A stretch of 64,000 nt of DNA, taken from assembly GCA_963727525.1 (NCBI GenBank), contig CAVSGO010000008.1, positions 1 through 64,000 of the forward strand, written 5' to 3'. Of this stretch, positions 1-64,000 are shown piece after piece (position 1 is the stretch's first letter; each line of letters starts with the position of its first letter). This DNA comes from an uncultured bacterium. GTDB taxonomy: Bacteria > Krumholzibacteriota > Krumholzibacteriia > LZORAL124-64-63. The notes beneath the pieces are model-generated. The model was not told where the DNA came from, did no database searches, and saw nothing but the letters and a program-made list of their open reading frames with translations. The position numbers were made by a program, and so were the translations under genes.

Positions 1-345
1 TCCCTGCCAGAAGCTCTCGTCGGTGATCGCGGATTTGACGCTGCGGCGAGCCGCAAAGCGCTTCAGGGCGCCAGCATCTATAATGCAATCTGTCCGAAGA
101 GCACTTCGTGCCTACGCGAGCGTCTGACGGAGGAGCGGTTTGTGCAGTTGCAACGTCGACGTGGCCAGACGGAAGCTCGGGTGGGCATCTTCAAGAACTG
201 TTTCCTAGGCCGGCCCGGTCGGAGCAAAGGATTCGTTCATCGCGAATTGAATATTACCTGGGCCATCTTGGCGCACAATCTATGGGTCATCGCGCGCCTT
301 CCTGTCGCCAATGAGGAGTGCGAGCGAAGACGCCTCGCAGCCTGA
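1..345 (+). pseudogene. C-terminal part of a DDE transposase (IS4/IS5-like), cut by the window edge and frameshifted
   Basis: DRGF motif near 26-37, then in another frame RRRGQTEARVGIFK...WAILAHNL, typical of DDE transposase C-termini. Confidence 0.7.
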
Positions 346-522
346 CCGTATCACAGAAACTCCAGAAACAATAAAACGCCGCGGGAGCGGCGTCTCTAAT
401 CCGTCGTAAATATTGCACCGATCCGGCAATTGCGATCTGATTTGGCGGCCACTTGTGAAAACCGCCGCGTACGGCTCACCGGTACGGCGTCTGCCGCCCA
501 GCCGTTCGCCCGAAATTGCGCT

Positions 523-539
523 TTCTGGGACAGGCTCTA
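523..539. mobile_element. Probable right end of the IS at the window start
   Basis: TTCTGGGACAGGCTC followed by TA, resembling IS5-group ends; the partner end is outside the window. Confidence 0.4.
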
Positions 540-620
540 TGATAGACTGACCCAACCGGGCATGGCAGGGCTACATGGGGGCGGCAGGTACAAAGAATCT
601 CAATCGAATCAGAGCGGACG

Positions 621-1013
621 ATGGCGCTGAAATTGGTCCCAACAACGCGACAGTTTCTCGATTGGTCTATGCCGGCGAAAGCCGGATACGTTTCTCTAGT
701 GGTTGCACTATTCATGGGCGCTTTTTCTCTCGTAACCTACATGAGGGGATGCAATCGCGATCATGAACGCGACATAACCGCGTCGGCACGTCATCAAGAA
801 GTGATGGAAGCGCTAGCACGACTTCATGTGCCTGAAGATACGGTTGATCTAGACAAACTCAGAGACCAATATCCGCTTGGTTTCGCGCTTTTCTACACCG
901 ACGGTACGCGGCTAGAGTACTATGTGCCGTCGAAGAAGTTTTCTTCGATCCCGAGAAGGCTCGTATCATTCGTACCTATTCAGATAGGTACGAGCTGCTA
1001 TTGCCCACAATGA
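621..1013 (+). CDS. Hypothetical membrane protein, probably frameshifted and continuing towards ~1200
   Basis: ATG with upstream GAG; hydrophobic segment YVSLVVALFMGAFSLV; lower GC than core genes. Confidence 0.5.
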   Translation: MALKLVPTTRQFLDWSMPAKAGYVSLVVALFMGAFSLVTYMRGCNRDHERDITASARHQEVMEALARLHVPEDTVDLDKLRDQYPLGFALFYTDGTRLEYYVPSKKFSSIPRRLVSFVPIQIGTSCYCPQ

Positions 1014-1449
1014 TGTTTCCGGACGACATGGCGATAGCTCAAGGCATTACGACTTCGATACCGCGGAAACTCGGCCACTACGAGATCCCTCTCTATTGGG
1101 GAAATTCGCCTGTGGGCCGACGTTATCAATACCGATGGCGACGGATTGACTTGGCTATATGGCGCAACCGCGTCAGCACCGGCGAGAGCGCGCGTAAAAT
1201 GATCAGATGGAGGTTTTCGAAGGTGTCTACCCGGCCACCGGCTCTCTGTCGCGCCCCGGCGCCGAAAAGCCGCGGGGAGTCCAGTAGGCGACGAGTGGTG
1301 GTTGCCGGGATGTCGTCCCTATCGGACATCCAGCTCGCGTGCCAATGCAGTCTCCCGTGTCAATGTTCGCCCTAATTCCCCCACCCATGTTCGCGTCATA
1401 GGTTGCCACTTTCCCTGCTCGCACGGCCCCGATGGTCCTTCCTTCTGGG

Positions 1450-2215
1450 TTACTGGTTCTCGGCCTTGGCGAGCGCCCGGGGCCGTTCCTTGGCCCGGTA
1501 GCTCGCCCCCTTGATCGTGATCAGGTGCGCCCGGTGGGCGAGGCGGTCCAGCGCCGCCGACGCCATCAGCGGGTTCTCCCCGAATGCCGCCGGCCACTCC
1601 TGGTAGTCCCGGTTGCTGGTCACCAGCACCGAGCCCCGCTCGTACCGCTCGTTGATCACCTCGTAGAAATCCTCCGGCTCGACGCCGCGCAGCGGCTTCA
1701 GGCCAAAGTCGTCGAGGATCAGCAGCTCCGGTCTGAGGTAGTTGGCCAGCCGCTTCTCCCGCGTCCCGTCGGCCCGCCCGCCGTTGATCTGGGCCAGCAT
1801 CTTGATCACCGTCGTAAACAGGACGCTGTACCCGCGGCGACACGCCTCCTGCCCGAGGGCCTGCGCCAGGTGGCTCTTGCCCACGCCGCTGGGGCCGACG
1901 ATCAAGACGCCCTCCTTTCGTTCGATCCACTGACCGGTCGCCAGGTCGAGGATCTGCTGCTTGTTCAGGGTCGGGTTGAATGACCAGTTGAATCCCTCGA
2001 GCGTCTTCTCGGCCGAGAACGACGCCCGCCGCAGACGCATCACGAGCTGCTTCTGGGCCCGGCGCTCGACCTCGTCTTCCGAGCAGGCGTTCGAGGAATT
2101 CCACGTACGCCAGCTTGTCGTCGATGGCCTGGCGGTTGCGCACGTCGAGCGTCTCGAGGATGCCCGACAGCCGCAACGACTTCAGCTTGGGGATCAGCTG
2201 GGGTTTAATGTCCAT
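1450..2215 (-). CDS. istB: IS21 helper ATPase IstB (one frameshift near 2075)
   Basis: N-terminus LKSLRLSG; Walker A GPSGVGKS; Walker B LLILDDFG; ALDRLAH...GASYR. Confidence 0.93.
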
Positions 2216-3757
2216 GGTCTGCTCCTCCTTCGGCAGGAAAGATCTCCGACCCTGGACGTGCAAAGGCAAACGTGTGCTGCTGAGCCGGCGCGGTCGCCGG
2301 CAGCGGCTCGAGATCAAACGCGCGGTCGAGGATGCGGCTGACCGTGCGGTACGAGGTCTCGTCGTAGAAGAGGGCCCGCTGGCAGGCGCGCTCCAGGCGC
2401 TGGGGGCCGTACTTCTGCTCGAGCCGCAGGATGGCCTGGACCGAGCGCAGGCGATCCAGAGGACGCTCGGCCAACAGCCGCGAGACGAGCTCGGCCGTCG
2501 CCGGGCCGACATCCTTCGCGCGGCGCCGGCAGTACTGCGGTGTCGCCATCAGGTACACCAGCTTGTCTGGCGGGTAGTGCTCGTCGATGGTGCGCCGCGT
2601 GCCGGGGCGGCCCCAGCGATGGGAGGCGATCCGCTCCCAGTGGTGGAAGATGTGGACGTCCCGGCCGTTGGTCCTGGCCCACAGCTGCTGGCCGATCAGG
2701 CGGTGCGGCGCGCTGTAGTAGGCGCCGTCGACCACCACGTGGCAGTCCGGGTGCAGCTTGACCTGCTTCCAGACGCCCAGGTCGTACGGCGAGGTGGGCA
2801 GCGGCTGCAGGGCCGCCTGCTCGACCTCGCGAAACACCCGCAACGGCTGCTGCTTGGTCGTGCCGTGGCAGCGCACCCCGGCCGTCTGCTTCGATCCACT
2901 GCCGCAGCTTCTCGTTGCACTCGGTGAGAGTCATCGGCGGCCGACCCGCCAGGAAATTGCGCTTCACGTAGTGCACGCCCGACTCCACCTTGCCCTTGTG
3001 CTCGGGCGTCCGCGGGCGGCATGGCGCGATCAGGAAGCCGTAGTGCTCGGCCAGCTCCCGGTAGCTGCGCTGGACCACCGGATCGTGCAGCGCCGCCTTG
3101 ACGATCGCCGCCTTCAGGTTGTCGATCACCAGCCGCTGCGGCACGCCGCCAAAGTACTCGAATGCGTGGCGGTGGCAGCGCAGCCAGGTCTCCACCCGCT
3201 GATCGAAGACCACCTCGGCCCACTGATGCCGGCTGCACGAGAGCGTCATCACGAAGACCCAGGCCTTGCGCAGCTCGCCGGTCTCCGGGTCGATCATCCG
3301 GCCCGCCGAGCCAAAGTCGACCTGCGCCTCCTGCCCCGGCGGCGTCTCCAGGCGCACGAATGCCGTCGGTGTCGTCTGCTCCAGGTGCACGATGTAGCGC
3401 CGCAACGCGCTGTAGCTGCCCTCAAAGCCGTGGCTCTCGCGCAGGCGCTCGTACACGGCCTTCATCTCCACGCCGCGTCCACGCAGCGCCTCGATCACTG
3501 GGCGCCATGGCGCCGCCTTGTACGCTTGACGGGGCAGGGCCGACTCAGGCACCATCGCCGGTGAGCACGCCGTCCAGGGCGGCGGCGGTCGGCACCGGGG
3601 CGGTGAGCAGGTCCTCGCGCGCCGCCAGCGCGCGGTACTTGCGCACGGTCTTGCGGGCGACGCCCAGCTCGCGGGCGATCATCCGGTCCTTCTGGCCGGC
3701 CTGGAGCCGGCGGATGAGTTCGCGTACGTCGAGTGTCATGAGTCTCCTTCCTGCCAT
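2205..3757 (-). CDS. istA: IS21 transposase IstA (split over three frames; frameshifts near 3550 and 2880)
   Basis: HTH IARELGVARKTVRKY; ETPPGQEAQVDFG; FGGVPQRLVIDN; PEHKGKVE; HGTT; YYSAP. Confidence 0.93.
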
Positions 3758-3897
3758 GGGATACCCCTCCTTGGGTTTGGGTAACCTGGAGGATATCCCC
3801 TCTGGCAGGAAGGACCATCGTTGTCGCCGCCGAGCACTCGTCGCCCATCCCTTGCACGTCCAGGATCAGGTCAGTGAGACGAGGCGCTGTCGCCGAC

Positions 3898-4020
3898 GGG
3901 GTGGCTCCCTATCCGCGAACACGGGTGGTACCCTATCGCGCGAACATGGGTGGCTCCCTATCGGGCGAACACGGGTGGCTCCCTATGCGCGAACATGGTG
4001 GGGGACTATAGGGCGAACGC
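3898..4020. repeat. Subterminal ~25-bp tandem repeats of the IS21 end (transposase-binding sites)
   Basis: 4-5 copies of GGGTGGCTCCCTATC(G)CGCGAACAY; two inverted copies at 1362-1410. Confidence 0.9.
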
Positions 4021-4025
4021 TGACA

Positions 4026-4192
4026 TACGCGAAACCGCCAGTGCAGCTGCTGGCCTCACGGACGTGAGCGCCCACGCCCTGCGCCACACGATGGCCTCGC
4101 TCGCCATAGACGGTGGGGAGCCGTTGCACCGGGTACGCGATCGGCTGGGGCATTCGTCGGTGTTGGTGACATCGCGGTACCTGCACGTCTGA
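4026..4192 (+). pseudogene. C-terminal stub of a tyrosine recombinase, truncated by IS21
   Basis: HALRH...LGHSS...TSRYLH (HxxR, LGH and catalytic Tyr) begins right at the IS21 end. Confidence 0.85.
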
Positions 4193-4566
4193 CTCGTGGT
4201 AGCCAGCCAAGTCCTGCGATTGACGGGAGCGGATTCCCGCTTCACACGCCGTAGCAACTAAACTGGTCTCAACTGCACTCTCGCCACAAGCGTTAGGCAC
4301 CCGATGGGACCATTCAGGCGGTTGAAATGCCAGTATCCGTGGGCCGCAGCCCTCGACTTCGGGGTGTCGGAGCTAGAACGTTCACCCACGCCGTGCTAGA
4401 TTTGCCCACTGATGCCTAGGGACCGGTAGCGCACGCAGGATCGAAGACATGCGTGATCGTCTGGAAGTCTGAATCGCAATCAGGGCTTCCGAAGATACCG
4501 CAGGACACTGTCTAGATTAGACCAGTCCGGTCGGCTTCGGATTTACCGAATCACTAGGAGAAACAC

Positions 4567-4790
4567 ATGGACCGCGTTAATCCCGACGGTGTCCAGCAGC
4601 TTAGCGAGAAGCATACACTAGCGCGGGAGGCGTTGCCTGCCGACCTTCGGCCAATCTTCGACGATCCTGTCGCGGACTACCGGTTTCTGGTCTCAGGCAC
4701 TACAACCGTCCTTTCGTCTCCTATCTCATTCTCGCTGATCTCGTGAGAGAGGGCTGGCGGTGCAACGAGCAGCAGAGGTCGAATCCATGA
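4567..4790 (+). pseudogene. Small hypothetical protein, frameshifted, coupled to the downstream remnant
   Basis: AGGAG RBS then ATG; SEKH...LPADLRPIFDD...PFVSYLILADLVREGWR over two frames; ATGA overlap with next gene. Confidence 0.5.
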
Positions 4791-5250
4791 CGGACGCGCG
4801 CTCGATTCCTCCGATGGATCACGCCTTTCTTGCAGACTTGCCCACGCCTCCCCTGTCGTTGCCGCCAAGCATCAGCTATCAAGCCCGTAACCTGATCCTA
4901 GGGCAAGGCGTGAATGCACTCGAAGTTGTAGTCGCGTCGAGCACAGCTCCGGTCGAGCCCGTTCGGCTTCGATCCGCATGGAAGATGCCGGAAACGCCAG
5001 CCGCGCAGCCCCTCTGTTGCTTGTGGTTCTCCACTAGGATCGGGCGTGGCTACTTTGTGGTCCAGGCGGTGATGAAACCCCGGCTTATATCAACCTTGAC
5101 CGCGGCCAGGTCGAACGAATCTGCCGCGAGAGGCGTTAGAACAACCTGACCGTCACGCAGCGCTACGCGCTCTAAGAGATTTCTTCCATCCCTGGACATA
5201 CCCCTCTGCGGACTTCGAAATGATGGGTTTCTCGCCACCCACGAGTGTGA
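4787..5250 (+). pseudogene. N-terminal remnant of a large protein, possibly a type IIG/Eco57I-like restriction-modification enzyme
   Basis: ALEVVV...LRSAWK...APLLLVV...CGP...QVERICREALEQPDRHAA...GLRNDGFLATHE over several frames; family recalled from memory, no catalytic motif left. Confidence 0.4.
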
Positions 5251-5506
5251 TATCCCGGACTTCGTGAGACACATTCGACCCTATCCTAGCATCGTGGTGT
5301 AACGCCGTGGTCTAACCGACTTGACCGAATTGGCCTCCGGCAAGCCCTGTGGAAGCGTCGAGCGCGAGCCGGTATAGGTGACGCCTTCAAGCGTACGCAA
5401 GTTGAAAGTATCGGCGGCCGTGTCAGCTGATTACAGAACGGACGGCCAGAATAAATTCTGTGGTCGTTACACTAGTCCTTCGAACGCGGGACGGAATCCG
5501 CTATCA

Positions 5507-6679
5507 CTAGGCGAGCTGCCTTGGGACTGTAGACGTACTCGGTATTGTGCCATCCTTGATGCGCGCGACGGCCTCGTCGATGACGAACAGCGGAACAAGA
5601 AACCATTCCTCGGGCTGTACAGGGTGACCAAAGCGATCGTTGATGGTGATGTTCAACCGCGCCGGGGCGAACAGCTTGTGGAACAGATTCTCCATCCGGA
5701 TGCGATTGATGCCCGCGAGCTTGTAGGTTGCCACCACCTCGACCTTCGCCAGCAGGTAGGTGGCATCGTGTTCAGCGTTGGCTATGCGCGTCTCGACCCT
5801 GCCCCCGGTCACGCCTATTTTGTGGATGATGTCGCGGTGCTGTGCGACATAGGGATGATCGGACAGGGAACGCAAGACGTAGATTGTGCCGCTTTCGACA
5901 TCGTCGGCCTCAAGCTCGCCTCCAAGGGAAAGCTGCCCGCTCTCAGGCGAAACCAGCCGCCGCGTGGCGGGGTCATTGTAGAACGCGCGCTGAAGCGAGC
6001 GCAGCAGCAGGTTGCTTTCGGTGCCGTTGGAGAAGATGACCCGCAGACGGCGGTCCACCTCTCCTGCGGTCGTCTTCAGAGGCTCGCCGACCTCGGCAAC
6101 GTAGAGCGTCAGACCATCGAGAACGAAGAAATCTCCAGCTTCAATTGAGCGGCGGCCCGCTTCTATGGGTTGGGACTGGCGCATGCCGGTTTTGACTTCC
6201 GTTTGCACGCGCTCGAACAAGGGCCGGAAGGTCTCGAAATCCTCGCAAGGCTTGCGATCCGCGATCTCCTCGGCGGCACGCTTTTCAGCGCTGGTACGGA
6301 CATGGCGCAGGACCGTGATGTCGTCCGCGCCGGCAACATCCGCCAGCTCGGCAGCCAGGTCATCGATGTCGATGGTTTCGTCCGCCGAAGCAGCGACGGT
6401 CGGCGCCCCAGCAAGCAAGCCCTGATGGTCTAGCGGCTCAAGCAAGGCACGGCAGTCCGGGAGCGCGCGCAGACGGTCGAGCCGCACTGCATACAGGCGC
6501 TCGAATATGTCCCGGTCTTCGCCGTGTTGCGGCGCACGCCCGTGCTGCTCGGTGAAGCGTTGGATTTCTTCGAAGCCAGCGATGACACGCTCCTCGCTGG
6601 CTGGGCGTCCACCCTTCTTCTCAGGCGGTGCAAATTCGGCCAGCTCTGCCGCCAAATCGTCAAGATCGGAGTTACTCAT
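5507..6679 (-). CDS. GIY-YIG/T5orf172-domain nuclease (YeeC-like); last residues frameshifted
   Basis: SGTIYVLRS...HKIGVT...VETRIANAEHD...PEEWFLVP; overlaps the helicase stop. Confidence 0.85.
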   Translation of the reverse strand: MSNSDLDDLAAELAEFAPPEKKGGRPASEERVIAGFEEIQRFTEQHGRAPQHGEDRDIFERLYAVRLDRLRALPDCRALLEPLDHQGLLAGAPTVAASADETIDIDDLAAELADVAGADDITVLRHVRTSAEKRAAEEIADRKPCEDFETFRPLFERVQTEVKTGMRQSQPIEAGRRSIEAGDFFVLDGLTLYVAEVGEPLKTTAGEVDRRLRVIFSNGTESNLLLRSLQRAFYNDPATRRLVSPESGQLSLGGELEADDVESGTIYVLRSLSDHPYVAQHRDIIHKIGVTGGRVETRIANAEHDATYLLAKVEVVATYKLAGINRIRMENLFHKLFAPARLNITINDRFGHPVQPEEWFLVPLFVIDEAVARIKDGTIPSTSTVPRQLA

Positions 6680-8729
6680 AGCGCCCCTCGGCTCTGAAAC
6701 GCATGAATGCCGCCGCGCCTTCGGCAAGGTGCGTTTCCCAGGCATCCTGCGAGGTCACCGATGGAGCCCGACCTCGCTCGCGTTTGAACTCCACCGCGCG
6801 CTTGGCAATCACTTTGGCATCTTCAGGTGTGATGGACGTGCGCTTGGCCGAGATGACCGCCGCGACCTGCTTCAAGCTGTCCTCGCTCATGGTCTTGGCG
6901 AGGATGGCGTAGGCTTCGCCGAACGGGTTGATGCGGTCGATCAGGTCGATGTCCAGCTCGCGCACGTCCATCGCAAAGCGGCGCACACCGTCGATCAGGG
7001 CGGTGTTGGGCGATCCGTCGCCCTCTCCTTGGCCTTCGGTGACAAGCTGCTTGGCCTGTTGCGTGAGGTTCAGCGCGGCGACGGCGTGCTGGCGCACGGA
7101 TTCCTGATCCTCGGCGTCAAGCTCGGGGTACTTGTCCTTGATGATCTTGCCCATGCGAACCTGGGTCAGTTCCTCGGGCACCAGTTCTTCGTCGAACAGG
7201 CCGCGCTCGATGGTGGTCTTGTCCTGCACGAAGGCGGCGATGACTTCGTTCAGGTCTTCCTGACAGATTCGCGCTGCCTCCTGGCTCTTCGGTTCGGCCA
7301 GGCCCTTGATCTCGATCTGGAACTGGCCCGTCTGGTCGTTGAACCCCACGTTGCACTTGTCGGGGTCATAGCCGCCCTCGCCGTAGTCGAAGCCCGGTGT
7401 GGGCCGTTGTCCGGGTTCTTGGGCTTGAACTCGAAGCGCGGAGCAAGACCTGCTCCATAAGCAAGCTGGCGGCGATGGCCTTCAACGTATCGTTGACGGC
7501 CTCGGTGACTGCTTCCTCGGTCGCATCTGGCTCGGCGATCAGGTTGGTGAACCTCGCGCGGGTCTTACCCGGCGCGTCGCGGGTGGTACGCCCGATGATC
7601 TGAACGATCTCGGCGAGGCTGGCGCGGTAGCCCACGGTCAGCGCGTGTTCGCACCAAATCCAGTCGAAACCTTCCTTCGCCATGCCCAGCGCGATGATGA
7701 TGTCCACATGGTCGCGGTTGTTCTTCTGCGCCGGGTCTTTCAACGCGGCGGAAACGCGGTCACGCTTCGTGGCATCGTCATCGACCAGATCGGCGATTCG
7801 CAACACGCGGCCATCGGCGCGCTTGACGAGCTGGAAGCCTGTGGCGGCGTCGATGCCCTGCCACTCGCCCAGCGCCTCGATGATGTGATCCACCTCGCGC
7901 ATCTTGTCCTTCGTGCTCTCGCGCGAATTGACGTTGGGGATGTGGATGATGGTCTTCTCGGCAGGGTCGAGGACATTGAGGATGTCATCGACATAAGGCC
8001 CGCTGTAGAAGAAGTAGCCGATGTCGAGTTGCTTGAGGTACTCGTAGCCGTTGAGCTGTTCGTAGTAGGTGTAGGTGACGGTATCGAATTTCGACTCATC
8101 CTGCGGTGCGAGCACCGCCTCGGCGTCGCCCCGGAAGTAGGAGCCGGTCATGGCGACGATGTGCGTCTTGCCCCGCGCAATGAACTGCCCCAGGTGCAGG
8201 CCCAGCTTGTTGTCCGGGTTGGCCGAAACGTGGTGGAACTCATCGACCGCGATCAGTCGGTCGTCGAATGCCTCCACGCCGTAGGCATCGACCGCGAAGC
8301 GGAAAGTCGCGTGAGTGCAGACCAGCACCTTGTCGTCGCTTTCGAGGAACGCGCCGAGCGACTTGACCTTGCCGCCGTTGTCGTTGCCCGGCGCGTTGCA
8401 GAGGTTCCACTTCGGCTCGACATGCCAGTCGGACCAGAAGCCGAACTTCGACAGCGGCTCGTCGTTGAAGCTGGCCCCGATGGACTTCTCCGGCACGACG
8501 ATGATGGCCTGCTTCAAGCCCTGGTTCTGCAGCTTGTCGAGCGCGACGAACATCAGCGCACGGCTCTTGCCCGATGCGGGCGGCGACTTGATGAGCAGGT
8601 ACTGCTCCCCCGCTTCTCGTAGGCGCGTTCCTGCATGGGCCGCATCCCAAGGGCATTGGCCTTGGTCGATGCGCCGTTGCGGGCGTAGGTGACGGAAACG
8701 GACGGTACGGACTTGATCTTGTCGCTCAT
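6672..8729 (-). CDS. Superfamily II DEAD/DEAH-like helicase (YeeB-like), with frameshifts near 8610 and 7350-7440
   Basis: MRPMQERAY; SPPASGKS; DEFHH; MTGS; AKEGFD; QIIGR. Confidence 0.88.
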
Positions 8730-11390
8730 GCGTCTGGCTCCCGCCTTGCGCTTCTTGCCTTTGGTCGGTGCAGCTGCAGCGGTCATCTTGGTGTAGAGGT
8801 CGAACAGCTTCTCCAGCCGCTCGGTGTCGTTCTTGAAGCGGCGACCGATGTAGATGCGCTCCAGCACTTCGTCATTGCGATCATGCGCCGCGCGCAGGTC
8901 GGCGGGCATGGCATCGGGATCGTAGAGGTCGGCGATGGTCGCCGGGAAGTGATGCTCCCGCGCCAGCAGGATGTCCTCTGCGCAGCGCGTGAGGTCGGCC
9001 TTGTTTTTCTCGGTCAGCGTCGGAACTGGGAAGGTGTTCCAGCCGAGGGTGTTGGAGTAACGAAAAGTCGCGTTTCCAGTCTGCCGCAGACAGTGGCGAT
9101 CCAAACCAGATGCAGCCGAGAGGCGATCAGTGCCATAGGCACCACAGGGGACCATCGTCCATGTAAAAGGCCATGTTAGTAGCGAACCACTGACGCCATT
9201 CGCCAAGCCGACCGGAATAGTATTCGCGACGTTCCGGATGAGACGATGGGCAACAAGACAGCTTTGCGGCCTCGTCACCCTGTTCGCTCCCTGAATTGAT
9301 GAGGCGCGAGCTAGCAAGTTTGTTTACCGCCTTGTCCTTCGTTGCTAGGCGCATCCCTGCGACGGCATCAATCGCTGATGCAACTTGTGGAAAGCCACGG
9401 GCCAATTCCGACGTCCTCATCGCTGATCCACAGGCAGTAGCGGGGAATGCCGTTGATGAACTCATGTCGATCCAAGAAAGCTCTTGATAAGGTGTGCACG
9501 GGAGATCCATCGAGTAGCAGGGCTCTCCTTGTCCGATGGGTCGAGAACGAGGCCGGCGGACATTGGCGTAGTAAACGCCATAATCCATAACTGGTTCAAG
9601 GACAGAGTGGGCGACGGTATGCCTCCACGATCTGATGTCGTGCTCGGACAAATAGGGATTGATGTGATCGGCACACGATACGACGGCGTCTCACCAGTCG
9701 AAAATAGTTCGCGTTGCCTGATTCGTCAGAGTCCAGATCCAACGATGACACTGTGACGCCAGCTTGATGCTGGCGAGATTGGACCAAACAAAGGAAGTGT
9801 GCGAAAGCGAATCTGGCACCCCATTCGAAAGAATCGACCAAGTGATGGGCACCTGTTGCGCCTTGGCAGATGCGATTCGTCGCGACGAAGGCAAAGCGAC
9901 GCTTTGCGGTGCTGGTTATAAAATGCGGCTTTGAGAACCAGCTCGCGACGTAGTCCAGCGACTTCCAGCTTCTTCGTGAGCTTGGAAAAGACCGCATCTA
10001 AATCCGCTCTTCTGCTCATCTGTCTGTTTTTAGTACCAGAGATACGGTGGATTGCCACATATGTAGGTTTCACCTCCTTCGTTCTCGAAGTCGATTTCGG
10101 CCTGGTCCAGCGGGGAGCCGAACAGGTCGTCCGCCTGTACCTTCACGCTGGTCCCGTCGGCGGGCAGATGCTCAACCAGTCAAGCCGTAGCGCGTTACCG
10201 CAGGTGATCCAGTTCTCGTCGCGCAGTGGCAGGAACTCGGCCAGCGCCAGCTTCTGGCCCCGGTACAGCACGTCGCACTGGTACTCGGCGATGACCAGTG
10301 CAAGGCGAGCGATCTCCGCCGGGAAGTCGCGTAGTTCGATCCGCGAAAGTTGGTGAGCGGAATCTCCGAAGCGCGGTCCGGTTCGCCGCGCCGCTTGTTG
10401 ATCTCGGCCTCGATCGCCCGCATCTCCTTGTAGGCGATGACAAGGAAGTTTCCCGAACCGCAGGCCGGATCGAAAACCCTGATCCTCGCCATGCGCTTGC
10501 GCAGGTTGAGCAAGCATGCGGGCGTTGTCGCCCGCTTCTTCCAGCTGCGCCCGCAGGTCGTCGAGGAAAAGCGGGTTCAGACCTTGAGGATGTTCGGGAC
10601 GCTCGTGTAGTGCATCCCCAACTCACCGCGCTCTTCATCCTCGGCGACGGCCTGGATCATCGAACCGAAGATGTCCGGGTTGATCTTGGTCCAGTCGAGA
10701 GCCACCGACGTGCAGCAGGTAGGATCGGGCGATCTTGCTGAATCGCGGCACATCCATGTTGCCGGAGAACAAGCCCCCGTTCACGTACGGAAAGTCATCA
10801 GCCCATCGGGGAATTTTGGCTGCTGTCCCGGTCCTCGCTTCTTGGTGTTCATTGCCAGGAACAGCGTTCCGATGACCTCGTGCGTGTTGGATGAGTCCCT
10901 GGCACTCATCTGCTCCACGGTTTCGGTGAATCGGCCCTCGCCGCCGAAGATATCGGTGTCTTCGGCGAAAAAGCAGAAAATCAGCCGCGCCATGAAATGA
11001 TTCATGTCGTGGCGGCGCTCGGCTGTGCCCCATTCGGGTTTTCCTTCAGCAGCTCCACATACAGCCGGTTAAGTCGGCTGGTCGCCCGGATGTCGAAAGC
11101 GTTCTCGCTAATTTGCGCGAACCGTACTGATGCCAGCCAGCGGAAGGAAAAAGCCGAAATGGTCGGGAAAGTCTTTGAATGCACAGGCGATTGTATCGCC
11201 ACTGATCAAGTTTTCGGTCTCGAAGTCCACGCCATCAGTTGCTAGGATGAACTTCGCCTTGGCTTTGGCGGTAGCCGGGCTCTCCTTGAGTGCCTTGAGT
11301 GCAGTCGAGACCTGTCCGGCCTCGCAGGTGAGGAGGTGGATATTGTTAGTCTGGAGGACGCCACCGAGGTCACTCTTGTTCTCCGGAATG
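8726..11390 (-). pseudogene. MmeI/YeeA-like adenine DNA methyltransferase, 5'-truncated and heavily frameshifted
   Basis: FPYVNGGLF; INPDIFGSMIQAV; LGMHYTSVPNI; VFDPACGSGNFL; C-terminal RYSNTLGWNTFP...ADLYDPDAMP; coordinates approximate. Confidence 0.88.
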
Positions 11391-11632
11391 AACTCGGACT
11401 CGCCGCGGCCACGACGACGAGAGAAGTAGCGCCGTCGAAAACGGCCGCGGTCTACGGTGTCGCTTCGCGCCGCGGCCGCGAATGGCTTGAGCAGCAGCGT
11501 CGAGAAAACGGCCGCGGAGCAGCGGTCTCACTGTGGCAGGCCGAGATTGCAGACCGTCGGTGCTCCCTGCCATGAGGCGAAGGTGAAAAGGTCCGGCGCT
11601 GAATGAGCGCCGTGGCTGTGAGGAGCGGGGAC

Positions 11633-11730
11633 CTATAACGAGCTGTTGCAGCTGACGGATCGCCCTTGTCACGGTCCGTGCAAAGCACGCACCGCGCCAA
11701 GGCCGCCCGCAGCTGAACACGACGTTATGG
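11633..11730 (+). repeat. attC site 1
   Basis: CTATAAC...TTGCAGCTG...CAGCTGAA...GTTATGG. Confidence 0.92.
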
Positions 11731-12229
11731 GGATATGCGCCATAGAGAGATTTGGAGGGAGTCGACCCAGGTGTGCCTAAGCTCGATCGGACGCCAAAGC
11801 CAGAGTGCCGACATCGCGCGAGCGCCGACTCGTGCGCTAAAGTCCGCGAAGAAATGAATCGTTGTGCCTCGAGGGTTGCCCGATCCGAGACTAAGTCCTG
11901 AACGGCCGCGGCCTCGCGTTGAGCGAAGCCGGTGAGCTGCATGGAGCGAAGGAACCGACGGCGGTTGGCCGCGCGCCGAACACAAGGCCGCCGGCGCGAG
12001 AAAGCGCGGCCTCGCGCTGCGGTTGTCGCGATGATGCCGTTGACGGTATACTTCGAGATCGGAGCTGCGTCGACCGCGAGGCCGACGTGGAACGCATTTC
12101 GTGAGCTACGGTCTTCGGGCTTGGCGAATGGCTTTGATGGCAATGGGGGCAACTGGGTTAGAGAAAGCAGCTCCGTACCGCCGGGTGAGAAGCGGGAATC
12201 CAGAGAGAGTGTCTTCGTGAGCTGCGCCC

Positions 12230-12326
12230 CCATAACAGTTGCTTGCAGCAGACCAGCGCGTCTGTCACGTCCCGTGCAGAGCACGGGCCGCGCCAGCCAC
12301 GCCGGCTGCTGAAGCGGACGTTAGAA
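12230..12326 (+). repeat. attC site 2
   Basis: CCATAAC...TTGCAGCAG...CTGCTGAA...GTTAGAA; CCCCATAAC complements the GTTATGGGG that opens this cassette. Confidence 0.93.
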
Positions 12327-12346
12327 CGAAGTCGGAGGTCGCGAGA

Positions 12347-12772
12347 ATGGTGCACCCAAACTTTCGGGTAATTGGCGTTGTACTTATGCTCGGTCTTGGC
12401 GGTTGCGCGGGCTATCGTGAGGTAGCATCCCCTTGGATTATTGGCAGCGCGCCTTCGGAATTTGGCGAAACTCACAGAGTGAATGTCGGCGATAAAATGC
12501 GCCTAACAACCTTCGCTGGAGATGTGATCGACGGCGTTTTTGTCTCTCTTGAAGACTCGGTTGTCACCGTGGTCGCCAAATCGCCTAATACGAGCGTTAT
12601 GGCGATTCCTGTCGTAGAAGTTGGCAAGCTCGAAGTCTATATGGGGGTATCTGGGAAAGCCGTTGGTCGGACAGTCGCCGTTGTGGCCGGCTCGGCGGTG
12701 ATCTACGCGATTATTCGGGACGCAACGCATGAACCACTATTTAACCCGGACGGCACTGCCGTCGCAAAGTAG
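12347..12772 (+). CDS. Cassette-encoded hypothetical lipoprotein
   Basis: GGAGG RBS; signal peptide with lipobox LGGC; C-terminal hydrophobic helix; fills the cassette. Confidence 0.8.
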   Translation: MVHPNFRVIGVVLMLGLGGCAGYREVASPWIIGSAPSEFGETHRVNVGDKMRLTTFAGDVIDGVFVSLEDSVVTVVAKSPNTSVMAIPVVEVGKLEVYMGVSGKAVGRTVAVVAGSAVIYAIIRDATHEPLFNPDGTAVAK

Positions 12773-12793
12773 TTGTATGTGCGCAGCTGGGCG

Positions 12794-12892
12794 TTCTAAC
12801 ATTTCGTTGGAGCAGTCGGATCGGCTCCGTCACGTCGCTTGCTGGCGCAAGCGCCGCGCCAGAGCCGTCCGCTGCTCAACGGTACGTTAGAG
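12794..12892 (+). repeat. attC site 3
   Basis: TTCTAAC...GAGCAG...CTGCTC...GTTAGAG; CGTTCTAAC complements cassette start GTTAGAACG. Confidence 0.93.
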
Positions 12893-12899
12893 GAATAAT

Positions 12900-13343
12900 G
12901 TGACTCTATTTGGGCTTCTATTTTTGTTACTGGTGTCGCCGTCCCCAGACGCAAAATGTCATCATACGCCAGAAGTGATTGAGCAAGCCTACTGGGTCTA
13001 CGACGGGGGCACTGTGACAATCGTGGTTACAGATTCTCTTGGTTGTCAGGTATCGTTCTGCATCGACCACCGCATTAAGAGTGACACGTGGGGGCGAGTA
13101 TACGTCGGCGGGGATTATCCGACAAAAGCGCACTTGGCCAATAATGACGAGCTGCAGCAAGTTGTCGATCTCGCGCTGCGTGCCATCGACAGGGCATATC
13201 CGCGAGTTGTTCAACGAGAATTCTTGAAAATGCCACAACGAGGTCCGATCCCTGCAGATGACTACAGGGCCTGGTTGATTTTACATGAACTGCTACAGCT
13301 TGGAATAGTAGACAAAAACGGTACCAGAATATTGGACAACTAG
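12900..13343 (+). CDS. Cassette-encoded hypothetical secreted protein
   Basis: Hydrophobic N-terminus; fills the cassette; start ambiguous (ATG at 12898 is out of frame with GTG at 12900). Confidence 0.75.
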   Translation: MTLFGLLFLLLVSPSPDAKCHHTPEVIEQAYWVYDGGTVTIVVTDSLGCQVSFCIDHRIKSDTWGRVYVGGDYPTKAHLANNDELQQVVDLALRAIDRAYPRVVQREFLKMPQRGPIPADDYRAWLILHELLQLGIVDKNGTRILDN

Positions 13344-13390
13344 AGTACTCGCGATAGAAGTGACAAAGGCGTAGCATTAGTCGTGCTATC

Positions 13391-13488
13391 CTCTAACGAA
13401 CCGTTGCAGCTGACGGACCGACCTTGTCATGGTCCGTGCGGAGCACGGCCCGCGCCAAGGTCGCCCGCAGCTGAACGTGACGTTAGAA
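13391..13488 (+). repeat. attC site 4
   Basis: CTCTAAC...GTTAGAA; very similar to attC1; TCCTCTAAC complements cassette start GTTAGAGGA. Confidence 0.93.
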
Positions 13489-13525
13489 TTCCGCTGTGTT
13501 TGCGCATGTAGAGTAGGAGGTGACG

Positions 13526-13957
13526 ATGAGAAAGCGGCGGTCAGGCCTTATCTCTTGTCTTGTCATAATTCTCGTTACCATCACAGCAATACCTGCTCGT
13601 TGCAGCGACAATTCAGGGCGAATTTCTAGAGAGGATCAAAGTCTGCTGAGCGGAATCCTAATTGGTGCTGGAGTCGGAGTTATGGCTACCGGCGCCATAT
13701 TGGATGGCAAGGTGGTATCCGGTATAGATCGATATGACAATCCAATATACTACAAGACCCGTGATCTGATGATCGTCGGGGGTGCGATAGCTTTACTCGG
13801 TTGGATCGTCGAGATATTCCCATCGGCGGACGAAGCGAAAGAGACGCATGCGTCGGTGAAGCGTGATCGGCGCAATGTCCGAGCTTGTGATTGGGACGTG
13901 GCATTGTGGCGTGGGGAAGATGAAGGGTTTGTTCTCAGCGTAAAGGGAACGTTCTGA
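13526..13957 (+). CDS. Cassette-encoded hypothetical membrane protein
   Basis: AGGAGG RBS; signal-like N-terminus and two Gly-rich hydrophobic helices; stop abuts attC5. Confidence 0.8.
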   Translation: MRKRRSGLISCLVIILVTITAIPARCSDNSGRISREDQSLLSGILIGAGVGVMATGAILDGKVVSGIDRYDNPIYYKTRDLMIVGGAIALLGWIVEIFPSADEAKETHASVKRDRRNVRACDWDVALWRGEDEGFVLSVKGTF

Positions 13958-13958
13958 A

Positions 13959-14058
13959 TTCTAACGGAGCGTTTGAGCAGTCGGATCGGCCCTGTCACGT
14001 CGCTGGCAAGAGCCCAGCGCCGCGCCAAACCCGCCCGCCGCTCAACGTGACGTTAGAC
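13959..14058 (+). repeat. attC site 5
   Basis: TTCTAAC...GTTAGAC; similar to attC3; GAATTCTAAC complements cassette start GTTAGAATTC. Confidence 0.93.
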
Positions 14059-14109
14059 GGCAGCCGAACCAATGTTTAGGCTCAACCAAAGGGAATATCG
14101 GACCAAAAC

Positions 14110-14465
14110 ATGACACCTTTTGAATTTGCAATGGGACTGGTTTCCATCGTTGTGGGTATTGCTGTCAGTGATATTGCCGTAAGCATGCACCGGCTGATGA
14201 GGCGTAACCGGAGCGTGCAATGGGATTCGCGTGTCGTCGCTACGGCCTTACTGTCCTTCCTGATAGTGCTTCAGCTCTGGTTTGCTACTTGGACACTTCG
14301 TGATTTCTCGGAGTTTTCTTTTCCACTTTACCTAGCGATCCTCTTCAACCTATTCCAAGCCTATCTGGTTGCCGCCGCGTGCCTACCCGACGAGCCAGTT
14401 GAAGATCTCCGGATTTTTTACGAATCTAATGCTCGTTACTTCTGGACTATCACTACTGTATTTAA
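14110..14465 (+). pseudogene. Cassette-encoded multi-TM membrane protein truncated by IS1380
   Basis: MTPFEF...3 hydrophobic helices...LPD...FYESNARYFW; runs into the IS end at 14466. Confidence 0.8.
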
Positions 14466-16255
14466 CCCCACCTTATTCACGGTTCCATCCTTCCGTGGCC
14501 TGAACTCGCCTCCGCGAGTTGCTGACTCGCCCGGGCGACCATCGTAATCACCATTCACGTGCAACCCGTCGTCGATACGCACGGATTCCTCCTCGCCCGA
14601 CGGTTGTTTGCGGTTCCAGGTCATACCTCTCCCTTGCCGAGACTCGTCAGCGTTACTGAGCTGCCGATGTCACTGCCGCGTGCATGCCTCTATGGGATGT
14701 AATCGCTGCAGCCATGCCAACAGCTCCGACCAGTACCGCGACCCGCCGCCTGACAAGACCATCGTTACCCGTCGGTCGCTCAAGAGAATCCGCCCACCTA
14801 CCTTCAAGATCTGCTCCCGGACCCGGCCGAGGCTCCAGCCCTGCTTCGTTACCTGAGCTATTGCGCACCGCACGGTGTGGACGATGTTGTAAGCCAACAT
14901 GTTCAGCAACAGCAACGCCTCGTTGCTTTCGAACGAATCGACTGGCGCCGCGGAGGTTTTCGGCACCCGGCCCTGGTAGTGGCTCTTCGCACGCGGCGAG
15001 GATGACAGCGCCGGCGCAAGCACGCTCATCAACTCGCCCATGTGCGCCTCGGCAAGCCCGCGTCGACGATAGTGCTCCAGCAGGGCCAGGCCGTCGACCT
15101 GCTCGAGGGGCCAGTTCGTCACCAGCCAGAAGTGGTGCAGGAACAACTCTCCCGGCTTCTCCTGGATCACCAGTACCACCCGCCGCGAGCGCGACCACTC
15201 CTTGGCTCGGTACCGTAGCTCGTGAATCCACATCCGTGGCTGACTCGGGGGACGTCCCACCGGGCGCTTCAAGTAGGGCACCGCCATCTTCTCCAGCACC
15301 GCGTTCTTGCGGATCCGGCAGCGGTAGCGCGTGCCGCGCTGCTCGAGCGCACTGAGCAACTCTTCCTCCGGAAACCCCGCGTCTAGGCGCAGGTGCGCCT
15401 TGACACAGATCTTGGCCTCCACCTTCTCCAGTATCCGGAGGGTGAAATCCACGGCGTCGGCGGCCGTGTGTACGTTGCCGTGGCGTAGCTTCCCGCCCAA
15501 AAGGTCACCCTGCTCACCCGCCGTGGCGATCAGCGGGTGGTAGATCCGGTCGTGATAATAGCCGTTGTACATGCTGCCCGGTTGGCGGCCGTGGACCGGG
15601 TTTGGTAACGAGTCGATGTCGACGGTCAGGTTCGCCACACGGCGGCCGCCATTCATCGACCGGATCCTGCGCCCAGCCACTTCAACCAGACTGTGTTGGA
15701 GCACGGGTCGGTTCGAAAGAGTGGCCACCGCATCGACCAGCCTTGAGAGCGTTGGCTGCGAGGCCAACCCCTCCGGGTGGGCTGGGTTTTTGCTGCCGCG
15801 CCGGCGCGATACGCCCGGTCCGGGGAATAGCGCGGCGTCGCCGCGGCGATCGGAGACGGCCAGCCTGAGCGCCGGGTCGTGGCGAAGAAAGTCGGCGTCG
15901 TCGTTATCGCGCCAGCCCTGGCACAGGAGGATCAGTTTGGTGCGAAGCAACTCGGACAGGGGGTGGGTGATGAGATCTTCACGCCGGAAGTCAACCAGGC
16001 GATGGCTGAGCCAACGGTCGACTCCGAGCCGGTGGATGGTTTCGCGCAGAAGCAGGGCACCGGCGTCGGAGGTGACGCGTTCAGGGCGAACCTCGACGCG
16101 AACTGAGCGGTTGAATTCGAAGCTCGGTTGTGACATCCTTTCACTCATGGCGTGCTCCTTCTGTGGGATAATCAGATCTTCGTAAATCCGTTTATACCAC
16201 AGCATTAGGGGCACGCCAACCTATTTCTAGGCATTATACGGTGAATAAGACGGGG
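14466..16255 (-). mobile_element. IS1380-family insertion sequence
   Basis: IRs CCCCACCTTATTCAC (14466) and GTGAATAAGACGGGG (ends 16255), 13/15 match; no target duplication. Confidence 0.9.
14670..16148 (-). CDS. IS1380-family transposase, intact frame
   Basis: TSDAG; ASQPTLSRL; VDIDS; YNGYY; LRLDAGF; YRRRG.AE. Confidence 0.93.
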   Translation of the reverse strand: MSERMSQPSFEFNRSVRVEVRPERVTSDAGALLLRETIHRLGVDRWLSHRLVDFRREDLITHPLSELLRTKLILLCQGWRDNDDADFLRHDPALRLAVSDRRGDAALFPGPGVSRRRGSKNPAHPEGLASQPTLSRLVDAVATLSNRPVLQHSLVEVAGRRIRSMNGGRRVANLTVDIDSLPNPVHGRQPGSMYNGYYHDRIYHPLIATAGEQGDLLGGKLRHGNVHTAADAVDFTLRILEKVEAKICVKAHLRLDAGFPEEELLSALEQRGTRYRCRIRKNAVLEKMAVPYLKRPVGRPPSQPRMWIHELRYRAKEWSRSRRVVLVIQEKPGELFLHHFWLVTNWPLEQVDGLALLEHYRRRGLAEAHMGELMSVLAPALSSSPRAKSHYQGRVPKTSAAPVDSFESNEALLLLNMLAYNIVHTVRCAIAQVTKQGWSLGRVREQILKVGGRILLSDRRVTMVLSGGGSRYWSELLAWLQRLHPIEACTRQ

Positions 16256-16352
16256 TCAGTCAGGGTACGGAAGAAACCGGAATGGCGGCGACGCACCGCC
16301 TCTGGGGATGAGTACACGGGCCACGATCGGATTGCGCTCTGGCCAGTGTATC

Positions 16353-16433
16353 GTCCAAGCCTCCGTCCGAGCAAGCTGCAGCCCTGCCACGGCCTGCACC
16401 AGGACCACCCGCCGCTCAATGCGGGTTTTATGC
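16353..16433 (+). repeat. Degenerate attC-like remnant
   Basis: GCCCTGCCACG and CCCGCCGCTCAA match attC5 internals; terminal boxes mutated. Confidence 0.45.
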
Positions 16434-16473
16434 GGTACTGAAAGTTCCCCCGGGGTTTCAAGGAGGTGGCACC

Positions 16474-16640
16474 TTGGCGCGCGACCCGGTTGACGTAGCT
16501 TAAGCTCAGTTGGAGTCCTACAACGCCGGAGAGCTGGAGGCGTTTCTCAAGTGCTACGCTGCGGACGCTCAGATTGAGGATGGGAACGGGAACCTCCTTG
16601 TGGGCGATCGCGAAGCGATGCGTACTTTCTACGAGACTTC
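16474..16640 (+). pseudogene. SnoaL/NTF2-like protein remnant
   Basis: AAGGAGG then TTG; DPVDVA*AQLESYNAGELEAFLKCYAADAQI with in-frame TAA at 16501; C-terminus appears lost. Confidence 0.7.
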
Positions 16641-16936
16641 CTTGTTTGTGTGGTGGAAAAGGTTGTCACATAGCGCTGTGCTCTCGGCCGCAGGCCTCAC
16701 CTCGGTTGCCGAGTACGTGGAGGTGGGGGAGGACCACTACTGGCGCATGCCGGCCGTGGACCAGATGGCGGGCGAGAATGTTTACGATCCGCATCGCAGA
16801 ACGACGACGCGAGCTGATCGCGGTTCTCATGGGCCGTCGTCCTGTCTCGAGGGTCCCGGATCGACCCGGGGCTCGCTGGATTCCGCGGTTCAAGTATTCG
16901 GAACGGGATCACAACGGTTGACCCCCTTCCGCTCGA

Positions 16937-17563
16937 TCATTGGAAGTACATCAGCGCGAATACGGCCAGATCGCTCAGGTTGTTGAGGCTGTCATACCAG
17001 AGATCCGCGATCGGATCGTATTGATGGGCGTACGCGGTGGCAAACGTCGTGTTGTCGAACAGATTCAGCGCCAGGTCGCCGTTGATATCCGCCGAAATGA
17101 ACGTGAGATCCAGGCCGGGCTGTGCCAGGGCGCCACTGGCCGTCATGACCACGACGGTTTCCCCGAATGTCGTACCGCCGGCAAACAGGGGGTCGGACCA
17201 ATGGGTCTGACCGAATTCGTCAGTCGGCTCGTCGGCGATGGTGCCACCGGTGAGAAACCCGAGGGTGTTGTCGCTGGTTTCCAACCAGAGGTCCTCGGCA
17301 GCGTAATCGGCCAGAGGGCTACCGGGAGCATCACCATAGAGCAGCGTCGCAGTGATCGTGGCATCCACCACGACACCGCTTGCCAGAATCGCGTGAGTGA
17401 AGGGGTTACCGACACCATGAGGGTGGATGAGCAGAGTGGCGCCAGCGGAACCGTTGGCGATCACGGCCGTGGACAGGTCGAGATTGGGCACCGCCGCCTG
17501 CGCCGACGCACCGACGATCAGAACGGCGAGTGCGAGGGTCATGTTTACCAGGATCCTGGACAT
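16937..17563 (-). CDS. Secreted protein with a C-terminal dockerin/EF-hand-like pair
   Basis: AGGAGG RBS; signal peptide ending AQA; DINGDLALNLFD and DLWYDSLNNLSD repeats. Confidence 0.8.
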   Translation of the reverse strand: MSRILVNMTLALAVLIVGASAQAAVPNLDLSTAVIANGSAGATLLIHPHGVGNPFTHAILASGVVVDATITATLLYGDAPGSPLADYAAEDLWLETSDNTLGFLTGGTIADEPTDEFGQTHWSDPLFAGGTTFGETVVVMTASGALAQPGLDLTFISADINGDLALNLFDNTTFATAYAHQYDPIADLWYDSLNNLSDLAVFALMYFQ

Positions 17564-17913
17564 GGTCAGACCTCCTGCTGGATGGATGGACACGCGGCCG
17601 CAGCCTAGCATGGATTACCCACCCGTAGGCGAGTTATCTTATCTGGAATTAGTGGTGCCAGGTATGTGGTACATAAAGAGAACCGACGTTGCCGGCAGTG
17701 GAAAGGGCGTAGGTCCGTGACAATCCCGAGCGCTTGATCATGTCGGTCTCGACGCCGGGTTCGAAAGGTGAAACGCGTGCGGACACCGCGAGCGTGCACC
17801 CCGTCGTGTCCACCCAGGCGGTGGGCACCGTTTCCGTGGCATCGTCCTTTCGTTTGCCGCCGCGGTCGCCTACGATACGCCATCATCGTACTGGTGGGAG
17901 GGAGGGTGCCACC

Positions 17914-19392
17914 TTGAGAGACGCTGCCTACATCGCGGTCATCGGTGCCGCCAAACAACCCGTGGTCTACGACGTGCTCACGGGCGAACTGATTGACGTC
18001 GACCCCGTGCTGGCCGAAGTCTTGCCGATCTACGGGACACTCGTCGGCACGGATCTGGAAGCCGCGCTCGGTGGGCGCCACGCACCAGCGGCGGTGCGCG
18101 CCGCCGTGGCCGAGATCGAGCGCGCCCGGCGCGAGGAGGGGCTCTTTCTCGCCATGCGTCCCCGGGCGGAGGCTCCCCTGTGGAGCGATGAGGACGACGC
18201 GGTCTGGAACGGAGGCATGCGCCATCTGGTGCTCGAGCTGACCGAGGCCTGCAACCTCCGCTGCACCTATTGCTTGCACGGGACGGCGCGGCCAGACGTC
18301 CGCCCCCACGGATCGCGGCGCATGGGCATCGGGACCGCCATCGCCGCGTTACGCTGGTTCGCGGCACGCTGCACGGAAGCGGAGAGTCCGTGCGTGTCCT
18401 TTTACGGAGGCGAACCGCTCCTGGCGCTGCCCACGCTGCGCGCGATCCTGGACGAGTCGGACTGCCAACGAACATGGCCGGCGATGCGCTTCGTGATCGA
18501 TACGAACGGTACCCTGCTCACGAACGAGGTGATCGATCTGGTGGCGTCGCGGAAGCTCTGGGTGCAGCTCAGCCTCGACGGCCCGGCAACGGTCCACGAC
18601 CGTCACCGCCATGACGGCGAAGGCGGGACCACTCACGCCGCGATCGAGGCGTCCCTCGTACGGCTCCTGCGTCGCGATCCCACGGCGCAACGGCGGTTGA
18701 CGATCCAGGCCACGCTGGCCCCGCCCTATGATCTGCGGGCCGTCTGCGACTATTTCGGCGACTTTCCCCCGTTTCATGCCGCCGGGATCGCGGCGACGCC
18801 GCTCGTGCGAGTGGCCGTGGCCGACCTCGAGGGCGTGGCCCTCGGCGAGGCGTCGGACCGCCAGGACCTCAGTTGCCAGATGGCGGACGCACGCCGGGCG
18901 TATCTCACAGCCTGCCGGGAGGGCCGGCGCGACGCGACGAGCGCCGCGCTCCTGAGCCTCTTCGATCCCATCGTGATCGCTGCCTGCCACCGGTCGCGGG
19001 CGCCGCTGACCAGCGCCGCCGTGGGGCTGGGCGGCAACTGCCGCCCCGGTGTCCGGAAGGTGCACGTGGCGGTGGACGGCACCCTGCGCGTATGCGAGCG
19101 CCTTGGTCTGACGGGCGTGATCGGGGACGTCACCACCGGGGTGGATCCCGGCTCGGTACGTGCCCTGCGGGCCCGATTCCGTGCGGCCGTCGGCGACCGC
19201 TGCACCGACTGCGTGGCCGTCAGGGCGTGTTCGGTGTGTTGGCGCGACCTGGATCGGGGCGCGCAGGGGATTCCGGAGGCTCGTTGCGCCGCGTCGCGGC
19301 GGGACCTCCTGGCCGGCCTCGCGCTCTATCGGGAGCTGCTGGCCGGGCCGGAGACCGCCTGGCGCTGGCTCGAACGATGCTCCATGAGCTGA
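17914..19392 (+). CDS. Radical SAM/SPASM peptide maturase with an N-terminal RRE-like extension
   Basis: CNLRCTYC; FYGGEPLL; TNG; SLDG; SPASM Cys set CRPG...CER...CTDC...CSVC...C; GGAGG before TTG. Confidence 0.9.
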   Translation: MRDAAYIAVIGAAKQPVVYDVLTGELIDVDPVLAEVLPIYGTLVGTDLEAALGGRHAPAAVRAAVAEIERARREEGLFLAMRPRAEAPLWSDEDDAVWNGGMRHLVLELTEACNLRCTYCLHGTARPDVRPHGSRRMGIGTAIAALRWFAARCTEAESPCVSFYGGEPLLALPTLRAILDESDCQRTWPAMRFVIDTNGTLLTNEVIDLVASRKLWVQLSLDGPATVHDRHRHDGEGGTTHAAIEASLVRLLRRDPTAQRRLTIQATLAPPYDLRAVCDYFGDFPPFHAAGIAATPLVRVAVADLEGVALGEASDRQDLSCQMADARRAYLTACREGRRDATSAALLSLFDPIVIAACHRSRAPLTSAAVGLGGNCRPGVRKVHVAVDGTLRVCERLGLTGVIGDVTTGVDPGSVRALRARFRAAVGDRCTDCVAVRACSVCWRDLDRGAQGIPEARCAASRRDLLAGLALYRELLAGPETAWRWLERCSMS

Positions 19393-19504
19393 CTCCAGCT
19401 GGTTTATATGATATCATTGGATGCGATCCGGCTGCCGTCGACCGGCGCCGGACGGTGCGATGTTTTTTTGTAACCTTCAGCGCGTTGCCGGCAATACGTC
19501 ATTA

Positions 19505-19540
19505 GCCGGCGCCGTTGGGGGATTGCGGCGCCGGCGTTTT
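19505..19540 (+). terminator. Intrinsic terminator-like hairpin
   Basis: GCCGGCGCCG-N11-CGGCGCCGGC followed by GTTTT. Confidence 0.6.
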
Positions 19541-19609
19541 GCAGGACAGGTGGCACGTCCTGCCGGTGTGATACCGACGCCCTCGCCCGAGGAATGGTGA
19601 TCTACCGGC

Positions 19610-20353
19610 ATGGGCAAGATGCAGGACGTCCAGCGCGAAGAATGTGGCCACGACGATCAGAGCCCTTCCGGCTCATGGAGCGGCAGGCTTCGGGGGGTCG
19701 CGGACGAGTTGCGGCGGCGGGGCAGCGTTCTCGACAATCGACAGTTCGAGGCCCAGTACCTGAATTGCCACCGTCGACTTTTCCGGTTCATCGTCGGCCT
19801 TGTCCACAATGATGTCGAGGCCCAGGATATCATGAGCGATACGGTCATCACCGCTTTTACGAATCGGTCGAGATTCCTGGTGACGGCCGGGACCTTCGAG
19901 AGCTGGCTCCTGGGCATCGCCTGGCGCAAGGCGATGCGCCACTTGAAACGGAATCGGAGGCGTTGGGCGCCGGGGGACGTGACCGACCATGGCGCGGTCG
20001 ACCCGGGTCTGAATCCGCTCGAGCAGGTGACGGCGCGCGAGGATGCCTTTCTCGTGGCCACGTACTTGAACCAGCTCAAGCCGAAATACCGCATCGCCAT
20101 GCAACTCCACTATGGCCAAGGACTCGGGATGTCCGAGATCGCCGCCATCCAGCGGACGACGGAGAGAAACGTGAGGGTTCGTCTGATGCGAGGGCGCGCG
20201 CATCTCATCGACCGTTTACGCGATCACGTGGGACGGGACACTCTCTCGCCGCAGGCGCGGCGGGCTCTCGCCGATCTGCTCGCGGAGGCAGGCGGGTGGA
20301 AGATCGTCCAGGGTAACGGCGGGCGTGGCGGCAGCGATCGGAGGGACCCATGA
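19610..20353 (+). CDS. ECF (group 4) RNA polymerase sigma factor
   Basis: AQDIMSDT...FESWLLGIAWR (region 2); L.PKYR...LGMSEIA...VRVRLMRGR (region 4). Confidence 0.9.
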   Translation: MGKMQDVQREECGHDDQSPSGSWSGRLRGVADELRRRGSVLDNRQFEAQYLNCHRRLFRFIVGLVHNDVEAQDIMSDTVITAFTNRSRFLVTAGTFESWLLGIAWRKAMRHLKRNRRRWAPGDVTDHGAVDPGLNPLEQVTAREDAFLVATYLNQLKPKYRIAMQLHYGQGLGMSEIAAIQRTTERNVRVRLMRGRAHLIDRLRDHVGRDTLSPQARRALADLLAEAGGWKIVQGNGGRGGSDRRDP

Positions 20354-21039
20354 GCCGAGCATTCGACGCGTGGTTGCGCAACACCCTGGCGCCGCGATGG
20401 GACCTTCCGCCCTCGGTCGAACGCCGGGTCATCGACGAGTTGCATGGCGCGATGCGGGGCCGCAGGCAAGGCGGACTCACGCCCCGTTTCGTGGGAGTGT
20501 GCGTCGCGGTCGTCATCTGCGTCGCGTTGCTGGCGCAGCCCGACAACCTCGGCAGCGAATCGGGCGATCTCCAGTTCTCGGCTGTCGACGCCTCCGGGTA
20601 CGCATACTACGTGGACCCGTTGACCGGCGGTAAGTACAGCGCGCGGAACCCGGGAGACCTCGAGATGTGGCGCGACGTACGGGACATCCTCGTGGTGAAC
20701 AAGCTCCGGGTGACCGCCTCGTCGTTCTACCGGATCGGTGACCACGAACTGGACCAAGCGTACTGTGACCTCGTCGAGGATGGCGAGACCCGCAAGGTTT
20801 CCTGCGATGCCGACGGCCTTCGAAACACGTTCACGACGTCCGATACGAAGATCCTCCGCGCCGTGCTCGGGCGTGTCCTCGAAGCCGTGGATAGTGGCGA
20901 GGCCTCACCCGTGAGGCCCGAGCGGCGCATCGTGGGCGAAACCCCGATGGTCTTTCAGGTCTGGAAGGTCGACATCGCGGGCTTTCCGACGGTCTACTAC
21001 GGCGATGGTCGGCCGCTCAACGCGCTGCGCGAACGCTAA
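20350..21039 (+). CDS. Single-pass membrane protein, putative anti-sigma factor
   Basis: ATGA coupling to the sigma gene; short N-terminal domain, one TM helix, extracytoplasmic domain. Confidence 0.7.
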   Translation: MSRAFDAWLRNTLAPRWDLPPSVERRVIDELHGAMRGRRQGGLTPRFVGVCVAVVICVALLAQPDNLGSESGDLQFSAVDASGYAYYVDPLTGGKYSARNPGDLEMWRDVRDILVVNKLRVTASSFYRIGDHELDQAYCDLVEDGETRKVSCDADGLRNTFTTSDTKILRAVLGRVLEAVDSGEASPVRPERRIVGETPMVFQVWKVDIAGFPTVYYGDGRPLNALRER

Positions 21040-21209
21040 TCCTTGCCGATATCGATGTAGAGTGCGGTCGCGACGGCGTCGCGCGTCGAGTCGGGCTGGT
21101 CCGTCTTCTCGGAGGTGTTCGCGGACTTGCAGGTACAATTGCAGGGCGCACTGTCGCCGGATTGCGAGGCGGCGGCGCGGAGACTCTCGGGTTCGCTGGG
21201 ACGATGCAT
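21036..21209 (-). CDS. 57-aa CxCxC peptide, candidate rSAM substrate
   Basis: MHRPSEPESLRAAASQSGDSAPCNCTCKSANTSEKTDQPDSTRDAVATALYIDIGKD; AGGGGG upstream of ATG; mostly G/C third positions; fills an otherwise empty gap. Confidence 0.6.
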   Translation of the reverse strand: MHRPSEPESLRAAASQSGDSAPCNCTCKSANTSEKTDQPDSTRDAVATALYIDIGKD

Positions 21210-21325
21210 CCGTAACCCCCTGACGATGAGCGTTCGCGGGCGAGCCCCGGGAGGATACCGGTTGCCCACCGGGAACGCAACAGCGACCCTTTACATGAAG
21301 GAAATCTAGGGATGGCGCGAGCCGG

Positions 21326-21355
21326 TTGACACGCCGGGCGCGCGGGCGTTAGGTT
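21326..21355 (+). promoter_or_regulatory. Sigma70-type promoter for the surface-protein operon
   Basis: TTGACA-N18-TAGGTT about 80 bp upstream of the start codon. Confidence 0.55.
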
Positions 21356-21433
21356 TCCCGCCCAGACTCGCGGCCCCTTCCCCGCGAACGGTCTCGGTCC
21401 GGCTTTCCCGTAGCGGCCCCTCGGAGGTCCCCC

Positions 21434-23545
21434 TTGCGCCTGCCCGGCCTCGGTTCCGGCGAGCATCCGTACCGTCTCTGGCGCGTCGCGATCGTCGCGG
21501 TGGCCGTGCTGAACCTCGCGGTGGTCACGGCGATCGCAGGTCCCAGCGATACCCCGCCCGGTCCGGTGGACTACGTCTACACCAATGTGGGGCTCATCGG
21601 CCTGACGGTCACGAACCTCGGCTACATCGGCAACGGATTGCAACGCCAGTACCAGCCCTCGTGCGAGTATCCCCTGAACAGCCACGTGGAGCATCTCTTC
21701 CTGGGCGGCCTCTGGGTGGGCGCGGTGGCGCCGGACGGCACGATCCACGTGACGACGGGCATGCAGGATGCCGCCACCCTGCAGGCCGGCGACACGGCGC
21801 GTGAGTTCAAGAACTTCAGCGACGGCATTCAGGCCAACAACGCCGATCCCGAGAACCCCGAGTATCCCTGGAATCCCGACGAGCAGGTGCTCGTGTGGTC
21901 GAACAACCAGAACAGCCCCGACTACAACCTCGACGCCAAGGCCACGCAGGAATTTCGCTGCGTGTTCGACGACTACGTGCAGGCGGAGTCGGGGAGCCAC
22001 ACGCCGCTCGGGCTGAAGGCGATCCTCCGCACGCTCGCCTGGGGCGCGCCCTATGCCGACGACTTCGTGATCCTCGACTACGCCATCGTCAACATCAGCG
22101 GCGGCGAGCTGCGTGACGTCTACGTGGGGCTGTGGAACGACACCACGGTGGGCAACACCGAGCGCACCAATCCCTACGACGCCAACGCGCCCGTGGGCTG
22201 GAACTTCTACGACGACAAGAACGGTGCCTGGGGCCCGTCGGGTGCGGTCGCCGACTCGCTCGGCCTGGCGCCCGGGCACATCCCCACTGGCTCGCAGGTG
22301 ACGTCGGACCCCGGCATCTGGATGACGTGGGAGCACGACGACGACGGCGAGGAGGGCCAGGCCACGAGCTGGGTGGGCTGCCGGTTGCTGGGCACGAATC
22401 CGCGGGCGCAGCTTCAGATCGGCCGCTCGCCGGTGTCATACAACGCCTGGCGTTTTCAGGGCAATCCAGAACAGGACGACTTCTACCACGAAGACCCCGA
22501 AGACACCACCTCGGCGATTCATCCGGGCAAATACCAGGTGATGGGCAATGGCGCGTTCACCGTGGGCGAGACGCAGGCGATCGACTACACCTCGGCGAGC
22601 GACTGGGTAGGCCTGCTCACGACCGGGCCGATCCCCTACATGGCCGATGGCGACACCATCCACGCCACGTTCGCCATGGTCTGCGGAGCCGACTCGCTGA
22701 GCCTGCTGGCCAACGGAAAGGTGGCCCAGCTCGCCTATGACGCGGGCTTTACCATCCCGGGCGGGCCGCCGTCGCCACAGCTCTCGGTGGCGTACGAGTT
22801 CAACTCGATCAAGCTGCGCTGGACACCCGGCGATTCGCTCGATGCCGACACTGGCGAGCCTCTCGCGACGGACGATCCGCGCCGCTCGCCCGAGCACCAC
22901 ATCAGCACGCTCACCGGCAAGCCCGACTTCGAGGGATACCGCATCTATCGCTACCGCGGCCTGACGATCGATCGCGATCCGTACGAGATCTCCACGCTGG
23001 TGGCCGAGTTCGACAGGATCGACGGCATCGGATTCGACACCGGCCTGCCCCCGATGAATGATCGGGGGCAGCGCGAGTTCGTGGATACCGATCTGCTCGA
23101 TGGATTCCCCTACTGGTACTCCGTGGTGTCTTTCAGCGCGCCCGACGTGGAGGAGGGGCTCCCGTCCTTTGCGAGCGGCTTCAACGAGAACGCGGTGCAG
23201 GTGTACCCGGGCCCGGCCGCGCGCGAGTCGGCCGACGAAGGGCGCGTGAACGTGGTGCCCAATCCGTACCGCGCGGGCTCACTCTTCGACAACCCCAAGA
23301 GCGAGCTGGAGCTGGGCCGCAAGATCTGGTTCACCAACCTGCCGCCCCGTTGCTCGATCAAGATCTTCACCGTGTCCGGCGACCTCGTACGCACGCTGCA
23401 GCACGACGACCCGGTCGATGGCAAGCTCGCCTGGGACGTGCTGAGCGAGTCCGGCCGCTCGATCGCCTCGGGGCTCTACGTCTACGTGGTGACCAACGAG
23501 GACTCGGGCGAGGTGCAGCGCGGGAAGCTGGTGATCATCAAATGA
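21434..23545 (+). CDS. Secreted protein with a C-terminal T9SS/FlgD-like sorting domain
   Basis: Signal peptide; FEGYRIYR and YWYSVVSF (FN3-like); VVPNPY...IWFTNLP...IKIFTVSGDLVR...IASGLYVY...GKLVIIK. Confidence 0.85.
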   Translation: MRLPGLGSGEHPYRLWRVAIVAVAVLNLAVVTAIAGPSDTPPGPVDYVYTNVGLIGLTVTNLGYIGNGLQRQYQPSCEYPLNSHVEHLFLGGLWVGAVAPDGTIHVTTGMQDAATLQAGDTAREFKNFSDGIQANNADPENPEYPWNPDEQVLVWSNNQNSPDYNLDAKATQEFRCVFDDYVQAESGSHTPLGLKAILRTLAWGAPYADDFVILDYAIVNISGGELRDVYVGLWNDTTVGNTERTNPYDANAPVGWNFYDDKNGAWGPSGAVADSLGLAPGHIPTGSQVTSDPGIWMTWEHDDDGEEGQATSWVGCRLLGTNPRAQLQIGRSPVSYNAWRFQGNPEQDDFYHEDPEDTTSAIHPGKYQVMGNGAFTVGETQAIDYTSASDWVGLLTTGPIPYMADGDTIHATFAMVCGADSLSLLANGKVAQLAYDAGFTIPGGPPSPQLSVAYEFNSIKLRWTPGDSLDADTGEPLATDDPRRSPEHHISTLTGKPDFEGYRIYRYRGLTIDRDPYEISTLVAEFDRIDGIGFDTGLPPMNDRGQREFVDTDLLDGFPYWYSVVSFSAPDVEEGLPSFASGFNENAVQVYPGPAARESADEGRVNVVPNPYRAGSLFDNPKSELELGRKIWFTNLPPRCSIKIFTVSGDLVRTLQHDDPVDGKLAWDVLSESGRSIASGLYVYVVTNEDSGEVQRGKLVIIK

Positions 23546-25104
23546 CATGCGCGCGAGCACGAACGCGGACGGGGATGAGCGCCGCTCTGGTCACGGTGCT
23601 GCTGGCGCTGACTGTGGCGAGCTGGCTGGGATGCACCAACGACGCCTTCGATCCCGCGTCGGTGGACAATGCCGCGCCCACGGTACGCTTCTTCATCGCC
23701 CCGCCCGAATCGGGGGGCGACCTCAACGCCACGAGCTACAACAACCGTACGTTCCACTGGAGCGGGACGGATCGCGACGGCTTCGTCACCGAGTACTATG
23801 TATCGATCCGGTTGCAGGCCGACGTACCCGCGCCCTGGGATACGACCACGGCTACCGACACCACGATGACGTTCACCACCGACGACGAGGGCAACGCCGA
23901 GGCCACGTTCTACCTCGTGTGTCGCGACGACCGCGGCGCGCTGAGCGACACGCTGGTGCGCTACGTGCCACTGCGCAACTTCCCGCCCGCCCTCCATTTC
24001 CAGTCGGATTTCGACCCCCTGGTGAACATGCAGCGCGAGATCCACTACGATGGTAGCACACCCACGGACACCACGTACTGGAACTGGGGCGTGATGAACG
24101 CGCGCCTCTTCGTGTTCGATCTCGACGGCAACGATACCCTCGAGCCGTACTACTGGTACACGCTCGGCAGTCCTGACCCCGATTCGGTGCGATCCGAGGG
24201 AGCTCCCGGCGCGGATCCGGAACATTACTGGATCCAGGCGCCGTTCTCCGGCGTGGGCGACGTGTACGAGTTCGAGATCGACGTGCGCGACGCGTCGCCC
24301 GGCGACCGCACCCTCACCGTCGCCGTGCGCGACGAGGCGGCGGCGGAGACCCGGCTCACCTACTCGTGGCAGGTGCGCGCGCCGCGCGGCGACGTGTTGC
24401 TCGTGCCGGACAACTACGGCTCCCAGATCACCACGTTGTACCGTCCCTTCCTCGACGACTATCTTGGCGTCGACGGCTACGATCGCTACGACTTCTGGAA
24501 GGGATTCCCCGATCGCGCCTGGGTGCTGCTGGAGTCGTTGCGCAAGTTCGACGTCGTGGTCTGGCTCGGCGGCGGTTCCACCAGCCAGATCGCCATCCGG
24601 GCGGCGGCCGCCGGCGGTGTTCTCCAGCAATACGTGCAACCGAACGACGACAGCGTGCCAGGGCGCCTGGTGATGGTGTCACGCGCGCTCACGGGCAACT
24701 CGGGCGATCTGCCCGCGCCCTTCCTGCAGACCGTACTGGGCATCAAGTCGACCGGCGATCCCCTCACCGACCTCGCGCCGGGCAACAGCGCCGTGGGCAA
24801 GCAGGCGCTGGGTCAGGCGGCCTGGCTACCGCCCATGACGCTGGCCGGCACCACGGGACGCGGCGTCGGACTCGACCTTCTCGCCGGGACCGAGGCGATC
24901 TACCAGTTCGAGGAGTGCATCCGCTGCTACAGCACGCGCCCGCGCTGGGACCCCATCATCGTCGCGCGCCGGCCCCTGCGCGACTTGCAGATGTACGCCA
25001 GCACCGTCAGTGTCTCGTTCCAGCTCGAGACCATGGACCACGACGAGGCCCTGGCCGCGCTGGCCGCCCTCTTCGCGAACGAGCTGGGGGTGACGCAACC
25101 GTGA
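23542..25104 (+). CDS. Lipoprotein with Ig-like domains
   Basis: Lipobox WLGC; NAAPTV...FHWSGTDRDG...DDRGALS; ATGA overlap (alternative start 23575). Confidence 0.8.
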   Translation: MTCARARTRTGMSAALVTVLLALTVASWLGCTNDAFDPASVDNAAPTVRFFIAPPESGGDLNATSYNNRTFHWSGTDRDGFVTEYYVSIRLQADVPAPWDTTTATDTTMTFTTDDEGNAEATFYLVCRDDRGALSDTLVRYVPLRNFPPALHFQSDFDPLVNMQREIHYDGSTPTDTTYWNWGVMNARLFVFDLDGNDTLEPYYWYTLGSPDPDSVRSEGAPGADPEHYWIQAPFSGVGDVYEFEIDVRDASPGDRTLTVAVRDEAAAETRLTYSWQVRAPRGDVLLVPDNYGSQITTLYRPFLDDYLGVDGYDRYDFWKGFPDRAWVLLESLRKFDVVVWLGGGSTSQIAIRAAAAGGVLQQYVQPNDDSVPGRLVMVSRALTGNSGDLPAPFLQTVLGIKSTGDPLTDLAPGNSAVGKQALGQAAWLPPMTLAGTTGRGVGLDLLAGTEAIYQFEECIRCYSTRPRWDPIIVARRPLRDLQMYASTVSVSFQLETMDHDEALAALAALFANELGVTQP

Positions 25105-27944
25105 GGCGCGCGCTCGCACGTTGCCTGGCCCTCGCGACCGTCGTCGCCTGTCTGTGCGGCGCGCCGCCGGCGCGGGCCCAGGTCACGAGCACCGGAATCA
25201 TCAAGGGGCACATCTACGACAGCGAGACCGGCGAGACGATGCCCTACACCAACGTGTACATCGCCGGGACCAACGTCGGCACCATGGCCTTCACCGATGG
25301 CTACTTCATCATCCGCGGCCTGCGTCCGGGCACGTACACCGTGAAGGCCAGCTATATCTCGTACACCATAGGCACCAAGACCGTTACCCTGGAACCAGGC
25401 GCCGTCGTCAATGTCGACTTCCGTCTCGACCAGCACGCGATCCTCGTGGATGCCATCGACGTGGAGGCCGAGCGCGCCCTGATCGAGATCGACAAGACCG
25501 GCACCAGCCACTACCTGTCGTCGAAACAGATCGACGCGATGCCGGTGGATCAGATCGTCGACATGATCGCGCAGCAGCCGGGCGTGACGCTGCAGGACAA
25601 CTCGATCCACATCCGCGGCGGCCGTGCCGACGACACGCAGTTCATCGTCGACGGCATGTCGGTGAACGACCCGCTGGCCGGCGGCGGCTACGGCTACCAG
25701 ATCGACCCGTCGATCATCAACGAGATCGAGGTGCTCACGGGCGGTTTCAACGCCGAATATGGCCAGGCCGTGTCGGGCGTGGTGAACGTCAGCACCAAGG
25801 AGGGCAGCGATCGCCTCGAGGGGCGCGTGAGCATCAAGCGCGACTACCTGAACCGCACCGTGCCCAAGAACGACTACGAGGGCTGGCGCACGCTCGACCA
25901 CTACGGCGAGCCGCAGAACATCGACAATATCAAGCTCTCGCTGAGCGGGCCCGATCCCGTCACCAGCGGACTGCGACGCCTCGGTCTGAGCCTGCCCGGC
26001 ACGCAGTATCTGCTGGTGAGCGGCTCGGTGGACATGCGTGACGGTTACTTGCCCATCTATTCGCGGCAGAAGCGCCTCGACTCGCCGCTGTACTCTGGCA
26101 GCTTCTGGGCGCCGCGCGAGGACAACGACTGGAACGGCCTCGCCAAGTGGACCTGGAACATCACGCCGAGCCACAAGCTGAGCGTGAGCACGAGCCGGCA
26201 GTTCAACATCGGACAGGGTTTCAACCTTCCGGGCGAAGGCTATCCGCGGCCGTTCATCGACAACCTCGACAACTTCCTGGTGTTCACCAGCGAGAGCATC
26301 CTGACGAACGTCTACTGGCGGCAGGTGCTCAGCGATACCGATTGGTACGAGGTGACGCTGGGCCGCAACTGGACGCGCCAGCACGCCAACGTCAACGGCA
26401 ACGACGATTTCACCACCTACGATCTCATCAACGCGCCGCCGGGTCCGTCGAATCAGGCGTACGGCGGCGCCGACCGCTGGCATGACCACTATGCCGAGGC
26501 CTACACCGGCAAGGCCACGTACTCCTTCTACGGTGGCAGTGGCAACCAGCTCAAGACCGGGCTCGAGATGAGCATGACCGAGATGCAACTCGTCGACTTG
26601 CAGTCGCGCCTGGGATCGCCGCCGCCGGGCAAGCTGGCCATTCGCGAGGACATCTTCACTGCACATCCGGTGGTGGGTGCGGCGTTCTTCCAGGATACGA
26701 TCGACTACCACGGCCTGATCGTGAACGCGGGTGCCCGGTCCGACCTCTGGGCGCCGGGCCGCGAGGTGGAGTCGGTCATGGCCCATCCCGACGAGTACCT
26801 CTTCATCTACGACGACATGGTGCGCGAATTCCATGACAAGACCACGCGTTTCGCCGGCCGCAACTGGAAGATGCGCATCTCGCCGCGCCTGGGCCTGAGC
26901 TTCCCGGTGACGAAGACGGACAAGTTCTTCTTCAACTACGGGCACTTCAGCCAGTGGCCGCGCTTCGCCTACGTCTACCCGCAACTCGAGACGCAACGTG
27001 CCACTCAGGTGCAGCTCCTGGGCAACCCCAATCTCGATCCCAAGGTGACGGTGGAATACGAGACGGGTATCCAGCACGAATTCGCAGGGCTCTGGAGCCT
27101 GGGCGTGACGCTGTACAACCGCGACATCTACGGCTACGCCAAGAGCGTGAGCCTGGGCGCCGTGGACATCAGCGCCGCCGAGACGCCCGATCCCAACGAC
27201 ACGGGCACGGTTACCATCCAGCCGGTGCGCTACTTCAACGGGGATTCGGCACGGAGTCTGGGCATGGAGATCTCGGTGATCAAGCGTACTACGCGCTGGC
27301 TCAGCGGATCGGCGAGCCTGGAGCTGTCGCGGGCCACCGGCACCAACAGCACGGCGGACGAGGCGTATCTCCAGGCGATTTACCAGGAGAACTACCAGCC
27401 CACCGCCAGCATCGGCGGGCTCGTGCGCACGGCGCTGCTGTGGGACAAGCCGTGGACGTTCAGCCTGAATCTCGATTTCTCGGTCTTCGACCGCGATCGG
27501 CCGGAGCTGCTCGGCCTGCTTCTACCGCCGAACTGGAGCCTCAACCTGCTGATGAACGCCGAGGCGGGGCAGCGCTACACGCCGATGACCCACCTCGGTC
27601 CCAACGACAACGTGCGCGGCGATTACTACAGCAAGCTGGGGCCCGCGCAGAGCACGGTGAACCTGCGCTTCAGCAAGTTCTGGAAGACGGGAGCCCACGG
27701 GAAGGTGACGTTCTTCCTCGAGGGTCGCAACATTTTCAATCACAAGAACTACCGGCGCGTGAACCCATTCACCGGTGAGGGGTACAAGGTCGGCGACTAC
27801 AACCCGTCCTGGGTGGAGAAGTGGACCACCGATCCGGAGAATCCCCTGTCGACCAACAGCGAGGAATACGCGAAGGGTGTCGTCGATCCCAGCTACATCG
27901 TGAATCCTCGCACCTTGCTCTGGGGGGTGAGCTACCAGTGGTGA
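25101..27944 (+). CDS. TonB-dependent receptor
   Basis: N-terminal carboxypeptidase-regulatory-like domain; plug IHIRGGR...TGGFNAEYGQAVSGVVN; GNPNLDP; terminal aromatic residue. Confidence 0.95.
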   Translation: MRRALARCLALATVVACLCGAPPARAQVTSTGIIKGHIYDSETGETMPYTNVYIAGTNVGTMAFTDGYFIIRGLRPGTYTVKASYISYTIGTKTVTLEPGAVVNVDFRLDQHAILVDAIDVEAERALIEIDKTGTSHYLSSKQIDAMPVDQIVDMIAQQPGVTLQDNSIHIRGGRADDTQFIVDGMSVNDPLAGGGYGYQIDPSIINEIEVLTGGFNAEYGQAVSGVVNVSTKEGSDRLEGRVSIKRDYLNRTVPKNDYEGWRTLDHYGEPQNIDNIKLSLSGPDPVTSGLRRLGLSLPGTQYLLVSGSVDMRDGYLPIYSRQKRLDSPLYSGSFWAPREDNDWNGLAKWTWNITPSHKLSVSTSRQFNIGQGFNLPGEGYPRPFIDNLDNFLVFTSESILTNVYWRQVLSDTDWYEVTLGRNWTRQHANVNGNDDFTTYDLINAPPGPSNQAYGGADRWHDHYAEAYTGKATYSFYGGSGNQLKTGLEMSMTEMQLVDLQSRLGSPPPGKLAIREDIFTAHPVVGAAFFQDTIDYHGLIVNAGARSDLWAPGREVESVMAHPDEYLFIYDDMVREFHDKTTRFAGRNWKMRISPRLGLSFPVTKTDKFFFNYGHFSQWPRFAYVYPQLETQRATQVQLLGNPNLDPKVTVEYETGIQHEFAGLWSLGVTLYNRDIYGYAKSVSLGAVDISAAETPDPNDTGTVTIQPVRYFNGDSARSLGMEISVIKRTTRWLSGSASLELSRATGTNSTADEAYLQAIYQENYQPTASIGGLVRTALLWDKPWTFSLNLDFSVFDRDRPELLGLLLPPNWSLNLLMNAEAGQRYTPMTHLGPNDNVRGDYYSKLGPAQSTVNLRFSKFWKTGAHGKVTFFLEGRNIFNHKNYRRVNPFTGEGYKVGDYNPSWVEKWTTDPENPLSTNSEEYAKGVVDPSYIVNPRTLLWGVSYQW

Positions 27945-29002
27945 GGTGCCTGCGGCAGATCGGATGGGTGCGCGGGGTGGTGGTCGCCCTGCTCGGACTC
28001 GTCCTTTTCGCGTCCGGCGAGGCCCGGGCGGTGGGCGACCTGCTCCAGCTCTACGGTGAGGAGAACGTGGGCACGGCGGGCGGCCAGTTCCTGAAGATCC
28101 CGGTGGGCGCGCGCGCCGTGGCGCTGGGCAAGGCCTACGTGGCCTGCGCGATCGACGGTCCGGCGGCGTTCTGGAACCCGGCGGGCCTGCTGCGCACGCC
28201 GGGTCGCCGCAACATCTTCGCCACCCACGTCATCTACACCGCCGACATCGACCTCGACTACGCGTCGATCAACTGGCGCGGGCAAAACTTCGGCTACGCT
28301 ATTTCCGCCGGCATGCTGCGGTCGGGCGACATCCCGCGCACCACCGAGCTGAACATGGAAGGCACCGGCGACACCTTCCACGCCGACCAGTACGTGCTCG
28401 GCTTCAGCCTGGCCCGGGCCATGACCGACCGCTTCTCGGTGGGCGGTACCGCGAAGTACCTGCAGGAGAACCTCGACGAGTGGGAAACACGGACGGTGCT
28501 CTTCGACATGGGCATCCTCTACTTCCTGGGCGTGGGCGATCTGCGCGTGGGCTTCGCCGTGCGCAACTTCGGTCCCGATCTGAAGCCGGGCGGTACGCCG
28601 CCCGACCCCGGCAACGGGCGCGAGCCGAGAGGCGAATTCCAGGCGTCGGCCGCTCCCACCGAGGGCGCGTTCGGCGTGGCGAACACCTGGGATCTCGCCG
28701 AAAACGTGGGTCTGCTCACCACCGCCGATTTCAACCATCCGAGCGATGCGAAGGAGAGCTTCCGCGTGGGGGCCGAGCTGGGCCTGCGCAGCATGCTCTA
28801 TCTGCGCGCCGGCTACGAGACGGGCCGGGCCGAGGGTGGCCTCGCGGCGGGCTTCGGCCTGCAGCTTCGTCGCAACCAGATGCTCTGGCGCATCGACTAC
28901 GGTTACAGCGATCTTGGCGCCTTCGGCGCGATCCACCACTTCTCCCTGGAGCTGTCGCCCCTGTGGGCCAAGGAGAAGCACCGGCATGGGAGGGCTCGCT
29001 GA
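27941..29002 (+). CDS. PorV/PorQ-family (UPF0164) outer-membrane barrel
   Basis: GTAGGQFLKIPVGARAVALG...FWNPAGL; IDYGYSDLG. Confidence 0.9.
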   Translation: MRCLRQIGWVRGVVVALLGLVLFASGEARAVGDLLQLYGEENVGTAGGQFLKIPVGARAVALGKAYVACAIDGPAAFWNPAGLLRTPGRRNIFATHVIYTADIDLDYASINWRGQNFGYAISAGMLRSGDIPRTTELNMEGTGDTFHADQYVLGFSLARAMTDRFSVGGTAKYLQENLDEWETRTVLFDMGILYFLGVGDLRVGFAVRNFGPDLKPGGTPPDPGNGREPRGEFQASAAPTEGAFGVANTWDLAENVGLLTTADFNHPSDAKESFRVGAELGLRSMLYLRAGYETGRAEGGLAAGFGLQLRRNQMLWRIDYGYSDLGAFGAIHHFSLELSPLWAKEKHRHGRAR

Positions 29003-30171
29003 TGCGTCGCGCCGACCTGCGTTCCCTGAGCTTGCTGCCCGTCGCCGCCGTGGTCGTGCTCGTGGTCGTCGGCCTGGGCGGTCTCGGCGGGTGCGGTGAG
29101 AAGATCGGGATCCCCGAGGCGCAGGGCCTCTTCTCGGTGGCCCACTACATCCTGGAAGACTCCTTCGCCGAGCCGGATGCGCGGCAGGTGATCACCGTGC
29201 AGGGCAACCTGTTCGTGCTCGCGGGCGACCGCCTGACCAAGCGCACGCGCGACTTCGGTGTCGTCGGCGAGGTCGCCGGCCTGAGCGACGCGCGCGCGCT
29301 CTGCGCGAACGCTGCCGATTCCCTCGTCTTCGTCTGGGATCAAGGATTGCATCGGGTGACGTGGTACTCGGCGCAATCGCTCGAGGTGCGCGGGTCCAGC
29401 GACCTGCCGGAGGTCGGCCGCGTCGTGTCGATGGTCACCTGCCAGGCCGGCGTCGAACTTGCGGCCGGCGCGTCGACGTTCCTGTATCTGGCCGACCCGG
29501 ACAGCGGTGTCGTGCACCGTTACGCCTACTATCTCACGGACGAGCTTTTCGCCTTCGGCATCCTCTGTAACAGCAACGGCGATGGCGCGCGTTTCGTGCA
29601 TGATCCGGCGGGCATGGCGCGCGACAGCGCCGACAGCTTGCTGGTCTGCGACCTCGATACGTTGCGGCACTGGGTGATCCGGTTCGACGCGGAGCCCGAC
29701 CTCAGCGACACGTCGCCCGACGACACGCAGCCCGACCCCTTGCGCGGCCGGCTGGCGCTCTTCGATTTCCCCACCTGCAATCCCTCGCCGGCGGCCGACT
29801 ACGTGCTCGGCAACGCGCCCGGATGCGATCCGGCGAGCTGGGTGCCCGGTGCGAGCGATTCCCTCGGCTACTTCGACCGTCCCACCGGTGTGGCGGTGGA
29901 CGGGCTCGGCCGCATCTACGTGGCCGACATGGGGAACGATCGCATCCAGCGCTTCACGCCCGTCGGCCACTTCGACATTTCATTCGGCTCCGCCCACCTC
30001 ACGCCGGCGCCAACGAGCGTGGCAGTGGTGGATGTGCGCTACGATGCAGGGGCGTCGGCGGTGGATTACGGCGCCTACGTCTTCGTGATCAGCAACGGTG
30101 CCGTACTGCGCCTCATCTCCGGCGAGCACTACCTGCGCGAGAACGAGGGTCCTCCGCCGCCGCAGGGCTGA
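29002..30171 (+). CDS. NHL-repeat lipoprotein
   Basis: Lipobox GGC; FDRPTGVAVDGLGRIYVADMGNDRIQRF. Confidence 0.85.
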   Translation: MRRADLRSLSLLPVAAVVVLVVVGLGGLGGCGEKIGIPEAQGLFSVAHYILEDSFAEPDARQVITVQGNLFVLAGDRLTKRTRDFGVVGEVAGLSDARALCANAADSLVFVWDQGLHRVTWYSAQSLEVRGSSDLPEVGRVVSMVTCQAGVELAAGASTFLYLADPDSGVVHRYAYYLTDELFAFGILCNSNGDGARFVHDPAGMARDSADSLLVCDLDTLRHWVIRFDAEPDLSDTSPDDTQPDPLRGRLALFDFPTCNPSPAADYVLGNAPGCDPASWVPGASDSLGYFDRPTGVAVDGLGRIYVADMGNDRIQRFTPVGHFDISFGSAHLTPAPTSVAVVDVRYDAGASAVDYGAYVFVISNGAVLRLISGEHYLRENEGPPPPQG

Positions 30172-31758
30172 TCAACGCCCGAGGAATCCCAGCAACCGTT
30201 TCAGGATACCGGCCTTGCCGCTGCCCGCGCCGTCACCGGCTGCGAGAGCGGCCCGCGCCGCGTCGGCCGCAGCGACGTTGGCGGCCTGGCGCTGCGCGGC
30301 CAGCTCGGCGAGACGCTCGGGCACGTCGGGATGCAGCCCCAGCAGGGCGACGAAGGCCTCGCGATCAAAGGCGAGCAGCTCGCAGCCCGTGGACGTGACG
30401 AGGGTGGCGGCGCGCGGGGTTCCCGTCAGCAGGCTCATCTCGCCCACCACCGCGCCGGCGCCCACCTCGAAGGCGGTCTGCGGCTCGCCCGTCCCGTGGT
30501 CGACGGTGCCGCCGAGGCGCCCGCGGGCCACGACGTAGAAGGTCTCGCCCGCGTCGCCCTGACGCATCACCGTCTCGCCGGTTGTCCAGACCTCGCGCGT
30601 GACGCGCGGCGCCAGCGGTTCCAGGTCGTCGTGTGAGAGGAGGGGCTTGCCGTGGGCGTCGACCACGAGGCGGGTGCGCAGATCGCTGGCCGCGAGATCG
30701 GCCACGACGGCGGCCGTGTCGGCGGCCTCGGGCTCGAGCTTGCGCTGGTTGTAGACCACCGTCATGAAGTCGTTCAGCAGCTTGTCGCTCATCGGGAAGG
30801 GGATCTCGATATTCCGGCGCTTGAACTTGTACCAGATGTGACGGCACACCTGGCCGTCGATCCAGCCGCGCATGTGGTACTGCTTGGTCCAGTACAAGAG
30901 GCGGTAGTTGATGCCATAGTCCTCGAAGGCCGTCACCACAGCGTGGGGGGCGGGCCGATCGAGCACCTCCTTGACTGAGCGCGCGGCTTCCACGAGGGCA
31001 GCGATGACGTCGTCGGGCGCGTCGCTGTAGCTCGCGCCCACGTCGACGCGGTGCCGCCGTGTGGGCGACGGCTGGCTCATGTTGTGGATGACGGACTCGC
31101 TGAGCTTGCTGTTGGGTACGATCAGCTCCTCGTGGTTCACCGTCTGGATGCGCGTTTCGCGCCAGTTCGTGCGCGTGACCTTGCCCTCCACGCCGTCGAT
31201 CGTCACCCAGTCGCCCGGTTGCACGGAGCGCGTGAGGTGCAGGGACATGCCGGCGAGCAGATTGCCCAGCACGCCCTGCAGTGCGAAGCCGATCACCGCG
31301 GTGAGCAGGGCGGTGGAGGCGAGCAGGGGGCCGATGTCCCAGCCCAGTTCCGTCTTGGCGACGACGATGCCCAGCAGGATCAGCACCACGCCACGCAGGA
31401 TGTCGGCCAGCAGGTCGGGCAACACGTAGGGCTGCCTGCGCAGCGCGCCCACCTGGCGGATCACCACCTCCACCAGCGCGAGGCCCGCCGCGCCGAGCCA
31501 GAACGCGTGCCAGGCCGCGAGGTACTCGCCGTGGCCGGCGAACCAGGAGCGATCGCCGGTGGCCTGGGCGAGCAGCCACGCCGCGCCCGGGGTGAGCACG
31601 AGCACGAGCAGGGGCCGTACGAGGGTGGCGGCCGAGCCCAGCAGGAGCGACCGCTCGGCCGTCGCGCGTCGGCGCAGCATGCCGGCCACGGCCGAGGCGA
31701 CGGCGAACACGATCAGCAGGCAGAGGACGGCAAGCGTCAGCGGGAGGTAGGTGGTCAC
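30172..31758 (-). CDS. MscS-family channel with a C-terminal cyclic-nucleotide-binding domain
   Basis: IGFALQ..LGNLLAG; GDWVTI; VPNS; IEIPFP; QGDAGETFYVV...GEMSLLTGTPRAAT. Confidence 0.92.
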   Translation of the reverse strand: MTTYLPLTLAVLCLLIVFAVASAVAGMLRRRATAERSLLLGSAATLVRPLLVLVLTPGAAWLLAQATGDRSWFAGHGEYLAAWHAFWLGAAGLALVEVVIRQVGALRRQPYVLPDLLADILRGVVLILLGIVVAKTELGWDIGPLLASTALLTAVIGFALQGVLGNLLAGMSLHLTRSVQPGDWVTIDGVEGKVTRTNWRETRIQTVNHEELIVPNSKLSESVIHNMSQPSPTRRHRVDVGASYSDAPDDVIAALVEAARSVKEVLDRPAPHAVVTAFEDYGINYRLLYWTKQYHMRGWIDGQVCRHIWYKFKRRNIEIPFPMSDKLLNDFMTVVYNQRKLEPEAADTAAVVADLAASDLRTRLVVDAHGKPLLSHDDLEPLAPRVTREVWTTGETVMRQGDAGETFYVVARGRLGGTVDHGTGEPQTAFEVGAGAVVGEMSLLTGTPRAATLVTSTGCELLAFDREAFVALLGLHPDVPERLAELAAQRQAANVAAADAARAALAAGDGAGSGKAGILKRLLGFLGR

Positions 31759-32603
31759 GGAACATCCTTTCCGAGCACGAACTCCTGCCCCTGCCGGGCC
31801 AGATTCGTGCGAGGCCAGATGGCGCGCAGTCGCCGCTCCCGCGCCATCAGAGCCGGGCCGTCGAGCGTGGGATCGTGGTGGGTGACGAGGAGGTGCGCCA
31901 CGCCGGCCGCGCGTGCTACCCGGATGGCGTCCTCGCCCGTGGCGTGGCCCCACCCGCGGGTCCGTACGCTGTCGCCCTCGTCGTACTGCCCGTCATGGAT
32001 GAGCAGGTCGGCGGGCCGGGGGTCACGGCAGAGGGCGACGAGGCGGGCGCGCGCTTCGTCGTCCCCGACATCCCATTCGACGTCGGTGGCCATCACGACC
32101 GCGGCGCCGGTGGACGGTTCGTCGATGCGATAGGCGGCACAGCCGCCGGGATGGGGCACGGTCGACCAGGTGACGCGCAGGCCGCCGTGGGCCCGCGGCG
32201 TGGCGCAGGGCGAGGCAAGGTTCTCGAACGCGACGGTCGCGGCCATGTCCTGCACGCCCACCGGCCAGTACGGTGGGGCGAACAGGCCGCGCACGGCCGC
32301 TTCGGCCGTGACCGCCTCCAGCGTGGGCGAAGCGATCGTGAGCCGCGCCGTGGCGTCGAGAAGGGGGGCGAAGGTGCCCAGGCCCAGCAGGTGGTCGAGG
32401 TGGAAATGCGTCAGCAGTATGAGCGCATCGACACCGGTGCCAACGCGGCGTCCCACGGAACCCAGACCGCTGCCGCAGTCGATGACGATGATCGACCCAT
32501 CGGCGCCGATGACCTGAAGACACGTGGTATCGCCGCCGAAAGGCCCCGCCGCGGGGCCGGTGACGACGGTCGAACCTCGAGTTCCGGCGAGATGGACGCG
32601 CAC
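31755..32603 (-). CDS. MBL-fold metallo-hydrolase (putative phosphodiesterase)
   Basis: GTRGS...FGGDTTC; THFHLDH; HPGG; HDGQY; WGH; HHDP. Confidence 0.9.
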   Translation of the reverse strand: MRVHLAGTRGSTVVTGPAAGPFGGDTTCLQVIGADGSIIVIDCGSGLGSVGRRVGTGVDALILLTHFHLDHLLGLGTFAPLLDATARLTIASPTLEAVTAEAAVRGLFAPPYWPVGVQDMAATVAFENLASPCATPRAHGGLRVTWSTVPHPGGCAAYRIDEPSTGAAVVMATDVEWDVGDDEARARLVALCRDPRPADLLIHDGQYDEGDSVRTRGWGHATGEDAIRVARAAGVAHLLVTHHDPTLDGPALMARERRLRAIWPRTNLARQGQEFVLGKDVP

Positions 32604-32749
32604 CGGGGGCTCCCTGGACCTGTTCGGGGACGGCCGGGACGATTTGCCATCGCCCCGACCGGTGCATTGGTATACGATGGGAGCATAGGACAGCCGGGGT
32701 GGCGGGGCGATGGGAATTCCTGCCTCCCGAAACGCGGGAGGTCGCAGCC

Positions 32750-33052
32750 ATGTCCGATCTGGTCGTCATCGCGCGCTTTCGCAGCCGGGTGGAAGCAGAA
32801 CTCGCTCGGAGTGTCTTGACCGATGCCGGCGTCGACGCCCTCTTGCAGGCCGACGACGCTGGTGGCATGTACGCGGGCATCGATCTGAGCAGCGGCGGCG
32901 CGCGCCTCCTCGTGCGGGAGGACGATGCCGATCTCGCGCTCGAGGCGCTCGAGGCGATCGAGGGCGGCGACGCCGATTCCGACGCCGATCCCGATCCCGA
33001 TGCCGACTCCGACTCCGACTCCGATTCCGATTCCGAGACCGCCGAGCTCTGA
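32750..33052 (+). CDS. DUF2007-like small protein with an acidic (Asp-X)11 tail
   Basis: GGAGG RBS; EAELARSVLTDAGV...ARLLVREDDA..A. Confidence 0.8.
   Translation: MSDLVVIARFRSRVEAELARSVLTDAGVDALLQADDAGGMYAGIDLSSGGARLLVREDDADLALEALEAIEGGDADSDADPDPDADSDSDSDSDSETAEL
32969..33034 (+). repeat. 11 x 6-bp GAYNCC repeat encoding DADSDADPDPDADSDSDSDSDS
   Basis: Read directly from the sequence. Confidence 0.9.
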
Positions 33053-33054
33053 GC

Positions 33055-35823
33055 ATGGCGCGCACCCCTCCGGGCGCTCCCGATGAACTGATCGCGCGAT
33101 GCCTAGCGCGAAGCGACGTCGCCACGGCATTCTCAGCCCAGATCCAGGATCAGACGGGTCTCGACGGGGCCGAGGCCGCATTTGCGACCCGCGTGCTGCT
33201 GCAGGCGCTCAGAGCACGGCAAAACCGTGAGACGCCGGCAGCGGCGGCGCTCCTCGCTTCCCTCGATCCCAGCCACCGGCACCATGCCGAGCACACGCGG
33301 CGCACGGGCCTGTGGTTGTGCCTGCGTATCGAGACCCATCCCGCGCGCCGGGCCGAACTGGCGGCAAACCTCGGGATCAGCGAGCGGCCGGCGCGTGCGT
33401 GGCAAAAGCTCGCCGACGAGGCGCGCGAGTGGATCGGTGATCTGAGCACGCTCTCGGGCCTGGAGCTGGCGCTGGGCGACTCGGGTCTTGGGTTGCGTCT
33501 GCACGGCGGCACGACATCGTCCCTGCAGGCGGCGCTGCCCAGCCGCTGGTTGCGTCCAGCCAATGCCTTCGTGCCGCTGCTGGGCCGCGAGACCGACCTC
33601 GCGAATCTCGAGTCGGTGCTTGGTACGGACGGCCTCTTCCACTGGGTGGTGGTGCACGGCGACGGCGGTGTTGGCAAGACACGGCTCGCCATGGAGATCG
33701 TGCGCGACCTCGCGCGCAAGGGTTGGGACGCGGGTTTCCTCGGGCCGCCCGATCTGCGGCGGCTGGTGAGCCATCCACGCTTCGACCGCTTCACGCCCGT
33801 GGTGCCCACGCTGATCGTCGTTCGCTATGCGGCCACGCAGGAGGCTGCGATCCAGTCGTTCCTCGCACGCTCCGTGGCCGACGCCGAGGAGCGACGCGAC
33901 CTGGCCGGCGCCCCCCCGCTTCGCTTGCTGCTGCTCGAACGGCACGCGTCGCTGCAGGACGGCTGGCTCGCGCGCCTGCTCGGGCGGCGGCACGTCTCGG
34001 CGAACGAGCCGGTGGCGCGCGCGTTCGGCGGGGCGCATCGCCTGGCCGTACCGTCGCATCCGGATCCCGACCAGGTGATGCTACGCATCCTCGACGCCGC
34101 CACGGGGCACTGGGCAGCCCTCGCCATGGCGAGTGCACCGCCGCGGCCGGCATGGAGCGAGCACCTGCGCACGCAGCTCATTCCCGTGACGGGACGGCGC
34201 CCGCTGCTGGTGCAGCTCGCGGCATTGCGGGCTTGCGAGCTGGGCTGCGACCCGCCGACGTGGACGCGCGCCGACGTGATCGGCGCCGCGGTGGCGCGCG
34301 AGCGGGCCCACTTGCGCTCCCACTGTCCCGATCCTGCCCTCGGCGATGCCGTGGAGCGGGGCGCGGCGTTGCTCTGCCTGTGCGGGGCGCAGTCGCTTGC
34401 GCATCCCACCTGGCGCGCCGTGCTGACGGACGACGTTGTCCGGCTCGGCCTCGACGCTGATCGCGCCGGCGATGTCCAGACCTGTTTGCTCGCGGCTCTC
34501 GGCCGCGCGCCCTTGAGCGATCCGCCCGCGCCGTCGCCCATCACGCCCACGGTGATCGGATCGAGCGTCGCCACCGAGGTGCTTGCGGAATCGTTGCAAT
34601 CGGGACGGGATGCGGTGGCGTCGTTGCTCGAACACTACGCTCTCGACACATGGCCGCGTCTGCTGCGCGCCGCCGAGGATACCGACGGTACCGCGGCCGG
34701 CGCCACGTTGCACGCCTGGATCAGCGACTTCATCACGCTGCGTCCGCGCGAGGAGCTGATCGCCGTCGAGCGGCTGATCCCGGCCGGCGCCCCGAGCCTG
34801 CTCACGGTGCGTATCGGCATCCTCGCGCGCCTCGTGGCCGACCTCGCGCACGACCCCGACGACCCCGAGCGCGCGCGCCTGCTCAATCGCTATGGACACG
34901 CCCTGCTCACCCATGATCGCCGTCACCGCGCCCTCGAGGCCACGCAGGAAGCGGTGGCCATCCAGACACGCCTCGCGGCCGCGACTCCCGAAGAGCACGA
35001 GCCCGATCTGGCGAGCAGTCTCAACAACCTCGGCTACATGCACAGCGCCCTGCTCCAGCGCGAGGAAGCCCTGATGGCCACCCAGCGCGCCGTGGCGATC
35101 CGCGAGCGACTGGCCGACGCCGATCCGGATGCGTACGAGCCCGATCTTGCTGGCAGCCTCAACAATCTCAGCTACATGCACAGCGCGCTCGGCCAGTTCA
35201 CCGAGGCCCTGGTGGCGAGCGAGCGGGCGGTGGCGCTGTGCGAGCGGCTGGCCGCGCGCGATCCCGACGTCTACGAACCCGACCTGGCGATGAGCCTCAC
35301 CAATCTCAGCGTCGATCTCAACGCGCGCGGGCGCTGTGAAGACGCGCTGGTGGCGGCGCAGCGTGCGGTGGCGCTGCAGGAGCGGCTGGTAGGGCGCGAT
35401 CCGGACGCGTTCACGTCGGACCTGGCGAGCAGCCTGAACAACCTGGGCAACGTGCACGCCATGGCGGGGCAGGTGGAGCCGGCGCTGGCCGCGATCGAGC
35501 AGGCCGTCCATCTCTACGAGGACCTCGCTGCCCTCGCACCTGGCACCTACGCGCCCGACCGGGCCACGTGCCTGGGCGCGCTGGGGTCGATCCACCTGCG
35601 CAACCAGGATCCCGCCTCCGCGGCCGAGGCCTTCGCGCTCGGCGTGTCGTCGCTCAAGACGAGCTTCCTGCGCGGTCCCACGTCCTTCATCGACCTCATG
35701 CGCCAGCTCGTGTCCGACTACCTGGCGGCCTGCCATCGCGGCGGTCTGGCGGAGGACGAGAAGCTGCTCGCCTCCATCCGCCCCCTGCTCGAGGAAGCGC
35801 AGGATCGCGCGAGCCTCTCGTGA
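33055..35823 (+). CDS. STAND-like P-loop NTPase with C-terminal TPR repeats
   Basis: LLGRE; Walker A GDGGVGKT; GRRPL; ~45-aa repeats PDAYEPDLAxSLNNL. Confidence 0.88.
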   Translation: MARTPPGAPDELIARCLARSDVATAFSAQIQDQTGLDGAEAAFATRVLLQALRARQNRETPAAAALLASLDPSHRHHAEHTRRTGLWLCLRIETHPARRAELAANLGISERPARAWQKLADEAREWIGDLSTLSGLELALGDSGLGLRLHGGTTSSLQAALPSRWLRPANAFVPLLGRETDLANLESVLGTDGLFHWVVVHGDGGVGKTRLAMEIVRDLARKGWDAGFLGPPDLRRLVSHPRFDRFTPVVPTLIVVRYAATQEAAIQSFLARSVADAEERRDLAGAPPLRLLLLERHASLQDGWLARLLGRRHVSANEPVARAFGGAHRLAVPSHPDPDQVMLRILDAATGHWAALAMASAPPRPAWSEHLRTQLIPVTGRRPLLVQLAALRACELGCDPPTWTRADVIGAAVARERAHLRSHCPDPALGDAVERGAALLCLCGAQSLAHPTWRAVLTDDVVRLGLDADRAGDVQTCLLAALGRAPLSDPPAPSPITPTVIGSSVATEVLAESLQSGRDAVASLLEHYALDTWPRLLRAAEDTDGTAAGATLHAWISDFITLRPREELIAVERLIPAGAPSLLTVRIGILARLVADLAHDPDDPERARLLNRYGHALLTHDRRHRALEATQEAVAIQTRLAAATPEEHEPDLASSLNNLGYMHSALLQREEALMATQRAVAIRERLADADPDAYEPDLAGSLNNLSYMHSALGQFTEALVASERAVALCERLAARDPDVYEPDLAMSLTNLSVDLNARGRCEDALVAAQRAVALQERLVGRDPDAFTSDLASSLNNLGNVHAMAGQVEPALAAIEQAVHLYEDLAALAPGTYAPDRATCLGALGSIHLRNQDPASAAEAFALGVSSLKTSFLRGPTSFIDLMRQLVSDYLAACHRGGLAEDEKLLASIRPLLEEAQDRASLS

Positions 35824-35826
35824 TCA

Positions 35827-37842
35827 CTACTTGGCGGTGAGCATCCACACGCCGCGGAACGCGGGGTCGGCCGTGAGCTGCGCGGCGAGCGCGGCGGCGG
35901 CCGGGTCGTCGGGCGCGCCGGCGAGCGCGGCGAGGGCCGCATCGCGCCGACCCTCGCGGCAGAGCTGCAGGGCTTGACGGTGCATCGTCCAGGCTGCCGG
36001 CTCCGGATCGCCCGCCAGTCCGACCAGCTCGCACACGACGACAGGCTCGCGGCGCCCCACCACGACCACGGCGCCCAGTTCGCGCGCACACACCGCGTTG
36101 CCGGCGAGGTCGCGCGTGGCGCGGGAGATCAGTGTCTCGGTGCCGAGGATCTTGTTCACACCCTCGAGGCGACTCGCAAGGTTCACCGCGTCGCCCAGCA
36201 CCGAGTAGTCGAAACGCTGCTGTGAGCCGAGGTTGCCCACCACCGCCTCGCCGGTGTGGATGCCGATGCGCGTGCGCAGAATACAGCCGTAGCGGGCTTG
36301 CCAGTCTTCGCGCCGGCGCGCCAGCTCGCGCTGGCCGAGCACCGCCGCCTCGCAGGCGCGCGTGGCGTGGTCGGGCACGTCGAGAGGTGCATTCCAGAAG
36401 GCGATGATGGCGTCGCCCTCGTACTTGTCGAGGGTGCCGCCGGCGGCGAGGATGATGTCGGTCATCGCCGTGAGGTACTCGTTGAGCAGGGCCGTGAGGT
36501 GCTCGGCGTCGAGCTTCTCGCCGATCGATGTGAACCCCGCAAGATCGCTGAAGAAGATGGTGAGCGTGCGCCGCTCGCCGCCCAGACGGAGCTGGCCGGG
36601 ATCGGCCACGAGCCGCTCGATGACATCGGGGCTGAGGTAGTGGCGGAAGGCCTGCTTCAGGAACCGCCGTTGCCGTCCTTCCGTCGCGTAGTTCACGGCG
36701 AGACCCGCGACCAGTCCCCCCGCCGCACTCAGCTCGCCCGGCACCAGGGGCCACCACCAACCGGCGCCGTAGGCCAGCAGGGCGCCCAGGGCGGGCAGGG
36801 GCAGCAGGATGGCGGCCGCCGCCATCACGTGACGCGGACGGCTCCCTGCCGCGAGCGCGAGTCCGGCCACGGCGCCGAACAGCGCGATGACCAGGGCAGA
36901 CGGCAGCCGCGGGGCGTCGCGCATGAACCGGCCCGAGATCAGATCATCCAGGGCCGTGGCGTGCAGCAGCACGCCGGGCGACACCGCTTGCACCGGCGTG
37001 GGCCGCTGGTCCATGAGCGCGGGGGCGGACACGCCGAACAGCACCGTGCGGCCGCTCAGCGTCGCCGGATCCAGCGTGGGCGTCGCGTCCTCGCCGAGCT
37101 GGATGGCCGACTGGATCACGGCTGCGGCGCTGTAGGCGGGGTAGGTGCCTGGAGGCGAGAAGCCGAGCAGTGCGCGGCCGTGGCGGTCGAGGGGCACACG
37201 GCTGCCCGCGGCCTCCAGCATGCGCGTCTGCACGCGCACCGTGCCGCCGCGCTCCAGCAGGAATGCCGCCAGCGCGAGGGAGGGCAGCGGCGCGCCGTCG
37301 AGGGGCACGGTGAGTCGCGCGCGGCGGAATACGCCGTCACCGTCCGGCGCGTCGGCCACGTTGCCGAGCCGCGCCGCCGCCTGCGCGATTGCCGGCACCG
37401 GCCGCGTGACGCGCGCGCTGTCGCCCGGAGCCGCACCGGGTTGCACCGGCATGGCCACCACGCAGTCGGGCTGCTCGGCCATGGTCGCGGCCAGTGTCGC
37501 GTCGTCCTCCACCCCGTAGAGCGATGTCTCGGTGAACAGCATATCGAAGGCGATGGCCCGCGCGCCGGCGGCGCGGCAGAAGCCGATCACCGCCGTGTAC
37601 ACCTCGCGCGGCCAGGGCCACGACCAGCCGTTCACCTCCTCGGCCCAGTCGAGGCTGGGCTGGTCGATGAGGACGATGGCCAGGGAGTCGGCCGCCGCCG
37701 ACGGCTTCGCGAGCAGGCGCACACGCGCGTCCCAGGTGGCCGCTTCCCAGCGGTCGAAGGCGCCACCCAGCCACAGACCGGCGGCGGCGAGGCCCACGAG
37801 CAGGCCCGCGACGGCGCCGGTCAGGTGGCGGCCGGCGCGCAC
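35827..37842 (-). CDS. CHASE2-domain class III adenylate cyclase
   Basis: WPWPR, IAFDMLF, DGVFRR (CHASE2); 3 TM helices; FSDLAGFT, DKYEGD, DYSVLGDAVNLASRLEG. Confidence 0.95.
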   Translation of the reverse strand: MRAGRHLTGAVAGLLVGLAAAGLWLGGAFDRWEAATWDARVRLLAKPSAAADSLAIVLIDQPSLDWAEEVNGWSWPWPREVYTAVIGFCRAAGARAIAFDMLFTETSLYGVEDDATLAATMAEQPDCVVAMPVQPGAAPGDSARVTRPVPAIAQAAARLGNVADAPDGDGVFRRARLTVPLDGAPLPSLALAAFLLERGGTVRVQTRMLEAAGSRVPLDRHGRALLGFSPPGTYPAYSAAAVIQSAIQLGEDATPTLDPATLSGRTVLFGVSAPALMDQRPTPVQAVSPGVLLHATALDDLISGRFMRDAPRLPSALVIALFGAVAGLALAAGSRPRHVMAAAAILLPLPALGALLAYGAGWWWPLVPGELSAAGGLVAGLAVNYATEGRQRRFLKQAFRHYLSPDVIERLVADPGQLRLGGERRTLTIFFSDLAGFTSIGEKLDAEHLTALLNEYLTAMTDIILAAGGTLDKYEGDAIIAFWNAPLDVPDHATRACEAAVLGQRELARRREDWQARYGCILRTRIGIHTGEAVVGNLGSQQRFDYSVLGDAVNLASRLEGVNKILGTETLISRATRDLAGNAVCARELGAVVVVGRREPVVVCELVGLAGDPEPAAWTMHRQALQLCREGRRDAALAALAGAPDDPAAAALAAQLTADPAFRGVWMLTAK

Positions 37843-37843
37843 G

Positions 37844-38749
37844 CTAGATCACCTTGCCCAGGGCGGCCGTGAAGCGCTCTGCCCGTGGCGCCGGCTCCAC
37901 CACGGGGCCGTAGCCTGCCAGCCCTGGCGTCACGTCCTTCAGACGGTCCGCCGGCGACGGGTGGGTACGCGCGAATCCCGGTCCCGTGGGGTTCCAGTGC
38001 GTCTGCATGGTCTCGAGCATGTCCTCGAGGCCGCGCGGGTTGTAGCCCACGCGCTCCAGGATGGTGGCCGATGCGGCGTCGGCCTCGCGCTCGAGGTCGC
38101 GGCTGTAGCCGTTGACCACGAGCGTCTGCGTGATGTCCTGCACGCTGCCCTCGAGATCCTTGGCGAGCTTGGCCAGCTTCTCGCCGCCCAGATTCTGCGC
38201 GCCCTCGCTGGCGATGATGGTGAGCGCATTCGTCAGACGGCTCTTCTTGATCGCGCGCAACCCGTGCTTGCCCTCCACGTGACCGATCTCGTGGGCGAGC
38301 ACGGCGGCCAGCGCGTCCTCGCCGTCGCAGCAGCGCACCAGGCCGCGTGTCACCAGGACGAGGCCGCCGGGGCAGGCGAAGGCGTTGATCTCGTCGCTGT
38401 CCAGCAGCAGGAAGTGGTAACCGCCGTAGGTCTCGGGCCGGTCGCTCGCCAGGGCGAGAGTCTGGCCCACGCGGTTCAGGTAAGCGTTGGCGGCGCCATC
38501 GTCGAGAGGCTTGTAGGTGGCCAGCAGCGTGGCCGCCACCGCCCTGCCGATGTAGTACTCCTGCTCGGGCGTGATGTCCTTGAAGGTCATCTCCACCGCC
38601 GTCACCGTGCGGTTGATGGAGCCGGCCTGAGCCTCGTTGATCACGCCCTGGTCCTGTGCCACCTGCGTGGCGACCTGGGAGACCTGCGAGCACCCGGCGG
38701 CAAGTACGACCGCGGCGGCGGCGAGGAGGGCGAGGTGGCGCGTCGTCAT
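37844..38749 (-). CDS. M48-family metallopeptidase lipoprotein
   Basis: Lipobox AAGC; NAFACPGG; LAHEIGH; EREAD; THP. Confidence 0.93.
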   Translation of the reverse strand: MTTRHLALLAAAAVVLAAGCSQVSQVATQVAQDQGVINEAQAGSINRTVTAVEMTFKDITPEQEYYIGRAVAATLLATYKPLDDGAANAYLNRVGQTLALASDRPETYGGYHFLLLDSDEINAFACPGGLVLVTRGLVRCCDGEDALAAVLAHEIGHVEGKHGLRAIKKSRLTNALTIIASEGAQNLGGEKLAKLAKDLEGSVQDITQTLVVNGYSRDLEREADAASATILERVGYNPRGLEDMLETMQTHWNPTGPGFARTHPSPADRLKDVTPGLAGYGPVVEPAPRAERFTAALGKVI

Positions 38750-39228
38750 GGCCGGGCCCCCTCGCGCGGGGTGATGCCACCGGCGGCGAGGAAGGCTTCG
38801 CTCTGCTGCGGCGTCACTGTCCAGCTCTCCATGCGGTCGACCCACGTGTAGTCGAGGTCGGTCTCCTTCTTGTATTCCTTCTCGACGTCGGCGGTGAAGC
38901 CCTTGCCCGCCAGGGCCAGCTCGTCGCTGCTGGCGCCGGTGGCCACCTGCTTGTCGCCTGCCTGCATCGTCACCTTCTTCTGACCCAGGGCCGAGCTGTG
39001 CAGCCAGCCATCGTGGCCCTGCGCATCACGCACGTGGAGCCACACGCCCTTGTCCTCGATTACCGTCACCAGCGCGCCGTAGGCCAGGGTCGCCGTGGTC
39101 GCCCCCAGGAACGACGGCTTCGCGCGCAGCTTCGTCTCCTTCACCTGCACGGTCATCTGCTGCGCCGCCCAGGCCGCGACGGCCAGGCCCAGAATCAGCA
39201 CCAGCACCGGCCAACCTTTCATTCGCAT
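38746..39228 (-). CDS. Secreted SH3-domain protein
   Basis: Signal peptide; LRAKPSF...G.W..V...GWLHSS; ALAGKGF; AAGGAG RBS (start could be 39222). Confidence 0.85.
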   Translation of the reverse strand: MRMKGWPVLVLILGLAVAAWAAQQMTVQVKETKLRAKPSFLGATTATLAYGALVTVIEDKGVWLHVRDAQGHDGWLHSSALGQKKVTMQAGDKQVATGASSDELALAGKGFTADVEKEYKKETDLDYTWVDRMESWTVTPQQSEAFLAAGGITPREGARP

Positions 39229-39319
39229 GCTGTCTCCTTATCTTGGTGTTCCGTCTCCACAGATCCGGCGCATCATAGCCGATCGGCACGGGGCGGGGAA
39301 GAGCCAGCGGAGGTGTACC

Positions 39320-40216
39320 GTGACCGAGGTGCCGCACAAGATCCTGGCCGGGGGGCGGCCCTTCACCCGCCCCTGGCTGACCGACCTGCTCTGGGTGGCC
39401 GTGGGCGCCGCGATCCTGGCCACCGGCTACGTGCTCTTCATCATCCCGTACGACATCGTGCCCGGCGGCGTGATCGGGCTCAGCCAGGTACTCAACCGGT
39501 TGCTGGGTACGCCCATCGGCCTCACGGCGCTCGCCATCAACATCCCCGTCCTGCTGCTGGCCACGCGTCTGATGGGACGCGTATACGGGGTGCGCACGGT
39601 GCTGGCCATGATCCTGACGTCGGTGTTCATCGACTCGCTGCTGGGCGTGTATGGCCGCCACGCGCTGACGCACGACCGCCTCGTGTCGACCATCTTCGGC
39701 GGCGTGCTCATCGGCGTGGGTATCGCCTTGATCATCCGCGGCAAGGGCAACGCGGGGGGCACGGCGCTGGCGGGGCAGCTCCTCTCGCGCGTGGCGCGCA
39801 TCCCCGTGGGCCGCGCCATGCTCTTCATCGACGCCGGCGTGGTGCTCACCAGCATCCTCGCGTTCCGCGACCTCGACCTGGCGCCATACGCCCTCATCGC
39901 CATCTGGGTGATCAGCCGCACGGTGGATGCGGTGCTCACCGGTCTGGACGCCAGCAAGGCCCTCATCATCATCTCCGAGAATCACGAGCAGATCCGCGAC
40001 GCGATCCTGCACGGCCTCGACCGCGGTGGTACTTATCTGCTGGGTCGGGGTCTGTTCGAGCCCGAGCGCGAGCGGCGCATCATCTTCAGCGCGCTGAGCC
40101 CACGCGAGTCGGTGGCCTTGCAGCGGCGCGTGAAGGAGATCGATCCCGACGCCTTCCTCATGGTCTTCGACGTACGCGAGGTCATCGGGCAGGGCTTCAA
40201 GCCGTGGACGAACTAG
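39320..40216 (+). CDS. YitT-family membrane protein
   Basis: PGGVIG; INIP; GGT; LDRGGT; IDPDAF...EVIGQGF. Confidence 0.92.
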   Translation: MTEVPHKILAGGRPFTRPWLTDLLWVAVGAAILATGYVLFIIPYDIVPGGVIGLSQVLNRLLGTPIGLTALAINIPVLLLATRLMGRVYGVRTVLAMILTSVFIDSLLGVYGRHALTHDRLVSTIFGGVLIGVGIALIIRGKGNAGGTALAGQLLSRVARIPVGRAMLFIDAGVVLTSILAFRDLDLAPYALIAIWVISRTVDAVLTGLDASKALIIISENHEQIRDAILHGLDRGGTYLLGRGLFEPERERRIIFSALSPRESVALQRRVKEIDPDAFLMVFDVREVIGQGFKPWTN

Positions 40217-40229
40217 CCCGGAAACGGAT

Positions 40230-40952
40230 ATGATCCGTGCCAGGGGCGAAAGGACTGCCTTGAGCAAGACCCTGAAACAACGCTTCGGCCCGGCCACCCA
40301 GCCGGCCATCCCGTTCTATGTGGCCCTGGCCGGCAACATCGGCGTGGGCAAGAGCATGCTCACGCGCCTGGTGGGCGAGACCTGCGGCTGGAGGATGCAC
40401 TTCGAGCCGGTGATCAACAACCCGTACCTCGACGACTTCTACGCCGACATGCGCCGCTGGTCGTTCCACCTGCAGGTGTACTTCCTGAGCCAGCGCTTCA
40501 CCGTGCAGAAGGACATCATGGACCACGGCGGCTCCGCCGTGCAGGACCGCACCATCTACGAGGACGTGGAGATCTTCGCCCCCACCCTCCACCGCCGCGG
40601 CTGCATGGATCTGCGCGACTACGAGAACTACCGCGACGTCTTCGAGAGCATGACGGCCTTCCTGCAGCGGCCCGACCTCATCCTGTACCTCTGGAGTCGC
40701 CCGGAGACCACCCTCGAGCGCATCCGGCAGCGCGGCCGTGCCTGCGAGAGCGAGATTCCCCTGGAATACCTACAGGACCTCCACGCTGCCTACGAGGACT
40801 GGGCCGAGCGCGCCCCGGCTCTCTGCGCCGTGGAACGGATCGATACCGAGGTCCTGAATCTGCACTCGGATCCCGAAGCGCAGGCCCACCTGCTGTCGCT
40901 CATCGCGGAGCACCACCGGGAGAAGGCCGCACGCAATGGGATGACGACATGA
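40230..40952 (+). CDS. Deoxynucleoside kinase
   Basis: GNIGVGKS; NPYL.DFY; QDRTIYED; RIRQRGR..E (start may be TTG 40260). Confidence 0.93.
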   Translation: MIRARGERTALSKTLKQRFGPATQPAIPFYVALAGNIGVGKSMLTRLVGETCGWRMHFEPVINNPYLDDFYADMRRWSFHLQVYFLSQRFTVQKDIMDHGGSAVQDRTIYEDVEIFAPTLHRRGCMDLRDYENYRDVFESMTAFLQRPDLILYLWSRPETTLERIRQRGRACESEIPLEYLQDLHAAYEDWAERAPALCAVERIDTEVLNLHSDPEAQAHLLSLIAEHHREKAARNGMTT

Positions 40953-41818
40953 GCGACCGCCTCGATCTGCTCGCGCCCTCGTTCCGCGCGCGCGTGGCCG
41001 CGGCCGTCGACGCGCTGCGGTCTCGCGGTTGTGCTGGCCGCGCGGGCATGGTGCTGGGCTCCGGCCTCGGCAACGTGGCCGACGCGGTCGAGGGCGGTGG
41101 CGCCGTGAACTATGGCGAACTGCCGGGCTTCCCGGCACCCACGGTGGCCGGCCACGGCGGGCGCGTGGTGTGGGGCACGATCGACGGTGTGTCCGTGGTG
41201 GTGTTGCAGGGCCGGCTGCATCCGTACGAGGGATTGCCGTGGGAGGTGCTGCTGCTGCCCTCAGCCACCCTCGCGTGTCTCGATCTCTCCGTGGTGTTGC
41301 TGACCAACGCGGCCGGTGGATTGAACCTCTACTACCAACCCGGCGATCTGATGGTGATCCGCGACCACGTCGACCTGCACTTCCACGACCCGCTGCGCGG
41401 ACTCCTCGCCGATCCCTGGCGGGGTGGCGCGTTCGCCGTGGGGCGCCACCCGGGCTTTGCGCCGCTGTACGACCCGGAACTTTCCCGCGGACTGGTCGAG
41501 GCGGCAGCCGCCGCCGGCATCGCCGTGCACAGCGGTGTGTACGCCAGCATGTGGGGCCCGACCTACGAGGCGCGGGCCGAGATCGGCGTGCTGCGGCGGC
41601 TGGCGGCCGATGCGGTGGGGATGTCGACGGCGCCCGAGGCGGTGCTGCTGCGCGCACTCGGCGTGTCGGTGGTGGGGTTGAGCTGCATCACGAATCCGGC
41701 GCACGAGACGGGGCAGGCGCCACTGTCGCACCAGGAAGTGATCGACACCGGGCTGCTGGTGCGGGATCGCATGGCGGAGGTGCTGCGGGGGTTTCTGGGG
41801 AGCGTGGGGCGGAAGTGA
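40949..41818 (+). CDS. punA: Purine-nucleoside phosphorylase (trimeric type)
   Basis: LGSGLG; GH.G; GRLHPYEG; TNAAGG; GPTYE; AVGMST.PE; SCITN. Confidence 0.93.
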   Translation: MSDRLDLLAPSFRARVAAAVDALRSRGCAGRAGMVLGSGLGNVADAVEGGGAVNYGELPGFPAPTVAGHGGRVVWGTIDGVSVVVLQGRLHPYEGLPWEVLLLPSATLACLDLSVVLLTNAAGGLNLYYQPGDLMVIRDHVDLHFHDPLRGLLADPWRGGAFAVGRHPGFAPLYDPELSRGLVEAAAAAGIAVHSGVYASMWGPTYEARAEIGVLRRLAADAVGMSTAPEAVLLRALGVSVVGLSCITNPAHETGQAPLSHQEVIDTGLLVRDRMAEVLRGFLGSVGRK

Positions 41819-41855
41819 GGTCGGCCACGCGCTTTTTATCGTGTGATTTGAAACA

Positions 41856-43076
41856 TGCCACGAAGAATGTTGACGGGTCCAGCGCTTGCCTGGGCCCGTC
41901 TTCATGAACACCAAAACCCTCACTTCATGCCCTACGCTTCCTCCCCACTGCCCCAACCCTAACTGCAAATACCACAAGCCTCAGCCGCAACCCTGGCCCT
42001 TCGCGCTCTTCGGCACCTTCTCCCGAAAATCCCCACCCTACACCGTCCAACGCTACCTCTGCCTGGCCTGCGGCAGAACCTGCTCAGACCAGACCTTCCG
42101 CACCACATACTGGCTCAAACGCGCCGATCTCCTGCCCAAGGTCCACAAGCACGCCGTCTCAGGTGCCGCCAACCGCCAGATCGCCAGGCTCCTCGACACC
42201 TCGCCGACGACCGTCGACAACCTCCTCGCCCGCCTCGGCCGACACTGCATCCTCTTCCATCGACACCTGGTGTCCCAGGCGTCACCCTTCGTGGACATCG
42301 CCATCGACGGGCTCGTCACCTTCGAGCACTCCCAGTACTTCCCCTACGAGATCGTCGCGGCCGTCGATCGCCCCTCCAGCTTCATCATCCACTTCGCCGA
42401 GGCCGAGCGGCGACGCAGCGGGGCGATGACCGACGAGCAGAAATGGAAACGGTCCCTCTTTGAACAAAACTATGGCCGGCCGGACCCCAGGTCGTTGATG
42501 CGGGCGCTGCTCGAGGTGCTCTCGGTCTCGCTCGACGGCGCCACCGAGGCCCACATCTGGAGCGACAAGCACAAGACCTATCCCTACGCGATCGCGAAGC
42601 TACGGTATTGCAAGGTGATCCACGAGACGATCGACTCCCGTCAGCCGCGGACGAGTCGCAACCCGTTGTTCGAGGTCAACTTGCTGGACATGTTGCTGCG
42701 GCATTGTTTGAAAGACCACACGCGGGAGACGATCGCGTTCGGGAAGCGACGCCAGCATTCGATCTACCGGCTGGCGATCTTCCTGGTGTGGCGCAACACG
42801 ATCAAGTTGCGTCGGGAGAAGCGGTGCTGGAGCACGCCGGCGATGCAGATCGGGATCGCCATGAAGCCCCTGACCGAGGATGAGGTGTTGTCGCGGCGGC
42901 TGTTCGTGTCGCATATCGAGTTGCCGCCGTTGTGGGATGACTACTACTGGCGACGGGTCGAGACGCGGCCATTGAAGGTGAACCGGAGGCACAAGCTGAC
43001 GTACGCCGCGTAGTGAGAAAGTCGGGCCTAGCGGGAGAGATCTCGGTGCGAAGCCTCGTCAACATTCTTCTTGGCA
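41856..43076 (+). mobile_element. Small IS of unclear family with 20-bp terminal inverted repeats
   Basis: TGCCACGAAGAATGTTGACG (41856-41875) and CGTCAACATTCTTCTTGGCA (43057-43076), 19/20 complementary; CA on both flanks. Confidence 0.85.
41904..43013 (+). CDS. Putative transposase (Zn ribbon, HTH, DDE-like core; IS1-like architecture)
   Basis: CPNPNC...QRYLCLACGRT; RQIARLL; IAIDG; WSDK..Y; RETIAFGK; TPAM.IG. Confidence 0.75.
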   Translation: MNTKTLTSCPTLPPHCPNPNCKYHKPQPQPWPFALFGTFSRKSPPYTVQRYLCLACGRTCSDQTFRTTYWLKRADLLPKVHKHAVSGAANRQIARLLDTSPTTVDNLLARLGRHCILFHRHLVSQASPFVDIAIDGLVTFEHSQYFPYEIVAAVDRPSSFIIHFAEAERRRSGAMTDEQKWKRSLFEQNYGRPDPRSLMRALLEVLSVSLDGATEAHIWSDKHKTYPYAIAKLRYCKVIHETIDSRQPRTSRNPLFEVNLLDMLLRHCLKDHTRETIAFGKRRQHSIYRLAIFLVWRNTIKLRREKRCWSTPAMQIGIAMKPLTEDEVLSRRLFVSHIELPPLWDDYYWRRVETRPLKVNRRHKLTYAA

Positions 43077-43160
43077 CAACGTTGGCGTTGCCGGGGCGTT
43101 GCGCGATCGCTACCATGGAGCCACCACGCGTTCACCCCGAGCAAGGCAGACGATTTCACG

Positions 43161-43901
43161 ATGGCACCCCGTCTTCCGCACGTATCCCTGGGCAAGCCGG
43201 CCGAGGCCGGCGACCTCATTCTCGAGCGACGCCACCGCCTCGTGATGGGGCAGGCGCCGAACCGAGGTGGCACGCTGCTCGACTTCGGCTGCGGCCAGGG
43301 GGCTCAAAGTCTGCTCTTTACGGACGACTTCGCGCGTATCGTCGGCGTCGATGTCGAGGCGGGCCACGTCGCGACGTTCCAGCGTACTCTCGCAGCACGA
43401 GGCCTCGAGGATCGGGTAGAGGTGCGCCACTATGATGGCAATCGCTTACCCCTGGACGATGCGAGCGTAGATGCGGTGGTGTCGTTCGAGGTGCTGGAGC
43501 ACGTGCAGGACGAGCAATTGGCACTGGCCGAGATACGGCGTGTCCTGAAGCCCGGAGGCTGGGTCGCGATATCGGTGCCGAATCGCTGGTGGATCTTCGA
43601 GACGCACGGTGCCCGCCTGCCGTTGCTTCCGTGGAATCGCGTGCCGTTCGTGAGCTGGTGGCCTCGCGCGATCCACGACCGCTGGGCGCGCGCGCGGATC
43701 TACCGCCGCCGCGATGTCTGCACGCTGCTTGGCGGCGCGGGCTTCACGATTCGCGAAAGCGCCTACATCACGGCGCCGATGGACGTGGTCAAGCAGCCGG
43801 TGCTGCGCGATGCCCTGCGCCGCACGCTCTTCCGCGGTGACGTCACGGCCGTTCCGTTCAAGGCCACGGCGGTGCTCGTCGTGGCGGAGAAGCCCGCCTG
43901 A
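43161..43901 (+). CDS. Class I SAM-dependent methyltransferase
   Basis: LLDFGCGQG; LP..DASVD; EVLEHV; RVLKPGG. Confidence 0.92.
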   Translation: MAPRLPHVSLGKPAEAGDLILERRHRLVMGQAPNRGGTLLDFGCGQGAQSLLFTDDFARIVGVDVEAGHVATFQRTLAARGLEDRVEVRHYDGNRLPLDDASVDAVVSFEVLEHVQDEQLALAEIRRVLKPGGWVAISVPNRWWIFETHGARLPLLPWNRVPFVSWWPRAIHDRWARARIYRRRDVCTLLGGAGFTIRESAYITAPMDVVKQPVLRDALRRTLFRGDVTAVPFKATAVLVVAEKPA

Positions 43902-43920
43902 TTGCCGATCGCAGGATGGA

Positions 43921-43953
43921 GAAAGGCCCCGCCAGGACCATGGCGGGACCTTC
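43921..43953. terminator. Hairpin between convergent genes
   Basis: AAGGCCCCGCCA-GGACCA-TGGCGGGACCTT. Confidence 0.55.
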
Positions 43954-43968
43954 ATCGTCGGGTGGCGA

Positions 43969-45645
43969 TCACTTCGCCAGCACCACCTTCTGGACCGTGG
44001 TGCCGGCAGCGGTGCGTAGTACGGCGCAGTACACGCCCGCGGGGGCTGGGTGGCCGGTCGTGTCGCGGCCGTCCCAGGTGGCGGTGTGGGGGCCGGCCGC
44101 CAGCGCGGCGACCTGGAGCACGGCGATCGTGCGGCCGCGCAGGTCGACGATCGTCAGGTGCGCTGGTCCCGCGTCGGCCAGCGTGTAGCCCAGGGTCACG
44201 CGGGGGTTGAATGGGTTGGGCCAGGCGCCGGTGAGGCCGGTGACGGTGGGCACGCCGGCGTCGATTACCGGGGTCTGGCTGTCGGGGAGCTGGTAGCAGA
44301 GGGTGAGCAGGTCGTTCTGCGACGTGTACGAGTAGGCGTAGCCCGTCACCACCACCTCGCCGCCCGGCGTGATGGCGATGGCGGCCGGCTCGTCGCTCTG
44401 ACCCTCGCCATCGTAGCGGACGGCCCAGAGCGGAGCGCCGTCGGCAGGCGCGAAGCCCACGGTGGCGACGTCCCAGCCTGTATCCGTGCCGTCGCTGAAG
44501 CCGCTGGTGACGATGGTGCCGTCGGGGGCCTCGGCCAGCACGCCGGCCACGTCGTACCAGTTGGGCGGTCCCTGGTAGCCACCGGTCCACAGGGGATCAC
44601 CCGTGGCACCGTCGACCTTGAGCACGAAGTAGTCGCCGCCCGAGACGCCGCACACGAGCACGTTGCCGTCACGGTCGCGGACCATCTGCCGCGGGTCGTC
44701 CGCGGTGTTGCCGCTGGAATTCCAGCGTTGCGACCACGCGGTATGTCCGTCCGCCGACTCGTACCGGTGCAGCACGACGTCGTAGCCGGTGGTGCTGCTC
44801 CACGTGCGGCTGGCCATGACCACGTCGTCGTTGTCCATGAGCGCGAGCCAGCTCGTGCGCGCCTCGATGTTGTTGACGGCGCCGGGTTCCTGCTGCAACC
44901 AGAGCTGGGTGCCGTCGTCGCCGGCAAGCTTCGCCGTGACGAAGTCGGCCCCGCCGTCGGCAAGGCCGATGATGCCAGTGACCACGGGGTTGCCGTCGCT
45001 GCCCACCACGATGCTCAGACCGATGTCGTCGCAGACCTCGGCGCCGCCAATGGTCTGGCTCCAGAAGCAGTAGCCGCTGTCACCATGGTATTTCTGGACG
45101 ATGATGTCGTAGTAGCCGGTCGTGAAGGCGCGTCCCACCGTGAAGACGTTGCCCTCGCCGTCGACCGCCAGGTCGAAGATCGCTTCGTTGAATCCCTCAG
45201 GGCTGGCCCAGATCTCGCACCAGAGAACCTCTCCGGTGTCGCCGTGCAACTGGAGCACGGCGATATCGTCGCCATGGCCTCAGCCCACGCAGCCGCGCAC
45301 GTACCCGCCCACGAAGACGTCGCCTCGCGGCGAGATGGCCAGCTTCATCAGCGCCATGTCGTTGCCGCCGGGATCGCCCCAGCGCGCGCTCCACAGCTCG
45401 GAGTGGTCGACACCGGAGAGCTTGCGGACGAAGAGGTCGGACGCGCCATCGAGATCGGTGGATTCGCCGCCCACCAGGAGGTTGCCGTCGGGATCGACGA
45501 CCACCGCCGTGCCGACGTCGTTCTGCAGGAGTCCGCCGTCGTAGACGTCGGAAAACATCAGGCTCGGCTCGGCGGCCAGGGCCAGGCTCGCACCGAGCAC
45601 GAGCGGTAGCACCAGGCGGAGAGCTTTCCAGGCCGGTTCACGCAT
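43969..45645 (-). CDS. Secreted beta-propeller protein with a FlgD-like C-terminal sorting domain and an in-frame TGA at codon 122 (candidate selenoprotein)
   Basis: ORFs 45280-45723 and 43969-45258 share a frame; signal peptide in the first, PNPFNP...WDGRD...GVY...KVVLAK in the second; blade repeat runs through G-C-V-G-TGA-G-H-G-D-D. Confidence 0.8.
45256..45276 (-). promoter_or_regulatory. Candidate bacterial SECIS hairpin
   Basis: CAUGGCGA-CGAUA-UCGCCGUG, an 8-bp stem (one G-U) starting 3 nt after the UGA, with G at loop position 2. Confidence 0.45.
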
Positions 45646-45793
45646 GAATTCCAGCTCCTTCGGGACAGGGAGGCATGGCGCATCCTGCCGATGCGCCCTC
45701 AAGACCGAGCGAGAAGGTATCATATTAGCACATCGAAGCGAAAAAGGGGAGACGCCAATGCGCGCGGTGTGTCCTGGCGCCCGCCGGCCCCTG

Positions 45794-46738
45794 CTAGGGC
45801 GAAACGGTGATCGTGGCGAATTCCACGCCGGACGCGTGCCAGTGATCGCGCACCTCCACGGCCACCTCGAATGTGCCCGGATGCTCGACGATGGTGTCCA
45901 GCGTGGCCACGCTCACCCAGGAAGTCCAGGGCGTGTCGACATCGCCGATGCGCCACCGTCGCGTCAGGGTGTCCATGTCGGCGTCATGGCTGGCCGAGCT
46001 GTCGAGGTGGAAGACCGACTGGATCGGTCCGGACGCCGGCGAGACTGACAGCGCGGCCACCGGGTCGTGGTTGGCGAGATAAGCCACGAGCTGGTAGCTC
46101 AGGCTCGGGGCCACGGTACCCGGTTCGGGATCGATGCCCGTCGCGTCCTGTACGCCGACCACGCGGTAGGCGGGCGGCGTGGCCGACGAATCCGCGCGCA
46201 CGTAGATGATCAACTGTCCCGTGCTCGCCGGATCCAGGGCGTAGCCGTCGCCGTGCAGGGTGACCGCCACGTCGAACTCGCCCTGCTGCGAATCCGGCCA
46301 TGGCGAGCCAGACGGCGCGTCTGCGAACGACCTCACCAGCGACCAGGCGGAGACCTCCACCGAGTCGACACCGGCCAGCGGCACGTTCCCGTAGGAGAAT
46401 TGCTCTCCCGAGAACAGGTGCGCGAGCGCACGGCGCAGCTCTTCCGGCGTGAGGGTCTCCACGGGCCAGCCCAGCCGCGCGCGGTCGCCGGGTTCCAGGA
46501 TCCAGGTGGCGTCGGCCGCGAGCACGGAGTCCATGGCCACCGTATCGCGCGTCCCCAGGGCGTCGCGCAGACCTTCGGCGGCGCCGAGAGGCGTCGACAG
46601 ATCGTAGACCACCGGGTCGGGTCCGGCGGGGCCGACCATATCGGCCCCGTGCTTGCGATCCTCGGCACAACCGATGGTCAGGACGATGAGGGCGAGGGGG
46701 ACCAGGAACAGGAACTGTCGTGCGTCGTGAGAGGTCAT
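45794..46738 (-). CDS. Lipoprotein with a C-terminal PKD-like domain
   Basis: Lipobox TIGC; NHDPVAAL...FHLDSSASHDAD...PGTFEVAVEVRD. Confidence 0.8.
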   Translation of the reverse strand: MTSHDARQFLFLVPLALIVLTIGCAEDRKHGADMVGPAGPDPVVYDLSTPLGAAEGLRDALGTRDTVAMDSVLAADATWILEPGDRARLGWPVETLTPEELRRALAHLFSGEQFSYGNVPLAGVDSVEVSAWSLVRSFADAPSGSPWPDSQQGEFDVAVTLHGDGYALDPASTGQLIIYVRADSSATPPAYRVVGVQDATGIDPEPGTVAPSLSYQLVAYLANHDPVAALSVSPASGPIQSVFHLDSSASHDADMDTLTRRWRIGDVDTPWTSWVSVATLDTIVEHPGTFEVAVEVRDHWHASGVEFATITVSP

Positions 46739-47517
46739 GATCCCGCCTCGTTCGCGATGTAGCCGGGTGGTGGTTCGAAGAGCTTGGGCGACACCCGTCG
46801 CTCCTGGGCGGCGACCAGATCCGTCGTCGATCTCACCTGGCGGTGGAATACGTCGATGATCGTGGTGGCCCGCACAGGCAGACCCTGGACCTTGGCGAGC
46901 TCCGCCATGGCTGCGGCGCCCCCGGGCAGACCGACGAGCGTGGCGAAGGACGCCCTGCGCAGGAGCCCGAGATCGACTTTCAGATCGCGCGTGACCCACT
47001 GCTCCGTCGTCGTGGTGGCATCGCCCATCCGGATCTCGACGATGTAACGATGGCAGTGATAGCCGTTGATGGTCTCATCGTCGCCCGTGTCCACGACTCG
47101 CGCGGACACGCGCACCATCTCCGTGAGTTGCCTCGTGCGCGGGGTACGGGAATCGGTCGTGTCCGCCACGGCGGCGAGTTGCGAGAGCAGGTGGCTAGCC
47201 TCGTCGAACGTGAGGTTGAGATACGTGCGGTTCTTGCGGTCGAGCAACAGCACCGTGCCTGTATCGGCCCGCAGGACGAACGTCTGCTGGGGGCCTTCGC
47301 GGCGGACGCGATCGGCGGCCAGCCAGGTTTCCGTGGTGTCGGCATGGGCCGGAACATTCTGTCCAGGGAGCTGCGCGGCCTCGGTCCGGGTGACCTGAAT
47401 GAGGTGCATGGCCGGGATGCGCGCATCGCGACCGCAACCGCCTATGACGAACAATACGATCGCGCCAAACGCGACCAGAATCGTCCGAACGTATCGGAAC
47501 CAGCGGTGACTGGGCAT
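46735..47517 (-). CDS. DUF4412-like lipoprotein
   Basis: Lipobox IGGC; TGDDETINGYHCHRY; EQWVT; GLPVR; FEPPPGY. Confidence 0.78.
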   Translation of the reverse strand: MPSHRWFRYVRTILVAFGAIVLFVIGGCGRDARIPAMHLIQVTRTEAAQLPGQNVPAHADTTETWLAADRVRREGPQQTFVLRADTGTVLLLDRKNRTYLNLTFDEASHLLSQLAAVADTTDSRTPRTRQLTEMVRVSARVVDTGDDETINGYHCHRYIVEIRMGDATTTTEQWVTRDLKVDLGLLRRASFATLVGLPGGAAAMAELAKVQGLPVRATTIIDVFHRQVRSTTDLVAAQERRVSPKLFEPPPGYIANEAGS

Positions 47518-47698
47518 GGTTCGACCTCGCTCGCGGTGTCCCGTACAGGATACGCAGGCAGGATACGTAGCATCAAGACGGAACACAAGCCGCGGCCTGG
47601 CTCCGCGCGAAGTCGGACTTGTCCCGGCGCGGGATTGGCTGTTTGATTGGCGGCGGCGCGAGACCGCGCCGTCGATCGACTCTGTCCGGGAGGATGTC

Positions 47699-49777
47699 AT
47701 GCGCTCGCGCCGGTTTCCGTTCGTCTTCACCGCCATGGTGGCCCTCACTCTCGGCACGGCCGTCACGCAAGCCGCGCCCGCGGCCGACGCGCCGCAGACC
47801 CTCACCATCACCGACTTCTTGCAGATCCCCACGCTGGGATCGGTCGCGGTGGCGCCGGACGGTCGTCGCGTGGCCTACGTCAAGACGTGGCGGGATCTGG
47901 AGGCCGACACATACCAGCACGAACTGTGGCTGGCGCAGGTCGCTTCGGGGGCGAAGCGGCAGATCACGTTCCAGGACAGCGAGATCGGGCATCTCGCCTG
48001 GCGCCCCGACGGAGCCCTGAGCTTCCTGCGCAACGTCGACGACAAGGCGCAGGTGTGGGTGAATCTCCTCGATGGTAGCGAGCCGCATCCGGTCACCGAT
48101 TTTCCGGAGGGTGTCGACAACTACTGGTGGTCGCCGTCCGGCACCTGGCTCGCGGTGGTTGCGAACGCGGTCGAGGACACGACCGGGCCAAAGAAGGACG
48201 ACCGCGCCGATTGGACGGTGTTCGATCGCCTCGAGCAGCCCGACACCTTCCCGCAGCTCTGGCTCGTGCCGGCGGGGCTCGCCGATCAGCCGCACGACGA
48301 CCGCGAGGCGCGACAGCTCTCCCGGCCGCCGTATCACGTGTACCACGCGGCCTGGTCGCCGGACGGGGCGCAGCTCGCCGTCACCTATAACCCGCGTTTC
48401 TCCAGCCTCGTCGACGAGGAACAGCACGTGGCCCTGGTGGACGTGCAGACCAACGAGTGGCGCGATATCAGCGATCCGCAGCGCCACGCGTCGTACGCGG
48501 TATGGTCGCCCGACGGGAAGCAGGTGGCGTACTTCACCGACCGCGAGCAGGACCTGCGTGCGTACCTGAACCTGAAGGACCTCGTGGTCTACGACCTCGC
48601 CAGCAGCGAGGAAACGACCCTCACCCCTCACCACCAGCTTGCGCTCGGCGGCACCGGGTCCACGCCGGAGTCGGCGCCGCTCTGGAGCGAAGACGGCCGC
48701 ACCATCACCGTGTCCGCGGCCCAGGGTACGGCGTACGATCTCTATGCGGTGGACGTCCGCGCCCGCAAGCTGGCTCCGATCACGCGACTCGCCGGCAATC
48801 TCGGCTCGTGGGACCTGCGCCGCGACACGCTCGCGTACGTCGAGAGTGCGCGGCACCTGCCGGGAAGCCTCTCCGTACGCGCCGCGGTTGGCGGTGAGGC
48901 CCGCGAGATCGACACGACCAATGACAGCGTGGCGCGTTTCCATCTGCTGCCGGCCCGCAAGCTCGCGCTCACGGGCAAGGATGGTCAGCCGATCGAGGGC
49001 TTCCTCTATCTGCCTCCCGGTGCGGGCGACCGCGATCACCTACCGGGCGTCATCGAGATGCACGGTGGGCCCTACTTCCGCTACGGCAACGCCTGGACCA
49101 CGCGGTACCCGTGGCAAGTGCTGTCGCAGGCCGGCTTCGCGGTGTTCATCGTCAATCCGCGCGGCGGCACGGGCTATGGGCAGGACTTCCTGCGTGGCGT
49201 GTACCGCAACTTCGGCACCGACGACTACCTCGATATCATGGCCGCCGTCGACACGCTCGTGGCCCGCGGCACCGTGGACGGCGATCACCTGGGGTTCACG
49301 GGCTACAGCTATGGGGGGCTGATGACCGATGTCGTGATCAGCCGCACCGACCGCTTCAAGTGCGCCGTCTCCATCGCCGGCATCTTCGACTTCGTGTCGG
49401 CCATGGGCGAGAGCAATCCGCAGCTCTTCATCGATAGCTACGCGCAACCCTGGTCGCACGATCTGCAGCGGATGTGGGAGCACAGTCCGGTGTCGCGCGC
49501 CGCTTCGTTCGTCACGCCCACGCTGGTCATGCATGGCCTTGCCGACGAGCCCGTGGATCCGCGACAGTCCATCGAGATGTTCAGCTACCTGCAGCTCAAC
49601 GGCGTGCCCAGTCGCCTCGTGCTGTATCCTGATGAGGGGCACGGCATCAACCGGCCAAGCCACATGCTCGATTACGAGACGCGCGAACTGCAGTGGTTCC
49701 AGCACTATTTGCTGGGTGACGAGAACGCGGCGGGAGCCAAGCCTCCCGTGCCCGTGGAACCCGAACCGGGGCGGTGA
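47699..49777 (+). CDS. S9-family (prolyl oligopeptidase/acylaminoacyl) peptidase, secreted
   Basis: Signal peptide; WSPDG repeats; HGGP; NPRGGTGYG; GYSYGG; HG..D; EGHG. Confidence 0.95.
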   Translation: MRSRRFPFVFTAMVALTLGTAVTQAAPAADAPQTLTITDFLQIPTLGSVAVAPDGRRVAYVKTWRDLEADTYQHELWLAQVASGAKRQITFQDSEIGHLAWRPDGALSFLRNVDDKAQVWVNLLDGSEPHPVTDFPEGVDNYWWSPSGTWLAVVANAVEDTTGPKKDDRADWTVFDRLEQPDTFPQLWLVPAGLADQPHDDREARQLSRPPYHVYHAAWSPDGAQLAVTYNPRFSSLVDEEQHVALVDVQTNEWRDISDPQRHASYAVWSPDGKQVAYFTDREQDLRAYLNLKDLVVYDLASSEETTLTPHHQLALGGTGSTPESAPLWSEDGRTITVSAAQGTAYDLYAVDVRARKLAPITRLAGNLGSWDLRRDTLAYVESARHLPGSLSVRAAVGGEAREIDTTNDSVARFHLLPARKLALTGKDGQPIEGFLYLPPGAGDRDHLPGVIEMHGGPYFRYGNAWTTRYPWQVLSQAGFAVFIVNPRGGTGYGQDFLRGVYRNFGTDDYLDIMAAVDTLVARGTVDGDHLGFTGYSYGGLMTDVVISRTDRFKCAVSIAGIFDFVSAMGESNPQLFIDSYAQPWSHDLQRMWEHSPVSRAASFVTPTLVMHGLADEPVDPRQSIEMFSYLQLNGVPSRLVLYPDEGHGINRPSHMLDYETRELQWFQHYLLGDENAAGAKPPVPVEPEPGR

Positions 49778-49781
49778 GGCG

Positions 49782-50579
49782 ATGACCACGGCAGGCACCG
49801 GGCCTCGCGGCGAGCAACCGCTCGCCGGTCGCCGTGTCGTCGTGACGCGGGCCGCCGATCAATCTGCCGCCCTGGTCGCGGCGCTGGGCGAGATGGGGGC
49901 GGAGGTCATCTGCCTGCCCACGATCGCGACGGAGACGGTCGTCCCCGGCGACATGGCGATGCTCCTGAATCGTCTGGGCAGTTACGACTGGATCTTCGTC
50001 ACGAGCGAGAATGGCGTGCGGCATCTGCTGGCTGTCCTGGCCTCTGTCGGCCACGATCCGTCGCCGCTGTCCCGCGCGAGATTCGCCGCCGTGGGGCGGG
50101 GTACGGCGACCGCCCTGGGCCGGGCCGGCCTGGACGTGGCCTTCGTTCCGGCCGTGGCCGCAGGGAAGGCGATGCTGCGCGAATTCGAGGCCGGCTGGGA
50201 CGTGCGCGGTCTGCGCGTGTTGCGCGTGCGTGGCGACCTCGCGGGGCCCGAACTGGAGCGGGGGTTGCGCGCCGCGGGGGCGCAGGTCGACATCGCAACC
50301 GTCTACCTCACTCGGCCAGCCACCCCCGATCCCGATCTCGTGAACCGGATACGGCAGGGAACCCTGGCGGCGGTGACCTTCGCGAGCGGATCTTCGGTCG
50401 AGTCCTTTGCCAAGATGTTCACCAACAACATGTTGTACGTGTCCACGCCTGCGGTGTGCATCGGCCAGGTCACGGCGGCGGCAGCCCGCCGCGCCGGCTG
50501 GCGGCGCGTGGTCGTGGCGGGCCACGCCTCGACCCTGGCGCTGGCCCGCGCCGTCGTGGACGCCGTGTCCTGGTCCTGA
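49782..50579 (+). CDS. hemD: Uroporphyrinogen-III synthase
   Basis: LAGRRVVVTR; YDWIFVTSENGV; AVG..TA; TFASGSSV; CIG.VTA. Confidence 0.9.
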   Translation: MTTAGTGPRGEQPLAGRRVVVTRAADQSAALVAALGEMGAEVICLPTIATETVVPGDMAMLLNRLGSYDWIFVTSENGVRHLLAVLASVGHDPSPLSRARFAAVGRGTATALGRAGLDVAFVPAVAAGKAMLREFEAGWDVRGLRVLRVRGDLAGPELERGLRAAGAQVDIATVYLTRPATPDPDLVNRIRQGTLAAVTFASGSSVESFAKMFTNNMLYVSTPAVCIGQVTAAAARRAGWRRVVVAGHASTLALARAVVDAVSWS

Positions 50580-50700
50580 CGCTCAATGCTACTGCATTCC
50601 GGCCGATATCCCGGGGGTCGACGCCCCCCGCCGGCGCGCTGTCCGGCCCGTCTGTGGGGGGTGCCCACACCCGAGTCGGGTAAGAGGAAGGGCGCAGGGG

Positions 50701-52002
50701 ATGTTTTCGGAATACCTCCATCACGTGTGCCGTGCCGCCCTGGATGTCCTGTCGCCGGCGGTGGCGGGCGATTTCCTGGCCTGCGATCTCGTGCAGATCG
50801 ATCGCAAGGAATTCGACTTCCAGGCAGTGGCGGCCGCCCACTACACGCAGGGGCCGCTGCGGCGACTGGTCGTGGGGTGTGAGCAGCGCCTCGCGGCGAG
50901 CCTCGCGCAGAAGTGGAATCCCGTGTCCACCGTGACTCCGGTGTCCGGGTTGCAATCATTCTGCGAGCGCCTGCAGGTGCGGCTCGGAGCGGAAGCCTCC
51001 TTCGCAACCCTGGGCGGGCAGACATTCCTGGTGCACGATTCGGATCAATTCCGCGTCTTCTGCGATGGCGCCCGCAACTTTCATTTCCGGGTTGCGTTGG
51101 CCGAGGGACGCCTCGATCTCCTGCTCGACATGGCGCCGCGCAATCTTGGTTGCACCTGGCTCGACACGACGCTGCATGCGGCTGCCCACGACCTCACGGG
51201 AGGCGGAACCGGAGAGGCCGTGGCCGAACCCGCCGTCGTCGAACGCATCATGGTGTATCTCTGCGAGTCGGGAGCGGATGTGCAGGTCAAGGTCACCGGG
51301 ATCGGCGGGCGTCTGGAACTCATGCCAGCGACCTTCATCCAGGGAGGCCTCGATCGCCAGAACCGCGCGCTCACATTGACCTGCGCCCGTCGCCCCGGCG
51401 TGCTCGACGAGCACGAGACTCCGGCGGAGGTCGATCTCGTCTTCATTCTGCAGGAAAAGTTGCTCGAGTGTACGTGTCCGGTGATCGAGCAGCAGCCGGG
51501 CGTGCTGGACGACGACATCGCGTTGCCGGTGCTCAGGCTCGGGTTTCCGCGCGGCGTGGCCTATGGGCAACGGCGTGGCGCGTTCCGAATGACGCCGTCG
51601 ACGCGTATCACCGGCACGATCCAGCGCATGTCGGCGCCGGAAGCTAACCTCGGCCTCGTCCGTGGGCGGATCCCGATGGAAGTGGAAGACATCAGCTACA
51701 CGGGTGTGCGCCTGTCTCTTGCGGCCAATGCCATCCTCTCGGGGTTCAAGGGCGGTGCGCCGGTGGAGTGCCGGTTCCAGCTCCCGTCGCCGACAGGACC
51801 GGTGACGGTGACGGGACTGGTGCGCCGGCTCAGCATGTACAGCGAGGGGAAACTGCAACGCGGCGCGAATCTCGGCGTGGAATTCGATGCCACGATCGGC
51901 CAGACCGAGGAGGGACTCGAGGCGATTCGCCGGTACATTCGCAGTTGCTTCGGATCACCCACCGACGGTGGTGTTTCGTTGGAGCCTTGCTGCCGCTCCT
52001 GA
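50701..52002 (+). CDS. PilZ-domain (c-di-GMP-binding) protein
   Basis: QRRGAFR (RxxxR) and DISYTG (DxSxxG); LGVEF. Confidence 0.82.
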   Translation: MFSEYLHHVCRAALDVLSPAVAGDFLACDLVQIDRKEFDFQAVAAAHYTQGPLRRLVVGCEQRLAASLAQKWNPVSTVTPVSGLQSFCERLQVRLGAEASFATLGGQTFLVHDSDQFRVFCDGARNFHFRVALAEGRLDLLLDMAPRNLGCTWLDTTLHAAAHDLTGGGTGEAVAEPAVVERIMVYLCESGADVQVKVTGIGGRLELMPATFIQGGLDRQNRALTLTCARRPGVLDEHETPAEVDLVFILQEKLLECTCPVIEQQPGVLDDDIALPVLRLGFPRGVAYGQRRGAFRMTPSTRITGTIQRMSAPEANLGLVRGRIPMEVEDISYTGVRLSLAANAILSGFKGGAPVECRFQLPSPTGPVTVTGLVRRLSMYSEGKLQRGANLGVEFDATIGQTEEGLEAIRRYIRSCFGSPTDGGVSLEPCCRS

Positions 52003-52034
52003 GGTTCGCCGGCCGCAGTACGTTGCCCAGAATC

Positions 52035-52068
52035 CACCGGCCGCGGGTGTCGCCACCCGCGGCCGGTG
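52035..52068. terminator. Perfect 15-bp hairpin between convergent genes
   Basis: CACCGGCCGCGGGTG-TCGC-CACCCGCGGCCGGTG. Confidence 0.75.
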
Positions 52069-52094
52069 TCTGTTCCGGTCAGCGATATCACGGC

Positions 52095-53543
<1,449 letters not shown>

Positions 53544-53619
53544 GGTAACCTCCGTATGCTCGTGTTCGCACAGGTCCGCCAGGGGCCGGAGGCTGTGCGT
53601 CATGTGTGTCTACGCTTAT

Positions 53620-53707
53620 GACAGCTATCTGGCGGAAATAGTCACAATCATTTGCCTAAAGCGCCACAACGTTTTTTTTCCGTGACCGTGATACGGTGCG
53701 TGGTGTC
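53620..53707. promoter_or_regulatory. Back-to-back candidate ECF promoters GTGAC-N17-TGTC
   Basis: Same motif and spacing on the minus strand (53620-53645, towards the OmpA gene) and plus strand (53682-53707, towards the sigma gene). Confidence 0.65.
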
Positions 53708-53728
53708 CAAGGGACGAAGGAGACGGAC

Positions 53729-54304
53729 GTGAGTGCGCCAACCGACGACGAACTCGTGCAACGGGCGCAAGCGAACGCCGGGCACGATCTGCGGCCATTC
53801 GAGGAACTCATGCGCCGTCACCAGGCCAAGGTGATGGCAAATTGCCGCTATCTCAGCGGTAGCGCGGATGATGCTCAGGATCTGGCGCAGGAGGTCTTCG
53901 TCAAGGCGTACTTCGGATTGCGCCGCTTCCGGCAGGATGCGGCGTTCGGCACGTGGATCCAGCGCATCAAGGTGAACCACTGTTTGAATTTCTTACGAAA
54001 GAAGAAGGACCGGAAATTCGTGGACGCGGATGATCCCGCCATGGAAGTGGAGCTACCTCTGCAGGTCACGCCACGGGCCCACGAGACTCTCCAGGCTGCG
54101 GATCGGCAGCGTCTCATCGCGGCGGCGCTCGAGCGCGTGCCCGAGACGCTCCGCGTGGCCCTGGTCATGGCGGATCTCGACGAGTTGCCCTATCAGGAGA
54201 TCGCCGACCGCCTCGCCGTGGGGTTGTCGGCAGTGAAAATGCGAATCAAACGCGGTCGGGAGGAATTCCGGCGCATCTATGCCGAGCTGTCGGCGAGGCA
54301 GTGA
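53729..54304 (+). CDS. ECF RNA polymerase sigma factor
   Basis: DDELV; DAQDLAQEVF; FGTWIQRI..N; YQEIA...VKMRIKRGR. Confidence 0.95.
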   Translation: MSAPTDDELVQRAQANAGHDLRPFEELMRRHQAKVMANCRYLSGSADDAQDLAQEVFVKAYFGLRRFRQDAAFGTWIQRIKVNHCLNFLRKKKDRKFVDADDPAMEVELPLQVTPRAHETLQAADRQRLIAAALERVPETLRVALVMADLDELPYQEIADRLAVGLSAVKMRIKRGREEFRRIYAELSARQ

Positions 54305-54333
54305 TGGTGAGCAGGACCGTGGGGAGGTGACGC

Positions 54334-54585
54334 ATGACCGAGGATCATACACCAGGAGCCGATGATGACGTCGACGTGGGCACACCTGTCGTCGAGCTGA
54401 GAGAGTTGCTCGTCATGCCGCCGACCGCGCTGCTCACCAAGGTCCGTGGGAGCATCCATCGCCGTCTGTTCACGGCCGACTCCGTCGATTTCGGTCTCCG
54501 AGGATTCTTCGAGGTCTTCATGGCCTACCTGGATGTCCTGTTCGGGGCTTGCCGCGGCAAGTCCGCCCCCAAGGAGGGACGCTGA
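54334..54585 (+). CDS. Small hypothetical protein after the sigma factor (possible anti-sigma)
   Basis: GGAGG RBS; TGATG coupling to the next gene. Confidence 0.65.
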   Translation: MTEDHTPGADDDVDVGTPVVELRELLVMPPTALLTKVRGSIHRRLFTADSVDFGLRGFFEVFMAYLDVLFGACRGKSAPKEGR

Positions 54586-55406
54586 TGGAAAGCTCGTTCG
54601 ACATCGTCGGTGCAGCGCGCAGCGTCCTGCAGGATCTCGTGACGGCATTCGTCGACTTCGTGCCCCGCTTCGTGACGGCCGTGATCGTGATCATCCTGGG
54701 CCTCGTGGTCGCGAAGATCGCCGAGCGCACGATCAAGGTCGTGGCCGAGCGCATGAAGTTCGACACCGGCCTGGAGCGGCTCGGCATCACCCTGGCGCTG
54801 CGCCGGGTGGGGCTCACGGGCTCGCCGGCCCGCCTCGTGGCGCGCACGGTCTACCTGCTCCTGGTCATCCTCTTCACGCAGACCGTATGCCGGGCCGTGG
54901 GACTGGAGGTCGTCGCCGAGGCCATCGCGTCGTTCTTCCATTACCTCCCGAACCTGGTCGCAGCTTTCCTCGTCCTGTTGCTGGGCATGATCTTCGCGCA
55001 GTTCCTCGCGCGCACCGTGGCCGTATCGGCCGAGGACGCGGGGATCGACTACGGACCGCTGCTCGGGCGCGCGGTCTCGACGCTGGTCATGTTCGTCGTC
55101 GTGGTCATGGCCCTCGGCCAGCTACGGATCGACACGCAGATCATTCGCCTGGTCGTCCTGGTCATGCTGTCGGGCGCGGCGATCGCGATGGCCCTGAGCT
55201 TCGGCCTGGGCTCGCGGGACATCACCCGCAATCTCGTCGCGGGATTCTACGTGCGGCGATTCGTGCGTGAGGGCGAGATGCTGGAGATCGATTCCGTGAG
55301 CGGCGTGGTCGTGGGGGTCACGCCGTTGCAGACACTCGTCGAGCAAGAGGGACGTACGCTGGCGATCCCGAACCAGGTGTTTCTGGACAAGGTCGCCCGA
55401 CATTGA
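54585..55406 (+). CDS. MscS-like membrane protein with conserved TM-helix repeats
   Basis: FVPRFVTA and YLPNLVAA repeats; SFGLG.R...NLVAG; IPN. Confidence 0.85.
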   Translation: MESSFDIVGAARSVLQDLVTAFVDFVPRFVTAVIVIILGLVVAKIAERTIKVVAERMKFDTGLERLGITLALRRVGLTGSPARLVARTVYLLLVILFTQTVCRAVGLEVVAEAIASFFHYLPNLVAAFLVLLLGMIFAQFLARTVAVSAEDAGIDYGPLLGRAVSTLVMFVVVVMALGQLRIDTQIIRLVVLVMLSGAAIAMALSFGLGSRDITRNLVAGFYVRRFVREGEMLEIDSVSGVVVGVTPLQTLVEQEGRTLAIPNQVFLDKVARH

Positions 55407-55468
55407 TGGTTGCGGAATCGGCGTGACGATATGACCCTGGAACCTCGCGCCACGGAAGGAGAGACGTC

Positions 55469-56302
55469 GTGAATCTCGACCCGAATCAGCTCAAGAACGG
55501 ACTGGGATCGCTCTGGGCTTACTTGCAGGTCTACGGGCTGAAGGTCCTGGGCGCCTTCGTCATCCTCATCGTCGGGCGGCTCGTGGCCGGCAGCGTGCGC
55601 CGCTCGGTCGCGGCCGTCGGCGTACGCCGCAACTGGGATCCTGGACTCATCGGTTTCGTCGGCAGCCTGGCCTATTTCTTCGTCATGGCCTTCACGCTGG
55701 TGGCGGTGCTGGGCAGCTTCGGCGTGCAGACCGCATCGCTCGTGGCCGTGCTGGGCGCGGCGAGCTTTGCCGTGGGCCTCGCGCTGCAGGGAAGCCTCTC
55801 GAATTTCGCCGCTGGCGTGATGCTGATGATCTTCCGCCCCTTCAAGGTGGGCGACTACATCGACGCGGCGGGCGTGGCCGGCAGCGTCAAGGAGATCGGG
55901 ATCTTCAGCACGACGCTGGCGACGCCGGACAACGTGCTCATCACGGTTCCCAACAGCAAGCTCTATGGTGACACCATCAAGAACTACGCGGGTTACACGA
56001 CCCGTCGCATCGACTTGACCATCGGCATCAGCTACAAGGACGACATCGGCCAGGCGATCGCCGCCATCGACGAGGTTGTCCGAAGCGATGCCCGGGTGCT
56101 GGCGGAACCGGCACCAATGATCGCGGTGGGCGCCCTGGGCGCCTCGAGCGTCGACCTCGTGGTGCGGCCATGGGTCAACGTCCCCGACTACTGGGATGTC
56201 CGTTTCGCGCTCACCCGGCAGATCAAGGAGAGCCTCGACGCTGCCGGGATCGAGATTCCATTCCCGCAAACCGTCGTCACGATGATTCAACCCGAACATT
56301 GA
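55469..56302 (+). CDS. mscS: Small-conductance mechanosensitive channel
   Basis: GLALQGSLSNFAAG; RPFKVGD; VPNS; GIEIPFPQ. Confidence 0.95.
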   Translation: MNLDPNQLKNGLGSLWAYLQVYGLKVLGAFVILIVGRLVAGSVRRSVAAVGVRRNWDPGLIGFVGSLAYFFVMAFTLVAVLGSFGVQTASLVAVLGAASFAVGLALQGSLSNFAAGVMLMIFRPFKVGDYIDAAGVAGSVKEIGIFSTTLATPDNVLITVPNSKLYGDTIKNYAGYTTRRIDLTIGISYKDDIGQAIAAIDEVVRSDARVLAEPAPMIAVGALGASSVDLVVRPWVNVPDYWDVRFALTRQIKESLDAAGIEIPFPQTVVTMIQPEH

Positions 56303-56388
56303 CCGTCGCCCGGAACCACCGTCGACCAGTGGTTCCGCCCAAACACACCGCGGGCGATCGGGCGACGGTACGTCGAAAGGACTCGTCC

Positions 56389-57429
56389 ATGAAGATCCTG
56401 CGAAGGATGATCGCGCTCTCGCTCTCGCTGGCGTCGCTTACGCTGTTCCTGGCCCCGGCGGTGGCGCGCGCCGAAGAGGACGCCCCACCGCCGCCCATCG
56501 GCGAGTGGCAGCGCGAGGCCAAGCTCGGCGTGAACCTCCTGCAGAGCTACTATACGCGGAACTGGAACGGGGCCGACAAGGGCTCGATCGTGTGGGCCGC
56601 CAACTTCGACTACCTCGCCCAGAACCAGCTCACCGAGAAGTGGAACTGGCGCAACACGCTGAACCTCGCCTTCGGCCAGACGCACCAGCAGGATCGCGAC
56701 GCCAACGGCGAACTCGTGTGGCGCAAGCCCGACAAGACCACGGACCTGATCCAGTTCGAATCGCTTTTCCGCTACTCGCTCGATGGCTGGGACCCGTACC
56801 TCAGCCTGGACTTCGAGAGCCAGTTCCAGGACCAGACCGACGCTTCTGACCGCTCGATCGCGTTCAACCCGATGAAATTCACCGAGGCGGTCGGTATCTC
56901 GCGTATGCTCATCAATCAGGGCGATCGGCAGCTCATGAGCCGGGTCGGATTCGCGATGCACGAGAATAGCCGCAAGTTCTTCCTCAGCGCGCCGCCCGAC
57001 AACGCGAAGAAGAGCTACAGCTCCACCGACGGCGGCGCCGAGCTGATCTTCGAGTACAAGGACAAGATCCTGGAAGATCGCGTCGAGTACGCCAGCAAGC
57101 TCGGTCTCTACCAGCCATTCTTCTACAGCGGCAAGTCGGATCTCCAGGATCTGAGCGACGCCGACCTGACGACGGCCGGTCTGCCGACGGATGTGGCCGA
57201 CTACACCGTCGCCCTCGACGCCGACTGGGAGAACACCTTCGTCACCCACATCACCAAGGTCATCAACGTGCAGCTCTACCTGCGCTGGATGTATGACAAG
57301 TACGACAACACGGTGAAGCCTGCGGTCGAGAACGGCACCATCGTCAACGGTGCGGCCGTGAAGTCGGCGATCCGCAAGGCCGGACAGTTCAAGCAGACGA
57401 TGAGCATCGGGCTGGCGTACACGTTCTAG
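56389..57429 (+). CDS. DUF3078-like outer-membrane beta-barrel protein
   Basis: Signal peptide; QSYY..NW.G; W.NTLNLAFGQ; QFKQTMSIGLAYTF. Confidence 0.8.
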   Translation: MKILRRMIALSLSLASLTLFLAPAVARAEEDAPPPPIGEWQREAKLGVNLLQSYYTRNWNGADKGSIVWAANFDYLAQNQLTEKWNWRNTLNLAFGQTHQQDRDANGELVWRKPDKTTDLIQFESLFRYSLDGWDPYLSLDFESQFQDQTDASDRSIAFNPMKFTEAVGISRMLINQGDRQLMSRVGFAMHENSRKFFLSAPPDNAKKSYSSTDGGAELIFEYKDKILEDRVEYASKLGLYQPFFYSGKSDLQDLSDADLTTAGLPTDVADYTVALDADWENTFVTHITKVINVQLYLRWMYDKYDNTVKPAVENGTIVNGAAVKSAIRKAGQFKQTMSIGLAYTF

Positions 57430-57452
57430 TGTCCGGCCACGTAGCCATACGC

Positions 57453-57486
57453 AGCGGGTCTCCGACCAGTCCGGGGGCCCGCTTTT
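57453..57486 (+). terminator. Intrinsic terminator
   Basis: AGCGGGTCTCCG-N7-CGGGGGCCCGCT followed by T-run. Confidence 0.7.
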
Positions 57487-57573
57487 CGTTGACGCCGGGC
57501 CGCCCAGCCGCTAACTTCGCCGAGTTGATTGCGTCTATCCGTTCCCATATCGCAGAAGGCTGGAGGTCCAGGA

Positions 57574-58281
57574 ATGCGGGTGGCCAGTAGTGAGCGTTCC
57601 CGTGTCAGAGTGTGCCCCTCGCTGATCATATCGCTTCTCGTGGTTCTGCTCGCGACGACCGCCCTGGCCCGCTCGGCGCCAGATCCTAGCGATGCGCGGG
57701 TCTTTCTCGGCACCTGGATCTTCGATATGGGATACCAGGTGGACAGTCTGAACGACATCGGCGGCCCCACGCACTTCTTTTCCAGCCGTTTCCAGAACTA
57801 TGCCGGCGGGCGCATCGTCGGCCACTCGGGCACGAAACGCGGCCGCCGGATCTGGCTGGGCAAGTTCGGCGGTCTCGCGTGGACGCAAAGCAAGTTCAAG
57901 CTCGACTGGGAAGTGCCCGACGTGATGTCGCTCGACCCGCTGAAGGCCTCCCTCCTCAGCTTCGCGTTCCCGATCGGGATGGAGCTCAACCTCGCTCTGG
58001 GAAAGGTGCTGCACATCGCACCCTACGCCTCGGTGACGTGGCTGTACCAGAACATGAAGGTGACGATCAGCGACAAGGATTTTCACGGCAGCGTGAGCAA
58101 GCTCGCGCTCACCGCCGGCGCCGAAGCCTCTGTGAACCTCGGGAAATTCCTTGTCACCGCCGGCGCGGGCCGTGTGCAGGTCGTGGGCAAGGATGTCGAT
58201 TTCGATGTCGATGACGTGACGTTCACCGGCCGGTACACATCGCACTCTACGGAGTATTTCGCGGGGGTGACGCTGCGATGA
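57574..58281 (+). CDS. Hypothetical outer-membrane beta-barrel protein
   Basis: Hydrophobic signal ending ALA; alternating beta strands; C-terminal YFAGVTLR; start uncertain. Confidence 0.65.
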   Translation: MRVASSERSRVRVCPSLIISLLVVLLATTALARSAPDPSDARVFLGTWIFDMGYQVDSLNDIGGPTHFFSSRFQNYAGGRIVGHSGTKRGRRIWLGKFGGLAWTQSKFKLDWEVPDVMSLDPLKASLLSFAFPIGMELNLALGKVLHIAPYASVTWLYQNMKVTISDKDFHGSVSKLALTAGAEASVNLGKFLVTAGAGRVQVVGKDVDFDVDDVTFTGRYTSHSTEYFAGVTLR

Positions 58282-58670
58282 AGATCTGGCGGACAGACTC
58301 GTGGTTCGGACTCTGCGCCGTCGCGTGTGTCGTACTCGGCCTGGGAGGCTGCGCCCCACTCCCTCTCGGCAACGATGCGCCCGATCTGCCGGTGATCAGC
58401 TCCACCGGAGTCCTCATACCCAGCTACGGCGTCCCGGTGGACGTGACCGTGGTCGACCCCGACGGTGACCGTGTCGCGGTGCAGTTCCGCGTCTTTTCCG
58501 GACCCACGCCCTCGGATTCGAACTGGACCGTCTACGTGGACAGCGGCACGACGAACACGTTCTACCTCAACCTCGCAGCCGGATCCTACACGCTCCAGGT
58601 CCGCGCCCGCGACGAGCTCGACGAGACGTCGGGCTATGCGGAGATGCCCCTGGTCGTCACGACGAAATGA
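58278..58670 (+). CDS. Small Ig-like lipoprotein
   Basis: Lipobox LGGC; NDAP...DPDGD...GSYTLQVRARD. Confidence 0.8.
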   Translation: MKIWRTDSWFGLCAVACVVLGLGGCAPLPLGNDAPDLPVISSTGVLIPSYGVPVDVTVVDPDGDRVAVQFRVFSGPTPSDSNWTVYVDSGTTNTFYLNLAAGSYTLQVRARDELDETSGYAEMPLVVTTK

Positions 58671-58777
58671 CCGCATCCGCTCCGGGCTAAGGCCTTCCCG
58701 CCTCCGTGCCGACAATCGAGACCAGGACTGCCCCGCACGGGACGAGGTCAGCGTGCGTGCGGTCGAGGAGGTTGCGC

Positions 58778-59650
58778 ATGGAAACGCTGCCGACGCATGA
58801 GTGCCGGATCGCGGTGGGCGAGGTCGTCCTCTCGCTGGCGTGCCCGACGGCTGCCTACGCGGCATCGATGCGCGAGTACTTCGTCACCGGCGTCACGGCG
58901 GCGCCGCCCGACGTGCGGCTGCGTCTGGAATTGATCGAGGACACACCCCAGCGACCCGTGCCGAACTCGCTGGTGGCGACGAAGCGCCTCGCCGACGGCG
59001 GATTCGCCATCGCGGACGATCTCGTCACCGGCGCCTACGATGCCGCCGGCGGCGAGGGTTGGCTGCGCGTGCAGTGGTACCTCACGAAGGCACAGCTCAC
59101 GCGGGTCTTCGAACAGATACTCTACCAGGCATTCTATTCCGCCCGTGCACGGCGCGGCTACGACGCCATGCTGCTGCACGCGAGCGCGGTGATCCGCGAC
59201 GGCGACGGTTTCCTCTTCGTCGGGGCGTCGGGCCGCGGCAAGTCGACAGTCGCCGATTTGAGCCGCTCCTGCACCGTCCTCAATGACGAAGTGGCGCTGG
59301 TGGAGTTCACGCCGGCGGGTCCGGAGTTGCGCAGTACGCCGTTCAACGGCCTCTACCGCGACAAGCATGCGGGCCAGGCGCCGCTGCGGGCCGTGTTCCT
59401 GCTCGCCCATGGTCGCGACCATCACCTCGAGGCCGTGAGCGCGGGTGCGGCGGTAGCAGAGATCACCGCGCAGGTGATCGCACCCGTCGCGCTCGAGGAC
59501 ACCCTGAATCCCCGGACGAGTCAGCTCATGCTCGACGCGGCCAGCCATCTCGTCGGCGCGGCGCCGGTGCGGCGGCTCGTCTTCACCCCGGACGCCGGTT
59601 TCTGGCAGGCCATCGACGGAGCCTTCCCGCCGGCAGGAGGTCTCTCGTGA
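58778..59650 (+). CDS. HprK-related P-loop kinase
   Basis: GGAGG RBS; LLHASAV; GASGRGKST; LNDE; STPF. Confidence 0.85.
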   Translation: METLPTHECRIAVGEVVLSLACPTAAYAASMREYFVTGVTAAPPDVRLRLELIEDTPQRPVPNSLVATKRLADGGFAIADDLVTGAYDAAGGEGWLRVQWYLTKAQLTRVFEQILYQAFYSARARRGYDAMLLHASAVIRDGDGFLFVGASGRGKSTVADLSRSCTVLNDEVALVEFTPAGPELRSTPFNGLYRDKHAGQAPLRAVFLLAHGRDHHLEAVSAGAAVAEITAQVIAPVALEDTLNPRTSQLMLDAASHLVGAAPVRRLVFTPDAGFWQAIDGAFPPAGGLS

Positions 59651-59928
59651 TCCAGCTCTCGACCATCGCGCACAGGAACGAGGAGTTCTGCGAGCGCACA
59701 CTCGGCGACGAGACGATCTTCCTCTCGCCCGACGGTCAGCAGGTGCACGCGCTCAACGCCGTGGGCACGGACATCTGGGCCATGATCGACGGCAGCGCCA
59801 CGTTCGCCGAGATCCGCGACCGCATCTGCGTCGAGTACGACGTGCCCAGCGACCGCGCCGAGCGCGATCTCCTGGCATTCGCGAACGAGCTGGCCACCAA
59901 GCACCTCCTGATCCTGGAGTCGGCATGA
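59647..59928 (+). CDS. PqqD-family RiPP recognition element (RRE)
   Basis: 93 aa; LNAVG..IW..IDG...I...I..EYDV...AERDL..F..EL; GTGA overlap. Confidence 0.93.
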   Translation: MIQLSTIAHRNEEFCERTLGDETIFLSPDGQQVHALNAVGTDIWAMIDGSATFAEIRDRICVEYDVPSDRAERDLLAFANELATKHLLILESA

Positions 59929-60947
59929 CCGGTCTGCGCGACGAGATCTTTGGGCGCTACGCCGCCGAGAACCGGCTCCACGCGGCGATGATCGAGCTGA
60001 CGCATCGCTGCCCCTGCGATTGCCAGCATTGCTTCCTCGTGCGCGACGGCCGCGACGAGCTGACGACCGCCGAGGTGCTCGACCTGCTCGATCAGCTTCG
60101 CGAGGAGGGCGCCTTCAACCTGGGGCTCACCGGTGGCGAGCCGTTCCTGCGGCGCGACCTGCCGGAGATCCTCGCGCGCGCCCACACGCATCGCTTCTTC
60201 GTGTCCATCCTCACGACGGCGCTCACGATCGGCCCGGCGGAAGTGGCGATGCTCCAGGAGCACCGGGTGCAGCGGCTGGAGGTGTCGCTGCTGGGGGCCA
60301 CGGCTGCCACCCATGACGCGATCATGCGGCGTCCGGGAGCGTTCGCGCGCACGCTGCAAGCCGTGTCCCTGCTCGTGGCCGGCGGCCTCGACGTGCGGCT
60401 GAAGACCACCGTGCTGCGCCCCAACCGCCACGAACTGCCGGCGATCCGCGAACTGGCGCGCGGTCTGGGGGCGCACTACGAGGCCAATATCGTGGTGTCG
60501 CCCCGCATCGATGGCGACCGCGAACCCCTCGACCTCGCGCTCACGCAGGCCGAACTGGTCGACATCGATCCGTCGTTTCTCAATGCCGGGCCGATCCCGG
60601 GCGAGGATCCGTCGGCTGGAGCTGTCCTCGTCTGCAAGGCCGGCCGCACGGTGGCGGCGATCGGGCCGCGCGGCGAGGTGTATCCGTGTCTGCTCTTTCG
60701 CCGGCCGGTGGGCAACCTCCGGGAGCGATCGCTGCGCGGGATCCTGCACGATGCGCCCGATCCGTTCCTGACGGAGCTACGCGCGCTCGAACCGGCGGAC
60801 ATCACGGGTTGCCGGACCTGCGCGCTGCAGGCGCGTTGCCAGCGTTGTCCGGGCATCACGTACCTGGAAACGGGGGATGTGCGGCGGGCGTCGCCGTCGG
60901 CGTGCGCCCTCGCCGAGGGCTTGCATCAGCTCCAGAAAAACGACTGA
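59925..60947 (+). CDS. Radical SAM/SPASM-domain protein
   Basis: CPCDCQHC (CxxxCxxC); TGGEP; CKAG...GEVYPC...GNL...CRTC...CQRC...C; ATGA overlap. Confidence 0.93.
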   Translation: MTGLRDEIFGRYAAENRLHAAMIELTHRCPCDCQHCFLVRDGRDELTTAEVLDLLDQLREEGAFNLGLTGGEPFLRRDLPEILARAHTHRFFVSILTTALTIGPAEVAMLQEHRVQRLEVSLLGATAATHDAIMRRPGAFARTLQAVSLLVAGGLDVRLKTTVLRPNRHELPAIRELARGLGAHYEANIVVSPRIDGDREPLDLALTQAELVDIDPSFLNAGPIPGEDPSAGAVLVCKAGRTVAAIGPRGEVYPCLLFRRPVGNLRERSLRGILHDAPDPFLTELRALEPADITGCRTCALQARCQRCPGITYLETGDVRRASPSACALAEGLHQLQKND

Positions 60948-60972
60948 CCCCTTCGCGCGAGGGGGTCAGTCG
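60941..60972. terminator. Hairpin between the rSAM gene and the convergent peptide gene
   Basis: CGACTGACCCCTTCG-CG-CGAGGGGGTCAGTCG. Confidence 0.7.
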
Positions 60973-60994
60973 ATCTCTGATTCGTGCGTCGAGC

Positions 60995-61153
60995 CTAGCT
61001 GCAGCACCAGTGGAAGAGCGGATTCAGGAAGTGGATGGGCGTGCAACCCCCACCACCGCCACCCTCGCTACTGCCGTAGTCGCCGTATACGCCGGCCTCG
61101 ATGCCCTCGGTACGGATCTGCGGCTCCGCATACACTTTCTTGGTCGTGTCCAT
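60995..61153 (-). CDS. 52-aa RiPP precursor-like peptide (not in the ORF track)
   Basis: Manual translation: MDTTKKVYAEPQIRTEGIEAGVYGDYGSSEGGGGGGCTPIHFLNPLFHWCCS; KKxYxxPxI leader; GAGG upstream; adjacent to RRE/rSAM genes. Confidence 0.85.
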   Translation of the reverse strand: MDTTKKVYAEPQIRTEGIEAGVYGDYGSSEGGGGGGCTPIHFLNPLFHWCCS

Positions 61154-61395
61154 GATGGGTCTGCCTCTGGTTGTTTGGCCTTGGTTGTCGTGGACCGGGG
61201 CCCAAACCGATTCGATTTGTCCCGCGATTTGATGATATAGTATTATAAATCATGTATAGGGACAAAATCAAGGTCATTCTGATGGGCGAAGATCATGAGG
61301 CTTGGCGTGGCCCTTGTTCGGGTCACGACCGTCTCGAGACGCAGGGTTCCCGGTACGGGCGCTCGACGGCCTGGCGAGGTGCGGGAGGTATCGTG

Positions 61396-62133
61396 ATGGC
61401 GCCGACCAAGACGACGACCTGGCCCGCGATCGTGCTCGCCGTGGCGATCTGCGGGTGCTCGGACACGGTGTCGCCGGAACGTCCGGGGTCGACCACCACA
61501 CCTCCGGCGGATCTCTCCACGTGGGAGCAGGAGATCGACTCGCATGGGGGCGCCGTCTACTACCTCGACCCCCACGGGGGATCGCTTGCCAACCCGGGTA
61601 CCCGCGAGGCGCCGCGGCCAGGACTGGCCGAGGTCCTGGACGCCGATCTCATCCAGCGCTGGGAACCTGTCGACCACCCCTAAGAGGAGGGTGCTCCGCC
61701 GCACCTCGTGAATCCGGACGCGCCGGTCGCGCCGGGCGACAACCTGCGCCTGCTGAGCGGTGACCACGGGGTGTGCACGATCATGGACGCCCACGAACCC
61801 GACTACATCGCGATCACGGCGGACGAGGGTGCGACGCCGGTGCTTCAGCGTCTGGCCCTGATCGGAGCCGAGCGTTTCGTGATCGCGGGGCCGACTGTGC
61901 GCGGCGAGGCGGGCGGCGATCTCGGCGGTACGCTGGTCGATCTCACGACCCACGGCTGGCGCGGCCCGTGCCGCTACGTGGTCGTGCGCGATTGCCTCGT
62001 CACGAGCGGCGACCACTTCGCCATTCGCGACAACGTCCTGCGCAACGTCGACTTCGGGGTCTCGGTGTCGGGCGACGTGGCGGTGGTCGACCACAACCTG
62101 GAGACCGTCGATCTCGGCGCCTTCGAGCGCTGA
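61396..62133 (+). pseudogene. Secreted lipoprotein remnant (possibly beta-helix) with an in-frame TAA at 61681
   Basis: GGAGG RBS; lipobox ICGC; YYLDP..GS...PGT...P; frame continues after TAA; C-terminus looks truncated. Confidence 0.6.
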
Positions 62134-62237
62134 GCGTATTCGCTCCTTGCCGCCTGGCCATGATGGCGCCATCTTCTGGCGGCCGGATGCGTGCCCGCCG
62201 CGCCGCAACATCGTCATGCTTCCCGGAGGATCGATCC

Positions 62238-63296
62238 GTGCCCGAACTCGCATTCCCATTCCGCCGCAGCCTCGTCACCGGTGGCGCCGGCTTCCTCGGC
62301 ATCAACCTCGTGCGCTACCTGCTCGAACGCGGCCACGAGGTCGTGTCGCTGGACATCGCGCCGTTCGACTACCCCGAGCGCGACCGCATCACCGAGGTCA
62401 CCGGCGATATCCGTGACCGCGCCGCTGTCGACCGTGCCATCGCCGACTGCGATCTCGTGGTGCACTGCGCGGCCGCCCTGCCGCTGTACAAGCCAGCGGA
62501 GATCCTCTCCACCGACATCGACGGCACGCGCACCGTGCTGGAGTCGGCGCTCGCCCACGGCGTGGCGCGCGCCGTGCATGTGTCGAGCACGGCCGTGTAC
62601 GGGATCCCGGACCATCATCCGTTGCTCGAGGACGACCGGCTGCACGGCGTCGGTCCGTACGGCGAGGCCAAGGTGAAAGCCGAGCAGGTGTGCGCCGACT
62701 TCCGGTCGCGCGGCATGACCGTGCCGATCATCCGTCCCAAGTCGTTCATCGGGCCCGAGCGCCTGGGCGTGTTCGCGCTCTTCTACGACTGGGCCAAGGA
62801 CGGCCACGGCTTCCCCATGATCGGCAGCGGGGACAATCGCTACCAGCTCTGCGACGTGGAGGACGTGTGTCAGGGTATCTACCTGGCCGCCACCGGACCG
62901 GCCGACAAGGTCGACGATGTCTTCAACATCGGCGCCGCCGAGTTCACCACGATGAAGCAGGACTACCAGGCGGTGCTCGACGACGCCGGTTTCGGCAAGA
63001 CGATCAAGGGCTTCCCGGCCGCCCCCGTGATCGGGACGCTGCGCCTCCTCGAAGCGTGCAAGCTCTCGCCGCTCTACAAGTGGGTGTACGAGACGGCAGC
63101 CGAGGATTCGTTCGTCTCCATCGAGAAGGCGCAGCGCGTGCTCGGCTTCGCACCGCGATATTCCAACAAGGATGCGCTGGTGCGCAACTACCGCTGGTAT
63201 CTCGAGCACGAGAAGGATTTCGTGGGCGCGTCGGGCGTGTCGCATCGCGTGCCCTGGAAGCAAGGGATCCTACGGTTCGCGAAGGTCTTCTTCTAG
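62238..63296 (+). CDS. NAD-dependent epimerase/dehydratase
   Basis: LVTGGAGFLG; HCAA; SSTAVYG; YGEAK (YxxxK). Confidence 0.93.
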   Translation: MPELAFPFRRSLVTGGAGFLGINLVRYLLERGHEVVSLDIAPFDYPERDRITEVTGDIRDRAAVDRAIADCDLVVHCAAALPLYKPAEILSTDIDGTRTVLESALAHGVARAVHVSSTAVYGIPDHHPLLEDDRLHGVGPYGEAKVKAEQVCADFRSRGMTVPIIRPKSFIGPERLGVFALFYDWAKDGHGFPMIGSGDNRYQLCDVEDVCQGIYLAATGPADKVDDVFNIGAAEFTTMKQDYQAVLDDAGFGKTIKGFPAAPVIGTLRLLEACKLSPLYKWVYETAAEDSFVSIEKAQRVLGFAPRYSNKDALVRNYRWYLEHEKDFVGASGVSHRVPWKQGILRFAKVFF

Positions 63297-63314
63297 CGTG
63301 CCTCGATGTCCATG

Positions 63315-63347
63315 AAGAGGGCCGGGACCAGGAGTCTCGGCCCTCTT
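63315..63347. terminator. Hairpin between convergent genes
   Basis: AAGAGGGCCGGGAC-CAGGA-GTCTCGGCCCTCTT. Confidence 0.7.
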
Positions 63348-63396
63348 GCCGTGGTTGCGCCGGCCTCAGCCGCCGGACGCCCGTAGCGCTTCGCGC

Positions 63397-63954
63397 CTAC
63401 TGTGCCTGCAACCGTTGTACCAGATCCTCGAGATCGCCGTCGTCGGAGTTCAGCGCGAGGCCGGCGATGGCGGCCAGATCGATGTCGCCCACGAGGTTGG
63501 CGAAGGTGGCGTCGCTGTCGTCGAGCACCATCACCATCCAGCCGGCGACACCCTTGTCGTCGCGCTGCGTGCTGACGGACACCAGCTCCTCCTTGCCCTG
63601 CACGTAGACCAGGCGCTGCCAGCCGTCTTTCTCCAGCGACTTCGCGATCTTGTCGAAATACCCACGTACGCGTGTGGCCTGCTCGGGCGGGAAGGCGAAC
63701 GACTTCACGTGCACGGCCTGGATGCGCGCGATGATCTGCGCCAGGGCGTCGTTGTCGGACGCTTCCTTCTTCACGACGTCGGCGAGCATGTCCGGACCGA
63801 GATCCACGAGGCGCACCTCCGTGGCGTCGTCGGGCACCTCGATCGCGCTCAGATCCACGTAGCCAGGCAGCCGGCTGGTGTCGTTCTTGGCGCTGGCGCT
63901 CACGGCCAGGGTGAGCAGCAGCACCATGATGGGGATTGTCCGCAGCGTCTTCAT
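63397..63954 (-). CDS. DUF4252-like secreted protein
   Basis: Signal peptide ASA; PGYVD; L...GW.RLV.V; FANLVGDIDL; GAGGAGG RBS. Confidence 0.8.
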   Translation of the reverse strand: MKTLRTIPIMVLLLTLAVSASAKNDTSRLPGYVDLSAIEVPDDATEVRLVDLGPDMLADVVKKEASDNDALAQIIARIQAVHVKSFAFPPEQATRVRGYFDKIAKSLEKDGWQRLVYVQGKEELVSVSTQRDDKGVAGWMVMVLDDSDATFANLVGDIDLAAIAGLALNSDDGDLEDLVQRLQAQ

Positions 63955-64000
63955 CCTTCGCCTCCTCGCGACGGGGTCGCGTTCATGTCCAGGGACTTTC

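Follow-up and report, generated by a model that had tools for sequence, protein, structure and literature searches.

The LPP (linear polyphosphorylated peptide) pathway of the Bacillota is the closest known system to the locus described here. Its clusters carry the genes lppA-K-B-S-D-N (Popov et al., Nat Commun 2026, PMC13381572) and, in the part of that account drawn on here, the pathway is described as restricted to the Bacillota. Its phospho-acceptor lies just after the leader of the precursor and not at the C-terminus, Ser3 of LppA being polyphosphorylated, and the kinase LppK rejected Tyr as a replacement for Ser (PMC13381572). The YxxP motif of the leader is held by residues N33, V35, D70 and F74 of LppB (PMC13381572). 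The roles of the LPP gene families are assigned below according to the same portion of that source. Related features occur in the lasso clusters of the paeninodin/pseudomycoidin type, where a [Y/W]-x-x-P-x-L leader is bound by a B1-type PqqD protein with an HprK-like kinase and an NTP transferase as partners; the HprK-like kinases of the paeninodin-type clusters phosphorylate a C-terminal Ser, as cited in the sections used of PMC13381572.

The SynChlorMet system (ScmC, ScmD, ScmE, ScmF; TIGR04248-04251) combines a ScmC P-loop protein and a PqqD relative with radical SAM/SPASM enzymes, for which it has two genes; a search of the available literature turned up no article on it. Thioether chemistry is carried out by the sactipeptide and ranthipeptide pathways, examples of their enzymes being SkfB, AlbA, CteB, PapB and StsB.

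The window analysed here is the whole stretch of 64,000 nt, which lies on contig C8 of a genome of the Krumholzibacteriota. The following features were identified towards its end:

58778..59650, plus strand: P-loop kinase-like protein (LppK-like component) of 290 aa with a predicted HprK/PEPCK-like fold (weak NCBIfam matches, predicted structure)
59647..59928, plus strand: discrete PqqD-type RiPP recognition element (RRE) of 93 aa (PF05402, E 2e-16)
59925..60947, plus strand: radical SAM/SPASM peptide maturase of 340 aa, without a fused RRE (PF04055, E 2e-17; PF13186, E 2e-7)
60941..60972, both strands: 14-bp hairpin between the convergent genes, likely a two-way terminator (folding and shuffles)
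60995..61153, minus strand: precursor peptide gene of 52 aa, convergent on the radical SAM gene (ORF and conservation)
61242..61271, minus strand: promoter-like site for the precursor gene, TTGATT-18 nt-TATAAT (match to the sigma-70-like consensus)

All of the cassette genes in 58778..61153 lie where the sequence-only reading had placed them, with three overlapping genes (kinase-like, PqqD and radical SAM/SPASM) that end at a strong hairpin and, on the minus strand, a 52-aa ORF that reads as it had been given and converges on the trio. The overlaps are of 4 nt at both junctions (GTGA at 59647-59650 and ATGA at 59925-59928), the GTG start of the PqqD gene overlapping the stop codon of the kinase gene, and the latter gene has GAGGAGG 8-14 nt 5′ of its ATG. 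The hairpin spans the stop codon of the radical SAM gene. On the plus strand its centroid energy is -27.8 kcal/mol (z -3.2), with none of 200 shuffled sequences folding equally well, and on the minus strand it is -24.2 kcal/mol (z -2.0), making it a likely two-way terminator for both converging genes; it is not listed by a consensus terminator scan because no T-run follows it.

The promoter-like site sits approximately 90 nt before the start codon of the precursor gene. As judged by consensus match only, the region has two sigma-70-like sites against 0.2 expected. Of 11 loci inspected, L009 and L030 have the strict pattern at a similar distance 5′ of the precursor gene, and L008 and L032 have weaker forms of it. 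As a separate observation, the DNA upstream of the precursor genes is A+T-rich. A search of sequencing runs listed no RNA run and two DNA runs with small shares (0.06 and 0.05).

The 52-aa peptide has three parts, these being a leader (Y8-x-x-P11-x-I13, E16, G21-V-Y-G-D-Y26-G), a linker rich in Gly, Ser and Glu, and a core (P45-L-F47-H-W-C50-C51-S). DNA of such high G+C content has 103 ORFs of at least 30 aa in 10 kb, so the length of this ORF is not significant alone and the case for a gene rests on conservation. In an alignment of 11 orthologues, Y8, P11, E16, G21, G24, Y26, P45, F47, C50 and C51 are invariant. The family motif consists of the leader Y-x-x-P ... E ... G-V-[F/Y]-G-x-Y-G and the C-terminal core P-[L/F]-F-x-x-C-C, and both the leader motif and the CC core are common to 59 of 65 database matches. 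The Y-x-x-P-x-[I/V/L] motif is kept throughout these 59 relatives, as are Y26 in all 59, E16 in 58 and, within the core, the Pro in 57 and the Phe in 55. Y26 is the sole invariant hydroxyl residue past the recognition motif and is found 18 residues after the Tyr of YxxP in every one of the 59 peptides, while a Ser or Thr follows it in 48 of them and not in all. Synonymous codons vary at the invariant residues (Pro and Gly are each encoded with four codons), a usage which shows selection at the protein level, and Shine-Dalgarno-like sequences precede most copies of the gene. On these sequence grounds, the ORF is regarded as a genuine and conserved precursor peptide gene. The peptide has no match to an NCBIfam or Pfam family and none of its 59 database relatives bears a name; the family is unnamed and its pathway uncharacterised.

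Orthologues of the radical SAM enzyme were identified in 15 loci. A convergent small gene with the CC core is present in 14 of these and always in the convergent orientation, the contig of the fifteenth ending just past the radical SAM gene, which leaves 14 of 14 loci where the small gene could be judged. This supports the proposal of the sequence-only reading that the ORF is the substrate of the cassette, and the small ORFs with YxxP...CC for which it suggested looking do recur beside homologues of the radical SAM gene. PqqD is encoded directly upstream of the radical SAM gene in 13 of the 15 loci, and the kinase gene is present in 12.

The distribution of the leader is wider than that of the radical SAM enzyme. 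Leader peptides were found in 46 of 90 genomes of the same bacterial family against none of 117 from other families, and the kinase in 48 of the 90 against none of the 117. Leader and kinase occur in the same 18 genera with 43 genomes possessing both, counts which come from related genomes and hence are not independent samples. The peptide family is confined to this one family of Krumholzibacteriota. The radical SAM gene, on the other hand, is present in about 10 genomes and is thus far rarer than the kinase or the leader; the enzyme is found only with the CC core type, and the CC peptide has one copy per genome. A scan of genome contigs gave one distant relative of the enzyme in the Elusimicrobiota, with 31% identity and without a kinase. 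At least two further types of core, namely the HME-type and the His/Gly/Trp-type, are preceded by this leader as well, and one leader over several core types points to a leader superfamily spread throughout the lineage. The genome carrying the window has two kinase-PqqD pairs and three precursors. Two weak peptide matches elsewhere in this genome (C6:115645-115767 and C6:177838-177933) are without the leader and were not retained.

A profile of 12 homologues of the PqqD-type protein matches the lasso protein TbiB1 (E 1e-15), followed by PbaB1 (9x90) and LppB (9x8z), both with E 1e-10. Its residues N37, V39, D74 and F78 align with N33, V35, D70 and F74 of LppB, and the Asn and Asp that grip the motif in solved RRE-leader complexes are both present. 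The description of YxxPx(L/I) as an RRE-binding leader motif thus agrees with what was found, the Y-x-x-P-x-I of the precursor being invariant and its PqqD carrying the matching Asn and Asp. Modelling of the complex between RRE and leader, which had been suggested as a check, gave a score of 0.46 against 0.01 for the best control and lends weak support; of 157 solved complexes, 116 attain the mark used, as do two of 215 mismatched pairs, and in the range up to 0.60 only 18 of the 157 solved complexes pass, the two mismatched pairs that pass being in this range as well. Contacts are at least 93% identical between runs, with partner pLDDT of at least 52. Since similar complexes are already solved, the pass of the PqqD-peptide pair may only mirror that likeness.

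The kinase-like protein has only weak NCBIfam matches, all far below their cut-offs, these being ScmC as the best (E 2e-7), HprK_rel_A (E 3e-5) and HprK_rel_B (E 4e-5), while its profile compared with PDB sequences recovers generic P-loops only. Three elements show little or no variation across 12 homologues, namely a Walker A motif (G-x4-G-K-[S/T]-T), an N/T/G-D-E motif and a His. The protein is predicted to have a PEPCK/HprK-like fold, based on a structure model (pLDDT 93.6) that most resembles PEP carboxykinases among known structures (Z 14.5, 246 aligned residues, rmsd 4.7); HprK itself is absent among the 50 structural matches listed. A tree of the kinase (12 rows) is resolved for few branches, and hence no duplication history is drawn from it. 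The supported pairs are the C8 copy of this genome with that of G019 (88/89), G136 with WJIQ (91/86) and G130 with G015 (100/99). Several kinase matches were flagged as having stops inside, which is probably the terminal stop codon in each case, as the one flagged copy that was inspected (G130, contig C11) has an open frame.

The radical SAM protein has a CX3CX2C motif formed by C29, C33 and C36, with an extra C31, and both the three cysteines of this motif and the seven of the SPASM domain (C237, C255, C296, C299, C305, C308 and C327) are invariant in six orthologues. It has no RRE domain, the catalytic domain beginning near residue 20. Among solved sequences, PqqE (E 1.6e-23) is the nearest, followed by SkfB (E 1.3e-22). 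However, the protein falls below every NCBIfam cut-off and scores equally poorly against models of sactipeptide, mycofactocin and PQQ maturases. The MftC and PqqE models align over their full length with 95.8 against a cut-off of 265 and 94.3 against 381, respectively, while StsB gives 98.8 against 625 and AlbA 62.6 against 850.

Genes for a peptidase, a transferase and an exporter are absent from the window. The sequence-only reading had stated that no protease or transporter is adjacent, which holds for this window but not for its relatives or for the rest of the genome. In seven of the 15 CC loci, and in the cassette on contig C2 of the genome carrying the window, the kinase gene is immediately preceded by one for a SipW-like signal peptidase; in an eighth locus, L083, such a gene is found beside the peptide. 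These SipW-like proteins give 33-49 bits with TIGR02228 (cut-off 51.85) and possess the SGSM motif. They were missed when genes in the loci were picked by G+C content at the third position and were found by a family search, so that other small or atypical genes may also be missed in these loci. In six of the 15 CC loci and on C2, a gene for an NTP_transf_5 protein (PF14907) is oriented divergently to that of the kinase. An MsbA-related ABC exporter (TIGR02204, 455 bits, below cut-off) is encoded beside the class B precursor of this genome on contig C5, and in 11 of 20 leader-only loci a sister precursor follows a gene for such an exporter.

Like the LPP system as set out in the part of PMC13381572 considered, the system described here has a discrete PqqD-type RRE, a SipW-like signal peptidase of the archaeal type, an NTP_transf_5 protein and an MsbA-like exporter, together with a putative HprK-like kinase, and has no lasso cyclase among the neighbouring genes. 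Both have a conserved N-terminal Y-x-x-P-x-[V/L/I] leader with a variable C-terminus, the RRE residues gripping its Tyr and Pro, and a conserved hydroxyl residue exactly 18 positions past the Tyr of the motif. There are differences, however. The residue at this position is Tyr in all 59 relatives here and Ser in LPP, and the remainder of the leader is ...E....G-V-[F/Y]-G-x-Y-G instead of ...H-Q-x-I-x-F-E-T-x-x-S. From the precursor motif given for LPP in that source (YxxPxVLxHQxIxFETxxS), just Y-x-x-P-x-[I/V/L] is common to both and F-E-T is lacking. The system described here additionally has a radical SAM/SPASM enzyme and an invariant C-C core, its genes are spread over three contigs of the genome, and the host belongs to the Krumholzibacteriota rather than the Bacillota.

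Compared with the paeninodin/pseudomycoidin clusters, as far as these are covered in PMC13381572, the locus has no cyclase nearby, a variable C-terminal Ser and a radical SAM enzyme instead. No lasso cyclase or B2 peptidase domains were identified among the neighbouring genes, and the B2 peptidase PF13471 has no match in the genome (96.7% complete) while control genomes did match. The sequence-only reading had likewise noted that no lasso cyclase is adjacent. The suggested likeness to SynChlorMet, where a ScmC-like P-loop protein is likewise combined with a PqqD relative and radical SAM/SPASM chemistry, proved weak (ScmC 30.6 against a cut-off of 125, ScmD 33.2 against 100, ScmE 95.7 against 400, and 67.5 against 400 for the other model of the ScmE/F pair), and there is one radical SAM gene here, not two. 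With the sactipeptide and ranthipeptide pathways the system shares a SPASM domain with all seven Cys, a CX3CX2C motif, predicted recognition through an RRE and a core that bears Cys (C50-C51), but it has only two conserved Cys, which are adjacent, a separate RRE protein, and an attached set of kinase, peptidase and transferase.

Taken as a whole, it is likely that the window holds the radical SAM branch of a lineage-specific RiPP system which is LPP-like with one enzyme added. Points against this reading are the weak matches of the kinase-like protein to HprK-type models, the lack of a universal Ser or Thr past Y26, the rejection of Tyr by LppK, and the position of the peptidase, transferase and exporter genes outside the window. 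Other explanations were also weighed. It is unlikely that the radical SAM enzyme alone matures the CC peptide, with the adjacent kinase-PqqD pair serving the sister peptides (HME-type and His/Gly/Trp-type) and being here only through duplication. Consistent with this, G025 (97% complete) keeps the radical SAM gene and the CC peptide while a profile search finds no kinase or PqqD, and G134 has no PqqD in the 361 nt upstream of its radical SAM gene and has its kinase on another contig, patterns which suggest that kinase and PqqD may not be obligatory for the radical SAM step. The two pairs for three precursors in this genome and the far wider occurrence of kinase (48) and leader (46) than of the radical SAM gene point the same way. 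However, both G025 and G134 are fragmented assemblies (210 and 480 contigs, respectively), the PqqD gene overlaps the start of the radical SAM gene by 4 nt and is directly upstream of it in 13 of 15 loci, and the enzyme itself is without an RRE domain. It is distinctly improbable that the product stays inside the cell as a redox cofactor or as a peptide that binds metal, comparable to PQQ or mycofactocin, and is not exported. The core is strongly kept across genera with one copy per genome, the motif proposed to be modified is C-terminal, PqqE is the closest solved sequence, the MftC and PqqE models match over their full length, and no exporter lies inside the window; against this, the cut-offs of neither model are reached, no dependent dehydrogenases or other cofactor or partner genes occur among the neighbours, the leader is common to peptides directly behind an ABC exporter, and a signal-peptidase-type leader protease is linked.

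The sequence-only reading had put forward a possible phosphorylation of the terminal Ser or the Ser-Ser pair, as would be carried out by a paeninodin-like kinase. C-terminal Ser is indeed the target of the HprK-like kinases in paeninodin-type clusters according to the passages used of PMC13381572, and Ser is the last residue of this copy and of 21 of the 59 relatives. The other 38, however, end in N, G2-5 or other tails, with the loci G015, G011 and G136 keeping the kinase gene regardless; the Ser-Ser pair is peculiar to this copy and not kept in orthologues, and the acceptor of the closer LPP system is located just past the leader in the same source, all of which make such a role very unlikely. 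That the small ORF should be untranslated, or should encode a small conserved protein that has nothing to do with the enzymes, is extremely improbable: G+C-rich DNA has many ORFs of similar length, but the gene is linked and convergent in 14 of 14 loci, is conserved at the protein level with synonymous variation, has an RRE-type YxxP motif with a matching RRE present, and is mostly preceded by Shine-Dalgarno-like sequences.

For the LPP-like system with an added radical SAM enzyme, we infer the following chemical steps, their order and the action in trans of the genes on C2 and C5. The 52-aa peptide would be made from its own promoter and its leader gripped by the discrete PqqD protein through Y-x-x-P-x-[I/V/L]. 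This complex would offer the peptide to the P-loop kinase-like protein for phosphorylation and also to the radical SAM/SPASM enzyme, which would modify P-[L/F]-F-x-x-C-C, the most likely product being one in which the cysteines form one or two thioether cross-links. The leader would then be cut by the SipW-like signal peptidase (C2), probably at G-V-[F/Y]-G, with further decoration by the NTP_transf_5 transferase (C2) and export by the MsbA-like ABC pump (C5) being possible. A more specific version, which is rather doubtful, has an LPP-type kinase module with the invariant Tyr of G-V-[F/Y]-G-x-Y-G as its acceptor, a residue whose register relative to the YxxP Tyr matches that of Ser3 of LppA, a CC branch that is also cross-linked at the terminal Cys-Cys, and one leader with one recognition and kinase set feeding at least three unrelated cores. 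If true, no (poly)phospho-tyrosine RiPP would precede this one, and the CC product would be a class without a described counterpart.

The suggestion of a possibly undescribed class is in keeping with the literature, where no description of the peptide family was found and where a search found the combination of an LPP-type toolkit with a radical SAM enzyme in no paper. The LPP toolkit, which was described in 2026 as restricted to the Bacillota in the part of PMC13381572 referred to here, would be extended by this system to a candidate phylum known only from metagenomes. The unnamed precursor family, with 59 members and a very clean motif, is a ready target for heterologous expression, with Y8, P11, Y26, F47, C50 and C51 as evident sites for point mutants, and its one leader with three core types lends itself to studying how a single recognition element can supply several routes of maturation.

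The cassette consists of three enzyme genes on the plus strand, with a four-base overlap at each junction, that end at a hairpin and face a short ORF on the opposite strand. This arrangement, described in the sequence-only reading, is present in full at 58778-61153:

58778-59650, plus strand: P-loop kinase-like protein, 290 aa, with weak family matches only
59647-59928, plus strand: PqqD domain protein (PF05402, E 2e-16)
59925-60947, plus strand: radical SAM protein with a SPASM domain (family and domain matches)
60941-60972: 14-bp hairpin (z -3.2), spanning the stop codon of the radical SAM gene
60995-61153, minus strand: 52-aa ORF (precursor)
about 90 nt upstream of the 52-aa ORF start: promoter-like site TTGATT-18-TATAAT (consensus match)

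Genes on the two sides of the cassette code for DUF3078, an outer-membrane barrel, a small lipoprotein, an epimerase and DUF4252, and are unrelated to peptide maturation. The element CATGATTTATAAT (61229-61262), with its -10 hexamer, is common to the precursor upstream regions of the window and a related locus (L030), with a close variant in another (L010). Its position in these loci, about 90-110 nt upstream of the start codon, suggests a conserved promoter and long 5′ leader for the precursor gene.

A search with the radical SAM protein identified orthologs (50-59% identity) in 5/36 genomes of the same family, and a further scan of species genomes and metagenome contigs brought the total to 15 loci. 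In 14 of these a small gene belonging to the ORF's family, here termed the CC peptide for its C-terminal Cys-Cys core, converges on the radical SAM gene, while in the fifteenth the contig stops 33 nt beyond the radical SAM match. Ten residues are invariant in 11 aligned peptides (Y8, P11, E16, G21, G24, Y26, P45, F47, C50 and C51), with several synonymous codons in use at these positions. Among 5.8 billion proteins there were 65 matches to the peptide profile, 59 of which have the whole pattern at fixed spacing; none of the 65 has a Pfam domain or a name beyond "hypothetical protein". The convergent partner, the invariant residues, the 59-peptide pattern and the codon usage together argue that the ORF is a real gene, translated, under selection and tied to the radical SAM enzyme. 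The proposal that it encodes the substrate of the cassette is strongly supported. No description of the CC peptide/radical SAM system was found in the searchable literature.

The precursor has a leader of the form M-[R/K]-K-x-Y-x-x-P-x-[I/V/L]-[R/K]-x-E-x-Φ-x-Φ-G-V-[F/Y]-G-x-Y-G, a linker of 5-23 residues rich in Gly, Asp, Asn and Ser, and a core of the form Φ-Φ-N-P-[L/F]-F-x-Φ-C-C, in which Asn (51/59), Pro (57/59) and Phe (55/59) predominate. Tails past the C-C vary, with S in 21 peptides, N in 8, two to five Gly with or without one residue in approximately 27, and others. The terminal Ser, earlier put forward as a phospho-acceptor, thus does not characterize the family, and the "SS pair" offered as a second site is missing in the other ten aligned peptides; the modification sites first proposed are not supported. 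Signal peptidase cleavage sites usually follow a small-residue rule, which makes G-V-[F/Y]-G, before x-Y-G, a plausible candidate for peptidase cleavage.

The kinase-like protein shows weak similarity to HprK-related kinases A and B (E 3e-5 and 4e-5) and to ScmC (E 2e-7). Its model (pLDDT 93.6) has a two-domain PEP-carboxykinase-like fold, matching PEP carboxykinase with Z 14.5 over 246 aligned residues (rmsd 4.7), and it retains conserved Walker A and N/T/G-D-E motifs. The radical SAM protein possesses C29-x3-C33-x2-C36 and seven invariant SPASM cysteines, and its nearest solved sequences are PqqE and SkfB. The type of cross-link it may make, if taken from the habits of the family, would be a guess. 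An Elusimicrobiota MAG (L064:4726-6307) has PqqD and radical SAM genes (the latter's product 31% identical to that of the window) without a kinase, possibly the nearest outgroup of the family. After its radical SAM gene, and in the same orientation, comes a 47-aa ORF that combines a Y-x-x-P-x-I leader with three Cys; this would fit Cys chemistry and proves nothing.

Assignment to the SynChlorMet cassette failed its test: the kinase-like protein reached 30.6 bits on the ScmC model, whose cut-off is 125. Assignments to lasso peptides, mycofactocin and PQQ failed as well. The radical SAM protein falls below the cut-off of every curated radical SAM family.

A profile of twelve PqqD homologs matched the lasso recognition element TbiB1 (E 1e-15), as well as 9x90_B and 9x8z_B (E 1e-10). 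According to Popov et al. (2026, PMC13381572), these are PbaB1 and LppB, each in complex with its own leader, LppB belonging to the linear polyphosphorylated peptide (LPP) pathway of Bacillota. PqqD residues N37, V39, D74 and F78 align on LppB N33, V35, D70 and F74 (with an inferred chain numbering offset of 18 and agreement at four residues), which the paper describes as fixing the Pro kink and Tyr hydroxyl of the leader. Complex prediction for PqqD and the peptide lent weak support, with a score of 0.46 versus 0.01 for the best control, at least 93% of contacts agreeing between runs and partner pLDDT of at least 52. At such scores only 18/157 solved complexes pass, plus both passing mismatches; since like complexes are already solved, the score may reflect likeness more than binding.

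In two genomes of one genus, G025 and G134, the radical SAM gene and CC peptide have no kinase or PqqD beside them. In G025 (97% complete, 210 contigs) the pair adjoins a topoisomerase VI gene (L024 = G025:C20), and neither kinase nor PqqD was detected by protein or profile search; in G134 (L033 = G134:C120) there is no PqqD within 361 nt before the radical SAM gene. These absences weigh against the pathway proposed here: either the assemblies are incomplete or the radical SAM step is able to run without the kinase-PqqD pair.

Other CC loci have additional enzymes, namely an NTP_transf_5 gene divergent from the kinase gene (6/15) and, immediately before the kinase gene (7/15), a SipW-like peptidase with an S-G-S-M motif, which matches SipW and scores 33-49 bits on TIGR02228 (cut-off 51.85). 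A metagenome contig (L083:5-436) has the SipW-like gene on the precursor's side instead, just ahead of the precursor gene and in the same orientation. The window's genome (G000) has a second cassette on another contig, with no radical SAM gene and no precursor, and two sister precursors elsewhere:

G000:C2:37850-40750 (L073:5852-8752): NTP_transf_5 (minus strand); SipW-like peptidase, kinase paralog and PqqD (plus strand)
G000:C5:612427-612579 (L018:14428-14580), plus strand: sister precursor with an H-M-S-M-E end, same leader, other core
G000:C6:269175-269372 (L019:9176-9373), plus strand: third precursor with a Gly/His/Trp-rich core, same leader

The C2 kinase paralog is 47% identical to the window's kinase-like protein. 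In genome G011 the set is undivided, with the transferase gene, the peptidase, kinase, PqqD and radical SAM genes running divergently from it, and the convergent peptide; it is syntenic with the C2 cassette of G000, sharing its GH130 and GH38 neighbors.

The leader is more widespread than the CC core. The peptide profile matches in 46/90 genomes of this family, with full-length CC matches in only ten, and in none of 117 genomes across eight other families of the phylum. The other peptides have positions 1 to about 36 in common, followed by two further core types, one of each being present in the window's genome. The first, the HME/HMD type, ends P-x-P-[I/V]-x-x-I-x-x-L-x-L-H-M-[E/D] and occurs most often in the family, accounting for about 15 of 20 leader-only loci retrieved; His, Gly and Trp abound in the second. 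Of the 20 leader-only loci, 11 have a gene for an MsbA-related ABC exporter immediately before the precursor, and 2 have a kinase-like gene next to it. The C5 precursor directly follows an exporter gene of this kind (L018:12535-14331). The C6 precursor has a hybrid sensor kinase before it and a DUF4126 membrane protein after it; in L042 and L046, precursors with comparable Trp/His/Gly cores are convergent with a kinase-like gene. Over nearly 9 kb of the C5 locus (L018:1-8800, G000:C5:598000-606800) no ORF passed the G+C-third-position filter, which may reflect either an island of different composition or a failure of the filter. The kinase profile matches in 48/90 family genomes and 0/117 elsewhere, and the 18 genera concerned are also those of the leader; both occur in 43 genomes, the leader alone in 3 and the kinase alone in 5, these being related genomes and not independent samples.

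The LPP enzymes described by Popov et al. (2026) are the HprK-like kinase LppK, the recognition element LppB, the SipW-like peptidase LppS, the MsbA-like pump LppD and the NTP transferase LppN. All five families are represented here too, the kinase by a putative and weakly matching member, and the CC system differs in its extra radical SAM enzyme and CC core. As given there, the LPP precursor motif is Y-x-x-P-x-V-L-x-H-Q-x-I-x-F-E-T-x-x-S, so that the leaders agree in Y-x-x-P-x-Φ only; LppS cleaves after T-1 and LppK adds several phosphates to core Ser3. The position +18 from the motif Tyr is this phospho-Ser in LPP, whereas in the CC family it is the invariant Tyr of G-x-Y-G (59/59), downstream of which no Ser or Thr is universal (48/59 peptides have one). 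By analogy, Tyr26 would for these reasons be the most economical candidate for the phosphate acceptor, a hypothetical one given that LppK rejected an S3Y substrate. Set against that pathway, the locus probably represents a single lineage's form of an LPP-like route, extended by a radical SAM enzyme and serving an unnamed precursor family.
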